DNA of 64,000 nt, taken from NCBI GenBank assembly GCA_963700145.1, contig OY969474.1, positions 2,560,001 to 2,624,000 of the forward strand. Reading direction: 5' to 3'. Of the stretch, positions 1 through 64,000 are shown in pieces (the stretch's first letter is position 1; every line of letters starts with the position of its first letter). Source of the DNA: an uncultured Acidobacteriota bacterium. GTDB lineage: Bacteria; Acidobacteriota; Thermoanaerobaculia; Multivoradales; UBA5704. The notes below the pieces were generated by a model. The model made no database searches, was not told where the DNA came from, and saw nothing but the letters and a program-made list of their open reading frames with translations. A program made the translations under genes and the position numbers.

Positions 1-203
1 TCATGAAGGACACCTTCAAGGACGCCGAGAAGGGCGAGGGCGACGGCTCGCCGATGGGCAAGATCCCCAAGGGCGATCTGAAGGACCTCAAGGTGACCGG
101 CGACACCGCCAGCGGCACGATCGACGGCGAGGCCGTCCACTTCGTCAAGGTGGACGGCCGCTGGTACCTGAAGATGATGGACGAGGAGAAGAAGACGGAG
201 TAA
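1..203 (+). CDS. 3' end of a hypothetical protein (partial)
   Basis: Open frame from the window edge to TAA at 203, host-like codon usage, 5 nt before the next gene. Confidence 0.6.
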   Translation, partial: MKDTFKDAEKGEGDGSPMGKIPKGDLKDLKVTGDTASGTIDGEAVHFVKVDGRWYLKMMDEEKKTE

Positions 204-208
204 CGCCC

Positions 209-1654
209 GTGCCCGCCCTCCGCCGCCACCTCGCCGCGGCGCTCCTGCCCTGCCTCCTCGCCGCGGCCTGCTCGATGAACCCGGCGACGGGCAAGCGCCA
301 GCTCTCCTTCTTCGGCGAGGAGGCGGAGCTGGCGATGGGGGCCGAGGCCGACGAGGAGATCGTCGCGACCGTCGGCCTCTACGACGACCCCGACGTCGCC
401 GCCTACGTCGAGGACCTCGGCCGGCGCCTCGCCGCCACCTCCGAGCGCCCCTACCTGCCGTGGAAGTTCAAGGTGCTCGACGACCCGGCGGTCAACGCCT
501 TCGCCCTGCCCGGCGGCTACGTCTACGTGACGCGCGGCATCCTCACCCACCTCTCCTCCGAGGCCGAGCTGGGCGGCGTCCTCGGCCACGAGATCGGCCA
601 CGTCACCGCCCGCCACGGCGTCAACCAGATGAGCAAGCAGCTCCTCGTCCAGGCCGGCCTGGTGGCGGCGGTCGTCGTCGAGCCCGAGCTCGAGGACTGG
701 GGGCTCGTCGCCTCGGCCGGCATGGGGCTCCTCTTCCTCAAGTACGGCCGCGACGACGAGCGGCAGGCCGACGACCTGGGGCTGCGCTACATGACCCGCG
801 CCGGCCTCGACGGGCGCCTCTTGCCCGAGGTCTTCAGCGTTCTGCAAGGTGTGCAGACGGTCGAGGGGGCCGGGCGCCTCCCGAGCTGGCTCGCCAGCCA
901 CCCCGACCCGGGGGCGCGCCGGCAGCGCATCGAGGAGCAGCTCGCCGCCGCCGGCCCCGCCGCCGACGGCAGCGTCGTCGGCCGCGACGCCTACCTGGCG
1001 CGGCTCGACGGCATGGTCTTCGGCGAGGACCCACGCGACGGCTACTTCGACGGCAGCGAGTTCCTCCACCCCGGGCTCGCCTTCCGCCTGCGCTTCCCGG
1101 CCGGCTGGGCGACCGCCAACCAGGCGCACGTGGTCTCCGCCGTCTCGCCCGCGCAGGACGTGATGATCCAGGTCTTGCTGGCGCCCGAGGGGACGGCGGC
1201 CGCGGCGGCCGATCGCTTCTTCGCCCAGGACTGGATCGAGCGCGGGGACTCCTGGGACGCGCCGGTGCACGGCCTGCCGGCGGCCTGGACGCGCTTCGAG
1301 GTGCCCGGCGACGCCACGACCGCGGACGACGACCTCGCCGGCCGCATCGCCTTCGTCGCCCACCGCGGCCAGCTCTTCCAGCTCTTCGGCCTGGCGCAGA
1401 CCGAGGCCGACGTCGACGAGATGGAAGCGGCCCTCGCGACCTTCGAGCCGCTCGACGACAAAGCGGCGAGCGCCGTCCGGCCCAAGCACCTGGAGCTGCT
1501 GAGGCTCAGCGAGCCGATGACCCTGGCCCGCTTCCAGGAGCTCCACCCCTCGACCGTGCCGCTGCCGGTCCTCGCCCTCATCAACCACGCCCAGCCCGAA
1601 GAGACGCTGGAGGCCGGGCGGCTGGTCAAGCGGGTGGTGGGCGGCGCGCCGTGA
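209..1654 (+). CDS. M48 family zinc metallopeptidase lipoprotein (BepA/YfgC-like)
   Basis: Lipobox-like LAAAC; NAFALPGG, HEIGH (HExxH), ERQAD and SHP motifs. Confidence 0.88.
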   Translation: MPALRRHLAAALLPCLLAAACSMNPATGKRQLSFFGEEAELAMGAEADEEIVATVGLYDDPDVAAYVEDLGRRLAATSERPYLPWKFKVLDDPAVNAFALPGGYVYVTRGILTHLSSEAELGGVLGHEIGHVTARHGVNQMSKQLLVQAGLVAAVVVEPELEDWGLVASAGMGLLFLKYGRDDERQADDLGLRYMTRAGLDGRLLPEVFSVLQGVQTVEGAGRLPSWLASHPDPGARRQRIEEQLAAAGPAADGSVVGRDAYLARLDGMVFGEDPRDGYFDGSEFLHPGLAFRLRFPAGWATANQAHVVSAVSPAQDVMIQVLLAPEGTAAAAADRFFAQDWIERGDSWDAPVHGLPAAWTRFEVPGDATTADDDLAGRIAFVAHRGQLFQLFGLAQTEADVDEMEAALATFEPLDDKAASAVRPKHLELLRLSEPMTLARFQELHPSTVPLPVLALINHAQPEETLEAGRLVKRVVGGAP

Positions 1655-2862
1655 TCGGCCTCTCCGAGGTCGAGGCGGCGCGCGCGGCGCTGCGGGGGAG
1701 CGTCGTCGAGACCCCCTGCCTCCCCTGCCGCGCCCTCGCCGACGACCTCGGCCTCGACGTCTGGCTCAAGTACGAGAACCTCCAGCTCACCGGCTCCTTC
1801 AAGGTACGGGGGGCGCTGCACAAGCTGCGCTCCCTGCCCGCGGACGTCCTCGCCCGCGGCATCGTCGCCGCCTCGGCCGGCAACCACGCGCAGGGGGTGG
1901 CCTACGCCGCCCGCGAGACCGGCGCGCCAGCCACCGTCGTCATGCCGCTGACCGCGCCGCTGGTCAAGATCGCCAACACCGAGCGGCTGGGGGCGCGCGC
2001 CGTCCTCCACGGCGAGACCTTCGACGACGCCTACGCCGAGGCCTGCCGCCTGGCGGCGGCGGAGGGGCTGACCTTCATCCACCCCTTCGAGGACGAGCGG
2101 GTGATCGCCGGCCAGGGGACGATCGGGCTCGAGCTCGTCGAGCAGGTGCCGGAGCTGGGGGCGGTGGTGGTGCCGGTCGGCGGCGGCGGCCTCATCTCGG
2201 GCATCGCCACCGCGGTCAAGGCGCTGCGCCCGGAGGTCAAGGTCTACGGCGTCGCCACCGAGGCGGCGCCCGGCGCGGCCGAGAGCTTCCGCACCGGCAG
2301 CGTCGTCGAGCGCCCGAGCCAGCGGTCGGTCGCCGACGGCATCGCCGTCAAGAAGCTCGGCGAGCTGACCTTCGCGCACATCCGGCGGTCGGTCGACGAT
2401 CTGGTGACGGTCTCCGAGGAGCAGATCCGCAAGACGATCTTCCGCCTCCTCGAAGGGTGCAAGACGCTGGCGGAGGGCGCAGCGGCGGCGGCCGTGGCGG
2501 CGCTCGTCGCGGGGCGGCTGCCGGAGCTGGCGGGGCGGCGGGTGGCGGTCGTCCTCTCGGGTGGCAACATCGACGTCCAGCTCCTCTCGCGGATCATCGA
2601 CCTGTCGCTGGTGCAGAGCCACCGCCTGGTGCGCTTCCGCACCGGCGTCCCCGACCGCCCCGGCTCCCTCGCCGAGCTGCTCAAGGTGATCGCCGCCGGC
2701 GGCGGCAACGTGGTGCGCGTCCAGCACGACCGCGTCTTCAAGCACACCGGCTTCTGGGAAGCGGAGGTCGAGATCACCCTCGAGACCCGCGGCCCGGAGC
2801 ACGTCACCGACCTCCACCGCACCCTCCGCGAGCGCGGCTTCCACGCCGAGGTGCTGCAGTAG
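1651..2862 (+). CDS. ilvA: Threonine ammonia-lyase with C-terminal ACT domain
   Basis: GSFKVRGA PLP lysine, SAGNHAQG, PVGGGGLISG, SGGN, DRPGSL ACT motif; GTG start overlaps the upstream TGA. Confidence 0.92.
   Translation: MIGLSEVEAARAALRGSVVETPCLPCRALADDLGLDVWLKYENLQLTGSFKVRGALHKLRSLPADVLARGIVAASAGNHAQGVAYAARETGAPATVVMPLTAPLVKIANTERLGARAVLHGETFDDAYAEACRLAAAEGLTFIHPFEDERVIAGQGTIGLELVEQVPELGAVVVPVGGGGLISGIATAVKALRPEVKVYGVATEAAPGAAESFRTGSVVERPSQRSVADGIAVKKLGELTFAHIRRSVDDLVTVSEEQIRKTIFRLLEGCKTLAEGAAAAAVAALVAGRLPELAGRRVAVVLSGGNIDVQLLSRIIDLSLVQSHRLVRFRTGVPDRPGSLAELLKVIAAGGGNVVRVQHDRVFKHTGFWEAEVEITLETRGPEHVTDLHRTLRERGFHAEVLQ
2826..2862 (+). repeat. 37-bp direct repeat copy A (ilvA 3' end)
   Basis: Matches 5755-5791 at 34 of 37 nt. 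Confidence 0.85.
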
Positions 2863-2864
2863 CG

Positions 2865-3046
2865 CTGAAACGCCCAGCGGCTGCGAGCTCCGCACCCAGC
2901 AGGTGCACAGGACGGGTAGTTCAACGCCCGGTTCAAAGACGAAGACACCGAGGTTAGCGGAAACGGCGCGGTTGGCGGGCGGCTTGCTCCTAAACCATCC
3001 GTCATGTGGCGTCGTCACGTGCCCGGCCATTTCTTTCCTGCCTACA
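2865..3046 (+). promoter_or_regulatory. Degenerate copy of the sigma54 promoter/short-transcript unit at 10516-10721
   Basis: TGGCGGGCGGCTTGCT (GG-N10-GC) at 2973-2988 and colinear blocks shared with 10516-10721. Confidence 0.6.
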
Positions 3047-3200
3047 GGCAACGGATCCGATCACAGAGAACTCCAGCCTCTGGTCAGAGCCTTGCGCGAG
3101 CACTGCCGAAGGAATTGTCAGTTGGCTGCGATCAAAATCGCAGACTGGCGCAAGAATTGCCCCGATTCGGCCAACGCTGTAACGCCGGTCTATCGTCCGC

Positions 3201-4122
3201 TTAAGACCTCCTATCGGGTAGAGTCTTGGCTATTCCCACCTTGTTCAAGGCAGCGAGTAGTTTCTTATGGCCACCCTTCTCGAACAAGTTTACCCATTGC
3301 AGGTGCATGAGTCTCTCGGGGACCTCGCACTCTTCGAGCCTCGCAGGAATGATGAAGATAGTGCCAGGAGGTCGCAAGTCAGCGGCGTCAAGGGCTAGCT
3401 TTATCTCCTTTTGCACAAATCCAGTCTTGCTGACCGAGTTGCGGCTAAGGCATACGACGACGACATCTGACTTCTGTAACGCTCTCTCTATCTCCTCTTC
3501 CCAATTCTGTCCCGGCAGAAGATCCACTTCATCGAACCAAGGGTTCATGCCGTCCTTCAGCAATCTCTGATATAGATCCCTGATACGAGTTCTATCGGAG
3601 GAGGAGTAACAAAGAAAAATGACTCGCGATCTCTGCTGCCAACGTGAGTAAAGTTCCTCCGACTGGTTAGCATCAACGAGGTTTGCCTCCTCAGCTTGTG
3701 AAAGAAGCGCACGTAACCGGTCCGGGTGAATATGGCGAAGGTCCCTGTCTGAGGCCCGAAGCCAAGCATCCAACGCCGCTTCCGATACATCCATTTGTAG
3801 GTAGTAAGGCAGGTGATGTTCACCAACCTGCATCGCCATGTGGAGAAGAATGTCCTGAATGGTTTCTGTGGGTTCAAGTTCTAAGGCCAGCAGAGCTCCC
3901 TCTGCCGTGACTGCGTAATCAACTCCCAAAACTCCCTCTTCGCGCTTGACAAGTCCATCCGCTTGAAGAGTATCCAATTGGAGTTGAATCTCTTCGAGCG
4001 ACACGCCAAGTAGATAGCTTAGCCCACCAGGACTGACCCCAAAACGATTATGGAAATATGGGCTGACTCGCGTGTGGACGCCCCACAAGTAAAAGTATCC
4101 TATCTCGCAAAGACGTGCTCAT
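3201..4122 (-). CDS. TIR-domain protein (possible N-terminal winged helix); apparent frameshift near the 5' end
   Basis: IFLCYSSSD...PWFDEVDLLPGQNW...VQKEI TIR motifs; RBS-preceded ATG at 4122 is out of frame with the main ORF (3201-4088); low GC. Confidence 0.8.
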
Positions 4123-4214
4123 CTCTCCGCACCTATCGATTGTATCGCCCAGCGTTCAGGCGCCAGCTTGATGGTGGCGGTCCGCTCGCTCGAGAGTCAG
4201 GCGGCGTATTCAAT

Positions 4215-4901
4215 TCAGTACCACATGTGCATTGGCAGTCCGGTTGAGTCGAACGCGGGCTCCGCCGGCAGCCGGTTCGCTGTACTCGCCAGCGCGCGCC
4301 GAGTTGTCCAGAGGTTGGCGAACGCGTCGGCAAGATCGTCGGCACCGAAGCGGTTACCGCGGAGAGTCGCTGCCAGCCTTGTGAACTCATTCGAGCCGTA
4401 GAGTTGAGCAATCAGCTCCTGGCGACACTGCTTGCCCGCTGCGCTCTTCTCGCGGTGAACCATCGGGGTGCCCGCCCAAGCGGCAAAGCACAATTCCGGA
4501 TGAACATCAAGCAACCGATGGCGCAACTCAGGATTGGCCTGCAACACACTGTCGATCTCTCGGATCTTCGGGAGAATCGCGAACGTCTGCCGTGAAACCC
4601 GCCGACCATCAACAGTGGCGGTGATGTTGCAGGCTTCCTCCCAGGAGGTTGCGCGAAGCGCAGGTCGGATGGGAGTGGGAAAAACGCTAGCGCAGCGGGG
4701 CCATCCCAGTTTGACGCGTGCCGCTTGATCAGCTCGCCGTGAGCCACGATCAGGAAGACCGATCGGCACGTCGATGGCGGCAAAGTCGTAGTCAAAAGCA
4801 ACCAGCTCCGCTGTAGTCAGCACATAGGCCGAGAGGTGGAGTCGCTGGTGTCCATGACTACTACGACCCATCCGTCCTTACATCCGTCAGAGTCTGCTCA
4901 C
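4215..4901 (-). pseudogene. DUF429-family predicted nuclease, frameshifted near the 5' end
   Basis: DGCKDGWVV in one frame; AIDVPIGLP, VHPELCF and DDLADA in another. Confidence 0.72.
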
Positions 4902-5557
4902 GATAAACCGAGCGATCCAACCTTGTTTTGGGTGGCGCTTCGAGTCGTCAGGGCCTCGTGATAAACCAACCGTGGGTAGTGGTCCATGAGGTTGATGAAC
5001 TCTCCGCGGTTAGAATCTTCAACAATCCGTCGCATCTTTCGGGCGGTTGGCGTCGAGACGTGGGTTGCGACAGCGTCCCAGTCGAATGACGCGAGCTTCA
5101 CGAGCCAGGACGAGTAACGTTCATGCTTGAGGATTTCGTACAGCAGCTCATAGAAGCTCGTGCCGAACTCATTTCTCTTGCCGTCGCCGCTCGCAAGGAC
5201 CAGTACCGTGGGCGACTTCTGGTGCAGCGCCACCAACCTCCAAATATGACCGATAATTGCGTGGTCGACTCCCCTCTCTCGCCATTGGAGATCGCGAAAG
5301 AGCCGCTGAGTATCGTAGTTGTTCTTCTGGTATTCGGCCCAGACCTTCTCCATCCCTGGCGGTACTCCTCCGGACACGATCTTTGTACTCAGGCCCTTCC
5401 CGCTACCTCCAAGTATGCGGTCAAGATTCCTCACGCTAATTCGAGCGCGATGGTCTGCGATGTTGGAGTCTCGAATTCTAGTAGCCCCTCGCGCACCGCC
5501 CCAGACGTTGCTGTGGTCTACGAATATGTGCACAAACGGCAGGATCTCATGTGCCAT
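4898..5557 (-). CDS. NYN/PIN-like domain protein (predicted RNase)
   Basis: IFVDHSN, RGVD and LVLASGDG acidic motifs; low GC. Confidence 0.68.
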   Translation of the reverse strand: MAHEILPFVHIFVDHSNVWGGARGATRIRDSNIADHRARISVRNLDRILGGSGKGLSTKIVSGGVPPGMEKVWAEYQKNNYDTQRLFRDLQWRERGVDHAIIGHIWRLVALHQKSPTVLVLASGDGKRNEFGTSFYELLYEILKHERYSSWLVKLASFDWDAVATHVSTPTARKMRRIVEDSNRGEFINLMDHYPRLVYHEALTTRSATQNKVGSLGLS

Positions 5558-5754
5558 AGCCCCTAAAGCTCCTCGATGCCCAGTGTAGCAAGGCCGCCGT
5601 TCCGCCGGCGCCCCCGTTTCGGTGCCCGACCTACGGCTGTCGCGGCGATGGCTGCGGGCGGGAATCGGCCTGGGCGTGGAGGTGGGGGAGGTTCGTTATC
5701 CGGGCGACTTGAGGCCCCGGCGAGCGGCTGCGCGCTGCGGACTCGGCGGCGACA

Positions 5755-5791
5755 CCGCGAGCACGGCTTCCACGCCGAGGTACTGCACTAG
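5755..5791 (+). repeat. 37-bp direct repeat copy B (duplicate of ilvA 3' end)
   Basis: ccgcgagcacggcttccacgccgaggtactgcactag versus 2826-2862. Confidence 0.85.
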
Positions 5792-5822
5792 GAGCTAGAG
5801 GGAGGAGCGCCGTCCCGGACCG

Positions 5823-6046
5823 CTACAAGGCGCTCCGGAATTCCTCGACCGTCAGCCCGGCCTCGCGAATGAGCGCACGGAGCGTCCCCTTGGCGACGCT
5901 CCGATGGCTTGGCACGACCAAGCGTCGATGGGGCTCTTCGACATGCCGGAGGACGACATGGCTCCCCCGCTGGTGGTCAACCTTTATCCGAGACGCTCGA
6001 AGGCGCGGATCGCCTCCGCACCTGAGATGCTAGGGAGCCTGCTCAA
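5823..6046 (-). pseudogene. hicA: HicA-family toxin, frameshifted
   Basis: SRLPSISGAEAIRAFERLG, then a 1-nt deletion giving TAA; continues KVDHQRGSHVVLRH...GTLRALIREAGL in the shifted frame. Confidence 0.82.
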
Positions 6047-6253
6047 ACCGACTTCGACGACCTCTTCCTCGATCGGTGGCGGAATCGGCTCACCATGCGC
6101 CTTGAGGCTCTCGAGGTAGGCCTCGATCGCTTCCTGTACGTTGGACAGGGCCTCTCCGCGGGTCATCCCCTGCGAGACGCAGCCTGGGAGAGACGGCACC
6201 TGGGCCACGAAGACCCCGTCTTCGTCGCGCTCGATCAGCACTCGGTATTTCAT
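5984..6253 (-). CDS. hicB: HicB-family antitoxin reading through into the hicA N-terminus
   Basis: MKYRVLIERDEDG...VPSLPGCVSQGMTRGEALSNVQEAI is a typical short HicB; no stop before hicA. Confidence 0.85.
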   Translation of the reverse strand: MKYRVLIERDEDGVFVAQVPSLPGCVSQGMTRGEALSNVQEAIEAYLESLKAHGEPIPPPIEEEVVEVGLSRLPSISGAEAIRAFERLG

Positions 6254-6319
6254 TCCCCACCTGCCCTTCCGGAGACCAGCAGCCAGTTTACCAGGAGCCA
6301 AGAGGCGGCTGGGGCCGCC

Positions 6320-6537
6320 GCCGGACCTGGAGACGTCCTCCCGGGCGCCGGAAACCCGTTTCCAGGTGCTCGGGAAGATCCCGGGCCGCTCCGGGATAGA
6401 TCTCCGGGGCCTGGAGATAGATTTTCCGGGCTCGGAGATCTATCTCCGGGCCTTGGAGATACATCTTCCGGGGTCGGAGATCTATCTCCAGGCCTTGGAG
6501 ATAGATCTCCGGGCCTCCAAGATAGATCTCCTGGCCT
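6320..6537. repeat. 21-bp-period degenerate tandem array, left part
   Basis: Near-palindromic core GGAGAT(A/C)(G/T)ATCTCC about every 21 nt; resumes at 10340. Confidence 0.8.
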
Positions 6538-6692
6538 GGTACTGTCCTATTTAGTTTCCCGCCCGTCTGACCCCTTGATTCCGCGCTAGCTTCTCCCCCG
6601 AAGGGGGAGGCGTTCTCCCCTCAAACCGAAGCGGCCCGACGGAGCGCAGGCACGCCCCGCCGAGCCTGACCACGCACGGAGGACTAGCCCCC

Positions 6693-7106
6693 ATGCACGG
6701 CTCAGACGAGTCTACCGCCCCGCGCCCCGCCGTTCCCCCACCCACCATCGACCCCGCCAAGTGGGAAGACTTCCCGACGTTCCGAGAAACCTTCCTGCGC
6801 TGGTTCACAGAGCCTACGGCGAACGCCGCGCTCCGCAGCTTTGGCGTGCTCCTCCACGACCTGATTCTGGAAGCCAACCGCGTCCAGCCCGACGAGCCGG
6901 AGGGGATCTACCGCCACGACCTGCGCGCAGCGTTGGCGGACCTCCGCGCGATCCAAGGCTTCCTAGCCTTCATCGCTCAGTCGCAAGAGGACTTGGACGA
7001 GGACGACGCCGAGGACGCCGATTCCCTCCGGCTGTGCTACCTGGCAGAGCAGCTAGCGCCGCGCGTCGGGCGGATCGCGGACAGCATCGAAGGGGCGTTG
7101 TCATGA
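6693..7106 (+). CDS. Hypothetical protein (transposon passenger)
   Basis: GGAGG RBS; ATGA overlap with the next gene. Confidence 0.7.
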   Translation: MHGSDESTAPRPAVPPPTIDPAKWEDFPTFRETFLRWFTEPTANAALRSFGVLLHDLILEANRVQPDEPEGIYRHDLRAALADLRAIQGFLAFIAQSQEDLDEDDAEDADSLRLCYLAEQLAPRVGRIADSIEGALS

Positions 7107-7447
7107 GAGCGCGCAAGCTGGAAGGCGGCGAGCTGGCGGTGGCCCTGCACATTCTGCGCATCATCCGCGGCTGGACCCAGGCCGAAGTCGCCACGGCGGC
7201 CGGGACACGGCCCGGCGCCGTCTCCTACTACGAGAGCGGCCTGAAGGCGCCGGAGCTGCCGACGTTGAGGGCCATGCTGGAAGGGATGGGCTACCAGCTC
7301 TCAACGCTCGACGAAGCGCGGGCGTTCATCCGGCAGGTGCAGAGGGGCGATGCTCCCGCATCCGAGACGAATGCCCAGCTCCTCGCGCTGGAAGTCGGCC
7401 GGCTCGCTACGCGCTTCGCTGCCGCGCTCCTGGAGGCGCGGAAGTGA
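7103..7447 (+). CDS. XRE-family helix-turn-helix protein
   Basis: LRIIRGWTQAEVATAAG...VSYYESGLKAP. Confidence 0.85.
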   Translation: MRARKLEGGELAVALHILRIIRGWTQAEVATAAGTRPGAVSYYESGLKAPELPTLRAMLEGMGYQLSTLDEARAFIRQVQRGDAPASETNAQLLALEVGRLATRFAAALLEARK

Positions 7448-7881
7448 ACCGGCTTCGGACCGCGACGTTCACGGTTCACGGCACCACGGCGCAGAGCGCG
7501 CGGTGGAAGCAAGCGGCAGAGGCCGAAGGCTTCGCCAGCGCCGGCCAATGGCTTGCGGCGGCGGCCGATAGCTACCTCAAGGCTAGAGCTCGCGCCGGCG
7601 CTCCGGTGCCGCTGGCGTGGCGCCTGGGGCGCTTTAAGGTGCGGCTAGAGGACGGGGGCGAGGAGCTGGTGAGCGGCCACCTATCGCCCCCGTTCGCCAG
7701 CTTCCGGGGCGGGAGCGATGGGCCAGCGCCGCGCGGCTTCAACGTCCATAGTCTCGTCTACCTGCCAAGCGGGCGCATCCTTGCGACCGTGCGCCGCTAC
7801 CAGGAAGTGAGGGCGCTCGCGTCTGAGCTGGCGCGGCAGTGGCTACGGGAAGAGCAGCCGGCCAGGATCGTGTTACCGTGA
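7444..7881 (+). CDS. Hypothetical protein, possible N-terminal ribbon-helix-helix
   Basis: GTGA overlap with the HTH gene; TFTVHG...ARWKQAAEAEG...GQWL pattern. Confidence 0.55.
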   Translation: MNRLRTATFTVHGTTAQSARWKQAAEAEGFASAGQWLAAAADSYLKARARAGAPVPLAWRLGRFKVRLEDGGEELVSGHLSPPFASFRGGSDGPAPRGFNVHSLVYLPSGRILATVRRYQEVRALASELARQWLREEQPARIVLP

Positions 7882-7886
7882 GCGCC

Positions 7887-8138
7887 ATGCCTAAGCGCCC
7901 ACGCAGACCCCGCGACCCTAACGAGCTGGCGTTTCAGGTCTACCAGGAAGCCATTGGAGAGGCGCCGCCGCAAGCCGACGAGGACGCAGGAAAGAATCCC
8001 GCAGCTGTGGCGCTCGGGAAGCTCGGTGGAGCGAAGGGCGGGAAGGCGCGGGCGGCAAGGCTCACAAAAGAGGAGCGGAGCGAAGCTGCGCGCAAAGCCG
8101 CGCTGGCCCGATGGGCAGCCTCAGCGCGCAAAGATTAG
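7887..8138 (+). CDS. Small basic KGG-like protein
   Basis: MPKRPRRPRDPNELA...KNPAAVALGKLGGAKGGKARAARLT...ARW. Confidence 0.75.
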   Translation: MPKRPRRPRDPNELAFQVYQEAIGEAPPQADEDAGKNPAAVALGKLGGAKGGKARAARLTKEERSEAARKAALARWAASARKD

Positions 8139-9049
8139 GGTGGAATGTGGACTTGGACCTGTTGTTTGACGAACGCGTTTCCTAGGTGGTTCTCGATGAT
8201 CTTGAATGCTGCCGTGTTCGTCAGGCTGTGCATATAGCAGTGATGCACCGTTAGCACGAGATCCTGTAAGTGTTGATCGTCCTCGATCAGCTTGACCTTT
8301 AGACCAATCGCTGCGCACTCGTCAAAGTGAATGTGGCGTTGGTGTGCGCGGTTACGGCTGTAGTCGGTCAGTTTTTTTACGATTCGCGCAGCCTTCTGCG
8401 CGGCGTCCGGCTCGCCGTCAAACATTACTTGCTCTAGCTGCTCCCTCACGAAGTCATTAGACCAGCGAATTGCATTCTGGCAACGGCTGAGGAGGGTTGG
8501 GGGGTATTGCGCGATGATCGGCTGCCACACCGCCAGTGCCGCCGGATCTTTCTTAATCTCTTTCAACGCCCTCTTGAACTCAGCTATGATCCCGAAGGCT
8601 GGACGTCCAGCAAGATGCGGGTCCATTGGCCCCAAGTTGGCGTGGCGAGCCATGAGAATCTCATGGCAGGAACAAGCCAGCATCGTGCCGGCCGACATCG
8701 CAATCTGCGGCACAATGGCCCGGATATCCTTGCCGAACATCTTGCGGAGGTAATGCACCAGCGATTCTGTGGCGGCAATATCGCCGCCTGGCGTGTGGAG
8801 AATGAGGTCTAGGCCGATGGCGCGATCCATTCCGTGCACGGCCATCATAAAGCCGTTCTTATCTTCGTCGTTGATCTCCGCCATTGGTAGCGAGGGCTTC
8901 GAGAGAAAGCCAGAATAGTATGCGATGATGTTCCTGTGGGTGAGCTGGTGGAGCTGGCCTAGATAGTCATGGCGGACACCATCAACAGCAAGCGCCGCCA
9001 AGTTCTGGCGGCGCTTGATCTCGGCTAAGACTTCCTTCCAGTTCGGCAT
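8135..9049 (-). CDS. SDH/S49-like ClpP-fold serine protease
   Basis: LDLILHTPGG, AMSAGT nucleophile motif, LGPMDP; lower GC. Confidence 0.85.
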   Translation of the reverse strand: MPNWKEVLAEIKRRQNLAALAVDGVRHDYLGQLHQLTHRNIIAYYSGFLSKPSLPMAEINDEDKNGFMMAVHGMDRAIGLDLILHTPGGDIAATESLVHYLRKMFGKDIRAIVPQIAMSAGTMLACSCHEILMARHANLGPMDPHLAGRPAFGIIAEFKRALKEIKKDPAALAVWQPIIAQYPPTLLSRCQNAIRWSNDFVREQLEQVMFDGEPDAAQKAARIVKKLTDYSRNRAHQRHIHFDECAAIGLKVKLIEDDQHLQDLVLTVHHCYMHSLTNTAAFKIIENHLGNAFVKQQVQVHIPP

Positions 9050-9064
9050 GCCTGGAAGGCTATC

Positions 9065-9268
9065 TTAACCCACGATAGGATCTTCGAAGGGCGAGTACGT
9101 CGTGATGTAGCGCACCTCAGGATTGGACGTCTGGGTCTGCGGCAATACGACCACAGGTGGAGTGTAGCCCCTCAATAGCTCGAGACGCTCTTGCTCCAGA
9201 TCCTGCGGTTCAGTCCGTTCATGGGTAGGCTGCACTCGCTTGGCGCCCGCCCGGCCTCGAACGCGCAT
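9065..9268 (-). CDS. Small hypothetical protein upstream of the protease
   Basis: AAAGGAGG RBS before ATG; stops 15 nt before the protease start. Confidence 0.5.
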   Translation of the reverse strand: MRVRGRAGAKRVQPTHERTEPQDLEQERLELLRGYTPPVVVLPQTQTSNPEVRYITTYSPFEDPIVG

Positions 9269-9306
9269 AGCGTGAACCTCCTTTCACGGTACAGGTACTC
9301 GTGATG

Positions 9307-9409
9307 CTATCACGAACGCTGCACCTTGTCGAAACACCCTAGCACGATCTGCGCCTTGTCAACCCCCGCCAGCACGAGCCGCGTCTTGTCAACCCCTGTC
9401 AACCCCCCG
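9307..9409 (-). promoter_or_regulatory. Tandem ~30-bp repeats carrying -35 boxes; probable passenger-operon promoter
   Basis: Repeated cttgtc(a/g)a...agcacga units (TTGACA/TCGACA on minus); TCGACA-17-TAGCAT. Confidence 0.55.
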
Positions 9410-9418
9410 CCCAAAGGC

Positions 9419-9447
9419 TTGACTTTGCCTAAGCGCCTACGTATAAT
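9419..9447 (+). promoter_or_regulatory. Near-consensus sigma70 promoter of the transposase
   Basis: TTGACT-17-TATAAT, 7 nt before ATG 9455. Confidence 0.8.
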
Positions 9448-9454
9448 GTCTAGT

Positions 9455-10330
9455 ATGGCTAACGTGCTCAGCACCGAGAAGCGAGTCGAGATCGTCCGCT
9501 GCCTGGTCGAAGGCTTAGGCATCCGCGCCACCGCCCGCAAGGAGCGCGTGTCCAAGGACACCGTCATGAAGCTCTGGCGGGAGATCGGCGAAGCCTGCAT
9601 CCAGCTCATGGATGAGAAGCTGCGCGGGCTCACCTGCAAGCGGCTCCAGGTCGATGAGATTTGGGCGTTCTGCCACGCCAAGGAAAAGAACGTCCCGGCC
9701 GACAAGCGGGGCGTCTTCGGCTACGGCGACATCTGGACCTTTACCGCGATTGACGCGCAGACCAAGTTGATTCCGTCCTTCCTGGTCGGCACGCGGGACG
9801 CGGGGTGCGCCACCGAGTTCATGCAGGACTTGGCGGGCCGGCTGGTCAACCGCGTGCAGCTCACCACGGACGGACACAAGATGTACCTGTCCTCCGTCCC
9901 GGATGCCTTCGGGGGCGGGATCGACTTCGCGCAGCTCCAGAAGATTTACGGCGGCGGGCCGACGGATGAGCAGCACCGCTACAGCCCGGCGAAGTGCCTA
10001 GGGACCGAGCGGCGCCGTATCCTCGGCGACCCCGACCCCAAGCACGTCTCGACGTCCTACGTCGAGCGCGGGAACCTGACCATCCGCATGAGCATCCGCC
10101 GCTTCACCCGGCTAACGAATGCCTTCTCGAAGAAGGTCGAGAATCACGTCGCGGCGCTCGGGCTCTTCTTCGCCTACCACAACTTTTGCCGGATTCATCA
10201 GACCCTGCGAATCACTCCGGCGATGGCGGCCGGGGTCACGACGCGGATATGGGAAGTCGAGGAGCTGGTGGCGCTCCTGCCGCCGGTCGCGCATGCGGGC
10301 GGTCGGCCGCGCCGGGCGGAAACTAACTAG
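9455..10330 (+). CDS. IS1-family DDE transposase (single ORF)
   Basis: N-terminal HTH, QVDEIW, WTFTAID, TTDG, TSYVERGNLTIR, NAFSKK; stop lies inside the right TIR. Confidence 0.9.
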   Translation: MANVLSTEKRVEIVRCLVEGLGIRATARKERVSKDTVMKLWREIGEACIQLMDEKLRGLTCKRLQVDEIWAFCHAKEKNVPADKRGVFGYGDIWTFTAIDAQTKLIPSFLVGTRDAGCATEFMQDLAGRLVNRVQLTTDGHKMYLSSVPDAFGGGIDFAQLQKIYGGGPTDEQHRYSPAKCLGTERRRILGDPDPKHVSTSYVERGNLTIRMSIRRFTRLTNAFSKKVENHVAALGLFFAYHNFCRIHQTLRITPAMAAGVTTRIWEVEELVALLPPVAHAGGRPRRAETN

Positions 10331-10339
10331 GACAGTACC

Positions 10340-10505
10340 CCTGGCCTTGAAGATATATCTCCGAGCCTCCGAGATATATCTCCAGGCGTCCAAGATAGAT
10401 CTCCAGCCCTCGGAGATAGATCTTCCGCGGCTGGAGATCTATCTCCAGGCGCCCGGGAGACATCTCCCGGCGCCGCCGGGACATCTCCAGGCGCTGGGGG
10501 GACAT
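10340..10505. repeat. 21-bp-period degenerate tandem array, right part
   Basis: Same GAGATA(G/T)ATCTCC units as 6320-6537. Confidence 0.8.
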
Positions 10506-10568
10506 CAACCTTCGACTGAAATGCCCAGCCGGTGCGCGGCGGGTGCCAAGCGGGTGAGCGGCGGGGGT

Positions 10569-10640
10569 AGTTGAGCGTCCGGTTCAACTTCCGTGAAATG
10601 AGTGACTTGGCGCTCGCGCCCCGCTGGCGCGCGGCTTGCC
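10569..10640 (+). promoter_or_regulatory. Sigma54-type promoter with upstream palindrome
   Basis: TGGCGCGCGGCTTGC at 10625-10639; AGTTGA-N9-TCAACT at 10569-10589. Confidence 0.62.
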
Positions 10641-10650
10641 TCTGCCCCCT

Positions 10651-10709
10651 GCCGAACCATCCGTCCGATGTGGGCCGTCGCGTCACCGTGCCGCGGCGGC
10701 CCCTTTTTT
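10651..10709 (+). ncRNA. Candidate ~60-nt small RNA
   Basis: Lies between the predicted sigma54 +1 and an intrinsic terminator; no ORF. Confidence 0.5.
10672..10709 (+). terminator. Intrinsic terminator
   Basis: 11-bp stem gggccgtcgcg/cgcggcggccc followed by CTTTTTT. Confidence 0.75.
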
Positions 10710-10731
10710 CTCCCGACTACAATCCGCGGCC

Positions 10732-11151
10732 GTGAAGCCCTGCGTCTTCTGCGAGGTGGTGCGCGGCGAGCGGGAGGCGGCGGTGGTCTAGGACGCGGAG
10801 ACGGTGGCGTTCCTCGACCACAGGCCGCTCCTCCACGGCCACTGCCTGCTGGTGCCGCGGCGGCACGTCGAGACGCTGGCGGAGCTGCCGGCGGAGCTCG
10901 CCGGGCCGCTCTTCGCCAACGTGCAGCGGCTGGCGGGGGCGGTGGAGCGGGGGCTGGACGCCGCCGGCGCCTTCGTCGCGATCAACGTCAAGGTCAGCCA
11001 GAGCGTCCCCCACCTGCACGTCCACGTCGTGCCGCGCTGGAAGGGGGACGGCCTCTTCTCCCACAAGCTCCTCTGGAAGCGCACACCCTACGCCGGCGAC
11101 GCCGAGAAGCGCGAGGTGCAGGAAAAGATCCGCCGGGCCCTCGCCGAGTAG
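10732..11151 (+). pseudogene. HIT family hydrolase with in-frame TAG at codon 20
   Basis: KPCVFC...VV*DAETVAFLD...GHCL...HLHVH; TAG at 10789-10791. Confidence 0.78.
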
Positions 11152-11232
11152 GCCAGCACTCGCAGACTAATCCCCCACCCGCGCTTGATCGGCCGTTCCG
11201 GTGTGGGGTCCCGCAGGTCTCCTCCGCGCCGC

Positions 11233-11269
11233 CCCCCGCCCAGATCCTTCGCTCTCGCTCAGGATGACA
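11233..11269. repeat. REP-like palindromic repeat
   Basis: cccccgcccagatccttcgctctcgctcaggatgaca, near-identical to 63002-63037. Confidence 0.8.
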
Positions 11270-11326
11270 AGGGGGGTAGTTCCCTTCCCTCTTTCTCCCC
11301 CCGACGTCACTTCAGAGGTTCGAGTC

Positions 11327-11508
11327 ATGGCGCCGCGTGATGTGCCGGGCCAGAGGCCTGCGAAAGCGTCGCGTTCGGGTGAAGTCACCACCAGCGTCCG
11401 CGAACGGAGCCGACCTGGTTCTGTGGCCACCACCCCTTCTGGTCAGGAACCGCGGGGCGGCGCGACTCTTTCGCGGGCCGGGTGGCCCGGCATCTCACGC
11501 GGCACTAT
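11327..11508 (+). ncRNA. Candidate structured RNA (or MITE)
   Basis: ~45-bp closing helix with several G-U pairs on the + strand, enclosing two hairpins with CACCACC-containing loops. Confidence 0.5.
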
Positions 11509-11530
11509 CCGTCCCGCGCGGGACAGCAGC

Positions 11531-12664
11531 CTAGGGGACAAGCCCCAGGTCTTCGTAGATCCCTTCCAGCGCCGCGCGCATGCGCCGCTCGTGGGCCTCG
11601 TCGGCGGGCGTGCCGTTGAAGACGAGGGCGACGACGAGCCCGTGCTCGGGGTCGAGGAAGGCGGTGGACGAGCGGCGGCCGCTATGGCCGAAGGTGCGTG
11701 GGGAGGAGTGGCGACCGTAGCCGTAGGGGACGGTCTCCTCGCCGTAGTGCTTCGAGTCCACGATCACCCCCAGCCCCCAGTCCAGCTTGTGGCGGAAGGT
11801 CAGGTCCACCATCCCCACCCGGTGCCGCGCGGCGATCGCCTCGATCGTCTGCGCCGAGAGCACCTGCCGTCCCTCGAGCGTGCCGCCGCCGCGGAACATC
11901 TCGTAGAGCCGCGCCAGCTCCCGCACCGGGCCCCGCCCGTTGCCGCCCGGGTTCGGCCGCACGCAGCGCGCCTCGCTCTCGCTGCCGTCCGGCCGCGGCG
12001 GCGCCGCCTCGGCGTCCCACATCGTCCCCAGCCGCCCCTCCTCCCGCGCCGCGCGCCAGCGCTCCGGCGGCATGCCGATCCAAGAGTCCGCCATCCCGAG
12101 CGGCTCGAACACCTCCTCCCGCACCGCCCGCTCGAAGGGTTGTCCGGTGAGCCGCGCCAGCACCTCGCCGAGCACGAACCAGGACGACGCCGGGTGGTAG
12201 CCGGCCTTCCGCCCCGGCTCCCAGCGCGGCTCGGGCTTGGCGGCGGCGATGCGCCCGACGATCGTCTCCCACGGGTCGCGCGGCCAGCCGACGTCGAGCA
12301 TGCGGATGCCGCCGGTGTGGGTGAGGAGGTGGCGGAGGGTGATCCGCTCCTTGCCCTGCGCCGCGAGCTCCGGCAGGTGCCGCGCCACCGGGTCGTCGAG
12401 GTCGAGGAGCCCGCGCTCCCAGAGCCGCGCCAGCCCGACCGCCACGACCGGCTTGGTCGTCGACTGCCAGAGCGCGAGCGTGTCGCGGCGCAGCGGTACC
12501 CCGGGGCGGTCCTCCCCCACCGCCGCGTCGGCCACCGCCTCGCCGCGCAGCGCGACGTAGAGCTGGGCGCCCAGGTGGAGCCCCTCGGCAATGCCCGCCT
12601 CGATGACTGCCCGCGTCCGCGACAGGCGCGCGAGGTCGCCGTCGATCGGGATCTGCGTCGCCAT
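11531..12664 (-). CDS. Serine hydrolase, beta-lactamase-like family
   Basis: STTK (SxxK), LLTHTGG, YH and FGHSG motifs. Confidence 0.88.
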   Translation of the reverse strand: MATQIPIDGDLARLSRTRAVIEAGIAEGLHLGAQLYVALRGEAVADAAVGEDRPGVPLRRDTLALWQSTTKPVVAVGLARLWERGLLDLDDPVARHLPELAAQGKERITLRHLLTHTGGIRMLDVGWPRDPWETIVGRIAAAKPEPRWEPGRKAGYHPASSWFVLGEVLARLTGQPFERAVREEVFEPLGMADSWIGMPPERWRAAREEGRLGTMWDAEAAPPRPDGSESEARCVRPNPGGNGRGPVRELARLYEMFRGGGTLEGRQVLSAQTIEAIAARHRVGMVDLTFRHKLDWGLGVIVDSKHYGEETVPYGYGRHSSPRTFGHSGRRSSTAFLDPEHGLVVALVFNGTPADEAHERRMRAALEGIYEDLGLVP

Positions 12665-12705
12665 CGCGCCGAAGGGTATCCCACCGTTTGTTACGATCCC
12701 GGGCC

Positions 12706-13464
12706 ATGCTCGAAACGATCGACCACGGCCCGGTGCGCGAGCTGCGCCTCGCCCGCCCTCCCGTCAACGCCCTCGACACCGGCCTGATCGCCGCGCTCCG
12801 CGGCGCCATCGCAGGGGCGCCCGGCGGCGGGGCGCGCGCCCTCGTCCTCTCCGGCCGGCCGGGGATGTTCTCGGCCGGGCTCGACGTGCCCTACCTGTTG
12901 AACCTCGACCGCGCCGCCATCACCGCGGCCTGGGAGGACTTCTACGGCTTGATGGAGGCGCTCGCCACCTCCTCGATCCCGATCGCCGCGGCGATCACCG
13001 GCCACAGCCCGGCCGGGGGCGCGGTGCTGGCGATCTTCTGCGACTACCGGGTGATGGCCGAGGGGGACTTCCGCATCGGGCTCAACGAGGTGGAGGTGGG
13101 GATCCCGATGCCGCCGGTCATCCACGCCGCGGCGGCGCGGCAGGTCGGGCCGCGCCAGGCCGAGCGGCTGCTGGTCGGCGGCTTGATGATCCCGGCGGCC
13201 GAGGCGCTGGCCATCCGGCTGGTCGACGAGCTGGCGCCGCTCGAGCAGGTCGTCGAGCGGGCGCTCGACTTCTGCCGGCGCTTGCTGTCGCTGCCGCCGC
13301 TGGCCATGGGCTTCACCCGCCGCCTCGCCCGCGGCGACCTCGCCTGCCTCTTCGAGAAGAAGCGCCAGCTCGAGCTCGACACCCTGATCGACGCCTGGTT
13401 CAGCGACGAGACGCAGGGCGCGATGCGGGCGCTGCTGGCGCGCCTCGCCGAGAGGCGCGCCTAG
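12706..13464 (+). CDS. Enoyl-CoA hydratase/isomerase family protein
   Basis: PPVNAL, FSAGLD, GHSPAGG, IGLNEV. Confidence 0.9.
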   Translation: MLETIDHGPVRELRLARPPVNALDTGLIAALRGAIAGAPGGGARALVLSGRPGMFSAGLDVPYLLNLDRAAITAAWEDFYGLMEALATSSIPIAAAITGHSPAGGAVLAIFCDYRVMAEGDFRIGLNEVEVGIPMPPVIHAAAARQVGPRQAERLLVGGLMIPAAEALAIRLVDELAPLEQVVERALDFCRRLLSLPPLAMGFTRRLARGDLACLFEKKRQLELDTLIDAWFSDETQGAMRALLARLAERRA

Positions 13465-13478
13465 CCGCTACGCGCCGC

Positions 13479-14123
13479 TCAGAAGTCCGGGTGGGTGTAG
13501 ATGTGCGGGTCCCACGCGTCCTCGCCGTGCCCTTCCAGCTTGACCTTCCAGGTGAACTTGTACACACCGTGGATGAGCGGGGCCGGCAGCCGGGTGCTGA
13601 CGATGCGCTCCCCCTTGGCCTTGAAGCCGGCGGGCGGCGCCCAGTCGACGGGCTTCGGGCCGGCGGCGTCCCGGGTGACGACGAGCTCGCCGTCGATCCA
13701 CTCGAGGGCGATCTCCCCGTCGATGTACGGCTCGCGCGAGTCCCCCTCGTCCGCCTCGCCCTGCGAGTCGGCCCGGACGGGCTCGCTGAGCACATCGACC
13801 ATCTGCTCGACGTTGGCGACGAGGTGCAGACCCTCGACGGAGAACTCCGTTCCGTCCGGGCAGTCGCGGCAGATCCAGGCGATCTCGTCCCCCGGCTTGA
13901 CGACGGCCGTCTCATGGTGCGCCTCGTCCTTGTCGATCTTGATCTTGCCGTCCTTATCCAGCCTGGCGGTGACGCCGATCTCCCTCACGGCGGCGGCGTC
14001 CGCACCGTTCTCCCGGTCGACCTCCTCGGTGCCGGCCTCGTCGGTTCCGACCTCTTCGGTACCGGGGCACGCCACCAGGAGCGGCAACGCCAGGGCCACG
14101 AGCACGCTGCTTGGGAATTTCAT
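13479..14123 (-). CDS. Hypothetical lipoprotein
   Basis: GGAGG RBS; MKFPSSVLVALALPLLVAC lipobox. Confidence 0.7.
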   Translation of the reverse strand: MKFPSSVLVALALPLLVACPGTEEVGTDEAGTEEVDRENGADAAAVREIGVTARLDKDGKIKIDKDEAHHETAVVKPGDEIAWICRDCPDGTEFSVEGLHLVANVEQMVDVLSEPVRADSQGEADEGDSREPYIDGEIALEWIDGELVVTRDAAGPKPVDWAPPAGFKAKGERIVSTRLPAPLIHGVYKFTWKVKLEGHGEDAWDPHIYTHPDF

Positions 14124-14182
14124 CTCTGCCTCCCTTCGATCAACAAAAAATTGGAAGTGCCACGACGACGATACCCACCGGG

Positions 14183-16726
14183 CTAGCCGCCTGCAAACAG
14201 CGCTTCGAACCGGGGCTCGCCCTTCAGGTTCTTGAACTCCACGTCGAACCTCGCTTCCGCCCGCGAGTAGCCTCCTCGCAGCGCCTTCTCGAGCGAGTCC
14301 AGCGTCTTCTCCCGCTCTCCGAGGAGGTTGTACACCCACGCCGCGAAGTAGAGGTAGTGGGCGGTGTTCGGACGCCGGTCGAGAGCTTCTTCGAGAGCCC
14401 GGAGGCTCTCCTCCCGGCGTCCCAGCGCGGCCAGGCTGTAGGCGAGCCAGATCCATGCGCCCGCCCTTTCCGGGTCTTCGACGAGGCGCTCGCGACAGAG
14501 CGCCACCGCGCGCTCGAACGCCGCGTCCGCGTCCTCCCGGCGTCCCGGCGCGAAGAGGTAGGCCCGCGCCAGGTTGCCGAACGCCGTCTCGTTCGCGTCC
14601 GGGAACGCCACGGCACGCTCGAACGACGCGATCGCCTCCGGGAAGCTCCCCAGGTTCATGTAGAGGCTCCCGAGGTTCGAGTACGCCCCCGGGTTGGGGC
14701 GGATGGCGAGGGAGCTCTGGTAGGCCTCGATCGCCTCCTCGTGCCGCCCCCGCCCCACGTAGGCCGTGCCGAGCGTCAGATAGGCCTCGGCGTTGTCGGG
14801 CGCGAGCACGAGAGCCTGCCGGTACTGCTCGATGGCGGCGTCGTACCGCTCGGAGTCGAGGTAGTAGCCGCCCAGGGACCAGTACCCCGCCCAGTAGCGC
14901 GGCTGGAAGTCGATGACCCGCTTCCAGGTGCGCTCCGCCTGCTCGGTGACGCCCTGATCCAGGAAGACCTGCCTCAGCTCGCGGTAGGCGTCGAGCAGGG
15001 TGGGGTCCAGCTCGATCGCCCGGACGTACTCTTCCTGGGCGTCGACGGTGCCTCCGCGCGCCCGGTTCACCCCGGCGAGGCAGAGGTGAGCCGCGGCCAG
15101 CTCGTCGTCGATCTCGGCGGCCTCGCGACAGGCGGCGCCGGCGGCGTTCAGGCTGGCGGGCCGACGCGACCTGAGATAGCGCTGGAGGTGGATCTCCCCT
15201 TCCAGGACCCGGGCCGGCGCAAAGCTCGGGTCCTGCTCGAGGGCGCGCTGCACGAACGCCAGCGCCGCGCCGGGATCCGGCGCCGCTCGCGCGCGGAGGA
15301 AGAGGTCGAAGGCCACGGGCTCCCGGGACGGAGCCGGGCCGGGCCGGTAACGGACGGCAAGCCCGGGCCTGTCGCCGAGGAGCTCCGCCAGGGCCGCGCC
15401 CGCCCGGTCCAAGAGGTCGAAAGGCTCGCGGACACTCCCCTCGACCAGCTCGCTCCCCAGGGTGCGCCGGCGCCGCCGCTCCTGCACCTGGAACCGCAGG
15501 GTCACCGTCTCGTCGACTTTCCGGACGTCGGCTTCGACGACGAGGTCGGGCAGCGGGTCGCTCCCGGGGGGCACGATCCAGACACCGTCGAGGCCGCCCA
15601 GCCGCTCGCCGAGGGCCGCGATCAGCCCGCTGCGGAAGTACTCCGGTGCCACCTTGCCCGGGAAGAGCCGCGCTTCGCTCACGGCGAGATGGGGGAGCGG
15701 CGGCCGCGCCGGCGGGCTTCCCCGGTTGATCGCCCAGAGCGCGACCACGAGGGCCAGGGAGAGCGCGGCCGCGAGGGCCGCGGCCACCGGGCGCCGGCGC
15801 GACGGCCGCGCGGGCAGGGAACGCTGCGAGACCACCCCGCTCGCCAGCTCGGCCTGGAGGCCCGCGAGCTGGTTGCGCAGGTCCATCGCCGACTGCAGCC
15901 GCTGCTCCGGGTCCTTCTCGAGGCAGGAGCGGAGGATCCGGTCCAGGTGCTCCGGCAGGTGCCGCTTGACCCCGAGGAGCGGGGGCGGATCGTCGCGGAG
16001 GATCGCCGAGACGGTGTCGGCCGAGGAGGCCCGCTGGAACGGGTGCTGCCCGGCGACCATCTGGTAGAGCACGAGCCCGAGCGCGAAGATGTCGGAGCGC
16101 TCGTCGGCGATGCCGCTGCGGATCTGCTCGGGCGCCATGTAGGCGGGTGTCCCCACCACCGCTCCGAACGCCGTCTGACCCTCGGTCGGCGCGCTGGTGA
16201 CGGCCGCCGGGTCCGCGGGGACCGCCCTCAGCTTCGCCAGGCCGAAGTCCAGGACCTTGACCCGTCCTTGCGGCGTCACGAGCACGTTCTTGGGCTTGAG
16301 GTCGCGATGGACCAGGCCCTCCTCGTGGGCCGCGGCGAGCGCGTCGACGAGGGGGATGGCGAGGGCGAAGAACTTCGGCAGCTCGAGCCCTTCGGCCGGG
16401 ATGACCTCGCCGAGGCTCTGCCCCGCGACCAGCTCCATCGCCAGGAGGAGCTCGCCTTCGAGCTCTTCGACGGCGTAGAGCGTGACGATGTTGGGGTGGT
16501 TGAGGGCGGCGAGGCTGCGGGCCTCGCGCCGGAAGCGCGCCAGCCGGTCCGCGTGACCGGCCATCTCCGGAGGCAGCGCCTTGAGCGCCAGCTGCCGGCC
16601 GAGCTGGAGGTCCTCGGCCCGGTACACCACCCCCATCCCGCCGCGCCCGATCTCTTCGACGATCCGGTAGTGCCCCAGCGTGCGGCCGACCGGTCCGGAG
16701 TCCTCCCTCCCGGAGCCTGCGATCAC
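14183..16726 (-). CDS. Ser/Thr protein kinase with TM helix and TPR repeats
   Basis: GRGGMG, ALK, HRDLKPKN, DFG, YMAPE; TPR-like C-terminus. Confidence 0.93.
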   Translation of the reverse strand: MIAGSGREDSGPVGRTLGHYRIVEEIGRGGMGVVYRAEDLQLGRQLALKALPPEMAGHADRLARFRREARSLAALNHPNIVTLYAVEELEGELLLAMELVAGQSLGEVIPAEGLELPKFFALAIPLVDALAAAHEEGLVHRDLKPKNVLVTPQGRVKVLDFGLAKLRAVPADPAAVTSAPTEGQTAFGAVVGTPAYMAPEQIRSGIADERSDIFALGLVLYQMVAGQHPFQRASSADTVSAILRDDPPPLLGVKRHLPEHLDRILRSCLEKDPEQRLQSAMDLRNQLAGLQAELASGVVSQRSLPARPSRRRPVAAALAAALSLALVVALWAINRGSPPARPPLPHLAVSEARLFPGKVAPEYFRSGLIAALGERLGGLDGVWIVPPGSDPLPDLVVEADVRKVDETVTLRFQVQERRRRRTLGSELVEGSVREPFDLLDRAGAALAELLGDRPGLAVRYRPGPAPSREPVAFDLFLRARAAPDPGAALAFVQRALEQDPSFAPARVLEGEIHLQRYLRSRRPASLNAAGAACREAAEIDDELAAAHLCLAGVNRARGGTVDAQEEYVRAIELDPTLLDAYRELRQVFLDQGVTEQAERTWKRVIDFQPRYWAGYWSLGGYYLDSERYDAAIEQYRQALVLAPDNAEAYLTLGTAYVGRGRHEEAIEAYQSSLAIRPNPGAYSNLGSLYMNLGSFPEAIASFERAVAFPDANETAFGNLARAYLFAPGRREDADAAFERAVALCRERLVEDPERAGAWIWLAYSLAALGRREESLRALEEALDRRPNTAHYLYFAAWVYNLLGEREKTLDSLEKALRGGYSRAEARFDVEFKNLKGEPRFEALFAGG

Positions 16727-16795
16727 GCGGTCCTCTCCGCAGCGATGTGCTGCCGGTCTGTTCTTAGAGGATGATTTTACACGACCGCTTTTGCG

Positions 16796-18040
16796 CTACC
16801 GCCGCCGTCGCTCTTCCCGCCCCTTGAAGAAGTCGCCGAGCGAGCCGAAGCCGCTGCCGGCCGGGCTGCCGCCGGCGCTCTCGCGGGCGTACTCGCGCAC
16901 TTCCTCGGCCCCCGCCTCCGTCGACTCGCCGGCCATCGAGAGCGAGATGCGGCGCCGCTGGCGGTCGACGCCGAGCACCGTGACCTCGACCTCCTGGCCC
17001 GGCTTGACGACTTCGCGCGGGTGGCTCACGCGGCGGCCGGCGCCGAGCTCCGAGACGTGGACCAGCCCTTCGAGACCGGGCGCGACCTCGACGAAGGCGC
17101 CGAAGGACTCCAGCCGCGCCACGCGCCCCGTGACGCGCGTCCCTTGCGGGAAGCGCTCGGCCGCCTCCTGCCACGGGTCCCCTTCGAGGGCGCGGCGGGA
17201 GAGCGAGATCCGCTCCGGCTGGCGGCCGTCCTTCCCCTTCTCGACCTTGATGACCTGGACCTCGATCTCCTGCCCGACCGTGAGCACCTCCTGCGGGTGC
17301 TCGACCCGGCGGTGGGAGAGCTCGGAGACGTGCAGCAGCCCCTCGAGGCCGCCGACGTCGACGAAGGCGCCGTAGCTGGCGAGGGAGGTGACCTTGCCCT
17401 TGAGCACGGCGCCCGGCTTGAGCAGCTCGCGGGTCTCCGCAGCGCGGTTCTGCGCCTCCTGCTCGAGCAGGGCGCGGCGCGACAGCACGATGTTCGGGCG
17501 CCGCCCCTTCGGGTCGTCTTCGAGGCGGAGGATCTTGAAGGTGAGCTTCTGGCCGAGGAAGCGGTTGGGGTCCTCGACGTAGCGCAGGTCGAGCTGCGAC
17601 AGCGGGCAGAAGCCGCGCTGGCCGGCGACCTTGACCTCGAGGCCGCCCTTGTTGACGCCGGTCACCGTCCCCTCGAGCGGGATGCCGTGGAGGTGCGCCT
17701 GGCGCAGCTCCTCCTTGATCTGCGGGCCGCGCGCCGGCTTGGCGCGCACCACGACGCCGCCGGTCTCGGGGTCGGTCGCCGAGACCGTCCCTTCGACGCG
17801 GTCGCCGACCTCGACGGTCAGCGCCCCTGCCTCGTCCTTGAGACCGTCGAGCGGCACCACCCCCTCGGCCTTGCCGCCGAGGTCGACGAGCGCGGCGTCC
17901 TCGCCGATCGAGAGGATCTCGCCGCTCACCGTCTCTCCTACTTCGGGCTCGCCGCCGCCGGCCGCGCCGCCGCCCTGCTGCTCGAACTCTTCGAGCATGG
18001 CGCCGAAGTCCTGCTCCTCGGTTCGGTTCTGGTCATCCAT
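16796..18040 (-). CDS. S1 RNA-binding domain protein (about 4 S1 domains, RpsA-like)
   Basis: Repeated GAFV...GLEGL(L/V)HVSEL and RISLS motifs. Confidence 0.88.
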   Translation of the reverse strand: MDDQNRTEEQDFGAMLEEFEQQGGGAAGGGEPEVGETVSGEILSIGEDAALVDLGGKAEGVVPLDGLKDEAGALTVEVGDRVEGTVSATDPETGGVVVRAKPARGPQIKEELRQAHLHGIPLEGTVTGVNKGGLEVKVAGQRGFCPLSQLDLRYVEDPNRFLGQKLTFKILRLEDDPKGRRPNIVLSRRALLEQEAQNRAAETRELLKPGAVLKGKVTSLASYGAFVDVGGLEGLLHVSELSHRRVEHPQEVLTVGQEIEVQVIKVEKGKDGRQPERISLSRRALEGDPWQEAAERFPQGTRVTGRVARLESFGAFVEVAPGLEGLVHVSELGAGRRVSHPREVVKPGQEVEVTVLGVDRQRRRISLSMAGESTEAGAEEVREYARESAGGSPAGSGFGSLGDFFKGREERRRR

Positions 18041-18211
18041 CGTGCTGTCCTCTACGTCTGTGCGACTTCGTATGTCCGCGGCGGGTTACCGGCTCGCTAA
18101 CGCTGCACCTGGGCGGGGTTGGAACGCGGCGGCTCGCGGTGGGGTCTCGACAACGCGCGGCATTGTAGCCCATCGGGAGCGCCCGCGCACCCCGTGCTAC
18201 CCTTCGCCGGC

Positions 18212-18943
18212 ATGCTCCCCGAGGAGCGGTGGCGGGCGGGCGCGGCGGCGGGGCTGACGCTCGCCGTCATCGTCGTCTGGCAGGGGGCGCAGGTCGTCGT
18301 CCTCGGGGCCTGCGCGGTCGTGCTGGCGCTGCGCGGCGAGTCGCTCGCGGGGATGGCCTGGATGGCCCGCTACCTGGGGCTGCTGCTCTCCCTGAGCACG
18401 CTCGTCGCGGCGCCGGTCGGCATCGCGCTGATCATCCTCTTCATCCGTTTGCGGCGCGGGCTGCCGGTGCGCGATGCGCTCGGGCTGCGCGCGCCAAGCC
18501 TCCGCCAGGCCCTCCTCTGGACGCTGGCGCTCGTCGCCTTCCTCGCCGCCTACGATCTCGCGGCGCGCGCGCTCGGGCGGCCGGTCAGCCCCGAGGTGAT
18601 GGTGGACAGCTACCGCACCAGCGTCTGGCCGCCGCTCTTCTGGGTGGCGGTGGCGGTGGCGGCGCCGCTCTTCGAGGAGCTGCTCTTCCGCGGCTTCCTG
18701 CTGCCGAGCCTCGCCGCCTCGCGGCTGGGGGCGGCCGGCGCGGCGGCGCTCTCCTCGCTCCTCTTCGCCGCCCTCCACCTGCAGTACGACCTCTTCGACA
18801 TGACGGGCGTCTTCCTGCTCGGCGCGCTCTTCGCCGCCGCGCGCCTGGCGAGCGGCTCGACGCTCCTGACCATCGGCCTCCACGTCCTCACCAACGTCCT
18901 CGCCCTGGTGCAGCTGGCGCAAGTCGTCGGCGAGCCGCCGTAA
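18212..18943 (+). CDS. CPBP/Abi family intramembrane metalloprotease
   Basis: EELLFRG, FAALH, HxxxN; multiple TM segments. Confidence 0.88.
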   Translation: MLPEERWRAGAAAGLTLAVIVVWQGAQVVVLGACAVVLALRGESLAGMAWMARYLGLLLSLSTLVAAPVGIALIILFIRLRRGLPVRDALGLRAPSLRQALLWTLALVAFLAAYDLAARALGRPVSPEVMVDSYRTSVWPPLFWVAVAVAAPLFEELLFRGFLLPSLAASRLGAAGAAALSSLLFAALHLQYDLFDMTGVFLLGALFAAARLASGSTLLTIGLHVLTNVLALVQLAQVVGEPP

Positions 18944-18982
18944 CGCGCGGGGGCCGCGGCGCGCCCAAGCTGGCGGACGAGC

Positions 18983-19837
18983 TTGGCCGTGCAACCCCCC
19001 CGCGAACCCTCCGCCGCCCCGCCGCCGCGCCCGTCGCCCTGGGAGGAGCGCGCCGCCCAGAAGCTGCTCGTCGCCCTCGCGCCGCGCCTGCCGCGGGTGG
19101 CGGTCACCGCGCCGCCGAGGCGGCTGGCGCCGTACGAGCGCTTCACCATCCCGCGGGCCGGCCGCGCCGGCGGGCTGGCCGCCACCTGGTATCCGGCGCC
19201 GGCGGCCCGCGGCGCCGTCCTCCTCGTCCACCCCTGGATGGAGTGGGGGCAGACCTACTTCCACCGCCGCGGCCGCGTCGAGGCGCTGCGGCGGGCCGGC
19301 TATCACGCCCTCAGCTTCGATCTGCCGGGCTTCGGCGGCAGCGCGGCGGCCGACGGGCTCTACGACCGCGACGTCGAGGACGCCCTCGCGGCCCTCGCCG
19401 CGCGCGCCCCGGGGCTGCCGCTCCACGTCTGGGGGATCAGCTCCGGCGGCTACTGGGCGCTGGCGGTCTTGGCACGGCGCAACGGCGTCGCCGGCGCGAT
19501 GTTCGAGGACGTGGCCTCCCACCTGCTACGCTGGTCGCGGCGGGAGGCGCCGCTCGGCACGCCGGCCTACCGCTGCTTCGAGTGGCTCCTGCCGCGCGCC
19601 TTCCGCTACCTCGACATGACGCGCCACGCGCCGCACCTGACGGCGCGGTCGGCGACCTTCCTGAGCGGCGCGCTCGACCGCGGCGTCCGCCCCGCCGACA
19701 CCGAGCGGCTGGCGCGCCTCGCCGGCGCCGGCTGCCGGATCGTGCCGGACGCCCCCCACCTCGGCGCCATCAAGCAGGCGACGGGGGAGGTGATCGGGTT
19801 GGCGCTGGAGACCTTCGAGCGGGCTACTTCCAGATAG
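18983..19837 (+). CDS. Alpha/beta hydrolase
   Basis: FDLPGFGGS, GISSGG nucleophile elbow; start uncertain. Confidence 0.8.
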   Translation: MAVQPPREPSAAPPPRPSPWEERAAQKLLVALAPRLPRVAVTAPPRRLAPYERFTIPRAGRAGGLAATWYPAPAARGAVLLVHPWMEWGQTYFHRRGRVEALRRAGYHALSFDLPGFGGSAAADGLYDRDVEDALAALAARAPGLPLHVWGISSGGYWALAVLARRNGVAGAMFEDVASHLLRWSRREAPLGTPAYRCFEWLLPRAFRYLDMTRHAPHLTARSATFLSGALDRGVRPADTERLARLAGAGCRIVPDAPHLGAIKQATGEVIGLALETFERATSR

Positions 19838-20825
19838 CCACTTCGAAGCGGCCGGAGGCGTCGGCGGCGCCGCGGTACATCCCCGGCGAGTTGAAGGCCA
19901 TGACGATCGAGCCGTCGCGGCCGACGGCGATGATGCCGCCGTCGTCGGGCTCGAGCACCTCGAAGACTACCTGCCGCGCCGCCTCCTCCAGCGAGAGCTT
20001 GCGGTAGGCCATGCGCGCCGCGACGTCGTAGGCCACGGCGTGGCGGATGAACTCCTCCCCCTTGCCGGTGCCGGAGACCGCGCAGGTGGCGTTGTCGGCG
20101 TAGGTGCCGGCGCCGACGATCGGCGTGTCGCCGACCCGCCCCCAGCGCTTGTCGGTGCGGCCGCCGGTCGAGGTGGCGGCGGCGAGGTCGCCGTTGCGGT
20201 CGAGCGCCACCGCGCCGACGGTGCCGTGCTCTTTGGCGCCCCCGGCCGCGGCCTCCTTGGCCTTCTTCGCCATCTCCTCCTGCCACTCCTGGTAACGGCG
20301 CGGCGTCGCGAACCAGGCGTTGGGCACGCGCGCCACGCCCATCTCGTCGGCGAACCGCTCCGCCCCGTGCCCCATGAGCAGGACGTGCTCGGTGCGCTCC
20401 ATGACCAGCCGCGCCAGGGTGATCGGGTGGCGCACGGTCGTCACCGCCGCCACCGCGCCGCAGGCGTGCGTCCTGCCGTCCATGATCGAGGCGTCCAGCT
20501 CGTGGCCGCCGGCGTGGTTGAAGACGGCGCCCTTGCCGGCGTTGAACAGGGGATCGTCCTCGAGGAAGCGGACGATCCGCTCGACGGCGTCGAGGCTGCG
20601 GCCGCCGCCGTCGAGCACCCCTTTGCCGATCGTCAGTGCCTGGGTCAGCGACGCGACGTAGGCGCGCCGCCGGTCCTCGGTCATCTTGGCGCGGTCGATC
20701 GTGCCGGCGCCGCCGTGGACGGCGAGCGCCCAGGCGACCTTGGGGCGGGCCGGCGCGGCGGGCTCGTCGCCTCCGCCGCAGGCCGAGAGCAGAACTGCCG
20801 CGAGAATCGCGCACCGTCGCTTCAT
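19824..20825 (-). CDS. iaaA: Isoaspartyl peptidase/L-asparaginase (Ntn hydrolase), lipoprotein
   Basis: HGGAG, FNAGKG, GTVGAVA, TSTGG, RVGDTP; LLSAC lipobox. Confidence 0.88.
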   Translation of the reverse strand: MKRRCAILAAVLLSACGGGDEPAAPARPKVAWALAVHGGAGTIDRAKMTEDRRRAYVASLTQALTIGKGVLDGGGRSLDAVERIVRFLEDDPLFNAGKGAVFNHAGGHELDASIMDGRTHACGAVAAVTTVRHPITLARLVMERTEHVLLMGHGAERFADEMGVARVPNAWFATPRRYQEWQEEMAKKAKEAAAGGAKEHGTVGAVALDRNGDLAAATSTGGRTDKRWGRVGDTPIVGAGTYADNATCAVSGTGKGEEFIRHAVAYDVAARMAYRKLSLEEAARQVVFEVLEPDDGGIIAVGRDGSIVMAFNSPGMYRGAADASGRFEVAIWK

Positions 20826-22441
20826 GCCCTCTCCTCCTCCCGCCGCAGCAGCACCAGCGTCTGGTCGTCCCCCTGCGGCGTGCCGGCGCCGAAGGCGCAG
20901 GTGGCCCCGTCGATGGCCTCCACCAGCTCCGCGAGCGGCAGGTCGCGGTGCTCGGCGAGGAGCGCCGCCAGGCGGTCGGTGCCGAACTCCTCGTCGCCGG
21001 GCGACAGGCACTCGGTGATGCCGTCGCTGTAAAGGCAGAGGAGGTCGCCAGGCGCCAGCACCACCGCGCGCGCCTGGTAGCGGCTGCCCGGCATGAGCCC
21101 CACCGGCAGGCCGCAAGCGTCGAGCCACTCGACCTCACCGTCCCGCCGCAGCAGGAGCCCCGGGTTGTGGCCGGCGTTGACGTAGCGCAGCGCGCCGCTG
21201 CCGGGGTCGAGCTCGGCCAGCAGCAGGGTGATGTACTTGCTCGGTGCCGAGGAGGCGAGGACGTGCGCCGAGAGCGCCTCGACCAGCTCCGGCCCCGGCG
21301 GGTAGCGGTCGAGCAGCAGGCGCAGCCCGGAGTGGAGGGTCGAGACCATCAGCGCCGCCGGCACCCCCTTGCCCGAGACGTCCCCCACCGCCAGGCCGAT
21401 CTGCCCGCCCGGCAGCGACAGCAGGTCGAAGTAGTCGCCCCCCACCTGCCGCGCCGGCCGGTTCCAGCCGAAGAGGGAGTAGCCGGGGACGGGCGGGGCG
21501 CCGGTCGGCAGGATGAGGCGCTGGATCTCGGCGGCGAGCTCCATCTCGCGCGCCATCCGCTCGTTCTCGAGCGCCTGCTGGTGGAGGCGGACGTTCTCGA
21601 GCGCCAGCGCCGCCTGGGTGGCGAAGAGGACGAGGATGCGCCGGTCGCCCTCGGGGAAGGGCGCGAGACCCCGCCGGGTCTCCTTGTCGCCGACGGCGAG
21701 GAAGCCACGCGGGCCGGCCTCGACCTGGATCGGCACGCCGATCGCGTAGCGCGCGCCGGGCAGGAGCGCCGCCGGCGCCTGCCCCTCGCCGGCCAGGAAG
21801 CGCGCGAGCTCCGGGTCAGCGACCGCCACCTCCGCCGCCGCCGCGCCGCCGAAGGCGCGGTCCAGCCGGTAGCTGCCGTTCTCGATCAGGTAGAGCGCGG
21901 CGCGGCGCGCGTCGAGCAGCGAGATCGCCCGCAGCAACACCTCTTCGGCCAGCCGCTCGCGGTCGAGCGTGCCGGCCACCGCCAGCCCGACGTCGTAGAG
22001 GGCCTCGAGCTCGACGATCCGGTAGTTGACCTGGAAGCGCTCGGCCTTGATCTGCTGCTTGAGACGCCGGTTGGTCGCCGCGGCGCCGAGGAGGAGGGTG
22101 AGCTGCGCCGCCGCCCCGGCCGCCGCCGCCGCGGCCTCGGGGGGCTCGACGACCAGCGCGCCGCCGGGGAGCGGCACGACGCCGGCGGCGCCGTCGGCCA
22201 CGTCGTCGCGCTCGAGGATCGACGGGAACCCGTCCCCGATCGCCACCTCCCGCCGCAGCAGCTCGCCCTGCTCCAGGTAGAGCGCCACGCCGCGGGCGCC
22301 GCTGGTCCGCGCCCATACCTCCACCAGGTGGCGCAGCAGCAGGTGGTCGGCCGACTCCTCGCGCGCCAGCTCGAGCAGGCGCCCCCAGGCCTCCGGCTCG
22401 GCGGCGGGGTCGGAGCCGGGGCCCGGCAGCGGCAGGCTCAT
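20822..22441 (-). CDS. GAF-SpoIIE PP2C phosphatase (RsbU-like)
   Basis: GGDYFD, GDVSGKG, NAGH, YSDGITE, DDQT. Confidence 0.92.
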   Translation of the reverse strand: MSLPLPGPGSDPAAEPEAWGRLLELAREESADHLLLRHLVEVWARTSGARGVALYLEQGELLRREVAIGDGFPSILERDDVADGAAGVVPLPGGALVVEPPEAAAAAAGAAAQLTLLLGAAATNRRLKQQIKAERFQVNYRIVELEALYDVGLAVAGTLDRERLAEEVLLRAISLLDARRAALYLIENGSYRLDRAFGGAAAAEVAVADPELARFLAGEGQAPAALLPGARYAIGVPIQVEAGPRGFLAVGDKETRRGLAPFPEGDRRILVLFATQAALALENVRLHQQALENERMAREMELAAEIQRLILPTGAPPVPGYSLFGWNRPARQVGGDYFDLLSLPGGQIGLAVGDVSGKGVPAALMVSTLHSGLRLLLDRYPPGPELVEALSAHVLASSAPSKYITLLLAELDPGSGALRYVNAGHNPGLLLRRDGEVEWLDACGLPVGLMPGSRYQARAVVLAPGDLLCLYSDGITECLSPGDEEFGTDRLAALLAEHRDLPLAELVEAIDGATCAFGAGTPQGDDQTLVLLRREEERA

Positions 22442-22449
22442 CGCGCGGC

Positions 22450-22800
22450 TCAGCCGCGCAGAGCGGCCACGGCCGTGGCCTCGTCGCCGTAGATCGGCGC
22501 GTACTGCGTGAGGCCCATGATGTGGAAGGTCTTGTCGATCGTCGGGGTGAGGCGGCAGAAGGCGAGACGGCCGCCGATCTCGATCATCTTCTCGATGATC
22601 TCGATCAGGATCGAGATGCCGATCGAGTTGACGATCGTCGTGCCCTCGAGGTTGAGCAGCAGCGCCTTGTGCCCCTCGTCGATCAGAGAGTAGGCGACGC
22701 GGGCGATCTCCTCCCCCGCCTGGTTGTTGATGTAGCCCTTGGTGTAGATGACGGCCAAGCCGTCTCGGCGGTCCGCGGTGACTGTCGGGTGGTCGGTCAT
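22450..22800 (-). CDS. STAS-domain anti-sigma antagonist (RsbV-like)
   Basis: IVNSIGISIL phosphoacceptor motif; 116 aa. Confidence 0.88.
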   Translation of the reverse strand: MTDHPTVTADRRDGLAVIYTKGYINNQAGEEIARVAYSLIDEGHKALLLNLEGTTIVNSIGISILIEIIEKMIEIGGRLAFCRLTPTIDKTFHIMGLTQYAPIYGDEATAVAALRG

Positions 22801-22824
22801 AGTGTCTTTCGTACGCCTCGTGCC

Positions 22825-23262
22825 CTACCGCCGCCGCTTGCTCATGACCACGGTCGTCCCCTCGCGCCCGGAATGGATCTCCACCTCGTCCATCAGCCCG
22901 CGGATGATCTTGAGCCCCCAGCCGCGCTTGCGGTCCTCGCGCAGCTTCGCCTCGATGCTCGGCTCCTCGATCGACTCCGGGTCGAAGCCGATTCCGGAGT
23001 CCCGGACCGTGATGCGCAGCTCTTCCGGCTCGCCCTTGCCCACCACCTCGAAGGTCATCGTCACCTGGCGGTCGGGCGAGTGGCTGTGCTCGAAGGCGTT
23101 GATGCAGGCCTCGATCACCGCCATGCGAACCTCGTCGATTCTATCCGGACTCATCTTCATGAACTCGGCGATGGCCGTGGCGGTCTTGCTCGCCGCGACT
23201 TCCATGTCGGGCGCCATCGGCAGCGTGAGGGTGACCTCCCTCAGGATGGCCTGGCCGTTCAT
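22825..23262 (-). CDS. Anti-sigma-type ATPase/kinase (RsbW-like)
   Basis: EACINAFEH, DSGIGFD, RGWGLKII. Confidence 0.9.
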   Translation of the reverse strand: MNGQAILREVTLTLPMAPDMEVAASKTATAIAEFMKMSPDRIDEVRMAVIEACINAFEHSHSPDRQVTMTFEVVGKGEPEELRITVRDSGIGFDPESIEEPSIEAKLREDRKRGWGLKIIRGLMDEVEIHSGREGTTVVMSKRRR

Positions 23263-23290
23263 GGCTCAGAGGCGCGCGGGCGAAGTGCCC

Positions 23291-23449
23291 TCAGAAGGAG
23301 AGGTAGAGCTGCAGGGCGAAGACGACGAGCGGGTCGATCAGGTCGTTGGCGAGCAGCCAGACGAAGCTCGACAGCGTTCCGGCCGAGAGCAACAGGCGGG
23401 CGGGCACCTGAGGGACGGTAGCGGCGTGGCGGCGCAGGGCTTGGAGCAT
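23291..23449 (-). CDS. 52-aa hydrophobic small protein (absent from ORF track)
   Basis: GAGGA RBS; MLQALRRHAATVPQVPARLLLSAGTLSSFVWLLANDLIDPLVVFALQLYLSF; host-like codons. Confidence 0.65.
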   Translation of the reverse strand: MLQALRRHAATVPQVPARLLLSAGTLSSFVWLLANDLIDPLVVFALQLYLSF

Positions 23450-23477
23450 TCCATTCCTCCTCGTCGCCGCCGATCAT

Positions 23478-23708
23478 TGCCAGGGGGCTGCCAGCCGCTG
23501 CCGCGGACCTGTCACCGGGCCGTAACCTCAAGATGGCGAGGAGCTTACACGAACCGCTGCGGCGTGACGGCGGCGCGGCGCTGGTAGAGCCTGCGACATT
23601 CTGACGCAGAAACAACCCGGCCGCTCGCGCGTAGTACGTCAAAAGCCCTACGTCCGTAGGGCCCAACCACCGAGAGACAGAATGCCGCGCCCGCGGCAGA
23701 ATGTCGCG
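23478..23708 (-). promoter_or_regulatory. Sigma54-type promoter with three upstream enhancer-like palindromes
   Basis: TGGCAGCCCCCTGGCA (GG-N10-GC) at 23493-23478; GCGRCA-N3-TGYCGC-like sites near 23592, 23674 and 23693. Confidence 0.55.
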
Positions 23709-23713
23709 CGCGG

Positions 23714-25201
<1,488 letters not shown>

Positions 25202-25236
25202 GAGGGAATTCTAGCGACAGGGCGCCGCGAGCACTG

Positions 25237-25539
25237 TTATCGATCCTGCTCCTGCATCTCGTTGAGCTCCCGCCGCGCCTCCTCCAGGCGATTCACGGCG
25301 TCGATCTTCTCCTGCTCGGTGCCCTCCATGGTGCGGATCTCCTCCGCCATGCGCTCGATCTCGGCGGCCTTCTCCTCCATCCGGCGAGTGCGCTCGGCCT
25401 CATCCGAAACGGCAGAGTCGGTTGCCGCGGAGGAAGTGCCGCTCGGCGGCGGCTCGCAGCTCCACGTGACCGGCAGCAGCAGCGCGAGCAGAGACAGCAG
25501 CGGCCACGACGGGAAACGACGGACTCGACTCTCTTTCAT
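25237..25539 (-). CDS. Small hypothetical lipoprotein, coiled-coil
   Basis: AGGAGG RBS; hydrophobic signal followed by Cys. Confidence 0.65.
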   Translation of the reverse strand: MKESRVRRFPSWPLLSLLALLLPVTWSCEPPPSGTSSAATDSAVSDEAERTRRMEEKAAEIERMAEEIRTMEGTEQEKIDAVNRLEEARRELNEMQEQDR

Positions 25540-25555
25540 GGCGGCCTCCTGCGAC

Positions 25556-28510
<2,955 letters not shown>

Positions 28511-28631
28511 GGGAAGCCGACGAGGATTCTACAGCCCTGAAACGACCGGCCGGCCCGCCGGCACTGCAGGTGAATCCCAAGAGCAGACCGGGCAGCCGGT
28601 CGGCGGCCCGGCTGCCCTGGGTTTCACGAGC

Positions 28632-30662
28632 TCAGGGGGTGACGACCAACACCCAGTCGCGCTCGCCTCGATAGGGGTTGCCGGCATCGACGCAGTAGCA
28701 CGGGTCGCTCGTCGGCTCGCCGCTGCAAGCGATCAACGGATCCGGATTGGCGACCGGCGGACACGCCGGCGGCGCCGACGGACGGTTGTAGCTCACGAAT
28801 GCCGGGTTCGCCGGATCGGGCACGGCGACGGCGGTGGTCAAGGCGCCGGTCCGCGGGTTGAGCCACAGGCCGTTGACGCGCAGGTTGGGGAAGTTCGTGA
28901 GATTGATCTTGATCGCCGGGTTGTCGGGCAGGTAGCCGATCATGGAGCTGCCGTCCGTGGCCCGTCCGAGGACCAGCCGCTTCTCCTCCTGCGCCGGCTG
29001 CGGTGTCAGGATCTGCACCAGCCGCGGGATGTAGAGCTGCCACTTCACCTTGGGCACGGTGACGCCGCGGAAGAGATTGCTGAGATAGGACATGTGCCGC
29101 CCCGAGCGGCGGCTCCAGCCGACCGAAGGGGCGGTGCCGAAACGGCCCCAGTCGGTGACGCCGCCCGAGCCGTAGGTATAGCCGGTGCCACCCGAGAGCA
29201 GCGAGAACCAGCCGGTACGGCGGGCGTTGTAGGCCGTGTAGTTGACGGCGCCGAGCTTGGGATCGCTATTGACGGCGCCGTCGTAGATCGACTCGCCGTT
29301 GAAGCCGCCCTTGGTCGCCGAGACCGCCGGCGGCGCGGGCTCCGGAACCTCCAGGCAGGTGCGCGAGCCGCAGGTCCGGTCGAAGACGCACTGGGCCAGC
29401 TGCTGGGCGCGGCAGGAGAGGGTCGTGAGCTGCTGCTGCTGGCACACCGCGGCGCTGTCGGCGCCGCCGCAGACGTAGGCCGCCTGGCCGCTCTGGAAGA
29501 GCTGGAGGTCGAGCCAGGTGTCGTTTTGCAGGCTGAGGATCTCGTTGCCCGGCGTGCGGCTCGCCCAGTGGGTGGTGACCAAGGCGTCGGGCACGGCGGC
29601 GGTGACCGCGGCGCCCACCTGCCTGATGCGGTCGAGCACCGGCGTGGCGCCGGTTGCACCGCACTGGTTGGAGCCGCTCCAGCGGTCGAAGGCGGGCGAG
29701 AGGATCACGTGGCTGCCGGCGAAGCGGGCCGCTACGGTCCGCGCGTAGGTGAGCGAGTCGGCCAGCGCCGGCGGGCACCAGGTGCCGTTGGCGTTCCTCT
29801 CGATCGTGCCCTCCATGAGACCCACGAGGAGCACGGCGAAGCCGCGGTCGTTGGCGTCGAAGATCCGCTGCTCGAACGCGCTCCAGAAGGCCGGGTTCCA
29901 GCAAGAGTCGTTGCGCGGCACCGGATTCGTCGTCTGCGCGGTGCCGGAGGTGCAGCTCGTGTTGAAGGGGGCCTGGGTGCCGATCCTGGGCTGCTCCCCC
30001 GCGGCGACCACCTGCATCCAATCGACCGGCAGCGCCACCTGGATGAGCGAGAAGCCCCAGCTCGTCCGGTTGGTCAGATAGTTGGACCAGGCGCTCGGCG
30101 AGTTGGCGGCGCGCAGCGGACCCGCCCAGGCGGTGTCTCCCAGCCAGTAAAAAGGCTGCTCGGCGCCGCTGCCGTCGAGCGCCTTGTGCTTGAGGTACCG
30201 GCCGGTCGCGGCAACCTCGAGCGAGCCTTTGAGGTAGAGAGCGCTCGTCTCGCCGGGTGCCGGGGCGGAGACGGTCACGGTGCCCGATGTCGCGAGCCCG
30301 GAGCCGCAGAGGCTGCCCGGGTCACAGGTGCTGGTCCAGTTCCAGGTGCCGGTGGCCGGAAAAAGCATGCGGAAGGTGAATGTGTTTCCGCCGTCCCAAT
30401 AGGCGTAGGTCAAGCGGTCGCTCTGCCCGGTCTTGGTGAACCGCACCCGCAGCCGGACGTCGCGGTAGGGGTTGGTGAAGCCTTGCGTACTGGTGAGGGT
30501 CTTTTGCCAGCACTTCCAGAGGTAGACAGTGTCCGGTGGGGTCGTCGGGTCGCTGGGATTGATCTTGTTGGTGCAGGCCGCTTCGGCCACGCCGGTGGCG
30601 AACGTTCCCAGGAAGACGACGATGGCCGCCCAACGAAGGCATGAGGCACAGGGTTTTGGCAT
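28632..30662 (-). CDS. Secreted DUF5060/DUF4038 glycoside-hydrolase-like protein
   Basis: Signal peptide; NPY...YWDGG, PFYWLGDTAW, QSG, GESIYD, GYTYG, WLNPRTG. Confidence 0.75.
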   Translation of the reverse strand: MPKPCASCLRWAAIVVFLGTFATGVAEAACTNKINPSDPTTPPDTVYLWKCWQKTLTSTQGFTNPYRDVRLRVRFTKTGQSDRLTYAYWDGGNTFTFRMLFPATGTWNWTSTCDPGSLCGSGLATSGTVTVSAPAPGETSALYLKGSLEVAATGRYLKHKALDGSGAEQPFYWLGDTAWAGPLRAANSPSAWSNYLTNRTSWGFSLIQVALPVDWMQVVAAGEQPRIGTQAPFNTSCTSGTAQTTNPVPRNDSCWNPAFWSAFEQRIFDANDRGFAVLLVGLMEGTIERNANGTWCPPALADSLTYARTVAARFAGSHVILSPAFDRWSGSNQCGATGATPVLDRIRQVGAAVTAAVPDALVTTHWASRTPGNEILSLQNDTWLDLQLFQSGQAAYVCGGADSAAVCQQQQLTTLSCRAQQLAQCVFDRTCGSRTCLEVPEPAPPAVSATKGGFNGESIYDGAVNSDPKLGAVNYTAYNARRTGWFSLLSGGTGYTYGSGGVTDWGRFGTAPSVGWSRRSGRHMSYLSNLFRGVTVPKVKWQLYIPRLVQILTPQPAQEEKRLVLGRATDGSSMIGYLPDNPAIKINLTNFPNLRVNGLWLNPRTGALTTAVAVPDPANPAFVSYNRPSAPPACPPVANPDPLIACSGEPTSDPCYCVDAGNPYRGERDWVLVVTP

Positions 30663-30865
30663 GGAGCTCCTCCGGTCCGGGTCTCGGAGAGCACGGCGAG
30701 GCTGCCGCGCGCTCGTCATCCCAAGTTGAAGTGGCTCCGTCCGAGGAACTACAGAACAATGGAAGGGTGGCGGCAAGCAACACCGCCAGATGTTCATACG
30801 GACGACCAGCGTCGAGCGTTGGGGCTGTGTTAGGCGCCGGCCGCTCGGCGGCGGCGCGGACGGCC

Positions 30866-31333
30866 TTAGTCGCCGATCGCCGCACCCGTGCCGGCGATCT
30901 CGACGACCTGGAAAGGACCGTCGCCGATCGCCGTCTCGTCGAAGGCCGTCCCCGTCTCCTCGGCGAGGTGCTTGCGCCACGCCACGTAGCGCTCGCGGCT
31001 GAGCGTCTCGAGCCGCACCGTCCCCTGCGCCACCGCCTTCTGCCCCACGGCGTCGGCTGGGAAGACGATGACCCCGTCCTCCACCTTGATCCGGATCCGC
31101 CGCTTCGCCTCGTCCTCCAGCTCCATCCAACACCCCGCCATCGCGCACACCCCCGAGACCTTCCCTTCCACCCGCACCACGCGGCCGGCGTGCTCGGCCG
31201 GGGAATCGAGGAGGGCGGCAATCGGCGTCGGCTTCTCCACCGTCACCGCCGCGCCGTAGGCGGCGGGCCCGGCGGCGGAGAGGGGGGCGGCAGCGAGGGC
31301 AAGGGCGAGCACAAGCGTGGCGATCCTGGGCAT
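30866..31333 (-). CDS. DUF4920-like secreted protein
   Basis: Signal peptide; VRVEGKVSGVCAMAGCWM. Confidence 0.78.
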   Translation of the reverse strand: MPRIATLVLALALAAAPLSAAGPAAYGAAVTVEKPTPIAALLDSPAEHAGRVVRVEGKVSGVCAMAGCWMELEDEAKRRIRIKVEDGVIVFPADAVGQKAVAQGTVRLETLSRERYVAWRKHLAEETGTAFDETAIGDGPFQVVEIAGTGAAIGD

Positions 31334-31366
31334 CGTGGTCTCCGGTAGAGAGCGAGAGGATATCCG

Positions 31367-31395
31367 TTGCAGAGGTATCCTACCCGAAGTAAGAT
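31367..31395 (+). promoter_or_regulatory. Sigma70 promoter of the TA operon with overlapping palindrome
   Basis: TTGCAG-17-TAAGAT, 6 nt before ATG; ATCCTAC-N5-GTAAGAT. Confidence 0.6.
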
Positions 31396-31401
31396 TTGCG
31401 C

Positions 31402-31653
31402 ATGGCGACCGAGAAAGTCTCGCTGACGTTGGAGGAAGAGCTCGTGGCGGAAGCCCGCGAGGTGGGTGGCGCGCGCGGCCTGTCGGGTTATGTGAACCGG
31501 GCGCTGCGTCACCAGTTGCAGCGCGATCGCATCACCGGCTTCCTCGCGGAGCTCGAGCAGGAGAACGGCCCAATCCAACCGCAGATCATGGAGGAGGTTC
31601 GCCGAGCATGGCCCGCCCGCGGCGCCAAGGGAACCGCCCGCCGCAGCGGCTGA
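31402..31653 (+). CDS. Antitoxin (RHH, VapB-like)
   Basis: EKVSLTL...LSGYVNRAL; directly upstream of a PIN gene. Confidence 0.78.
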   Translation: MATEKVSLTLEEELVAEAREVGGARGLSGYVNRALRHQLQRDRITGFLAELEQENGPIQPQIMEEVRRAWPARGAKGTARRSG

Positions 31654-32027
31654 TCCTCGACTCCGGAGCGGTCATCGCGCTCGCGCGAGGTGACGCCAGA
31701 GCGCGGGCCTACCTGGCGCGAGCCCTGGAGCTGGAAGCGACGGTCGAGATCCCGGTGGTCGTCGTCGCCGAGACGATCCGCGGCGGGCCGCGCGACGCGC
31801 CGGTTCACCGAGTTCTCAAGACCGTGGGCTCGGTACCCTCAGCGCGAGAGGAGCACGGACGAACGGCGGGAGGGCTCCTCGGAGCGTACCGCTCGACCGC
31901 AACCGTGGATGCACTGGTCGTCGCTCAAGCCGTCGAGGCGGGAGGAGCGCACATCCTGACCGGAGATCGCAAAGACTTGGAACGCCTCGCCAGCCGGCAT
32001 CCCGAAGTTTGGATCCACGCCGTCTGA
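31608..32027 (+). CDS. PIN-domain toxin (VapC-like)
   Basis: LILDSGA, VAET, VDALVVA, LTGD; start uncertain. Confidence 0.85.
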   Translation: MARPRRQGNRPPQRLILDSGAVIALARGDARARAYLARALELEATVEIPVVVVAETIRGGPRDAPVHRVLKTVGSVPSAREEHGRTAGGLLGAYRSTATVDALVVAQAVEAGGAHILTGDRKDLERLASRHPEVWIHAV

Positions 32028-32028
32028 G

Positions 32029-32058
32029 TGAGGTGGTTTGGTTTACCAAACCACCTCA
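32029..32058. terminator. Perfect 14-bp hairpin after the PIN gene
   Basis: tgaggtggtttggt-tt-accaaaccacctca; no U-tract. Confidence 0.5.
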
Positions 32059-32174
32059 TCCCACTTCTCTCCCAGCTCATACAATTTTCCCCGGTCGTGG
32101 AGAACAAATGCTCGATCAAATTGGCCGCAATGCGTACGATTTTATACTGCCTGGACATCGCTAGAATCACCTGC

Positions 32175-32233
32175 GCCTAACGTTATTCGCGTGAGCGGCA
32201 GCGTCAGCCGTCCGTTCCACGCGCTGGGTAAGT
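32175..32233 (-). mobile_element. attC-like site (59 bp)
   Basis: Minus strand: ACTTACC-5nt-CGTGGAAC...GCTCACG-8nt-GTTAGGC, with one extra base in the left L box. Confidence 0.72.
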
Positions 32234-33145
32234 GATGTTGGTGAAGTGGTCCCATAGCTCCCAAAGGGGCAAGAACCCGCGTCTAGAAGTCTCGATCGCG
32301 GTAACCGTTCGTTGGCCGCTAGCTTCAGGCGACTGCAAGCGTGCGTACATCTGATACCCATCTTCGCCTGGGGGAGGTAAAGTTACAGCAGCATAGTGGT
32401 TGCTCTCGGCGTCGAGACGAAGCATGACCATAAAACATTGAAACTCGACTGGCCGGCTGACGACAGTTACTACGGGCATTGAGAGTTCCGAAGGTATCGG
32501 CTCCTGAAGGCGCCAGATTATTCCATTGAACACGCCGGTGTGATCGAACGGATTCTGGATTTGTCTATTCACACTCTTCCCGCTTACATCCAGGACATAA
32601 CGGTAGCCAAAGCATCGAAACATCAGCAAGTAGGCGGCTCGCACGAGGCCAGCCAGACTGCGCATTTGGTTGTACCCAAAGTTCAGTGTGAAGTGTATCT
32701 CGTGCTGCCCGGTCAGTAATTCTTGGTGCGCAGCTGCGAGCTTTCTGGGGTCTGATTGCCTAGGAATGCGCATGATATCTAAGAGGTCAGACTCTGACCG
32801 CGGAAGGTGCACCTGCGCGCCGAACTCACCTTTGCCTATTCGAACCCGTGCAGGAAGACGGTACCTTCCCGTCTCGGCTCTAACTCGCTGGATCAGATGG
32901 GCGTCCAGCTCACTTCCCTGTTCGTTATTACACCTGCGACAAGTGAGAGTAACTAGGCGTCCTCCCAGTTGTTCTGGAACGATGTGCTCCTCAGCTACGA
33001 CATCGCGGAGTGGAGTAGCCCGCTGGATGACCTTATAACAGAGTGGACAGCCAAAGTGTCCCTTGAATCTGGGGGCGTAGCGCTCCAGATCAGCCGAGTA
33101 TCCAGTGAAGAGCCTCTCAAGTTTGGATGGCACGGTCACTGCCAC
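32204..33145 (-). CDS. HNH endonuclease-like protein (gene cassette)
   Basis: CPLC...EEHIVPEQLGG...CRRCNN; low GC; GTTAAGT core overlaps the GTG start. Confidence 0.8.
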   Translation of the reverse strand: MAVTVPSKLERLFTGYSADLERYAPRFKGHFGCPLCYKVIQRATPLRDVVAEEHIVPEQLGGRLVTLTCRRCNNEQGSELDAHLIQRVRAETGRYRLPARVRIGKGEFGAQVHLPRSESDLLDIMRIPRQSDPRKLAAAHQELLTGQHEIHFTLNFGYNQMRSLAGLVRAAYLLMFRCFGYRYVLDVSGKSVNRQIQNPFDHTGVFNGIIWRLQEPIPSELSMPVVTVVSRPVEFQCFMVMLRLDAESNHYAAVTLPPPGEDGYQMYARLQSPEASGQRTVTAIETSRRGFLPLWELWDHFTNITYPARGTDG

Positions 33146-33339
33146 TTAACCTCTGTTTCTACGACTCACCGAAGGTCGGCATGGCGGCATAGGCGACACG
33201 TACTTCGCCTATGCTCGGCTGCCAAGATCCAGGGCGCGCAAGTTCTGGCCCTGAACCGGTTAACGGGAGCATACACTTGGGGTAATGGGCTTCTGCGGCG
33301 CGGCAGGGGCGCCTATGCATCCGCGGTAAAGCGGCGCGG

Positions 33340-33762
33340 AGCCGAACCGAGTGGGTCGGCGGCCGATGGGTTGGGTTGACCGCCGAATGGACTGGGCCGG
33401 CGGCCGAACTGAATGGGTCGGCGGCCGAATGGGCTGGGTCTGCGGCCGAATGGGCGGGGTCTGTGGCCGAATGGACTGGGTCTGCGGCCGAATGGGCTGG
33501 GTCGGCGAACGAATGGGCTGGGTCTGCGGACGAATGGGCTGGGTCGGTGACCGAATGGACTGGGTCTGCGGACGAATGGGCTGGGTCTGCGGACGAACCC
33601 ACTGGGTCGAGCTGCCGACCCAGCCCAATGGGCCGGCAACCCGTCCCAATGAGCCGCCAACCCACTCAAATGACCTGCCGATTCACCCCGATGGGCGCCC
33701 GACCCACTCCATTGGCCGGTCGACCCAGCCAGTCGAGCCGCCGACCCTCGCCATTCGTCGCC
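33340..33762. repeat. 21-bp-period tandem array with central polarity switch
   Basis: gaatgggctgggtctgcggcc-like units, then gacccagccc-like inverse units after ~33605. Confidence 0.85.
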
Positions 33763-33778
33763 TGATCCCGTCCAGCGG

Positions 33779-36649
<2,871 letters not shown>

Positions 36650-36679
36650 CGTAACAGAGGCGGCAAGCCCGGGATTTCC

Positions 36680-38791
36680 CTAGAACGCCTCGTCCAGCCC
36701 TCCGCAGTAGGTGCCCGCCGGGTTCCTGTAGGTCTCGACGGCGCCGGTCGTCGTGTCGGTCACCCGCAGCGTGTACTCCAGGTTGCTCAAGGCCCCCCAG
36801 ATGACCAGGATGCGGTTCCCCTGGTCGAGCACCTTGACCAGCAGCTCGACGTTGCGCGGGTCGGTGTAGGCGAAGCTGCCGGTCTCCTCGGTGAGCGGGA
36901 GGGCGATGCCGCGGCCGGAGGAACCGTCGAACTGGTTGCGCCAGTCGAGCTCGACCTGGAAGCGGGCGTGAGACAGGCAGAGGCGGTCCCTGCCCTTGGT
37001 GCAGCTCCCCACCTCGTGCGGCTCGGCTGCGAAGCTCATCTCCGCCGGGGGGGCGAGTGACGTCCTCCCGGAGATGCCGCGGCCGCGGGCCGCGGCGTCG
37101 AAGACCTGCGGGCTGAGCAGCGGGGCCGCACCTGCGGTCGAAGCGCCCGCGAAGCTGTCCAAACCGCCGCAGTTGTTCGGGCCGTTGCGATAGCGCCGCA
37201 CGAGGCCGGTCTTGACGTCCACGACACGGATCGTGAACTGCAGGTTGGTGAGCTGGCCGTAGAAGAAGCGGACCTCGTTGCTGAAGGGCAGCACCTTGAC
37301 CATCAGCTCGAGGTTGCTGGCGTCGCCGAAGTGGAAGTAGCCCGAGAGGTTGCCGGCCGCGACCGCCCGCCCCTCGCCGCTCGTGCCGTTGAACTGGCTG
37401 GTCCAGTCGACGTCCACGTAGTAGCGGTTGCCGAGCAGGCAGAGGTGGTCCGGGCCGGGGCGGCAGGAGGTCGGCACCGGCTCGCTCGCGGCGCGGCCGG
37501 TCGGCCGCACGACGAAGAGCCCCTGCTCGATGCCGCTGACGATGACGTTGCCGCTGGGGAAGAACGGGTAGACGTTCCAGGCGCCGCTGTAGCCGCTGGC
37601 GTCGTCCTGGGGGACGATGTCGAAGTAACCGAGCTCCTCCAGCCGTCCGGCGCCGATCTCCGCGACGTCGAGGATGCGCAGGCCGGCACGGTAGTTCGCC
37701 TGGAAGAGGCGCCCCTGGTAGATGTACTGGTTGTGGTCGGTGGCGGCCGTCGTCGCGGTGTAGGTCGCGAACTGCCGGGGCGCCGTCAGGTCGGAGAGGT
37801 CCCACAGGTACGTGCGGGTGTTGTGGTTGCGCTGGAACTCGTCGAACTCGTCGTCGAGCACCATGTGGCGGTGGTCCTCGGTGAGCCAGGCCTGGTGGGC
37901 GAAGCCGTTGCCCTCGTAGGTCTGCGCCGCGAGCAGGCGGGGCGCGCTCTTGTCCGAGACGTCGACGATGACCAGGGCGCCGGCGCTGCTGCCGAAGCAG
38001 ACCTCGTGGCCGCTGAAGCGCGTGTCCGGACCGCGATAGACCACGCACTGGGAGTCGTGGACGTAGGAATGGGTCGGGTGGGTGTAGCAGCCGGCGAAGG
38101 TCAGCACCGGGGCCCGGCGCGCGTCGATCATGTTGAAGCCGCCGCCGCACTGGTCGGAGCCGTTGGCGTAAACGAAGCCGGTGTCCTGGTTGACGGTCAC
38201 CGTATGGACCCGCCCGACCGTCTGGTAGCGGGCGGTGGCGGTGAGCAGCTGGCGCGCGCCGCGGAGGCGGCGGAGCTGCGTCAGGTCGTAGACCTGGATG
38301 CCGTGAGGCCCGACGCCGTCGGCGCCGATGAGGGCGAAGTTACGGTAGACGTTGACCTCCCGGTTCCCAGCTCGGGTGGTGGCGCCGGGCAGGTAGCCGA
38401 CGACCCGCGGGCTCGCCGGGACGGTGATGTCGACGAAGGAGGTCCCTTCGGCCAGCGGCACGATGGCGTACTCGCGCCGGGTCTGCGGGTCGGTCCAGCC
38501 CCAGATGCCGCGCGCCCGGTCGTCGGGCCGCGGGCTCAGCTCGCCCAGCGGCACGAAGCTCTGGAGGTCGACCCCGCGGCAGGGGTAGGGCCCGGCGAAG
38601 CCGTCGCGGCAGGCGGTGGCGCCGAGGGCGGCCGGTGTCGCGAGGAGCGGATCGCCCTCGCCTCCCGCGTGGTCTCCGTGCTCCCCGTGCGGCGCGACGA
38701 CGGCCTTGGGGCCGGACGCCGCCGCGGCGGCGGCGAGCAGGCCGAGCGAAAAGGCGAGGCGGAGACGGCGGCGCAAGACGGCTGACTTCAT
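36680..38791 (-). CDS. Choice-of-anchor B-like secreted beta-propeller protein with two C-terminal repeat domains
   Basis: CRDGFAGPYPC, IWGWTD, YVHDSQC, GAWNVYPFFPSG; duplicated LCL...NxELxVKVL...YRN domain. Confidence 0.82.
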   Translation of the reverse strand: MKSAVLRRRLRLAFSLGLLAAAAAASGPKAVVAPHGEHGDHAGGEGDPLLATPAALGATACRDGFAGPYPCRGVDLQSFVPLGELSPRPDDRARGIWGWTDPQTRREYAIVPLAEGTSFVDITVPASPRVVGYLPGATTRAGNREVNVYRNFALIGADGVGPHGIQVYDLTQLRRLRGARQLLTATARYQTVGRVHTVTVNQDTGFVYANGSDQCGGGFNMIDARRAPVLTFAGCYTHPTHSYVHDSQCVVYRGPDTRFSGHEVCFGSSAGALVIVDVSDKSAPRLLAAQTYEGNGFAHQAWLTEDHRHMVLDDEFDEFQRNHNTRTYLWDLSDLTAPRQFATYTATTAATDHNQYIYQGRLFQANYRAGLRILDVAEIGAGRLEELGYFDIVPQDDASGYSGAWNVYPFFPSGNVIVSGIEQGLFVVRPTGRAASEPVPTSCRPGPDHLCLLGNRYYVDVDWTSQFNGTSGEGRAVAAGNLSGYFHFGDASNLELMVKVLPFSNEVRFFYGQLTNLQFTIRVVDVKTGLVRRYRNGPNNCGGLDSFAGASTAGAAPLLSPQVFDAAARGRGISGRTSLAPPAEMSFAAEPHEVGSCTKGRDRLCLSHARFQVELDWRNQFDGSSGRGIALPLTEETGSFAYTDPRNVELLVKVLDQGNRILVIWGALSNLEYTLRVTDTTTGAVETYRNPAGTYCGGLDEAF

Positions 38792-38876
38792 GGCGAGCTC
38801 CTTGCCGCCCTCACGGGAACCAGGACTTCAAACCAGCAGGGCTCCTATTCTACGCCGCTCGGCCCGTCTCCGCCGA

Positions 38877-39956
38877 CTAGGGCTCGGGCGCGGCGGCAGG
38901 GGAGCGCAGCCACGCCGCAGCCGCGGCGGCATCGTCGAGGCGCTTGGTTCCCGCGCATCGCGTGTCGCGCTGCGTGCGGCGCGCCAGCGCCTCCAGAGCG
39001 TAGGAGCGTGTGCCCAGCTCGCTCGGCCCCTTCTTCGGCGTCTTCTTCGGCGTCAGATACCCCTCGAGCCGCGCGAGATCGGCAGGCCCTCCGAGCGCCC
39101 CGGCCATCAGCACCATGCGCTCGCGTACCCACCACCAGTAGTCGGCGTCGAGCGGCAGCGTCGTGAAGAGGCGCGAGAACTCGGCGTGGGCGGCGGGCGG
39201 CGGGGCCGACGCCGGCGCGCCGTCCGGGCGCGGGAAGGCGTCGCGCACGATGTCGGCCGCGGCCGCGGCGCGCGCGTAGCGGCCGGCGGCGCGCGCTGAC
39301 GCGTAGCCGGCCCATTCCTCCGCCACGCGCATGCGGTACCTGCCGGCCTCGATCACGTTCGCCACCGCGACGAAATCGTGGGTCGTCGACCCGGAGACGC
39401 TGCCGGCGATCCCCCCCTCCACGCCGTCGTCGTCGCCTTCGCGCTCCTGCCGCGGATCGGCGACGAACTTCTTCTCGTAGACGCGGACGAAGAGCGCCGC
39501 GCGCGCCGCCCGTGTCGCGGCGCGGACGGCCTCGGCGGGCACGCTCCAGGTCGCGCAGTCCACCAGCGAGAGCGGCGCCGGCGGGCAGGACCGGTCCTCG
39601 TCGTCCCCGAGGCGCAGCACGCACTCGGTCGCCGACGCGCCGGCGCCTTCCGCGCTGACGTGGAGGAGCCGAAGGTGCGAGCCCGCCGGCTGCCCGTCCG
39701 AGCCGATCACGACCATCGCGTGGCCCGCCCCGCTCAAGACCGTGGCGGCGACCGGCTCGCCGCGCTCGGCGGTCTCCCCCGCGGGCGGGTCGGCGCCCCA
39801 CTCGGAGCCGCCCCCATCCTCCAGGATGATCTGGCGCACCCTCTCGGTGACGGGGTCGGGGCCCGCGGGCGCCGGCGCCGGCTCGGCACCCGACGCCGGG
39901 CCGCACCAGGCCGTGACGAGCACCGCCGCGCGGACGAGGGCCTGCCTCATAGCCAC
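38877..39956 (-). CDS. Hypothetical secreted protein
   Basis: Signal-like N-terminus; host codon usage; fills the gap between neighbours. Confidence 0.6.
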   Translation of the reverse strand: MAMRQALVRAAVLVTAWCGPASGAEPAPAPAGPDPVTERVRQIILEDGGGSEWGADPPAGETAERGEPVAATVLSGAGHAMVVIGSDGQPAGSHLRLLHVSAEGAGASATECVLRLGDDEDRSCPPAPLSLVDCATWSVPAEAVRAATRAARAALFVRVYEKKFVADPRQEREGDDDGVEGGIAGSVSGSTTHDFVAVANVIEAGRYRMRVAEEWAGYASARAAGRYARAAAAADIVRDAFPRPDGAPASAPPPAAHAEFSRLFTTLPLDADYWWWVRERMVLMAGALGGPADLARLEGYLTPKKTPKKGPSELGTRSYALEALARRTQRDTRCAGTKRLDDAAAAAAWLRSPAAAPEP

Positions 39957-39980
39957 GAGGCCCTCATTCTACGCCGCCGC

Positions 39981-43254
<3,274 letters not shown>

Positions 43255-43288
43255 GGACGCATATACGAGCCCGGGCGCCGGGGGTTTG

Positions 43289-44272
43289 CTATTTGCTCGG
43301 CTGCCAGACGAGCTTCCCTTCGCGGTCGATGTAGCCGCGGGCGTCGCCGACCTGGACCTCTGCGAGGCCGCCGTTGAAGTCGAAGGCCTCCTCGTACTGC
43401 GGGTTGATGACGATCTTGCCGTCCTCGTCGACGTAGCCCCAGCGGCCGCCGACCTTGACCCGCGCCAGCCCGTCGGCGAAGGGGGCGACCGACTCGAACT
43501 GCGGCGTGATCGCGAGCTTCCCGTCCTCGCCGACGTAGCCGCCGCGGTCGCCGACGCCGACCGAGGCCAGCCCCTCGGAGAAGCTGTAGGCGTTGTCGAA
43601 CTGCGGCGCGATGACCACCTCGCCGTCCTCGTCGATGAAGCCGTAGCGGCCGTTGCTCTTGACCAGAGCCTTGCCCTCGGCGAAGGCGAAGGCCTCCTCG
43701 TACTGCGCCGGGACGGCCATCTGGCCGTCGCGGTCGATGAACCCCCAGCGCCCCCCGACCTTGACCGCCGCGCGCCCCTCGGAGAACGGCTGCGCCTCGT
43801 CGAACTGCGGGTTGATGGCGAACTTCCCCTCCTCGTCGATGTAGCCGTGGCGGCCGCCCACCCGCACCCGCGCCAGCCCCTGCTTGAAGTCGCCGGCGTC
43901 CTCGAACTGCGGCGGGATGACCACCTCGCCGTCGCGGTCGAGGTAGCCCATGCGCTCGCCCTCCTTGAAGGCGGCGAGCCCCTCGTAGAAGCTGAAGGCG
44001 TCGTCGAAGCGCGGGTTGATGGCGAAGCGCCCCTCCTCGTCGATGTAGCCGTAACGGCCGCCGATCTCGACCACCGCCAGCCCGTCCGTGAAGCCGTAGG
44101 CGCGGTCGAACTGCGGCGGGATGACCACTTCGCCCTCGCGGTCGATGTAGCCGACGCGCCCGTTCTGGGTGACGGCGAAGAGGCCGCTCGGGTTCTTCTC
44201 CGAGCGGCGGTCGCAGCCGGCGGCGAGGAGCAGCGCCAGCGCGGCGCTCGCGCAAAGTGTTCTTTGCTTCAT
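43289..44272 (-). CDS. WG-repeat lipoprotein
   Basis: LAAGC lipobox; repeated GYIDxxG...PQF...FxEGLA. Confidence 0.9.
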
Positions 44273-44389
44273 GAGGCCTCCCTCCCAAAGCGGCCCGGCG
44301 CCGTAACGCCGCGCCCCTGCCGCGCGCCGATGGTGCCGGCGCGCCCGAAGAGGTTAGGCTCTTCGGCAGCGCGACTCAAGAGACCCCGA

Positions 44390-45841
44390 ATGCCGCGGAA
44401 CCTCGCCTTCTACGTCGTCGTGATCCTGCTCTTCGGGGCCGGGATCCTGGGCATCCTGCGCCTCGGGGCGGACCTCCAGCCCGCCGCGGCCCCGGCCGTC
44501 CCGGCCGCCGCGGCCGCGGGCGCGCCGGCTACCGCCCCCGCCTCCGCCGGCCTCGCCGGGACGGTGCGCGAGAACCTCCACCATCCGTTCGCCATCCTGC
44601 TCCTCCAGGTGCTCGTCATCGTCGTCGCCGCGCGCCTCCTCGGCGCCCTCTGCCGGCGCATCGAGCAGCCGCCGGTGATCGGCGAGATGATCGCCGGCAT
44701 CCTGCTCGGGCCGTCGCTCCTCGGGACGGTCGCGCCGGCCGCCCACGCCTTCCTCTTCCCCGCCGACTCGCTCGGCGCGCTGCGGCTCCTCAGCCAGATC
44801 GGCGTCGTCCTCTTCATGTTCGTGGTCGGCATCGAGCTCGACGTCCAGCACCTGCGCCGCCGCGCCGACGCCGCGGTCCTGGTGAGCCACGCCAGCATCG
44901 TCCTGCCGTTCTTCCTCGGCACGGCGGGCGCGCTGCTCTTCTACCGCGCCCTGGCGCCGGCCGGCGTCTCCTTCACCCCGTTCGCCCTCTTCATGGGTGT
45001 CGCGATGAGCATCACCGCCTTCCCGGTGCTGGCGCGGATCATCGAGGAGCGCGGGCTGGCGGGAAGCCACCTCGGCAGCATCGCCATCGCCTGCGCCGCG
45101 GTGGACGACGCCACCGCCTGGTGCCTGCTGGCCGTGGTCGTGGCGATCGTCAAGGCCGGCGGCGCGGCCGGCGCGGTGCCGACGATCGTCCTCACGCTGC
45201 TCTTCATCGCCGCCATGCTCTTCCTGCTCCGGCCGTGGCTGGCGCGGCGGGCGGAGCGGCGCCAGCCCCTGGAGAACGGGCGCAGCGCGGGGCTGCTCGC
45301 GGTGGTCCTCGTCTTCGTCTTCGCCGCCGCGCTCTTCACCGAGGTGATCGGCATCCACGCCCTCTTCGGCGCCTTCCTGGCCGGCGTGGCGATGCCCCCC
45401 GACCCCGCGCTCCGCCAGTTCCTGCGCGAGCGGATGGAGACCTTCAGCTCGGTCTTCCTGCTGCCGCTCTTCTTCGCCTTCACCGGCCTGCGCACGCAGA
45501 TCGGCCTCCTCGACGACCTCCGCGGCTGGCTCCTCTGCGCCGCGATCATCGGCCTGGCGATCGCCGGCAAGCTGGGCGGCAGCATGATCGCCGCGCGCTG
45601 GACCGGAATGGGCTGGGGGGACTCCTTCGCCCTGGGCGCCCTGATGAACACCCGCGGCCTGGTCGAGCTGATCGTCCTCAACCTGGGCTACGACCTCGGC
45701 ATCCTCTCGCCGCGCATCTTCGCCATGCTTGTCCTGATGGCCCTCGTCACGACCTTCATGACCGGGCCCCTGCTGAACCTCCTCGCCTGGTGGCGGCGGC
45801 GCACGGCGCCCGAGGCGGAGGCGGCGCGGGTCGCCGTCTGA
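44390..45841 (+). CDS. Cation:proton antiporter (CPA2)
   Basis: GILLGPS, SITAFPVLARI, DD motif, MNTRGLVEL. Confidence 0.92.
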   Translation: MPRNLAFYVVVILLFGAGILGILRLGADLQPAAAPAVPAAAAAGAPATAPASAGLAGTVRENLHHPFAILLLQVLVIVVAARLLGALCRRIEQPPVIGEMIAGILLGPSLLGTVAPAAHAFLFPADSLGALRLLSQIGVVLFMFVVGIELDVQHLRRRADAAVLVSHASIVLPFFLGTAGALLFYRALAPAGVSFTPFALFMGVAMSITAFPVLARIIEERGLAGSHLGSIAIACAAVDDATAWCLLAVVVAIVKAGGAAGAVPTIVLTLLFIAAMLFLLRPWLARRAERRQPLENGRSAGLLAVVLVFVFAAALFTEVIGIHALFGAFLAGVAMPPDPALRQFLRERMETFSSVFLLPLFFAFTGLRTQIGLLDDLRGWLLCAAIIGLAIAGKLGGSMIAARWTGMGWGDSFALGALMNTRGLVELIVLNLGYDLGILSPRIFAMLVLMALVTTFMTGPLLNLLAWWRRRTAPEAEAARVAV

Positions 45842-45850
45842 CGGCGAGCG

Positions 45851-46246
45851 CTAGAGGCTGAGGAACAGGAACACGACCCACAGCGCCAGGAAGAGGGCGG
45901 GGATCACGTAGGCAAGCATCAGCGTGCTCGAGATCGGCCGGTGACCCGCGAGCGTCTCGGCGTATTCGCCGGCCAGGCTCGCGACCCGGCGCTTGAGCTG
46001 CTTGAGGAGCTGGTACTGGCGTGCCTGCACGTACGCCCAGATCAGGCTCATCAGCACACCCAGGGTGCTCATGATCCGCAGCAAAAGCGTGTCTCGCGGC
46101 TGCGCGCCGAACAGAAAACCCGTGATGGCGACCAGCACGGACTGGATCACGAGGAAGAAGTTGAGCCGCTCGTTGAAGATGAGATCGTCGTGCAGCAGGT
46201 GTTGCCACAAGCGATCGACCGAGAAGTCACGCGCTTCGGCGCCCAT
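45851..46246 (-). CDS. Small three-TM membrane protein
   Basis: AAGGAGG RBS; three hydrophobic segments. Confidence 0.65.
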   Translation of the reverse strand: MGAEARDFSVDRLWQHLLHDDLIFNERLNFFLVIQSVLVAITGFLFGAQPRDTLLLRIMSTLGVLMSLIWAYVQARQYQLLKQLKRRVASLAGEYAETLAGHRPISSTLMLAYVIPALFLALWVVFLFLSL

Positions 46247-46314
46247 CGGCTTGGCCCTCCTTACGAACGCTGGCTGAGTGGACTTCTCAGGATAGCAGGG
46301 GCAGAATCCCTCGC

Positions 46315-47067
46315 GTGACGACCTCCGCGACGCGGAAATGCTTGGTGACGGTCGGCGCCCATCCCGACGACGCCGCGATCTTCTGGGGCGGCACCATCGC
46401 CAAGAGCGTCGACGAGGGCTGGCGCGTCATTTCCGTCATCGTCGATCGTGGCGCCGGAGCCCCGGTGTCCTCGGGTCTCGAGGGCGCCGACCTGGCGCGC
46501 GTGCGCGCCGAAGAGCTCGTGCGCGAGGCGTCGCGCTTGAAGGCCGAGCTCGTCCATCTGTCGCTCGGCGGCCTCCAGGATCCGGAGCATCAGAGATCGG
46601 CGCGGGAGGACCTGGAGCGGGTGCTGGCAGAGGCGCTGCCGCAACGCGTCATCACCCACCATCTGGAGGACAAGCACCCGACGCACGTCCTGTGCGCTCG
46701 GCTGACGCTCCAGGCACTGGCGCGGCGGGCGCGCAACGGCGAGACCGCGCCGGAGATCTGGCTGGCGGACGGTTGGGACCCGGTGAGCTCGCCGGACGTT
46801 TACGTCGACGTCACGCCGTACTTCAACACCAAGCTCGCCGCCATCGCGCAGCACAGCAGTCAACTCTTCGACTCGTCCTACATCGTCGGGTCCCTGGGAC
46901 TGGCGCTGTATCGCGCGTCGTTCGCCGAAACGCACGCGGTCTCCGATCCGAAGCGGGTCTTCGCGGAGGCATTCCGCACGCTCTCGCCCCGGGAGCTGCA
47001 GCGCTTCGCCGAGGAAGGAGAGCTGGCGCAGGCCACCGAAGCCGCCGCCGCCCCACTCGGCGGTTGA
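46315..47067 (+). CDS. PIG-L/LmbE family deacetylase
   Basis: AHPDD, RAEE, HPTH, KLAAIAQHSSQ. Confidence 0.88.
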   Translation: MTTSATRKCLVTVGAHPDDAAIFWGGTIAKSVDEGWRVISVIVDRGAGAPVSSGLEGADLARVRAEELVREASRLKAELVHLSLGGLQDPEHQRSAREDLERVLAEALPQRVITHHLEDKHPTHVLCARLTLQALARRARNGETAPEIWLADGWDPVSSPDVYVDVTPYFNTKLAAIAQHSSQLFDSSYIVGSLGLALYRASFAETHAVSDPKRVFAEAFRTLSPRELQRFAEEGELAQATEAAAAPLGG

Positions 47068-47214
47068 CGAGGACCTCGAAGCAGCGTTCAGGGATCTGCC
47101 AAGTTCGAAGGGCAGCTCGGTCCCTCGAGGGCGTGTTTTGGCACCTTCCCCTTTGAGGGAGCTGCCGCATACGGCGCAGCTCGGCCCGTCAACCGTTCCT
47201 CAAAGGAGACCCGC

Positions 47215-47553
47215 ATGAAGCCCAGAGCGATCTTCCTGGCCTTCGCCCTCCCGCTGCTGATCGTCCCCCTCGCGAGCGCCGATCAGGCTTCCGGCCCCGC
47301 GGCGAGCGAGATCCGGGCGGCGATTTTCTCCGACCCGGCGTCTCCGGATTGCGAGGACGAGGAGCTTGCCTGGCTCGAGCCCGCCCGCCAGGAGCGCAGC
47401 ATCCTCTGCGGGTCTTGCAGCCAACCGCTCTGCGTGGGCAAGCAGTGGGGGCAGTTCTGCAAGTACCAGGGCGGCAGGTACTACTACTGCCAGCCGGCGT
47501 ACGTCGTCTGCGACCCCGACGACTGCCAGTGCTGGACCGGGCCGCTGCCTTAG
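47215..47553 (+). CDS. Secreted cysteine-rich peptide precursor
   Basis: AAGGAG RBS, signal peptide, acidic linker, 8-Cys C-terminal domain. Confidence 0.8.
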   Translation: MKPRAIFLAFALPLLIVPLASADQASGPAASEIRAAIFSDPASPDCEDEELAWLEPARQERSILCGSCSQPLCVGKQWGQFCKYQGGRYYYCQPAYVVCDPDDCQCWTGPLP

Positions 47554-48314
47554 GCGACCGGCAGCTCGTCGCCGGTGCGGACGTGCCGCACCGGCAGCCC
47601 CGGCGCGGCGGCGCGGGCCTCCTCCAGCGAGACTTCGGGGTCGAGGTCGGGCCAGAGGTGGGTGAGGGCCAGGGCGCGGGCCTCGGCCTGGACGGCGGTC
47701 TCGGCGGCCTGCGCCGCTGAGAGGTGGAGCGGGGCGCCGATCCTGGCGTTCTGGTAGGTCGCTTCGCAGACCAGCAAGTCGCTGCCGCGAGCGAAGCGCG
47801 GGAGTTCGGTGCCGGGACCGGTGTCGGCCGAGTAGGTCAGCACGGTGCCTGCCCCTTCCGCCCGCACCGCCAGGGTGTGGATCGGGTGGCGGGTACGCAT
47901 GAACGTCAAGCGCAGGCCGGCCGCCTCGACGACACTCCCCTCCTCGATCTCCCGGAAGTCGAGCACCCGCGCGAAGGTCGCGGCGTCGTCGGGCGCCAGG
48001 AGGCCGGAGAGGGTCTCCCGGGATCCGGGCGGCGCGTAGACCGGCAGGCGTCGCTCCGTCCCCCACCCCTCGCCCGGCGTGAAGCGGAGCGCGTAGTAGA
48101 GAGGGTAGATATCCAGGCAGTGGTCGGCATGGAGGTGCGAGAGCAGGAGCGCGTCGAGCCGCGTGTACGGCACCCCGGCCCGCTGCAGCGCCGCGAAGGT
48201 GCCGGTGCCGGCGTCGAGCCAGAGGCGCCCCTCGTCGGTCTCCAGCACAAACCCCGTCGAAGGGTTGTCCGGGCGCGGGTAGGCGCCGGAGCTGCCGAGG
48301 ACGCGCAGGCGCAC
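47550..48314 (-). CDS. MBL-fold metallo-hydrolase (RNase Z-like)
   Basis: LGSSG, DAGTG, SHLHADH, YSADT, CEAT, THLWP. Confidence 0.88.
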   Translation of the reverse strand: MRLRVLGSSGAYPRPDNPSTGFVLETDEGRLWLDAGTGTFAALQRAGVPYTRLDALLLSHLHADHCLDIYPLYYALRFTPGEGWGTERRLPVYAPPGSRETLSGLLAPDDAATFARVLDFREIEEGSVVEAAGLRLTFMRTRHPIHTLAVRAEGAGTVLTYSADTGPGTELPRFARGSDLLVCEATYQNARIGAPLHLSAAQAAETAVQAEARALALTHLWPDLDPEVSLEEARAAAPGLPVRHVRTGDELPVA

Positions 48315-48322
48315 GGCGCGCC

Positions 48323-49918
48323 TCAGCCGCCGGCGCGCTGGCCGGCGCGCGCCGCTGCGGCCGCCAGCGCGTCGCGGTAGAAGGCGGCGAGGTCCTGCTT
48401 GAACTTCGCGTGGTCGGCGACGCGGATGTACATCATGTGCCCCGACTCGTAGAAGGCCACCCGCAGGTTGCCGCGCAGCTCCTCGGGGAGCCCCAGGTGC
48501 TCGGCGGTGTAGACCGAGTCGAAGTACGGCGTCGCCAAGTCGTAGTAGCCGGAGGCCATCAGCACCTCGAGGTGCGGGTTCTTGGTCATCGCCTGCCGCA
48601 GCCGCTCGGCGACGTTGACGTAGCGGTTCTGGAAGCCGCGGAAGCTCCACGGGAAGACGCTCGCCAGCCGCTCGTAGACCAGGTCGATCTCGAACTTCAG
48701 CTCGCGGCGCAGGAAGTCGTTGAAGGCGGCCACGTACGGCCCGTCCACCGAGGTCAGGCTGGGGTCGAACTCGAAGTTCTCCCCGGCGGCGTCGAGGTCG
48801 CGGCCGGTGAAGCGGCTGTCGATCCGCCCGACGGTCTTGCCCTCGGTGCGCAGCAGCTCCTTGGTGAAGCGGAAGATGTCGATCCGCAGGTTGGTGCGCT
48901 CGACGTACTCGGGGGTGAGCCCGGTGTAGCGCGCCACCCGCTCGGCGATCTCCCGCCGCCGCGCCGGCGGCAGCCGGTCCCCTTCGAGGAGCGCCGAGGC
49001 ATACTCGCCGCGCGCGAAGCCCTCCACCTCGTCGAGCAGCGCCCGCAGGTCGCCCGAGAGCTCGGGCGCCAGCTTCTTGTGGTACCAGGCGGTGGCGGCG
49101 TAGCTCGGCAGGTGGATGACGTAGCCGATGTCGTTGCCGACGTGCAGCTCCTGGTTCTGGAAGTTGAGCACCGAGGAGATGAGCACGACGCCGTTGAGCT
49201 CCATGCCGAAGCGGTCCTGCAGGTAGTCGGCGAGCCCGGCGGCGCGGGTCGTGCCGTAGCTCTCGCCGGCCACGAACTTGGGCGAGGCCCAGCGTCCGTT
49301 GCGCGTCGTCCACAGGCGGATGAACTCGCCCACCCACTGGATGTCCTCCTCCAGCCCGTGGAACTGCTTGGGGTCCTCGCCCGGCGCCGGCCGGCTGAAG
49401 CCGGTCGAGACCGGATCGATGAAGACCAGGTCGGTCAGGTCGAGGATCGAATGGCGGTTGTCGATCAGCCGGCCGGGCGGGGCGAGCCCCATCCCCTCGG
49501 GGTCGCGCTCCACGACCTTCGGCCCGAAGGCCCCCATGTGCACCCAGAGCGCCGCCGCGCCGGGGCCGCCGTTGAAGCTGTAGGTGACGGGGCGCGCCGC
49601 GGCGTCCTTGCCGTCCTCGCGCACGTAGGCGACGTAGAAGACCGACGCCTTCGCCTTCCCCGTGTCGTCCTTGAGCACCATCGTGCCGGCGGTGGCGGTG
49701 AAGGCGAGGGTGCGGCCGTCGATCGTCACGCTGTGGCGGGTGCGCGAGGTCCGCTCCTCCGGCTCCTTCTTCTCCTTCTCCTTCTCCTTCTCGTTGTCCT
49801 TGTCGGCGGCCGCCGGTTTCTCCGGGGGGTCGTGCGGCGATGCGTAGACGGATGTCGATGGCACGAAAGCGGCAGCCGAAAACGCCACGGCGAACAGGGC
49901 GACGACGGACCTCTTCAT
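48323..49918 (-). CDS. S10 family serine carboxypeptidase
   Basis: FNGGPG, GESYG, DLATP, GHMMY; signal peptide. Confidence 0.9.
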   Translation of the reverse strand: MKRSVVALFAVAFSAAAFVPSTSVYASPHDPPEKPAAADKDNEKEKEKEKKEPEERTSRTRHSVTIDGRTLAFTATAGTMVLKDDTGKAKASVFYVAYVREDGKDAAARPVTYSFNGGPGAAALWVHMGAFGPKVVERDPEGMGLAPPGRLIDNRHSILDLTDLVFIDPVSTGFSRPAPGEDPKQFHGLEEDIQWVGEFIRLWTTRNGRWASPKFVAGESYGTTRAAGLADYLQDRFGMELNGVVLISSVLNFQNQELHVGNDIGYVIHLPSYAATAWYHKKLAPELSGDLRALLDEVEGFARGEYASALLEGDRLPPARRREIAERVARYTGLTPEYVERTNLRIDIFRFTKELLRTEGKTVGRIDSRFTGRDLDAAGENFEFDPSLTSVDGPYVAAFNDFLRRELKFEIDLVYERLASVFPWSFRGFQNRYVNVAERLRQAMTKNPHLEVLMASGYYDLATPYFDSVYTAEHLGLPEELRGNLRVAFYESGHMMYIRVADHAKFKQDLAAFYRDALAAAAARAGQRAGG

Positions 49919-50062
49919 TCGGACCTCCAACGGTGATCGACGGGGCACGAGCATAGCCCAGGCGCGCCCCGCGCCTGAGGGAAATCCCCCCGTCACGCTG
50001 AGGGGAGGGCCTCTCGCCTGCCACTTCCGCCGCCGGTCAGACTGACCCCGGGAGGGATCTCC

Positions 50063-53000
50063 ATGCCGCTCTCGCGTCTCCGCTCCTCGGCCCTCGCGAC
50101 CTGTCTTGCCCTCGCGGCGCTTCTTGCCGGCCCCGCCGCGGCGCAGACACCGCTCCGCTTCCTCAACTTCGGTCCGCCGCAGGACCCGACGCCCGACCTC
50201 GGTAACAGCACCGGCGACTCGGGCGTCGGCTCGGCCGCCGCCGAGCCGTCGATCGGGGTCAACTACGCGACCGGCGCGATGATGTACATCGCCTTCCTCG
50301 ATACCCTGCGGCTCACTCCGAACCACTGCTCCTCGCCGCCCAGCGTCGAGTGGCTCAACAAGAGCTTCACCACGACGGCGGTGCGGACCCTCGATCCGAT
50401 CCTCTTCACCGACCACGACACCGGGCGCACCTTCTCGAGCCAGCTCGCCGGCAAGTGCAGTGCCATGGCCTTCTCCGACGACGACGGCGACACCTGGACT
50501 CCCAGCCAGGGGTGCGGCATGAACGCCGGCGCCGACCACCAGACGATCGGCGGCGGCCCCTTCCCGGCGAGCGACCCGATCAAGGGGACCACGGCCTACG
50601 CGAACGCCGTCTACTACTGCTCGCAGGACGTGGCGCTGGCGCAGTGCGCCCTCTCGCGCGACGGCGGCGTCACCTTCGGCCCCGCGGTGCCGATCTACAC
50701 CCAGGCCGACTGCTCGGAGATCGGCGGCAAGCTCCACGGCCACGTCAAGGTCGCGCCCGACGGCACCGCCTACGTGCCGCAGTCCGGCTGCAGCGGCCAC
50801 CAGATCGTCTCGGTGAGCGAGAGCTCCGGCGCCACCTGGACCGTGCGGCCCATCCCGCAGTCGACCAACGGCCAGGGCTCCGATCCGGCGGTCTACGCCG
50901 ACGCCGCCAACCGCATCTACTTCGGCTACGTCGACGGCGACGGCAAGGTGAAGGTCACGACCTCGACCGACCGCGGCCTCAACTGGACGCCGTCGGTCGA
51001 CGTCGGCGCCGCGGTCGGCGTCGTTGCCGGCGCCTTCCCGCAGGTCGTGGCCGGCGACGCCGGCCGCGCCGCCGTCGCCTTCCTCGGCTCGGACAACCCC
51101 GACCTGACCAGCGCCTACGGCACCGACGTCACGGCGCCGCACACCTGGTACCTCTACATCGCCGTCACCTACGACGCCGGCGCCAACTGGGAGACGGTCG
51201 CGGTGACCCCCGGCGACCCGGTCCAGCGCGGCACCATCTGCATGCAGGGGACGCTCTGCGCCGGCGGCCGCAATCTCCTCGACTTCAACGAGATCGACGT
51301 CACCGAGGACGGCCGCGTCGTGGTCGCCTACGCCGACGGCTGTATCGGCGCCTGCCTCGCCGGGACGCCGAACAGCGGCACCGACGTGGCGCGCATCGCG
51401 CTCCAGACCGGCGGCAAGCGGCTCTACGCCGCCGCCGACGCGGCGCCCACCGACCCGCCGGCGGCGCCGGCGGTCGAGGCGACCTGGTCGCCGCCCAACG
51501 TTACGCTCACCTGGAGCGAGCCGGAGTCGCCGGCCGCGATCACCGGCTACCGCATCTACCGCCAGCGGACGGGCGAGCCGGGCTTCACCGTGCTGGCGAC
51601 CGTCGACAACGCGACCTTCTCCTACCTCGACACGCCCGGCGGTGCCAACCCGAGCCAGACCCTCTACCGCGTCGCGGCGCTCAATGCCAACGGCGAGGGC
51701 CCGCACTGCGGCGAGCCGGAGCTGCTGCCGGCGCTGGCCGTGGACCCGTGCACGCCGCCCGGCGTGACCGTCGCGGTGGACAGCTTCGATCCCCTCCCCG
51801 TCCTCGACGGCAACTTCGACGCCCAGTCGGTGTCGCTCGCCGAGCCGTTCGTGGGCGTGGGCGTCGACCGGCTCGACTTCACCATCGAGCTGGCCGACCT
51901 CACGGACCCGGTGCCGGCCGGCGCCTGGTTCGTGCTCTGGAACCGTCCGGTCCCCGACGCCGGGGCGGACCGCAATTACGTCGCGATCAAGAGCACCGGC
52001 CTGCCCGGCGGGCTCACCTTCGAGCACGGCACCGTCTCGCCGCCCAACGCCAACGTCGCGAGCAAGCTGGGGGACCTGACCGGCGGCGGCGACTTCACCG
52101 CCGACACCTTCACCGTCAGCGCCGACCCGGCGCTCTTCGACGGCATCGGCGCCGGCGACGACATGCCCGGCGTCGAGCTGCGGACCTTCACCGGCACCAG
52201 CCCGGCGACGGTGGCGCAGTCGGCCTCGACCGACTTCAGCGGCGCCGGCAACTACGCCGTGGTCGGCAACGCCTTCTGCGCCCCCAACGACTTCCCCGTA
52301 GCGCTGGACGACGCCGCCTTCACCGACCCGGGCCAGGCGAAGGTCATCGACGTCCTCGCCAACGACACCGACCCGAACGGCGACGAGCTGCGCGTCGCGG
52401 TCGTCTTCCAGCCGCCGCACGGCACGACCGCGAAGACCCCCGAGGGGGAGATCCTCTACACGCCGGACAACGGCTTCTCCGGCGTCGACGCCTTCCAGTA
52501 CAAGGTCGCCGACGGGCGCGGCGGCGAGGCGATCGGCGACGTCGCGGTGACCGTCCAGGTCCTGCCCAACTTCGCGCCGCACGCGGTGGACGACGAGGCG
52601 ACCGTGCCGGCCGGCCACAGTGTGGCGATCGAGGTCGTGGCCAACGACACCGACCTCGACGACGACGAGCTGACGATCGCCAGCGTCACGCTGCCCGGCG
52701 CCTGCGGCACGCCGCTCCTCGACGCCGGCGCCAACCGGATCAACTTCTTCGCCGACGCCGGCTTCCTGGGCGGCTGCTGCTTCAACTACGTGGTCCAGGA
52801 CGGCAGCGGCGGCGCCGACACCGGCGAGGTCTGCGTCAACGTCACCTGTGCGCCGGTGGCGACCGGCGACCTGCTCTACGACTTCCAGGTCGACGCCCAG
52901 GGGTTCACCGCCGAGCACGTCGAGCCCGGCCCGGCCGGCTCGCTCGACTGGGCGCTCACCAGCGGCCCGCCCGGCGCCACCAACGTCGATCCCCTCAACG

Positions 53001-53830
53001 TCGCCTGGTTCACCAACGACCCGGCGATCACCGACCTGACGTCGAAGGACGACCGGCTGATCTCGCCGCTCGTCGACCTCTCCGCGACCAGCCGGCTGGA
53101 GTTCCGGCACCGCTTCGCGACCGAGGACACCTTCGACGGCGGCTTCCTGCAGGTGAGTCTCGACGGCGGCGGGAGCTGGCAGACGGTGCCGGGGACGGCG
53201 TTTGTGGCCGGCGGCTACAACAGCACGGCGACCGGCCTGCCCGAGGCCTGGTCCGGCAACTCCCCCGCTCTCCCCGACGTCGACGACGTCGAGGTGGACC
53301 TCTCGGCCTACGCCGGCTTCGACCGCCGCTTCCGCTGGCGCTTCCTGGCCGACACCAACGCCGGCGTCGAGGGATGGTGGGTGGACGACGTGCACTTCAC
53401 CAACACCCTCGTGCCCGGCACCTGCGACCCGATCGCGCCCTGCCAGCCGGGCGGCGGGCTCTGCTACCACACGCTGACGCCCTGCCGGATCTACGACTCG
53501 CGGCAGGACGCCGTGAACGGGGCGCTCTACTCCGCGGCCGAGCGCCCGATCGCGGTGGTCGGCGCCGCCGCCTGCGGCGTGCCGGCGGCCGCGCGCGCAG
53601 TGGCGCTGAACCTGACCGCGGTCCAGCCCACCGCCGGCGGCTACCTGACCGTCTACTCCGAAGCGGGCGAGATCCCGGGGACGAGCACGCTCAACTTCAA
53701 CGGCGGCCAGACCCGGGCCAACAACGCCGTCGTGCACCTGGATGACCTCGGCCGGCTCTTCGCCCGGCCGATCCTCAACGACGCCGGCAGGGTGCACCTG
53801 GTCGTGGACGTCTTCGGCTGGTTCGAATGA
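50063..53830 (+). CDS. Large secreted protein: Asp-box propeller, FN3, two Ig-like repeats, C-terminal domains
   Basis: SxDxGxTW repeats, PVALDD...DVLANDTD repeats, terminal TLTPCRIYDSR...VDVFGWF domain. Confidence 0.85.
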   Translation: MPLSRLRSSALATCLALAALLAGPAAAQTPLRFLNFGPPQDPTPDLGNSTGDSGVGSAAAEPSIGVNYATGAMMYIAFLDTLRLTPNHCSSPPSVEWLNKSFTTTAVRTLDPILFTDHDTGRTFSSQLAGKCSAMAFSDDDGDTWTPSQGCGMNAGADHQTIGGGPFPASDPIKGTTAYANAVYYCSQDVALAQCALSRDGGVTFGPAVPIYTQADCSEIGGKLHGHVKVAPDGTAYVPQSGCSGHQIVSVSESSGATWTVRPIPQSTNGQGSDPAVYADAANRIYFGYVDGDGKVKVTTSTDRGLNWTPSVDVGAAVGVVAGAFPQVVAGDAGRAAVAFLGSDNPDLTSAYGTDVTAPHTWYLYIAVTYDAGANWETVAVTPGDPVQRGTICMQGTLCAGGRNLLDFNEIDVTEDGRVVVAYADGCIGACLAGTPNSGTDVARIALQTGGKRLYAAADAAPTDPPAAPAVEATWSPPNVTLTWSEPESPAAITGYRIYRQRTGEPGFTVLATVDNATFSYLDTPGGANPSQTLYRVAALNANGEGPHCGEPELLPALAVDPCTPPGVTVAVDSFDPLPVLDGNFDAQSVSLAEPFVGVGVDRLDFTIELADLTDPVPAGAWFVLWNRPVPDAGADRNYVAIKSTGLPGGLTFEHGTVSPPNANVASKLGDLTGGGDFTADTFTVSADPALFDGIGAGDDMPGVELRTFTGTSPATVAQSASTDFSGAGNYAVVGNAFCAPNDFPVALDDAAFTDPGQAKVIDVLANDTDPNGDELRVAVVFQPPHGTTAKTPEGEILYTPDNGFSGVDAFQYKVADGRGGEAIGDVAVTVQVLPNFAPHAVDDEATVPAGHSVAIEVVANDTDLDDDELTIASVTLPGACGTPLLDAGANRINFFADAGFLGGCCFNYVVQDGSGGADTGEVCVNVTCAPVATGDLLYDFQVDAQGFTAEHVEPGPAGSLDWALTSGPPGATNVDPLNVAWFTNDPAITDLTSKDDRLISPLVDLSATSRLEFRHRFATEDTFDGGFLQVSLDGGGSWQTVPGTAFVAGGYNSTATGLPEAWSGNSPALPDVDDVEVDLSAYAGFDRRFRWRFLADTNAGVEGWWVDDVHFTNTLVPGTCDPIAPCQPGGGLCYHTLTPCRIYDSRQDAVNGALYSAAERPIAVVGAAACGVPAAARAVALNLTAVQPTAGGYLTVYSEAGEIPGTSTLNFNGGQTRANNAVVHLDDLGRLFARPILNDAGRVHLVVDVFGWFE

Positions 53831-53852
53831 GGAGAGAGGCGAGCCCGGCCTG

Positions 53853-54677
53853 CTAGGTCTGGCAGGCCGGGCAGTAGAACGTGCTGCGCCCGGCCTGCAC
53901 TCGCCGGCGCACCGGTCGGCCGCAGCGCGGGCACTCCTCTCCTTCGCGGCCGTAGACGCCGAGGGAGACCTGGAACTCGCCGGCGTTGCCCTCGCCGTCG
54001 GCGAAGTCGTTGAGCGTCGTGCCGCCTTCGGCGATCGCCTGGGCGAGGACGGCGACGAGCGACTCCGCCAGCCGCTGCCAGCGCGCCGGCGAGAGGCGGG
54101 CGACCGACCGCTCCGGGTGGACGCCGGCGCGGAAGAGCGCCTCGCTGGCGTAGATGTTCCCCGCCCCGACGACGACGCGCGCGTCCATCAGGAAGGACTT
54201 GACCGGCCCGCGCCGTCCCGCCGCGGCACGCCGCAACGCCTCGCCGGAAAAACCTTCCGCCAGCGGCTCGACGCCCAGGTGGGCGAAGTGCGGGTCGCGG
54301 TCGAGCGCCGCGGTCGGCAGCGCCAGGACGAGCCCGAAGCGGCGCGGGTCGCGGAAGCGGAGGCGCCGGCCGGAAGCGAGCGGGAAGACGACGTGCTCGT
54401 GCGGCTCGGGCGGCGCCGCGCCGGGAGCGAGGGTCAGCCGCCCGCTCATGCCGAGGTGGACGACGAGCGTTCGCGCCGCTTCGAGGTCGACGAGCAGGTA
54501 CTTGCCGCGGCGGCGCAGGGCGACGACGCGCCGGCCGGTCGCGGCGCGCCGCAGCGCGCGGGTGTCCACCGGCTCGCGCAGCCCGCGGTGGCGCACCACG
54601 ACGCCCTCCACCCGGTCGCCGACCAGGTGCGGCTCGAGGCTGCGGCGGAGGACCTCGACCTCCGGCAGCTCAGGCAC
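53853..54677 (-). CDS. mutM: Formamidopyrimidine-DNA glycosylase
   Basis: PELPEVE, RRGKY, HLGMSG, DPRRFG, GNIYASE, C4 finger. Confidence 0.96.
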   Translation of the reverse strand: MPELPEVEVLRRSLEPHLVGDRVEGVVVRHRGLREPVDTRALRRAATGRRVVALRRRGKYLLVDLEAARTLVVHLGMSGRLTLAPGAAPPEPHEHVVFPLASGRRLRFRDPRRFGLVLALPTAALDRDPHFAHLGVEPLAEGFSGEALRRAAAGRRGPVKSFLMDARVVVGAGNIYASEALFRAGVHPERSVARLSPARWQRLAESLVAVLAQAIAEGGTTLNDFADGEGNAGEFQVSLGVYGREGEECPRCGRPVRRRVQAGRSTFYCPACQT

Positions 54678-56136
54678 GCCGCTCCCGGCGGTGCTCGCCC
54701 GCCACATGGGCCACGAGCCGCGCCAGCGCCACGTCGGCTTCGCCGCTCTCGCCCTTCATCTGCAGCTCGGTCTCCAGCACTTCGGCGGGGAGGCGGGCGA
54801 GGAGCGGCGCCGGGAGGCGCGAGGCGGCGAGGTAGGCGCGATGGAGGGGGTAAGGCTTGAGACTGGCAATCGGATTCCTGCCGCTGGGCAGGTCGCGCTG
54901 GAGAGCCGGTGCGATCTGCCGTTCGAAGCGACCGCGGTCCCGCTCCCCGCTCGGAACCTGAGCAAGGTGCATCATGCCGCGCACCGCCACGAGCCGTCGA
55001 CAGTAACCGGCGAGTAGGGTGAAGAAGGAAAGGCGTGCGGCGACGGGATCCTCGGCGGTCGCGAGGAGGCGGCGTAGACGCTCTAACGCTTCGCCGGCGC
55101 GGCCGTCACCCATCGCGTCGAGGATCTGCCAGACGTCCTCTTCCCCACGGTCATCCACTGCCGAAGCGACTAACGCGCGGTCGATCCGCGCGGCGCCGCG
55201 GCCATGGGCGAGCTGCGCCAGCTTGCGGTACTCGCCGGCGAAACGCGCCGTGGAAGCGGCCTCTGCGCCCTTATCCTCGCGGTCCCAACCGCTCCCGCGG
55301 TGAAGGGTGCGGCGCGCCAGCTCGGCAAGAGCTTCCCGCTCGATCCCTACCCCGGTCTGTTGCTCCATCTCAGCGGCCACCAGGTCCAGGCCATCCCACG
55401 TGCCACGGCGATATCCGGCCTCGACCTCCCCCACCCGCGCCAGCGCGCCGCGCTCGGCGAGGAGGCGGACGATCGGGTGGCTCGCCGCCACCATCCGCTC
55501 GGCGAGGACCAGCGTGTGCCCGGGCGGCAGCCCACCCTGGACGACGGCGACCAGCTCCGCGAGCGCCGACTCCCCCCACCCCTGCAGCCCTTCGCGCCGC
55601 GCCGCCGCGAGCAGCGCGGCGAGCTGGCCGCGCAGCTCCTCGCCCGGCTTGCGCGCGCGCTTCTTCCCCTCGCCGCCCGCCGCCGCCACCGCCGCGAGGA
55701 GGCGCTCGATCGCCTCCTCCGCCGACCCGCGCTCGGGGTCGATCGAGAAGAGACGCAGCGCCTGGAGGAGGCGCGAGGCGGCCTGCCGCTCGCGCGCGGC
55801 GAGCGGCCGCGCCGGATCGACCGGCAGCCCCTCCTGCGCGTCGGAAAGGAGCTCGGCGGCGGCGTTCTGGTCGGCGAGCGCGGCGCTGTCGGTGACGAGC
55901 AGCACCTTGCCGCTAGCGAAGAGGGAGTAGGTGCGGAGGTCGGCGAGGAGCGGCAGGAGGTCCGCGGGGCGGCGGTGCGACTCGACCGAGCAGCCGGCGC
56001 GCTCGGCGAGCGCGACGGCCAGGCGCGCCGCCGCCGGCTCGGCGAGGACGAGGTCGCCCTGCACCAGCCAGACCGGCTGGCCCGCTCCTTCCGGGGAGCG
56101 GGCCAGATCGAAGAGCTTGTCGATCGCCGGGGGCAT
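54670..56136 (-). CDS. holA: DNA polymerase III delta subunit-like protein
   Basis: VWLVQGD, TYSLFASGKVLLV and VWQILDAM pattern; divergent and long. Confidence 0.55.
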   Translation of the reverse strand: MPPAIDKLFDLARSPEGAGQPVWLVQGDLVLAEPAAARLAVALAERAGCSVESHRRPADLLPLLADLRTYSLFASGKVLLVTDSAALADQNAAAELLSDAQEGLPVDPARPLAARERQAASRLLQALRLFSIDPERGSAEEAIERLLAAVAAAGGEGKKRARKPGEELRGQLAALLAAARREGLQGWGESALAELVAVVQGGLPPGHTLVLAERMVAASHPIVRLLAERGALARVGEVEAGYRRGTWDGLDLVAAEMEQQTGVGIEREALAELARRTLHRGSGWDREDKGAEAASTARFAGEYRKLAQLAHGRGAARIDRALVASAVDDRGEEDVWQILDAMGDGRAGEALERLRRLLATAEDPVAARLSFFTLLAGYCRRLVAVRGMMHLAQVPSGERDRGRFERQIAPALQRDLPSGRNPIASLKPYPLHRAYLAASRLPAPLLARLPAEVLETELQMKGESGEADVALARLVAHVAGEHRRERRA

Positions 56137-56153
56137 CGCTCGCCCGGCCGGCG

Positions 56154-57254
56154 CTACTCGTTCTCGGCGAGCAGGCCCTTCTCGGAGAGCTCCTGGCAGT
56201 CGATGCAGTAGCGGGCCCAGGGCACCGCCTCCAGCCGCTGCAAGGAGATGGGCCGGCCGCAGTTGCTGCAGCGGCCGTAGACGCCGTCGTCCATGCGGCG
56301 CAGCGCGTCCTCCACCTGGAAGAGCATCTGCCGCTCGCTGTCGGAGATCGAGAACATCAGCTCCCGGTTGTAGGAGTTGTTGGCGCGATCGACGATGTCT
56401 TCGGTGCCGTCGTCGGCCGACTCCTGGCCGGCGCGGAGGTCCTGCTTGTAGAGGTCGAGGATCTCCTGGCGCTGCTGCTCCAGGCGGCTGCGGAGGCGCG
56501 CGAGGGCGTCGTCGGGGATGGGCTGCTCGGGGGCGGCCGCGCTGCGGGGCTTCGACATCGTGCTCCTGATCTCCCTCTCCGGCTGGACCTGCGGTTGACG
56601 GATGACGGACGGCGTCGGCTTGGGGAGGTGGGTCGGCCGCACCACCGCGACCGGGGCCTTCGGCGCGGCGGGCTTCGCCGGCTTGGGGGCGGCCGGGGCC
56701 GACTTCGGCGCCACCGCGGCGACGAGCGGCTTGGCGATGGCCTTGGCGAGCTGGATGAGCTTGCTCGGCTTGGAAGGCTTGGGCGGCGTGGCCGGCTTCG
56801 CGGGCTTCGCCGCCTTCGCGGGCGTGGCCGGCTTGGACGGCTTCGCCGCCTTGGCGGCAGGCGCCGGCTTCTTCGGCTTCGCCGCCGCCTTCGCGGGACG
56901 GGCCGGCTTCTTCGCCTTCGCCGCCGCCTTGGCCGGACGGGCAGGCTTCTTCGGCTTGGCCGCCGCCTTGGCGGGCTTGCTCGGCTTGGACGGCTTCGCC
57001 GGCTTGGCGCGCTTCGCTACCGGCTTGGCGGGCTTCGCGGGCTTCGCGGGCTTCGCCGCCTTCGCGGGCTTCTTCGGCTTGCTCGGCTTGGCCGGCTTGG
57101 CCGGCTTGGCCGCCTTGCTCGGCTTCGCGGGCTTCTTCGCCACCGCCTTCTTCACGGGCTTCACCGGCGGCTTGCTCGGCTTCGCCGGCTTCTTCTTCGC
57201 AGTCTTTTTCGCCGCCGGCTTGCTCGGCTTCGTCTTGGCTTTGGTTTTCGCCAC
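56154..57254 (-). CDS. DksA/TraR C4 zinc-finger protein with Lys/Ala/Pro-rich N-terminus
   Basis: AGGAGG before GTG 57254; DIVDRA, CSNC...CIDC. Confidence 0.85.
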   Translation of the reverse strand: MAKTKAKTKPSKPAAKKTAKKKPAKPSKPPVKPVKKAVAKKPAKPSKAAKPAKPAKPSKPKKPAKAAKPAKPAKPAKPVAKRAKPAKPSKPSKPAKAAAKPKKPARPAKAAAKAKKPARPAKAAAKPKKPAPAAKAAKPSKPATPAKAAKPAKPATPPKPSKPSKLIQLAKAIAKPLVAAVAPKSAPAAPKPAKPAAPKAPVAVVRPTHLPKPTPSVIRQPQVQPEREIRSTMSKPRSAAAPEQPIPDDALARLRSRLEQQRQEILDLYKQDLRAGQESADDGTEDIVDRANNSYNRELMFSISDSERQMLFQVEDALRRMDDGVYGRCSNCGRPISLQRLEAVPWARYCIDCQELSEKGLLAENE

Positions 57255-57277
57255 GCTGGCCCTCCTATGAAGCCCCC

Positions 57278-57754
57278 TCAAACGAGCGCGCGATGATAAC
57301 TCAAACCGGCCTCGATCGAGAGACTGCGGAAGAGCTGTTCGTAGAGCACCAGACGCGCCAGCTCGTGCGAGAGGGTGAGCGGGCCGAGCGAAAGGCGCCA
57401 GCGGGCGGCGGCGACCGCCGCCGGGTCGAGCCCGAGATCGGAGCCGATCAAGAAGGCGACCGGATGCGGCCACTCCTCGCGCAAGCGGGCGAGGCGGCGG
57501 GCGAGAGTCGGGGAGTCGAGCGCTTCGCCGAGCGGGTCGAGCGCCACCGGCCAGCAGGGGTCGGGGAGGGCGGCGAGGAGGGCCTCCCCTTCGGCGCGCA
57601 GGCGCTGCGGGTCGTCGGCGCCGCCGCGCGCCCGCACCGGCAGGTCGCGCACCGGCGCCAGCCGCGCGATGCGCCGTCGGTAGCCGGCGCATAGCTCCTC
57701 CCAGCTCGACCGCTGGTGGCGCCCGGCCCAGACGACCAGGAGCTCGCGTGCCAA
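57278..57754 (-). CDS. rlmH: 23S rRNA pseudouridine-1915 N3-methyltransferase
   Basis: FLIGSDLGL, LSLGPLTLSHELAR, EQLFR, YHR. Confidence 0.92.
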   Translation of the reverse strand: MARELLVVWAGRHQRSSWEELCAGYRRRIARLAPVRDLPVRARGGADDPQRLRAEGEALLAALPDPCWPVALDPLGEALDSPTLARRLARLREEWPHPVAFLIGSDLGLDPAAVAAARWRLSLGPLTLSHELARLVLYEQLFRSLSIEAGLSYHRALV

Positions 57755-57772
57755 CGCCGCGGTCCCTGCTTG

Positions 57773-58324
57773 CTAGCCGATTTCGGAGATGGCGGCCGCT
57801 TCCTCGTCGCCGGCCATGAACTCGGCCCACTCCTCGGAATAGGACAAGGAGCGCAGGTCGCGCATGCGGTCGAGGAAGACGACGCCGTTCAGGTGGTCGA
57901 ACTCGTGCTCGACGATGCGCGCCTCGAAGTCGGCGGCGACGTAGTCGACGGTGCCGCCGTCGCGGTCGAGGCCGCGCACGCGCACCCGCCCGTGCCGGGG
58001 GACGAGGCCGCGCAGCCCGGGGATCGACAGGCACCCCTCCCAGTCGTAGATCAGCTCGCCGACCAGCGGCGCGAGCATCGGATTGATCACCACCCGCAAA
58101 GGGACCGGCTCGCCGTCCTCGCGCCGCACCTCGTAGACGAAGAGCTGCAGCTCGACGCCGACCTGCGGCGCCGCGAGGCCGACGCCGTTGGCGGCGCGCA
58201 TCGTCTCGATCATGTCGTCGATCAGCTCCTGGATCTCGGGCGTGGCGATCTGGGCCGGGGCGACGGCGCGGGCGGGGGTCCGCAGAGAGGGGTGACCGAG
58301 CCGGACGATCGGGCGGACAGGCAT
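57773..58324 (-). CDS. def: Peptide deformylase
   Basis: GVGLAAPQVG, EGCLS, HEFDH. Confidence 0.96.
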   Translation of the reverse strand: MPVRPIVRLGHPSLRTPARAVAPAQIATPEIQELIDDMIETMRAANGVGLAAPQVGVELQLFVYEVRREDGEPVPLRVVINPMLAPLVGELIYDWEGCLSIPGLRGLVPRHGRVRVRGLDRDGGTVDYVAADFEARIVEHEFDHLNGVVFLDRMRDLRSLSYSEEWAEFMAGDEEAAAISEIG

Positions 58325-58397
58325 CGCGAGTTCCTCGTCGAAAAGTGGCCTCTCAGTATACGCCGGCGGCCTCGCGCGCGCGGAGCCGCGCGGGCTC

Positions 58398-58413
58398 TGG
58401 CACGCCGGGTGCT
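58398..58413 (+). promoter_or_regulatory. Sigma54-type promoter
   Basis: TGGCACGCCGGGTGCT, 13 nt before the hydrolase start. Confidence 0.55.
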
Positions 58414-58426
58414 ACGTGCCCCGGGC

Positions 58427-59449
58427 GTGACCGCTAGGACCGCCGCCGACACGCGCGCCCGCAAGCGCAGGTTGGGCCGCCGCCTGCTGCGGGGGACGCT
58501 CCTGCTCTCGGGCGCGGTCGCCCTGCCGCTCCTCGCCGGCGCCTTTCTGCGGCGCCGGACCGCGCCCCTGCCGGCGGTGCGCTGGGGGCGCTCGCGCCAC
58601 TACGCCTGGGACCTCGGCGCGGTCGCCTTCCGGGAGCTGGGCGCCGGGCCGGCCGTCCTCCTCCTCCACTCCCTCGGCCCCGGCCACCACGGCGCCGAGT
58701 GGCAGGCAGCTGCCGAGCGGCTGGCCGAGACCCATCGCGTCTACGTCCCCGACCTCCTCGGCTGGGGGCGCTCCGACAAGCCGCGGCTGACCTACACCCC
58801 CGACCTCTACCTCGACCTCCTCGACGACTTCCTGACCGAGGTCGTGCGCGAGCCCGCGGTCGTCGCCGCGGCGGGCTCGACGGCGCCCTACGCCGTCCGC
58901 CTCGCCGTCGAGCGCCCGCAACGCGTGCGCGGCCTGGCCCTCGTCGCACCGCTCGGCCTCGACGGCGGCCGCCGCGCCGCACGCCGCGCCGTCCTCCGCA
59001 CCCTCGTCCCCGTCCCCGTCGTCGGCAGCTCCGCCCTCGACCTGATGACCAGCCGCGGCGCCCTAGCCCGCCACCTCCGCCGCGAGGTCTACGCCGCCCC
59101 CGAACGCGTCGACGCCGCCCTCCTAGAGCACCACTGGCGAGCCGCCCACGCCCCCGCCGCGAGACCCGCCCTAGCAGCCTGGGCCGCCGGCCGCCTGGAC
59201 CTCCCAGTAGCCGACCACCTCCTCCGCCTGGAAACCCCCGTCTGGCTAGCCTGGGGCCGCTCCGCCCGCCACCCCTCCCCAGCCCAAGCCACCCTCTGGC
59301 TCCACCACCTCCCAAAGGCCGAGCTCCAAGTCTTCGAACGCAGCAGCACCCTCCCCCACGCCGAAGAGCCCCAGGCTTTCGCCACCAACCTAGCCCGCTG
59401 GATCCGCACTCTCCCCTCTTCTCTTCCCTCTTCTCCCGCAGCGTCCTAG
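58427..59449 (+). CDS. Alpha/beta hydrolase-fold protein
   Basis: PDLLGWGRSDKP, PHAEEP; N-terminal TM; start uncertain. Confidence 0.8.
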   Translation: MTARTAADTRARKRRLGRRLLRGTLLLSGAVALPLLAGAFLRRRTAPLPAVRWGRSRHYAWDLGAVAFRELGAGPAVLLLHSLGPGHHGAEWQAAAERLAETHRVYVPDLLGWGRSDKPRLTYTPDLYLDLLDDFLTEVVREPAVVAAAGSTAPYAVRLAVERPQRVRGLALVAPLGLDGGRRAARRAVLRTLVPVPVVGSSALDLMTSRGALARHLRREVYAAPERVDAALLEHHWRAAHAPAARPALAAWAAGRLDLPVADHLLRLETPVWLAWGRSARHPSPAQATLWLHHLPKAELQVFERSSTLPHAEEPQAFATNLARWIRTLPSSLPSSPAAS

Positions 59450-59459
59450 AGCGGTCCCA

Positions 59460-59625
59460 GGGTAGGGGCTGTGGGGCGCTCTCGCGGGGAGCTCTCCGCA
59501 AGCGCCGGCAATCCATCCGCAGTCCTTCATCGATCCCGCGCGCAGCGGAGCGCAGGCGCGCGCCACCCCCCGCAGTCTTCCAAGCGCGCGCCGGTCCCCG
59601 CGAGAGCGCCCCACAGCCCCTACCC
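59460..59625. repeat. REP/MITE-like element with perfect 31-bp inverted repeats
   Basis: gggtaggggctgtggggcgctctcgcgggga at 59460-59490, reverse complement at 59595-59625. Confidence 0.85.
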
Positions 59626-59671
59626 CCTCACCCACCGCCCCGCCAGCGCGCCAGCTACAATCGCGCCCCTT

Positions 59672-62600
59672 ATGAATAGCCCCGCCGCCAAGCGTTTCCC
59701 CGAAGTACCAGGCGGCTATCCCTTCCCGCGCCTCGAACAAGAAGTCCTAGCCCACTGGGCCAAGCACGAAGTCTTCCGCCAAACCGTAGAGCGCACCCCG
59801 AAAGAAGGCGAATACGTCTTCTACGACGGCCCCCCCACCGCCAACAACGTCCCCCACGTAGGCCACGTAGTCACCAGAGTCGTCAAAGACCTCTTCCCCC
59901 GCTACCGCACCATGCGCGGCTGGCGAGTCCGCCGCAAAGCCGGCTGGGACACCCACGGCCTCCCCGTCGAGATCGAAGTCGAAAAACGCCTCGGCTTCAC
60001 CGGCAAGCGCCAGATCGAGGAGTACGGCATCGCCGCCTTCAACCGCGCCTGCCTCGAAAGCGTTCACACCTACGAGCGCCAGTGGCGCCTGATGAGCGAG
60101 CGCGTCGGCCACTGGCTCGACTACGACCACGCCTACTGGACCTACTCCAACCGCTACATCGAATCCGTCTGGTGGGCCCTCGCCGAGCTGGCCAGGAAAG
60201 GCCTTCTCGACCGCGGCTACAAGATCCAGCCCTACTGCGCCCGCTGCGGCACCACCCTCTCGAGCCACGAAGTCGCCCAGAACTACAAGGAGGCCGACGA
60301 CCCCTCCGTCTGGACCCTCTTCCCGCTCCGCGCCGGCCAGACCCTGCGCACCGCCGACGGCGGCGAGCAACCGGCCGGCCCGCACCTGAAGCTAGTCGCC
60401 TGGACGACCACGCCCTGGACCACCCTCGCCAACGTCGGCCTCGCCGCCCACCCCGATCTGGTTTACAAGGTCGTCGAACACCCCGGCCGCCCCGGCGAGC
60501 AGCTCCTCTTCGCCGAAGGGCTCGAGTGGCCGGTGCCGCTCGCCGTCGAGGAGGACGGGAAGCGCCGCCAGCTCGACCCGCGGGAGCTGCCGGCCCTCGC
60601 CCGCGTCCGCGGCAAAGACCTCGAAGGGCTTACCTACGAGCGCCTCTTCCCCTTCTTCGCCCCCGAGGAGCCGGGGCGCGTCGTCTTGGGCGATTACGTC
60701 ACCGCGAGCGAGGGCACCGGCCTCGTCCACACCGCGCCGCCGTTCGGCGAGGACGACTACCAGACCGGCCTGCGCTACGGCCTGCCGCTCCTCCTCACCG
60801 TCGACGCCGAGGGCAAGATCGTCGAAGGCGCCGGCCCCTTCGCCGGGATGTGGTTCAAGGACGCAGACGCGCCGATCACGCGCGACCTGAAAGAGCGCGG
60901 CCTCCTCCTCCACGGCGAGCGCTACCGCCACAACTACCCCTTCTGCTGGCGCTGCGACCGGCCGCTCCTCTACTACGCCACCGAGAGCTGGTTCGTGCGC
61001 ACGACGAAGAAGAAACAGGAGCTGATCGAGCGCAACCGGACGATCGACTGGCGGCCCGAGCATGTCGGCGAAGGGCGCTTCGGCAACTGGCTGGAGAACG
61101 TCGTCGACTGGGCGCTCTCGCGCAGCCGCTACTGGGGGACGCCGCTGCCGGTTTGGCTCTGCGACGCTTGCCCGCACCAGCAGGTGATCGGCTCGTATGC
61201 CGACCTCTTCAAGGAAGCCGAGCGGGAGCTGCCGGCCGACGTCTACGACGCCGCGCAGTTCGACCCCCACCGCCCGTTCATCGACGAGATCGCCTGGCCC
61301 TGCAAGCAGTGCGGCGCGGGGACGATGCGGCGGGTGGACTACGTCATCGACGCCTGGTTCGACTCCGGCTCCATGCCCTTCGCCCAGCACCACTACCCGT
61401 TCGAGAACCGCGAGCTGCTCGAAGGTCCGGAGGGCGAGCGCCTCTTCCCGGCGGACTTCATCAGCGAGGCGGTGGACCAGACGCGCGGCTGGTTCTACAC
61501 CCTCCATGCCCTCGGCGTGCTGCTCTTCGACTCGGTGGCCTTCGAGCACTGCATCGTCCTCGGCCACGTCAACGACGAGCAGGGCCGCAAGATGTCGAAG
61601 CGCCTGGGTAACGTCGTGGACCCGATGGGGGTAATCGAAGAGGCCGGCGCCGACGCCCTGCGCTGGTATTTCTGCGTCAACAACCCAGAGCTGAACTCGC
61701 GCTTCTCGGCGCGCCTGGTGCGCGAGGCGGCGCAGGGGTTGCTGCTGCCGCTGTGGAACGCGCTGAGCTTCTTCACGATCTACGCGAACCTCGACGGGTG
61801 GGGGCCGGGTAGGGCGAAAGCGCCGGCGCTACGCGACCGCAGCGAGCTCGACCGTTGGATCCTGCTGCGGCTGGATAACCTCGTGACAGACGTCACTGCC
61901 TTTCTGGACTACTACACGGTCGCGCTTCCCGCGCGCCTAATCGAGCTTTTCCTCGGCGACGTTACGAACTGGTACATCCGTCGCAGCCGAGGCCGCTTCT
62001 GGGCTGGGAATCCAAACAGCCTCGATAAGGAGGCTGCCTACCACACGCTCTATGAAGTGCTGACAACCCTCGCCTACATGCTCGCGCCTTTTACACCGTT
62101 CGTCGCCGAGGTTCTGCATGGGCACCTAGTGCGGAGCCAGCGAACGAACGCCCCGGTGAGCGTGCATTTGGAGCCATGGCCCACGCCTCGCGGATATCTG
62201 CAACAGCTGGGTAGCGAGGAAGCGCTCACTCTGTTGCAGGGGATTCTGCTAGTGCAAAGCGTCGTGGGGCTGGGACACGCGGCGCGAAGCACACACAATC
62301 TGAAGACGCGACAGCCTCTCGGAGGTGTGACCCTCGTTGCACATCAAGAGCAGATCGTCCGTCCCCACCTGGAAAGATTCGCCGAGCTGGTGCGGGATGA
62401 GCTCAACGTCAAGGAGATTCGCTGGGCGGAGCGGAGAGGGGACTTCGTCCGGCAGGAAGTGCGGCCCAACTTCCGGCTGCTGGGGAAGAAGCTCGGCGCC
62501 CGCATGCCGAAGCTGAAAGCGTTGCTGGAGGAGACAGACGGCGACGCGCTGGCCGAGCAACTCGAAGAGCGGGGCGCGATCGAGCTGGAGGTGGACGGCG

Positions 62601-62938
62601 AGCCCGTGCGGCTGGAGCGCGAGGAGCTGGAGGTCCGCCTGGTCGAGAAGCCCGGCATGGCCACCGCCGGCGACCGCGAGCTGCTGGTGGCGCTCGACAC
62701 CGAGCTGACGCCGGAGCTGGTGCGCGAGGGGCTGGCGCGCGAGTTCGTGCACAAGGTGCAGAGCGCGCGCAAGGACGGGGGGCTCGACTACGCCGACCGC
62801 ATCGTCGTCCACTACCGCGCCGTCGACGATGAAGCCGAGGCGATCCGCGAGCACGCGGAGTGGATCAAGGGCGAGACGCTGGCCCTCGAGCTGGTCGAAA
62901 CCGGCGAGGGCGAGCTGGCGATCGAGAAAGCTGGATAA
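59672..62938 (+). CDS. ileS: Isoleucyl-tRNA synthetase (type 2-like)
   Basis: DGPP, HVGH, GWDTHGLP, WTTTPWT, DQTRGWF, KMSKR, NWYIRRSR. Confidence 0.97.
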   Translation: MNSPAAKRFPEVPGGYPFPRLEQEVLAHWAKHEVFRQTVERTPKEGEYVFYDGPPTANNVPHVGHVVTRVVKDLFPRYRTMRGWRVRRKAGWDTHGLPVEIEVEKRLGFTGKRQIEEYGIAAFNRACLESVHTYERQWRLMSERVGHWLDYDHAYWTYSNRYIESVWWALAELARKGLLDRGYKIQPYCARCGTTLSSHEVAQNYKEADDPSVWTLFPLRAGQTLRTADGGEQPAGPHLKLVAWTTTPWTTLANVGLAAHPDLVYKVVEHPGRPGEQLLFAEGLEWPVPLAVEEDGKRRQLDPRELPALARVRGKDLEGLTYERLFPFFAPEEPGRVVLGDYVTASEGTGLVHTAPPFGEDDYQTGLRYGLPLLLTVDAEGKIVEGAGPFAGMWFKDADAPITRDLKERGLLLHGERYRHNYPFCWRCDRPLLYYATESWFVRTTKKKQELIERNRTIDWRPEHVGEGRFGNWLENVVDWALSRSRYWGTPLPVWLCDACPHQQVIGSYADLFKEAERELPADVYDAAQFDPHRPFIDEIAWPCKQCGAGTMRRVDYVIDAWFDSGSMPFAQHHYPFENRELLEGPEGERLFPADFISEAVDQTRGWFYTLHALGVLLFDSVAFEHCIVLGHVNDEQGRKMSKRLGNVVDPMGVIEEAGADALRWYFCVNNPELNSRFSARLVREAAQGLLLPLWNALSFFTIYANLDGWGPGRAKAPALRDRSELDRWILLRLDNLVTDVTAFLDYYTVALPARLIELFLGDVTNWYIRRSRGRFWAGNPNSLDKEAAYHTLYEVLTTLAYMLAPFTPFVAEVLHGHLVRSQRTNAPVSVHLEPWPTPRGYLQQLGSEEALTLLQGILLVQSVVGLGHAARSTHNLKTRQPLGGVTLVAHQEQIVRPHLERFAELVRDELNVKEIRWAERRGDFVRQEVRPNFRLLGKKLGARMPKLKALLEETDGDALAEQLEERGAIELEVDGEPVRLEREELEVRLVEKPGMATAGDRELLVALDTELTPELVREGLAREFVHKVQSARKDGGLDYADRIVVHYRAVDDEAEAIREHAEWIKGETLALELVETGEGELAIEKAG

Positions 62939-62949
62939 CGACCAACACT

Positions 62950-63089
62950 TGTCATTCCGAGCGAAGCCGAGGAATCTGGGCGGGGGAAGGCCGGAGCATC
63001 GCCCCCGCCCAGATCCTTCGCTTCGCTCAGGATGACAGTTACTCGTCATCCTGAGCGGAGCGCAGCGTAGCGAAGGATCTGGGCGGGGG
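62950..63089. repeat. Cluster of three alternating REP-like units
   Basis: gtcat(t/c)c(c/t)gagcg...g(a/g)atctgggcggggg units in +,-,+ orientation. Confidence 0.85.
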
Positions 63090-63100
63090 AAAGGAAATCT

Positions 63101-64000
63101 ATGGCAGGTATCTTCAAAGCCTACGACGTGCGCGGGATCTTTCCTGCCGAGGTCAACGAGGAAGTCGCGCGCCGGATCGGTCTCGCCTTCCAGCACGTCC
63201 TCGACGCCGAGGACCGCGCGCGGGGCAACACGGTCGTGGTCTCGCGCGACATGCGCGAGCACAGCCCGCCGCTCGCCGCGGCGCTGATCGAAGGGCTACG
63301 CGAAGCCGGGCTCGACGTCCTCGACATCGGCCTCGCCACCACGCCGATGAACTACTTCACCGTCGGCCACACCGGCGCCGCCGGCGGCATCCAGGTCACC
63401 GCCAGCCACAACCCGTCCCGCTACAACGGCTTCAAGTTCAGCCGCCACGGCGCGCGCCCCGTCTCGGGAGACCACGGCATCGCGCTCATGGAGGAGAAGG
63501 TGGCGAGCGGCGACCTGCCGCGCGCCGACCGCCCCGGCGCGCTGCGGCAGGGCGACGTCTTCGACGACTACCGCCGGCACGTCCTCTCCTTCCTCCACGA
63601 CGGCCACGCCCGCCGCCTGAAGGTCGCCGTGGACGTCGCCAACGGCATGGCCACGATCTACCGCCCGATCCTCGAGGCCGCGGGGATCGAGCTCGTGCCG
63701 CTCTACTTCGAGCTCGACGGCCGCTTCCCCAACCACGAGGCGAACCCGCTCAAGGAGGAGAACCTGCGCGACCTGGAACGCGCGGTGCGCGAGCACGGCG
63801 CCGACCTGGGCGTCGCCTTCGACGGCGACGCCGACCGCGCCGCCTTCGTCGACGAACGGGCGGCGCCGATCGGCAGCGACCTGATGACCGGGCTGATCGC
63901 CGGCGAGCTCTTGACCCGGGCACCCGGCAGCGCCGTCCTCTACGACCTCCGCTCCTCGCGCGCCGTCGCCGAGTACATCGAGGAGAAGGGTGGCGTGCCG
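63101..64000 (+). CDS. Phosphomannomutase/phosphoglucomutase (partial)
   Basis: IFKAYDVRG, TASHNP, FPNH, FDGDADR. Confidence 0.95.
   Translation, partial: MAGIFKAYDVRGIFPAEVNEEVARRIGLAFQHVLDAEDRARGNTVVVSRDMREHSPPLAAALIEGLREAGLDVLDIGLATTPMNYFTVGHTGAAGGIQVTASHNPSRYNGFKFSRHGARPVSGDHGIALMEEKVASGDLPRADRPGALRQGDVFDDYRRHVLSFLHDGHARRLKVAVDVANGMATIYRPILEAAGIELVPLYFELDGRFPNHEANPLKEENLRDLERAVREHGADLGVAFDGDADRAAFVDERAAPIGSDLMTGLIAGELLTRAPGSAVLYDLRSSRAVAEYIEEKGGVP

Follow-up and report, generated by a model that had tools for sequence, protein, structure and literature searches.

Introduction

Sigma54 promoters follow a GG-N10-GC consensus with elements of the TGGCAC-N5-TTGCW type. In Vibrio, the Qrr RNAs of the LuxO/sigma54 system are short Hfq-type small RNAs (sRNAs) driven by an activator together with sigma54, and Campylobacter and GlnZ are said to provide further cases of sigma54-driven sRNAs. 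Two systems come closest to the locus described here. In Enterobacteriaceae, GlmY and GlmZ are transcribed from sigma54 promoters with sites for the activator GlrR and for IHF; according to the main text of that study, these promoters, three TGTC-N10-GACA activator sites and the IHF sites are conserved in 39 enterobacterial genomes, and the sites were tested by mutation and EMSA (PMC3045617). In Myxococcus and its relatives, Pxr has a predicted sigma54 promoter, adjoins the putative activator gene nla19, forms two to three stem-loops and is conserved across genera, with tandem paralogues in Cystobacter, again as described in the main text (PMC5568312). A literature search covering main texts found no sigma54-dependent sRNA in Acidobacteriota.

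Here, we analysed a 206-bp non-coding segment, called copy B for simplicity, in an acidobacterial genome of 5.46 Mb (one contig, 73% G+C), and we use the term window for the whole stretch of 64,000 nt in which it lies. The segment had been proposed from its letters alone to encode a sigma54-dependent sRNA of about 60 nt, i.e. an inverted repeat, an IHF-like segment, a -24/-12 promoter, an unpaired 5' seed and a terminator hairpin in this order. The premise of this original prediction, namely that RNAs driven by sigma54 and an activator exist, is borne out by the main texts on GlmY/GlmZ (PMC3045617) and Pxr (PMC5568312). Our analysis suggests that the segment is probably not a conserved small RNA gene, and that the hairpin read as the ancestral ilvA terminator, which the original prediction had itself named as its null, fits the context better than an sRNA does.

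Results

Elements of the segment

In copy B, a -24/-12-type motif precedes a canonical intrinsic terminator by 33 nt, and all motifs listed in the original prediction are present at the positions given in Table 1. The limits of the 5' block are based on a pairwise alignment with 2863-3047 and on the MAFFT alignment A1. About 20 nt in front of the hairpin had been proposed to be unpaired, in agreement with the fold that we obtained for this part of the hypothetical RNA, and the candidate C-rich unpaired 5' seed is AACCAUCCGUCC. Mechanical open reading frames overlap the segment. The earlier statement that it holds no real one agrees with the absence of a codon-phase G+C signal (0.22, non-coding-like) and with indels between copies A and B that are not multiples of three, and a small-protein reading was ruled out on these two grounds.

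Table 1. Positions in the window of the elements of copy B, of its duplicate (copy A) and of the surrounding inserted DNA.
Feature	Position	Strand	Remarks
Left 37-bp direct repeat (last 37 bp of ilvA)	2826..2862	+	92% identity to 5755-5791
Copy A, diverged duplicate of the flank	2863..3047	+	follows ilvA stop; promoter motif and AACCATCCGTC kept; no good terminator
Right 37-bp direct repeat (orphan ilvA 3'-end fragment)	5755..5791	+	right boundary of the 2.9-kb island
Array, left part	6353..6537	.	GGAGATNNATCTCC units
IS1-family transposon, 3.8 kb	6538..10339	+	inside the array; inverted repeats 6538-6565 and 10313-10339 (27-28 bp)
Array, right part	10340..10510	.	adjoins copy B
5' block of copy B	10513..10568	+	homology to post-ilvA-stop sequence begins here (CTGAAATGCCCAGC...)
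Inverted repeat AGTTGA-N9-TCAACT	10569..10589	.	AGTTGA 10569-10574; TCAACT 10584-10589
IHF-like segment AATGAGTGACTTG	10597..10609	+	8/9 positions of WATCAR-N4-TTR
Sigma54-type -24/-12 motif TGGCGCGCGGCTTGC	10625..10639	+	TGGCGCG-N4-TTGC(C)
Predicted mostly unpaired 5' part of hypothetical RNA, gccgaaccatccgtccgatgt	10651..10671	+	fold: weak 4-bp helix only
11-mer AACCATCCGTC	10655-10665		within gccgaaccatccgtccgatgt; identical 11-mer in copy A
Terminator hairpin	10672..10702	+	11-bp G+C-rich stem, 9-nt loop
Hairpin arms	10672-10682; 10692-10702		GGGCCGTCGCG; CGCGGCGGCCC; then C
T6 tract	10704..10709	+	with the hairpin, canonical Rho-independent terminator; 22 nt before HIT start codon
HIT-family gene	10732..11151	+	downstream of terminator; GTG start; PF01230; in-frame TAG 10789-10791

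The promoter-like motif and its upstream sites

The pattern TGGC-N7-TTGC occurs eight times in the window versus 1.64 expected, and none of 100 shuffles reached eight. Genome-wide it was found 191 times, and other spacings or the reversed pattern, taken as controls, gave 61-137 matches; in DNA devoid of a codon-phase G+C signal the counts were 71 versus 22-34 in the controls, i.e. roughly 40 (about 41) matches above background. The motif had been put forward as a promoter element, and these counts place it above chance. Ranked with a crude genome-derived log-odds mixture model, the copy B motif is 25th among the 71 non-coding-like matches (+3.3 bits) and the copy A motif 28th (+3.0 bits); since the model was fitted on the sites that it scores, the copy B motif is compatible with, not proven as, a sigma54 site. 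Less favoured letters are the G in place of A after TGGC and the C in place of A or T after TTGC. We regard the motif as a credible candidate for a sigma54 binding site and as a plausible, putative promoter.

The upstream elements of the original prediction were correctly described, but neither of them stands out from chance. The inverted repeat, a candidate activator site with its centre about 70 nt ahead of the predicted start, is present, but some 6-bp inverted repeat per 200 nt is what chance would provide by our own estimate, and the counterpart in copy A, AGTTCA...TCAAAG, forms no inverted repeat. The exact sequence AGTTGA-N9-TCAACT occurs once in the genome, and a search for similar sites upstream of other sigma54-like motifs returned a single match with one mismatch. 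No activator gene adjoins the candidate site, the nearest Sigma54_activat match being 13.5 kb off (24113-24604 in the window). Similarly, the IHF-like segment is present but at chance level (8 matches in the window versus 7.4 expected, allowing at most one mismatch to WATCAR-N4-TTR) and is not conserved in copy A. The genome encodes rpoN (PF04552 at 221 bits), enhancer-binding proteins (19 PF00158 matches, about 15 of them strong) and hfq (PF17209 at 57 bits).

The terminator hairpin

The hairpin region 10651-10712 folds at -26.4 kcal/mol (z = -2.9; 3 of 200 shuffles were as stable), and the 42 nt preceding the T6 tract fold at -24.4 kcal/mol, which is rank 8 by upstream folding energy among the 159 runs of T6 or longer in the genome. 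Canonical terminators of this kind are rare at a genomic G+C content of 73%, given that only about 9% of these 159 runs are preceded by a stem at least as stable as -20 kcal/mol. The 11-bp hairpin with its U-tract, as originally drawn, is therefore present and exceeds chance; a simple terminator scanner had missed it because the loop limit of the scanner is 8 nt. Genome-wide, 124 sites were classed as terminator-like (T5 or longer, closed by a hairpin at least as stable as -16 kcal/mol), and two of them carry TGGC-N7-TTGC 30-250 nt upstream on the same strand, versus 0.48 expected and none in the downstream control. These two are copy B and a site at G000:C1:3468609-3468859 (G000 denotes the genome under study), which is described at the end of the Results.

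In common with intrinsic terminators at the 3' ends of genes, copy B has a G+C-rich 11-bp stem, a short loop and a T6 tract on the ilvA strand, and the homologous region in copy A lies about 150 nt past the ilvA stop codon; in contrast to such terminators, the one in copy B is now 7.6 kb away from ilvA. A terminator is demonstrably encoded, and it would presumably act as one.

The duplicate behind ilvA

Copy A (2863-3047) aligns to 10513-10716 of copy B with 132 identities in 179 columns (74%), or 135 in 183 with slightly longer ends. Its homology starts 2 nt past the ilvA stop codon, and the homology of copy B begins at the same point of the flank. The promoter motif of copy A (TGGCGGGCGGCTTGC at 2973-2987) is identical to that of copy B at 14 of 15 positions, and the 11-mer AACCATCCGTC recurs without change at 2993-3003. 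The original prediction had taken this as conservation of a promoter and a seed, and as far as the letters go this was right, but the terminator has been lost in copy A and the 'seed' abuts the promoter. Owing to a 10-nt deletion, the 11-mer follows TTGC at a distance of 5 nt, so that a transcript starting about 12 nt past the -12 element would begin inside the 'seed'. The hairpin region of copy A differs from that of copy B by five small deletions only, and its fold (z = -0.8) is about as stable as those of shuffled sequences. Identical runs of 8-11 nt are expected at 74% identity: 33% of 20,000 shuffles of the match vector contained at least as many runs of at least 8 nt. Because copy A adjoins the 37-bp repeat at the island edge, we take it for a version of an ilvA 3' flank that belongs to the island itself and may have been captured in another host. 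Both copies are likely to derive from sequence that once lay directly 3' of ilvA.

Inserted DNA between ilvA and the HIT gene

The ilvA gene, with PALP and ACT domains, ends at 2862. The inserted DNA amounts to 7.6 kb and has copy B at its right edge. This DNA begins with an island enclosed by the 37-bp repeats, between which the G+C content is 51-60% and the open reading frames encode a TIR-domain protein, a DUF429 protein and one unassigned protein; no integrase or recombinase gene was found among the island ORFs. We also considered an integron, but when 2860-5800 was searched for inverted repeats, no palindrome downstream of the island ORFs resembled attC convincingly, and the idea was dropped. 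To the right of the island, a HicB-like ORF on the minus strand is followed by an array of 21-bp phased palindromic repeats, a type that is found at 17 loci of the genome and also at the ilvA-HIT junctions of the congeners G001 and G004. The array is split by the IS1-family transposon, whose transposase (9326-10330) matches PF03400, whose inner motif occurs at these two places of the genome only and whose insertion is marked by an 8-bp target duplication (CCTGGCCT at 6530-6537 and 10340-10347).

The segment in relatives and in wider searches

At E <= 1e-40, a query of 200 aa from the C-terminus of IlvA matched 14 of 31 genomes, among them all four other species of the genus. In G003 (82% over the ilvA query) 15 nt separate the ilvA stop from the HIT start. 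In G004 (96%) the interval between the ilvA stop and HIT holds nothing but an array of the 21-bp type of about 260 nt, which directly follows the stop, and both the promoter motif and the hairpin are absent. In G001 (95%) ilvA is followed by about 360 nt, the array, about 110 nt that can barely be aligned, the hairpin loop with 3' arm and T5, and an intact HIT gene; the loop, 3' arm and T5 are retained at 93% identity and the sequence is nearly identical onward into HIT, and neither the -12 element nor the 'seed' nor the 5' arm is present. The retained 3' arm in G001 pairs with a different upstream segment at -28.4 kcal/mol, a weak signal relative to shuffles (z = -1.7). In G002, ilvA has a different downstream neighbour. 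The unit of promoter, seed and terminator is thereby intact in none of the three syntenic congeners (G001, G003 and G004). Since G001 keeps the terminator end only, what survives in the nearest relative is the terminator and not the proposed RNA; since G003 has no flank at all, the flank is a lineage-specific acquisition, and the expression 'ancestral ilvA terminator' is valid within a sub-clade only.

The combined pattern of promoter and seed was found twice in this genome and in none of the 91 other family genomes. The most conserved 23-nt block had no exact match in the family; with up to three mismatches allowed, matches with two or three mismatches appeared, as they did for the reversed control, and were read as chance or coding matches. 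Two exact patterns had no match in genomes of 185,579 species. A BLAST search with copy A against 400 class genomes, a sample in which the unpublished genome G274 contributes to the negative count only, gave short chance-level matches, mostly to 37 coding bases. A plasmid collection contained no match for the island with copy A or for copy B, and a metagenome scan with the 200 C-terminal residues of IlvA recovered distant relatives only (best 48% identity), which are too remote for comparing the intergenic region. Homologues of the proposed RNA, which the original prediction had named as a check, were accordingly found neither in the syntenic congeners nor among the family and class genomes, the 185,579 species and the plasmids. 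The Rfam comparison that it had likewise named gave no family at gathering score, Qrr included: Rfam 15 had no such match in the whole window. The matches below threshold were driven by the terminator and rejected, the best of them being mmgR/suhB (RF00519; 13.4 bits versus 41, E 1.3-2.8).

Comparison with known sigma54-dependent sRNAs

Set beside GlmY/GlmZ as described in the main text of PMC3045617, copy B shares a -24/-12 promoter motif directly upstream of a short putative non-coding RNA that would end in a terminator, and an inverted repeat and an IHF-like segment lie upstream in the order given by the original prediction. It differs in that its single 6-bp inverted repeat lies only about 70 nt upstream and is not conserved, in that its IHF-like match does not exceed chance, and in that its RNA would be about 58 nt long and is absent from congeners. 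The likeness to Pxr, again within the main text of PMC5568312, consists in an intergenic candidate sRNA with a sigma54-type promoter and a duplicated copy, whereas copy B has one hairpin, no orthologues and its nearest Sigma54_activat match 13.5 kb away. The segment also differs from Qrr, to which it has no Rfam match and whose set of paralogues has no equivalent here beyond one decayed copy.

A conserved RNA family, R1, elsewhere in the genome

The second terminator-like site with an upstream motif (G000:C1:3468609-3468859, minus strand) has a canonical TGGCACAGCGGTTGCA, then low-GC non-coding sequence over about 215 nt and finally a strong terminator, and belongs to what we call the R1 family. 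BLAST matches to R1 were obtained in 19 of the 24 family genomes searched. Twenty copies from 12 genomes all carry GGCA[CT]-N5-TTGC[AT] upstream at a fixed distance, and RNAalifold predicts a closing helix and two hairpins in which 8 of 24 pairs show double compensatory changes. The core of 161 nt, with its covarying helices, was turned into a covariance model that detects R1 in 90 of 92 family genomes with one to six copies each, mostly two to three in tandem. In a class sample R1 was found in 15 of 151 genomes, 14 of which, the present genome among them, are from families of this order; the single match outside the order is weak. No Rfam family was found for R1. R1 shows that sigma54-type promoters evidently drive small RNAs in this lineage.

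R1 and copy B resemble each other in that they occur in the same genome, have TGGC-N7-TTGC followed by a non-coding stretch and a terminator, and contain a C-rich unpaired motif of the AUCC-NN-CC type. They differ in the promoter, where GGC is followed by A and TTGC by A or T in 20 of 20 R1 copies, and by G and C, respectively, in copy B. When copy B was scored as a possible R1 member, 10650-10707 reached 4.9 bits (E 0.12, filters off) among 53 noise matches, compared with 150.8 bits for the true copy, and membership was rejected. R1 shows what a genuine case looks like, i.e. deep conservation, whereas copy B is missing from sister species.

Discussion

To the reading that the segment is what remains of an ilvA 3' flank, terminator included, duplicated with an island, stranded by mobile DNA and now insulating a broken HIT gene, we assign roughly even chances of being correct. 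A non-coding flank ending in a strong Rho-independent terminator would once have lain directly 3' of ilvA, and successive insertions at or just after the ilvA stop codon would have moved it 7.6 kb away. One insertion would have brought the hicB-like gene with the 21-bp repeat array, another the IS1-family transposon into this array, and a further one the 2.9-kb low-GC island, bounded by the 37-bp ilvA 3'-end repeats and carrying its own diverged flank as copy A. The terminator would now halt rightward transcription coming from the transposon and the array 22 nt before the stop-interrupted HIT gene. We infer the order of the insertions and the function of the terminator, and likewise that the promoter motif would be inactive or irrelevant; the motifs themselves, the duplication, the architecture of the insertions and the missing conservation are directly visible. 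Several observations argue against the terminator-remnant reading: the motif is better than random, its pairing with a terminator is rare, and 14 of its 15 positions are kept in a copy that is only 74% identical; rpoN, enhancer-binding proteins and hfq are present; G003 has no flank; and terminator function is deduced from sequence.

A rival reading is a young sRNA. In this case, a lineage-restricted RNA of about 55-60 nt, starting near 10650 under control of sigma54 and an activator and ending in an Hfq-type U-tail, would base-pair with mRNAs. The -24/-12 motif has the correct spacing and a positive genome-derived score, it co-occurs with a canonical terminator as is rarely seen (2 of 124 sites, 0.48 expected), it is retained together with the 11-nt block in copy A, the host has rpoN, about 15 strong Sigma54_activat matches and hfq, the genome uses sigma54-type promoters for a non-coding RNA family, and sigma54-dependent sRNAs are established elsewhere by the main texts on GlmY/GlmZ (PMC3045617) and Pxr (PMC5568312). 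However, the unit is kept in none of G001, G003 and G004 and was found nowhere else in the searches; in copy A the terminator is missing and the 'seed' directly adjoins the promoter; the two variable promoter positions that carry most information hold G and C, where R1 promoters have A and A/T in 20 of 20 copies; and the candidate activator site is unique, lies about 70 nt upstream and is not conserved. Perfect 10-12-nt complements of 10651-10671 are scattered throughout the genome with no concentration apparent at gene starts, and a few of them overlap SD/ATG-like contexts, e.g. near genome positions 2267355 and 2936838, which is uninformative as to targets. We consider such an RNA unlikely. 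Slightly more doubtful is its specific form, in which a species-restricted sigma54- and activator-dependent, Hfq-type sRNA of about 58 nt would have been born in the ilvA 3' flank, would have a diverged copy on the attachment flank of an integrative, defence-type island and would be at a stage of birth and decay. The original sRNA proposal is thus supported in part: its anatomy is as described, the pairing of motif and terminator is rare and the host machinery is present, but the unit is broken or absent in congeners and its duplicate lacks the terminator.

Two further readings take the motif or the duplication into account in other ways. The motif could be a sigma54 promoter of the HIT operon, gained after the insertions, with the hairpin and U-tract serving as a leader attenuator. 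In G003 the HIT gene is 15 nt from ilvA and presumably co-transcribed with it; as the insertions part the two genes in G000, G001 and G004, HIT would need a new promoter there, and the 22 nt between the T6 tract and the start codon are too short for another one. Yet in G001 the HIT gene is intact and the hairpin is there but the -12 element is lacking, G004 is devoid of promoter motif and hairpin alike, a stop codon interrupts the HIT frame in G000, and a stem of -24 kcal/mol followed by T6 looks constitutive, with no anti-terminator fold detected, so that we regard this reading as very improbable. Alternatively, the two copies could be attL/attR-type flanks of an integrative island; the conserved blocks, the inverted repeat among them, would then bind a recombinase instead of serving as transcription signals. 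Direct repeats surround low-GC DNA with the 37-bp ilvA 3'-end repeat at the island edges, the locus is a hot spot of insertion in three genomes, and the 6-9-6 geometry of the inverted repeat resembles core-type sites. Against this, the island has no integrase or recombinase gene, about 190 nt on both sides of the repeat are homologous and not just a short core, copy A has no such inverted repeat, and the terminator would be left unexplained; this possibility, too, appears very remote.

Whether terminator remnant or sRNA, the segment is an instance of kinds that are already known. If the sRNA were real, it would represent very young, lineage-specific riboregulation under sigma54 control in a poorly studied soil phylum, and a case of an sRNA gene that travels on a mobile-island flank; each would extend known kinds only modestly. 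At present, the main use of the segment is to mark how mobile DNA has rebuilt the ilvA-HIT junction. The more valuable product of this analysis is R1, an order-wide family of structured and often tandem RNAs whose sigma54-type promoter is invariant and for which Rfam has no entry. R1 offers a directly testable sigma54-sRNA system in this group.

Inserted DNA between ilvA and the HIT-family gene

The coordinates of all features are collected in the table below. The island that follows ilvA carries three genes, all on the minus strand: one encodes a TIR-domain protein (PF13676), another a DUF429 protein, and the 219-aa product of the third is unassigned; neither an integrase gene nor clear attC-like sites were found within it. 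In the HicB-like antitoxin ORF, the C-terminal residues together with the next frame were observed to resemble the start of a putative HicA-type partner. Because the end of the ORF and the frame that follows look HicA-like, the two members of this pair may be fused or frameshifted.

The IS1-family transposon is inserted within a 21-bp repeat array. It is bounded by inverted repeats of 27-28 bp (6538-6565 and 10313-10339) and flanked by an 8-bp target duplication, CCTGGCCT, and its cargo besides the transposase comprises genes for an XRE-type HTH protein and an SDH-type ClpP-like protease as well as three unassigned ORFs. Arrays of GGAGATNNATCTCC units were detected at 17 loci of the source genome, and the same array type occupies the ilvA-HIT junction of two sister species, lying immediately 3' of the ilvA stop codon in one of them (G004).

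The HIT-family gene of the window is interrupted by an in-frame TAG at 10789-10791, where the sister species G001 has an intact VVYEDAE. The gene is either a pseudogene or one whose translation restarts at the GTG at 10804, with loss of the N-terminal CxxC-containing segment.

Features in the window and related loci (L009, L015 and L133 are extracted sequence stretches; C1 is the single contig of the source genome, G000)
Feature	Coordinates	Strand	Remarks
Low-GC island	2863-5754		51-60% G+C; flanked on both sides by a 37-bp direct repeat derived from the ilvA 3' end
HicB-like antitoxin ORF	5800-6301	minus	PF15919 match
Phased palindromic array, GGAGATNNATCTCC units	6353-6537 and 10340-10510		21-bp period, 42-bp super-period
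Same array type	L009:1140-1400; L015 about 2104-2370		
IS1-family transposon	6538-10339		3.8 kb; inverted repeats and target duplication
HIT-family gene	10732-11151		PF01230 match
TGGC-N7-TTGC sites	2973, 3146, 4616, 10625, 14084, 21113, 38791, 50451		
Sigma54_activat gene	24113-24604	minus	
Structured non-coding RNA family, source-genome copy	G000:C1:3468609-3468859 (= L133:810-1060:-)	minus	outside the window

Sigma54-type motifs and a conserved RNA family

The window holds 8 TGGC-N7-TTGC sites where 1.64 would be expected, and four of them fall between 2.9 and 10.7 kb; the site at 50451, on the minus strand, is a canonical TGGCAC...TTGC. Outside the window, an invariant sigma54-type promoter, GGCA[CT]-N5-TTGC[AT], lies at a fixed distance from an RNA whose 161-nt core contains covarying helices and is accompanied by a terminator. 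No corresponding family was found in Rfam. This RNA is present in 90 of the 92 genomes of the taxonomic family, mostly as 2-3 tandem copies, and also in other families of the same order, with one weak match outside the order. The source-genome locus is a copy of this conserved, structured non-coding RNA family.

What the first reader, a model, noticed from the sequence alone, without database searches (positions are those of the whole stretch)
11327..11508. ~180-nt structured RNA candidate with twin CACCACC loops
Seen: 11327-11372 pairs with 11461-11508 in a ~45-bp helix. At least four non-Watson-Crick positions across the fold are G-U on the + strand (A-C on minus), which favours selection on a + strand RNA. 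Inside are two hairpins (gttcg...cgaac and ggttc-tggcca...tggtca-gaacc), both containing CACCACC. It lies between convergent genes. The size resembles 6S RNA, but I cannot see the typical central bubble. Alternatives are a C-rich-loop sRNA, an orphan RT-template-like RNA or a MITE.
Basis: partly seen in the sequence, partly recalled or inferred. Interest (0 to 1): 0.72.

Follow-up and report, generated by a model that had tools for sequence, protein, structure and literature searches.

The report
Palindromic module of mosaic intergenic repeat
The 180-base hairpin is real, but it is one of about twenty copies of a gene-less palindromic repeat that, joined to two other repeat modules, is scattered between unrelated genes in one genus of soil Acidobacteria, so it is repetitive DNA of a broadly familiar kind and not a one-off regulatory RNA.

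Summary
The long helix at 11327-11372/11461-11508 is real. RNA MFE is -121.6 kcal/mol, z -6.95. No Rfam family reaches its gathering score.

It is not a single-copy RNA gene. It is the core of a ~220-nt element ("module C", window 11303-11521) found at 20 loci in this 5.46-Mb genome. It occurs in all four other genomes of the genus that were searched. A GTDB-wide motif scan found it only in Thermoanaerobaculia records.

C is the 3' part of a ~570-nt mosaic: module A, then one or two short hairpin repeats (SR), then C. The window copy has lost most of A.

- Copies lie between unrelated genes, in any orientation.
- They have no target duplication, no sigma-70-like promoter and no conserved ORF.
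- The arms are almost invariant, while the interior falls into three subfamilies.
- Between species, the same site can be empty, hold a reversed unit, or hold another subfamily.
- SR resembles the Neisseria NTS hairpin, and inverted SRs flank a 92-aa GIY-YIG gene.

Best reading: a NIME/BIME-like palindromic mosaic repeat. The strand evidence for an RNA is inconclusive, and no RNA data exist.

The parts
11172..11180 (+). C-rich flank motif M (CCCCCACCC). The same motif, or its complement GGGYGGGGG, recurs next to many copies.
   Evidence: (left flanks). The G-motif lies within 30 nt 5' of C in 25 of 52 copies and within 25 nt 3' in 17 of 52.
11181..11231 (+). Remnant of module A. Only the left arm is left; full copies have ~210-250 nt here.
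   Evidence: A positions 12-62 match genome 2571183-2571231, which is window 11183-11231. Metagenome contigs run on at 11231 with the full-length A sequence (table 7).
11232..11272 (+). One short hairpin repeat (SR): CCCCCCGCCC + AGATCCTTCGCTCTCGCTCAGGATGAC + AAGG. It belongs to a family of at least 70 copies in this genome.
   Evidence: The exact SR pattern lies at genome 2571243-2571268, which is window 11243-11268.
11269..11302 (+). Variable spacer between SR and C. In this copy it forms a terminator-like hairpin followed by a pyrimidine run.
   Evidence: three overlapping terminator-like hits at 11269-11288. One search shows the spacer varies between copies.
11303..11317 (+). Conserved 5' extension of module C (GACGTCACTTCAGAG).
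   Evidence: column entropy near 0.
11318..11320 (+). Hypervariable triplet (GTT here), set between invariant blocks.
   Evidence: Entropy about 1.6, 0.6 and 1.6 bits with flanking columns at 0. It differs even between orthologous copies, as seen in the alignments.
11321..11326 (+). CGAGTC, the 5' 'foot' next to the helix. Together with the first AT of the helix it reads GTCAT.
   Evidence: My count on A1: exact GTCAT in 42 of 52 rows. It is replaced in all 6 rows of one species.
11327..11372 (+). 5' arm of the long helix; nearly invariant in the family.
11373..11460 (+). Variable interior with subfamily-specific hairpins. It holds both CACCACC words, a pyrimidine-rich variable stretch and the conserved small hairpin CCGCG-GGG-GCGG (most copies have CCGCGAAGCGG).
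11461..11508 (+). 3' arm of the long helix.
11509..11521 (+). Terminal 4-bp hairpin CCGT-CCCGC-GCGG and the sharp 3' end of the element. ACTATCCGYCCCGCGCGG is its most conserved word and is shared with the divergent family of a fifth species.
   Evidence: Pair 240/246 is C-G in 38 rows and U-G in 14, never A-C.
10804..11151 (+). Upstream neighbour, a HIT-family gene. It is not part of the element.
11531..12664 (-). Downstream convergent neighbour, a beta-lactamase-family gene. Its stop codon lies 9 nt from the element's end. It is not part of the element.

Best explanation
The finding is the palindromic core of 'module C', a ~220-bp non-coding repeat (window 11303-11521). C is one building block of a genus-restricted intergenic mosaic repeat: module A, then one or two short SR hairpins, then module C, about 570 nt when complete. 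The window copy has lost most of A.

The unit behaves as repetitive DNA and not as a gene. It sits between unrelated genes in any orientation. It has no promoter, ORF or target duplication.

I infer that it is maintained and reshuffled by recombination at its hairpins. The events I infer are deletion between the arms, inversion or re-insertion at the same site, exchange of subfamilies, addition of SR doublets, and homogenisation of copies within a genome. The near-invariant arms and ends against a free interior suggest that sequence-specific recognition of the folded or duplex ends by a protein is what is conserved.

Shown: copy number, architecture, distribution, and the differences between species at single loci.
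Inferred: the recombination mechanism and the protein partner.

Any transcript through a copy would carry a very stable hairpin. That may stall transcription or protect 3' ends, as a side effect.
For: - Copy number. 20 loci in the 5.46-Mb genome at 80-94% identity, one of them with the interior deleted. There are 16, 8 and 8 full-length places in three congeners and a divergent family in a fourth.
- Range. A GTDB-wide scan for the 18-mer end word gave 83 stretches. Of the 80 loci fetched, 35 are true copies, all from four Thermoanaerobaculia MAG records.
- Architecture. Conservation extends ~350 nt upstream in most copies, giving an A + SR pair + C unit of 565-600 nt. In congeners A joins C through a single SR.
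- Neighbours. Among 59 flanking ORFs, those with a Pfam match belong to unrelated housekeeping families (12 had none). No transposase lies beside a copy, apart from a weak IS1 match ~1 kb upstream of the window copy.
- Not a MITE signature. The longest shared flank word averages 3.58 in own pairs against 3.36 in mismatched pairs, so there is no TSD.
- Not a gene. 0 promoter-like sites in 3 units. 21 of 51 copies have an in-frame stop and 10 of 51 lack the ATG.
- Dynamics at the oppB site. It is empty in one species, forward in two and reversed in two, with subfamily I, subfamily III and a species-specific type. The G000 copy lost its interior where the G004 orthologue keeps it.
- Dynamics at two other sites. 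The SR doublet is present only in G000. A third site holds a ~1-kb gene instead in one species.
- Concerted evolution. All 6 rows of one species form one clade (100/99), although at least two sit at loci orthologous to G000 or G004 copies of other subfamilies.
- Conservation pattern. Arm columns have entropy ~0 while interior columns vary.
Against: - No mobilising enzyme was identified. There is no Y1 transposase in the genome. The only small GIY-YIG gene is flanked by SR and not by C, and no homologue was found in two congeners that carry many C copies.
- Most copies compared are syntenic and about as diverged as their flanks. So there is no sign of recent jumping in G000 or G004.
- Strong conservation of arms and ends, and one-sided changes that mostly give G-U on the + strand in the robust pairs, would also fit a selected RNA or a single-stranded DNA form.
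- No transcriptome was available, so transcription is untested.
- My ORF calls for gene orientation are crude.
Confidence: 0.6

Rival explanations
1. Classical MITE. The long inverted repeat serves as terminal inverted repeats bound by a DDE transposase supplied in trans, and the copies are dead or dormant insertions.
For: Multicopy, non-coding and intergenic, with presence/absence differences between species. The arms are far more conserved than the interior. Deletion derivatives exist.
Against: No target-site duplication. Conserved sequence reaches 24 nt beyond the 5' arm and 13 nt beyond the 3' arm, so the inverted repeat is not terminal. The whole A-SR-C unit has no terminal inverted repeat (my reading). 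No partial match of A or C next to a transposase in this genome. The same site holds reversed units and different subfamilies in different species.
Confidence: 0.12
2. Stand-alone structured small RNA family (6S-like, or an sRNA with C-rich loops) transcribed from the + strand. The pyrimidine-rich variable stretch would act as a seed.
For: Very stable fold with compensatory changes. In the 25 pairs predicted on both strands, one-sided changes give G-U on the + strand in 8 cells against 1 A-C. The terminal hairpin varies only by C-G to U-G. A ~13-nt stretch stays pyrimidine-rich while its sequence varies.
Against: No Rfam family reaches its gathering score. No promoter-like site in 3 units, and none of the 19 full G000 copies keeps a conserved upstream region other than repeat modules. 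The interior structure is not conserved between subfamilies. Whole-copy folds favour the minus strand in 38 of 47 copies. Copies lie in either orientation to neighbouring genes. Compensatory change in the arms is equally expected for a DNA palindrome.
Confidence: 0.08
3. Cis-acting RNA hairpin, as ERIC and REP elements are thought to be. The selected function would be to stop or stabilise transcripts at gene ends, with the DNA repeat as its vehicle.
For: By my rough ORF calls, about half of the 20 G000 copies fill the gap between convergent gene ends, often within 4-35 nt of stop codons. The helix is extremely stable on both strands. Terminator-like hairpins and pyrimidine runs lie beside several copies.
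Against: Five or six copies lie between divergent gene starts and about five between tandem genes, some of them antisense. A plain terminator needs neither 220 nt nor invariant arm sequence. Nothing was measured.
Confidence: 0.12
4. Giant Ssn-type site. The + strand, when single-stranded, folds into the hairpin. Its foot resembles the Neisseria NTS (GTC[AT...AT]C). An Ssn-like GIY-YIG nuclease would nick it a few bases upstream, at the hypervariable triplet.
For: In Neisseria (read), cleavage depends mainly on the three bases before the palindrome. The C just after the palindrome is the key base for binding. The cut lies a few nt upstream in variable sequence, and only one strand is cut. Module C has GTC before and C after its AT...AT-closed helix, and its hypervariable triplet lies 3 nt upstream of CGAGTC. 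That orientation is the strand weakly favoured by G-T wobbles. The genome has a 92-aa single-domain GIY-YIG gene flanked by inverted SRs.
Against: That gene is flanked by SR and not by C. No homologue was found with this query in G002 or G004, which carry many C copies. All 6 aligned copies of one species lack GTCAT. In Neisseria, changing the stem sequence abolished activity, and C's stem differs from SR's. The resemblance is short and was found post hoc.
Confidence: 0.08

Closest known systems
Neisserial intergenic mosaic elements (NIMEs): dRS3/NTS hairpins flanking RS elements (Bentley et al. 2007, PMC1797815, passages read; Chenal et al. 2025, PMC11893778, sections 6, 7, 8, 10 and 17 read)
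   Same: Both are mosaics of a short, abundant hairpin repeat and longer repeat modules of many families. RS elements are 19-214 bp; here A is ~210-250 nt and C is ~220 nt. Both lie in intergenic DNA. Arrays keep their chromosomal position between species, but their content is dynamic. The short hairpin SR has the same outline as NTS (GTCAT + stem + ATCTGG), and inverted SRs flank a ~92-aa single-domain GIY-YIG gene, as NTS flanks ssnA.
   Different: The phylum differs: Acidobacteriota, class Thermoanaerobaculia by record titles. The units hold only two long modules and are not long arrays. C is itself a 45-bp-stem palindrome with near-invariant arms, which is not described for RS elements in the passages I read. 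SR does not fit the published SRM search pattern (0 of 3). The GIY-YIG homologue was not found in two of the five species. Natural transformation, which the Neisseria work ties to NTS, is unknown here.
REP / BIME / REPIN elements with RAYT (TnpA-REP) transposases of Proteobacteria
   Same: Intergenic palindromic repeats occurring as singlets and as inverted doublets, clustered into mosaics, often at gene ends. SR singlet versus doublet mirrors REP versus REPIN.
   Different: No Y1/RAYT gene was found in this complete-looking genome, although the same search rang in 6 of 14 control genomes. Module C is about ten times longer than a REP.
Long palindromic MITE-like repeats: Correia elements (CREE; described in PMC1797815) and ERIC (recalled)
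   Same: Size class of 100-200 nt. Long inverted repeats with a variable or deletable centre, and internal-deletion variants. Often co-transcribed with neighbours.
   Different: Correia elements are reported with a TA target duplication (recalled). Here no duplication was found, and the inverted repeat is subterminal.
6S RNA (Rfam RF00013) and 6C-type C-rich-loop sRNAs
   Same: Length near 180 nt and a long, largely closed helix. C-rich words in the interior.
   Different: No match at Rfam gathering scores. Twenty copies. No conserved central bubble or conserved loops. No promoter.

Membership tests
6S RNA | Match to the Rfam covariance model at its gathering score | tested here: not met
   0 matches at gathering scores in the 64-kb window. 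In the permissive scan of 11100-11600 only chance-level hits appeared, the best being a plant miRNA model at 25.2 bits against a gathering score of 168.
6S RNA | One or two genes per genome, with a conserved central bubble | tested here: not met
   20 loci. The interior differs among three subfamilies.
MITE | Target-site duplication flanking each copy | tested here: not met
   Across 19 units the longest shared flank word averages 3.58, against 3.36 in mismatched pairs. 3 of 19 reach 5 or more, where 14% is expected.
MITE | Inverted repeats at the very termini | tested here: not met
   Conserved sequence extends 24 nt 5' and 13 nt 3' of the helix. The A-SR-C unit has unlike ends.
MITE | Related autonomous element with the same ends | tested here: inconclusive
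   None was seen in this genome. Relatives and metagenomes were not searched for one.
MITE | Presence/absence at orthologous sites | tested here: met
   The oppB site is empty in G002. The c19 site holds a gene instead in G003. At the c01 site, G001 and G004 have other DNA and no element.
REP/REPIN-RAYT | RAYT (Y1 HUH transposase, Pfam PF01797) encoded in the genome, usually flanked by the repeat | tested here: not met
   0 matches in the single-contig genome (95.4% completeness by marker genes). The control search rang in 6 of 14 genomes.
NIME-like mosaic (short hairpin + longer modules) | Longer repeat modules bordered by a short, abundant hairpin repeat | tested here: inconclusive
   An SR or its G-rich end lies between A and C in the junctions inspected. 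The G-motif is 5' of C in 25 of 52 copies and 3' of C in only 17 of 52, and there it comes without the rest of SR.
NIME-like mosaic (short hairpin + longer modules) | Syntenic position between species with dynamic content | tested here: met
   Four loci were compared.
Ssn / SRM system (for SR) | Single-domain ~94-aa GIY-YIG gene flanked on both sides by the hairpin repeat | tested here: met
   A 92-aa ORF matches Pfam GIY-YIG at 5.4e-12. An interrupted SR lies upstream and an intact SR directly after the stop codon, in inverted orientation. Membership of the protein in CDD cd10448 could not be tested.
Ssn / SRM system (for SR) | Match to the published degenerate SRM search pattern, with enrichment over chance | tested here: not met
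   0 of 3 SR copies match. The genome has 52 hits, against ~49 expected from a first-order random sequence.
Ssn / SRM system (for module C) | NTS-like foot (GTC before, C after an AT...AT-closed palindrome), with the nuclease gene present wherever the repeat is | tested here: inconclusive
   The foot is present in 42 of 52 aligned copies, by my count on A1. No homologue of the nuclease was found in G002 or G004. Binding and cutting cannot be tested here.

The most novel reading that the evidence does not exclude
Module C and the SR hairpins may form an acidobacterial counterpart of the Neisseria NTS/NIME system: a site-specific, single-strand-DNA-based recombination cassette. In this reading the + strand folds into a 45-bp-stem hairpin with an NTS-like foot. 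An Ssn-type or still unknown nuclease or recombinase nicks it at the hypervariable triplet. That nick would drive inversion in place, swapping of subfamilies at fixed chromosomal hot spots, and homogenisation of all copies within a genome.
Probability: 0.1. Interest if true: 0.7.

Novelty: new variant of a known kind. Interest (0 to 1): 0.35.

Why it matters
The practical gain is negative. This is not a new regulatory RNA, and the repeat will mislead gene callers. Several GC3-rich ORFs run through copies. It also breaks short-read assemblies: contig depth over the arms is 10-100 times that of the flanks, and contigs end there.

Three features are less ordinary and could be tested.
1. A mosaic built like the Neisseria NIMEs appears in a distant phylum, next to an Ssn-like GIY-YIG gene flanked by the short hairpin. 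The 2007 paper said NIME arrays had not been seen outside Neisseria.
2. The arms and ends of a 220-nt palindrome are held almost invariant across paralogues and species while the centre is free. A single triplet beside the helix foot is hypermutable.
3. The same chromosomal site carries the unit in both orientations and with different subfamilies in sister species. One species has homogenised all its copies.

Together these point to an active, sequence-specific recombination process on hairpin DNA that has no identified enzyme here.

Tried and rejected
- Rfam at gathering scores on the window, permissively on 11100-11600, and permissively on five full units. Only generic long-hairpin hits to miRNA models appeared, all far below their cut-offs.
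- Small protein starting at the ATG at 11328, with a Shine-Dalgarno-like AGAGG upstream. Rejected: 21 of 51 copies have in-frame stops, 10 of 51 lack the ATG, and the subfamilies differ by a frameshift.
- Expression. No RNA holder was listed for window 10600-12600, so nothing can be said about transcription.
- Laying four soil and urban metagenome contig sets. This showed only high summed depth on SR and the C arms, contig breaks at the repeats, one contig skipping 11364-11470, and loose ends that continue as full-length module A or as GGGCGGGGG-type flanks. No clean empty site appeared for this locus.
- Strand choice from G-U counts. The answer depends on which strand's predicted structure is used, so it is inconclusive.
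- Target-site duplication: none.
- Sigma-70 promoter scan of three units: none. Other promoter types were not covered.
- Replication-strand bias of orientation: 10 copies on + and 10 on -, with no obvious pattern by position. This is my reading. The origin was not mapped.
- Covariation of the hypervariable triplet with the 3' flank or with the variable interior: none seen by eye.
- RAYT/IS200 transposase: not found.
- IS110-family transposase: one copy and one fragment, not next to A, C or SR. A CCCCCGCCC motif lies ~144 nt upstream. Not pursued.
- A gene between head-to-head C copies in G002: no credible ORF in the ~290-nt gap.
- Published SRM pattern: does not describe SR.
- Earlier notes of this scan: a sequence look-up found nothing like module C.
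- Literature: a full-text search for 'Thermoanaerobaculia' together with 'repetitive extragenic palindromic' found 0 papers. I made no other search for prior descriptions of this repeat.

Full report
**What is at the coordinates**

- The + strand RNA of 11320-11515 folds at -121.6 kcal/mol (z -6.95; 0 of 200 shuffles as good).
- The minus strand folds almost as well (-116.4 kcal/mol, z -6.55).
- The + strand also folds as single-stranded DNA (z -4.46).
- Both CACCACC words are present.
- The neighbours converge. A HIT-family ORF ends at 11151. A beta-lactamase-family ORF on the minus strand ends at 11531, 9 nt from the element.
- No Rfam family reaches its gathering score in the window. A permissive scan gives only chance-level hits, the best being a plant miRNA hairpin model at 25.2 bits against a gathering score of 168.

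**It is a repeat, and larger than described**

The stretch occurs at 20 loci in the window's own genome, a single contig of 5.46 Mb with 71.5% G+C. There are 19 full copies at 80-94% identity, plus one copy in which the two arms are joined and the interior is missing.

Aligning the copies with their flanks gives sharp ends. The element runs from GACGTCACTTCAGAG to ...ACTATCCGYCCCGCGCGG, which is window 11303-11521, about 220 nt. I call this module C.

In most copies conservation continues ~350 nt upstream, giving a unit of 565-600 nt. The unit has three parts.
- **Module A**: ~210-250 nt, a long imperfect hairpin. Its ssDNA fold is not better than shuffles (z -1.2).
- **SR**: an inverted pair of a short hairpin repeat, CCCCCGCCC-AGATCCYTCGCT...GCTCRGGATGAC. 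It has at least 70 copies in the genome by an exact-type pattern and more by BLAST.
- **Module C.**

The window copy is truncated. It keeps the left 50 nt of A (11181-11231), one SR (11232-11272), a spacer and C. Metagenome contigs that match up to 11231 run on with the full-length A sequence. Four A-only copies also exist.

**Distribution**

- All four other genomes of the genus that were searched have the element. I count 16, 8 and 8 full-length places in three of them. The fourth has a divergent family that shares only blocks, above all the 3' end.
- It was not found in the other 36 relatives searched (20 of the same family, 16 of the same order), apart from one 33-nt weak hit.
- A scan of the GTDB species representatives for the 18-nt end word gave 83 stretches. 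Of the 80 loci fetched, 35 are true copies by BLAST, and all come from four records titled Thermoanaerobaculia bacterium. Three more loci from those records and 42 from other taxa share only the 18-mer.

**Not a gene of the usual kinds**

- Among 59 GC3-rich ORFs flanking the 20 loci, those with a Pfam match belong to unrelated families: HIT, beta-lactamase, sigma-54 activators, glycosyltransferases, thiolase, ABC permeases, RNR, MCM and others. Twelve ORFs had no match. No transposase lies beside a copy, except a weak IS1 match ~1 kb upstream of the window copy.
- By my rough ORF calls, about half the copies sit between convergent gene ends. The rest sit between divergent starts or tandem genes, in either orientation.
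- An ORF starting at the conserved ATG (11328) is not maintained. 21 of 51 copies have in-frame stops and 10 of 51 lack the ATG.
- No sigma-70-like promoter was found in three units.
- Five full units gave no Rfam family at its gathering score.
- No RNA sequencing run was listed for the locus, so transcription is untested.

**Structure and strand**

I aligned 52 copies from five genomes (A1).
- The consensus keeps a 19-pair outer helix that is 98.9% paired, the small hairpin CCGCGAAGCGG, and a terminal 4-bp hairpin.
- 9 of 34 pairs changed on both sides. Most of these changes separate the divergent species from the rest.
- Shuffles never reach the observed pairing, and slid controls pair 31-44%.
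- A DNA palindrome would show the same compensatory pattern, so this does not prove an RNA.
- The interior is not conserved in structure. It falls into three subfamilies with different hairpins.

- In whole-copy folds the minus strand is more stable in 38 of 47 copies and has more G-U pairs in 36 of 47. This is probably because the interior is C-rich on the + strand and so G-rich on the minus strand.
- In the 25 pairs predicted on both strands, one-sided changes give G-U on the + strand in 8 cells (7 pairs) against 1 A-C cell. That is a weak lean to the + strand, and G-T wobbles in folded single-stranded DNA would explain it equally well.

**Pattern of conservation**

Among 48 copies of the main family, most arm and end columns have zero entropy while the interior varies. 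Between the invariant blocks CTTCAGAG and CGAGTC lies a triplet (window 11318-11320) with about 1.6, 0.6 and 1.6 bits. It differs even between orthologous copies that are otherwise ~94% identical (alignments).

**Behaviour between species**

- **oppB site**. Here a permease gene converges on a small gene.
 - One species has an empty site, with the two stop codons abutting.
 - G000 and G004 carry the unit forward. G004 has a full C of subfamily I where G000 has the interior-deleted C, so the arms were joined in place.
 - Two other species carry the unit reversed, one with subfamily III and one with its own type.
 - A C-rich motif next to the permease gene stays put whatever the unit's orientation.
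- **Two further sites.** G000 has an SR doublet between A and C, where G004 and G003 have a single or degenerate SR.
- **One of those sites.** G003 has a ~1-kb gene instead of the unit.
- **The window's own site.** G003 carries the element next to the same downstream gene. G001 and G004 have 2 kb and 5 kb of other DNA between the flanking genes and no element there.
- **Tree of copies.** The 6 G003 rows form one clade (100/99) and the 4 G002 rows another. G000, G004 and G001 copies interleave by subfamily. At least two G003 copies lie at loci orthologous to G000 or G004 copies of other subfamilies. So G003 has either homogenised its copies or re-inserted them at the same hot spots.
- **No target duplication** flanks the units.

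**The short hairpin and a nuclease gene**

- I read their sections on NTS, SRM, SsnA activity, the family and the SRM pattern.
- NTS is CGTCATTCCCGCGMAVGCGGGAATCYRG. SR read on its other strand is GTCATCCYGAGCG-NNN-GCGARGGATCTGG, which has the same outline.
- In the exact matches I inspected, the Y and R positions co-vary (T with A, C with G).
- The genome has no Y1/RAYT transposase.
- It has one 92-aa single-domain GIY-YIG gene (Pfam 5.4e-12). An interrupted SR lies upstream and an intact SR directly after its stop codon, in inverted orientation. This is the arrangement reported for ssnA.

Against a simple equation of the two systems:
- SR does not fit the published SRM pattern (0 of 3), and the genome's pattern hits are at chance level (52 against ~49).
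- A homologue of the protein was found in 8 of 41 genomes. Within the genus it was found in G000 and G003, with a fragment in G001, and not in G002 or G004.
- SR is commonest in G000 (70) and in a genome of another genus that also has the gene (168).

**Comparison with known kinds**

The closest described architecture is the neisserial intergenic mosaic element. There, dRS3/NTS hairpins flank RS modules of 19-214 bp. The arrays are syntenic between genomes but dynamic, and were proposed to be recombination substrates (PMC1797815, passages read).

REP/BIME/REPIN elements and long palindromic MITE-like repeats (Correia, ERIC) are also close in kind, from recall. Their defining features were tested here and not met: there is no RAYT gene, no target duplication and no terminal inverted repeat.

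**A bolder reading that is not excluded**

Module C's helix is closed by AT...AT. It is preceded by GTC and followed by C, like NTS.
- In Neisseria, cleavage depends mainly on the three bases before the palindrome.
- The C just after the palindrome is the key base for binding.
- The cut falls a few bases upstream, in variable sequence, and on one strand only.
- C's hypervariable triplet lies in just that position, on the strand weakly favoured by wobble pairs.

Against this, all 6 aligned G003 copies lack GTCAT. C's stem differs from SR's. Two species with many C copies have no detectable homologue of the nuclease. I give this reading about 10%.

**Verdict**

It describes one copy of a lineage-specific palindromic module within a mosaic intergenic repeat. 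It is not a 6S-like RNA or a stand-alone sRNA on present evidence, and it is not a classical MITE. It is a new variant of a known kind, with moderate interest that rests on three things: its NIME-like build in Acidobacteriota, its invariant ends, and its site-bound inversion and exchange.

Noticed in passing
G000:C1:2172797-2173075 (L172:1492-1770); flanks L172:1338-1452 and 1779-1819: A 92-aa single-domain GIY-YIG gene with an interrupted SR upstream and an intact SR right after its stop codon, in inverted orientation. This is the arrangement described for Ssn nucleases and NTS/SRM repeats. SR translated gives the '...ILRCAQDD...' / '...VILSAAKDL...' peptides seen in spurious ORFs.
   Followed up: partly
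window 62948-62991: A second SR copy in the window (CTTGTCATTCCGAGCG...GGAATCTGGGCGGGGG), in inverted orientation to the SR at 11232-11272 (pair I6).
   Followed up: no
window 6353-6577 and 10310-10534: Two arrays of 21-bp palindromic units (GGAGATAGATCTCC type) bracket a ~3.7-kb stretch of lower G+C (56-64%). That stretch holds a weak IS1-transposase match at about window 9800-10327.
   Followed up: no
G000:C1:2156785-2157366 and 2161254-2161848 (L073): Two full units in inverted orientation, ~3.9 kb apart. Each follows a small paralogous ORF ending ...EEAARERVRH-type. A PIN-domain gene lies nearby. Similar inverted pairs 4-5 kb apart occur twice in G004.
   Followed up: partly
window 56731-57212, 43284-44195 and 33345-33629: Tandem periodicities of 9 nt, 102 nt and 21 nt (families D1, D2 and D4). 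The first two look like coding repeats. None was examined.
   Followed up: no
G000:C1:565657-566097 (L174) and 5251076-5251572: One IS110-family transposase gene and one fragment. A CCCCCGCCC motif lies ~144 nt upstream of the gene. No SR, A or C lies beside it.
   Followed up: partly
L015:1151-1483 and L004:2621-3064: Toxin-type genes (MazF/PemK and PIN) are among the immediate neighbours of two copies. With 20 loci this may be chance.
   Followed up: no
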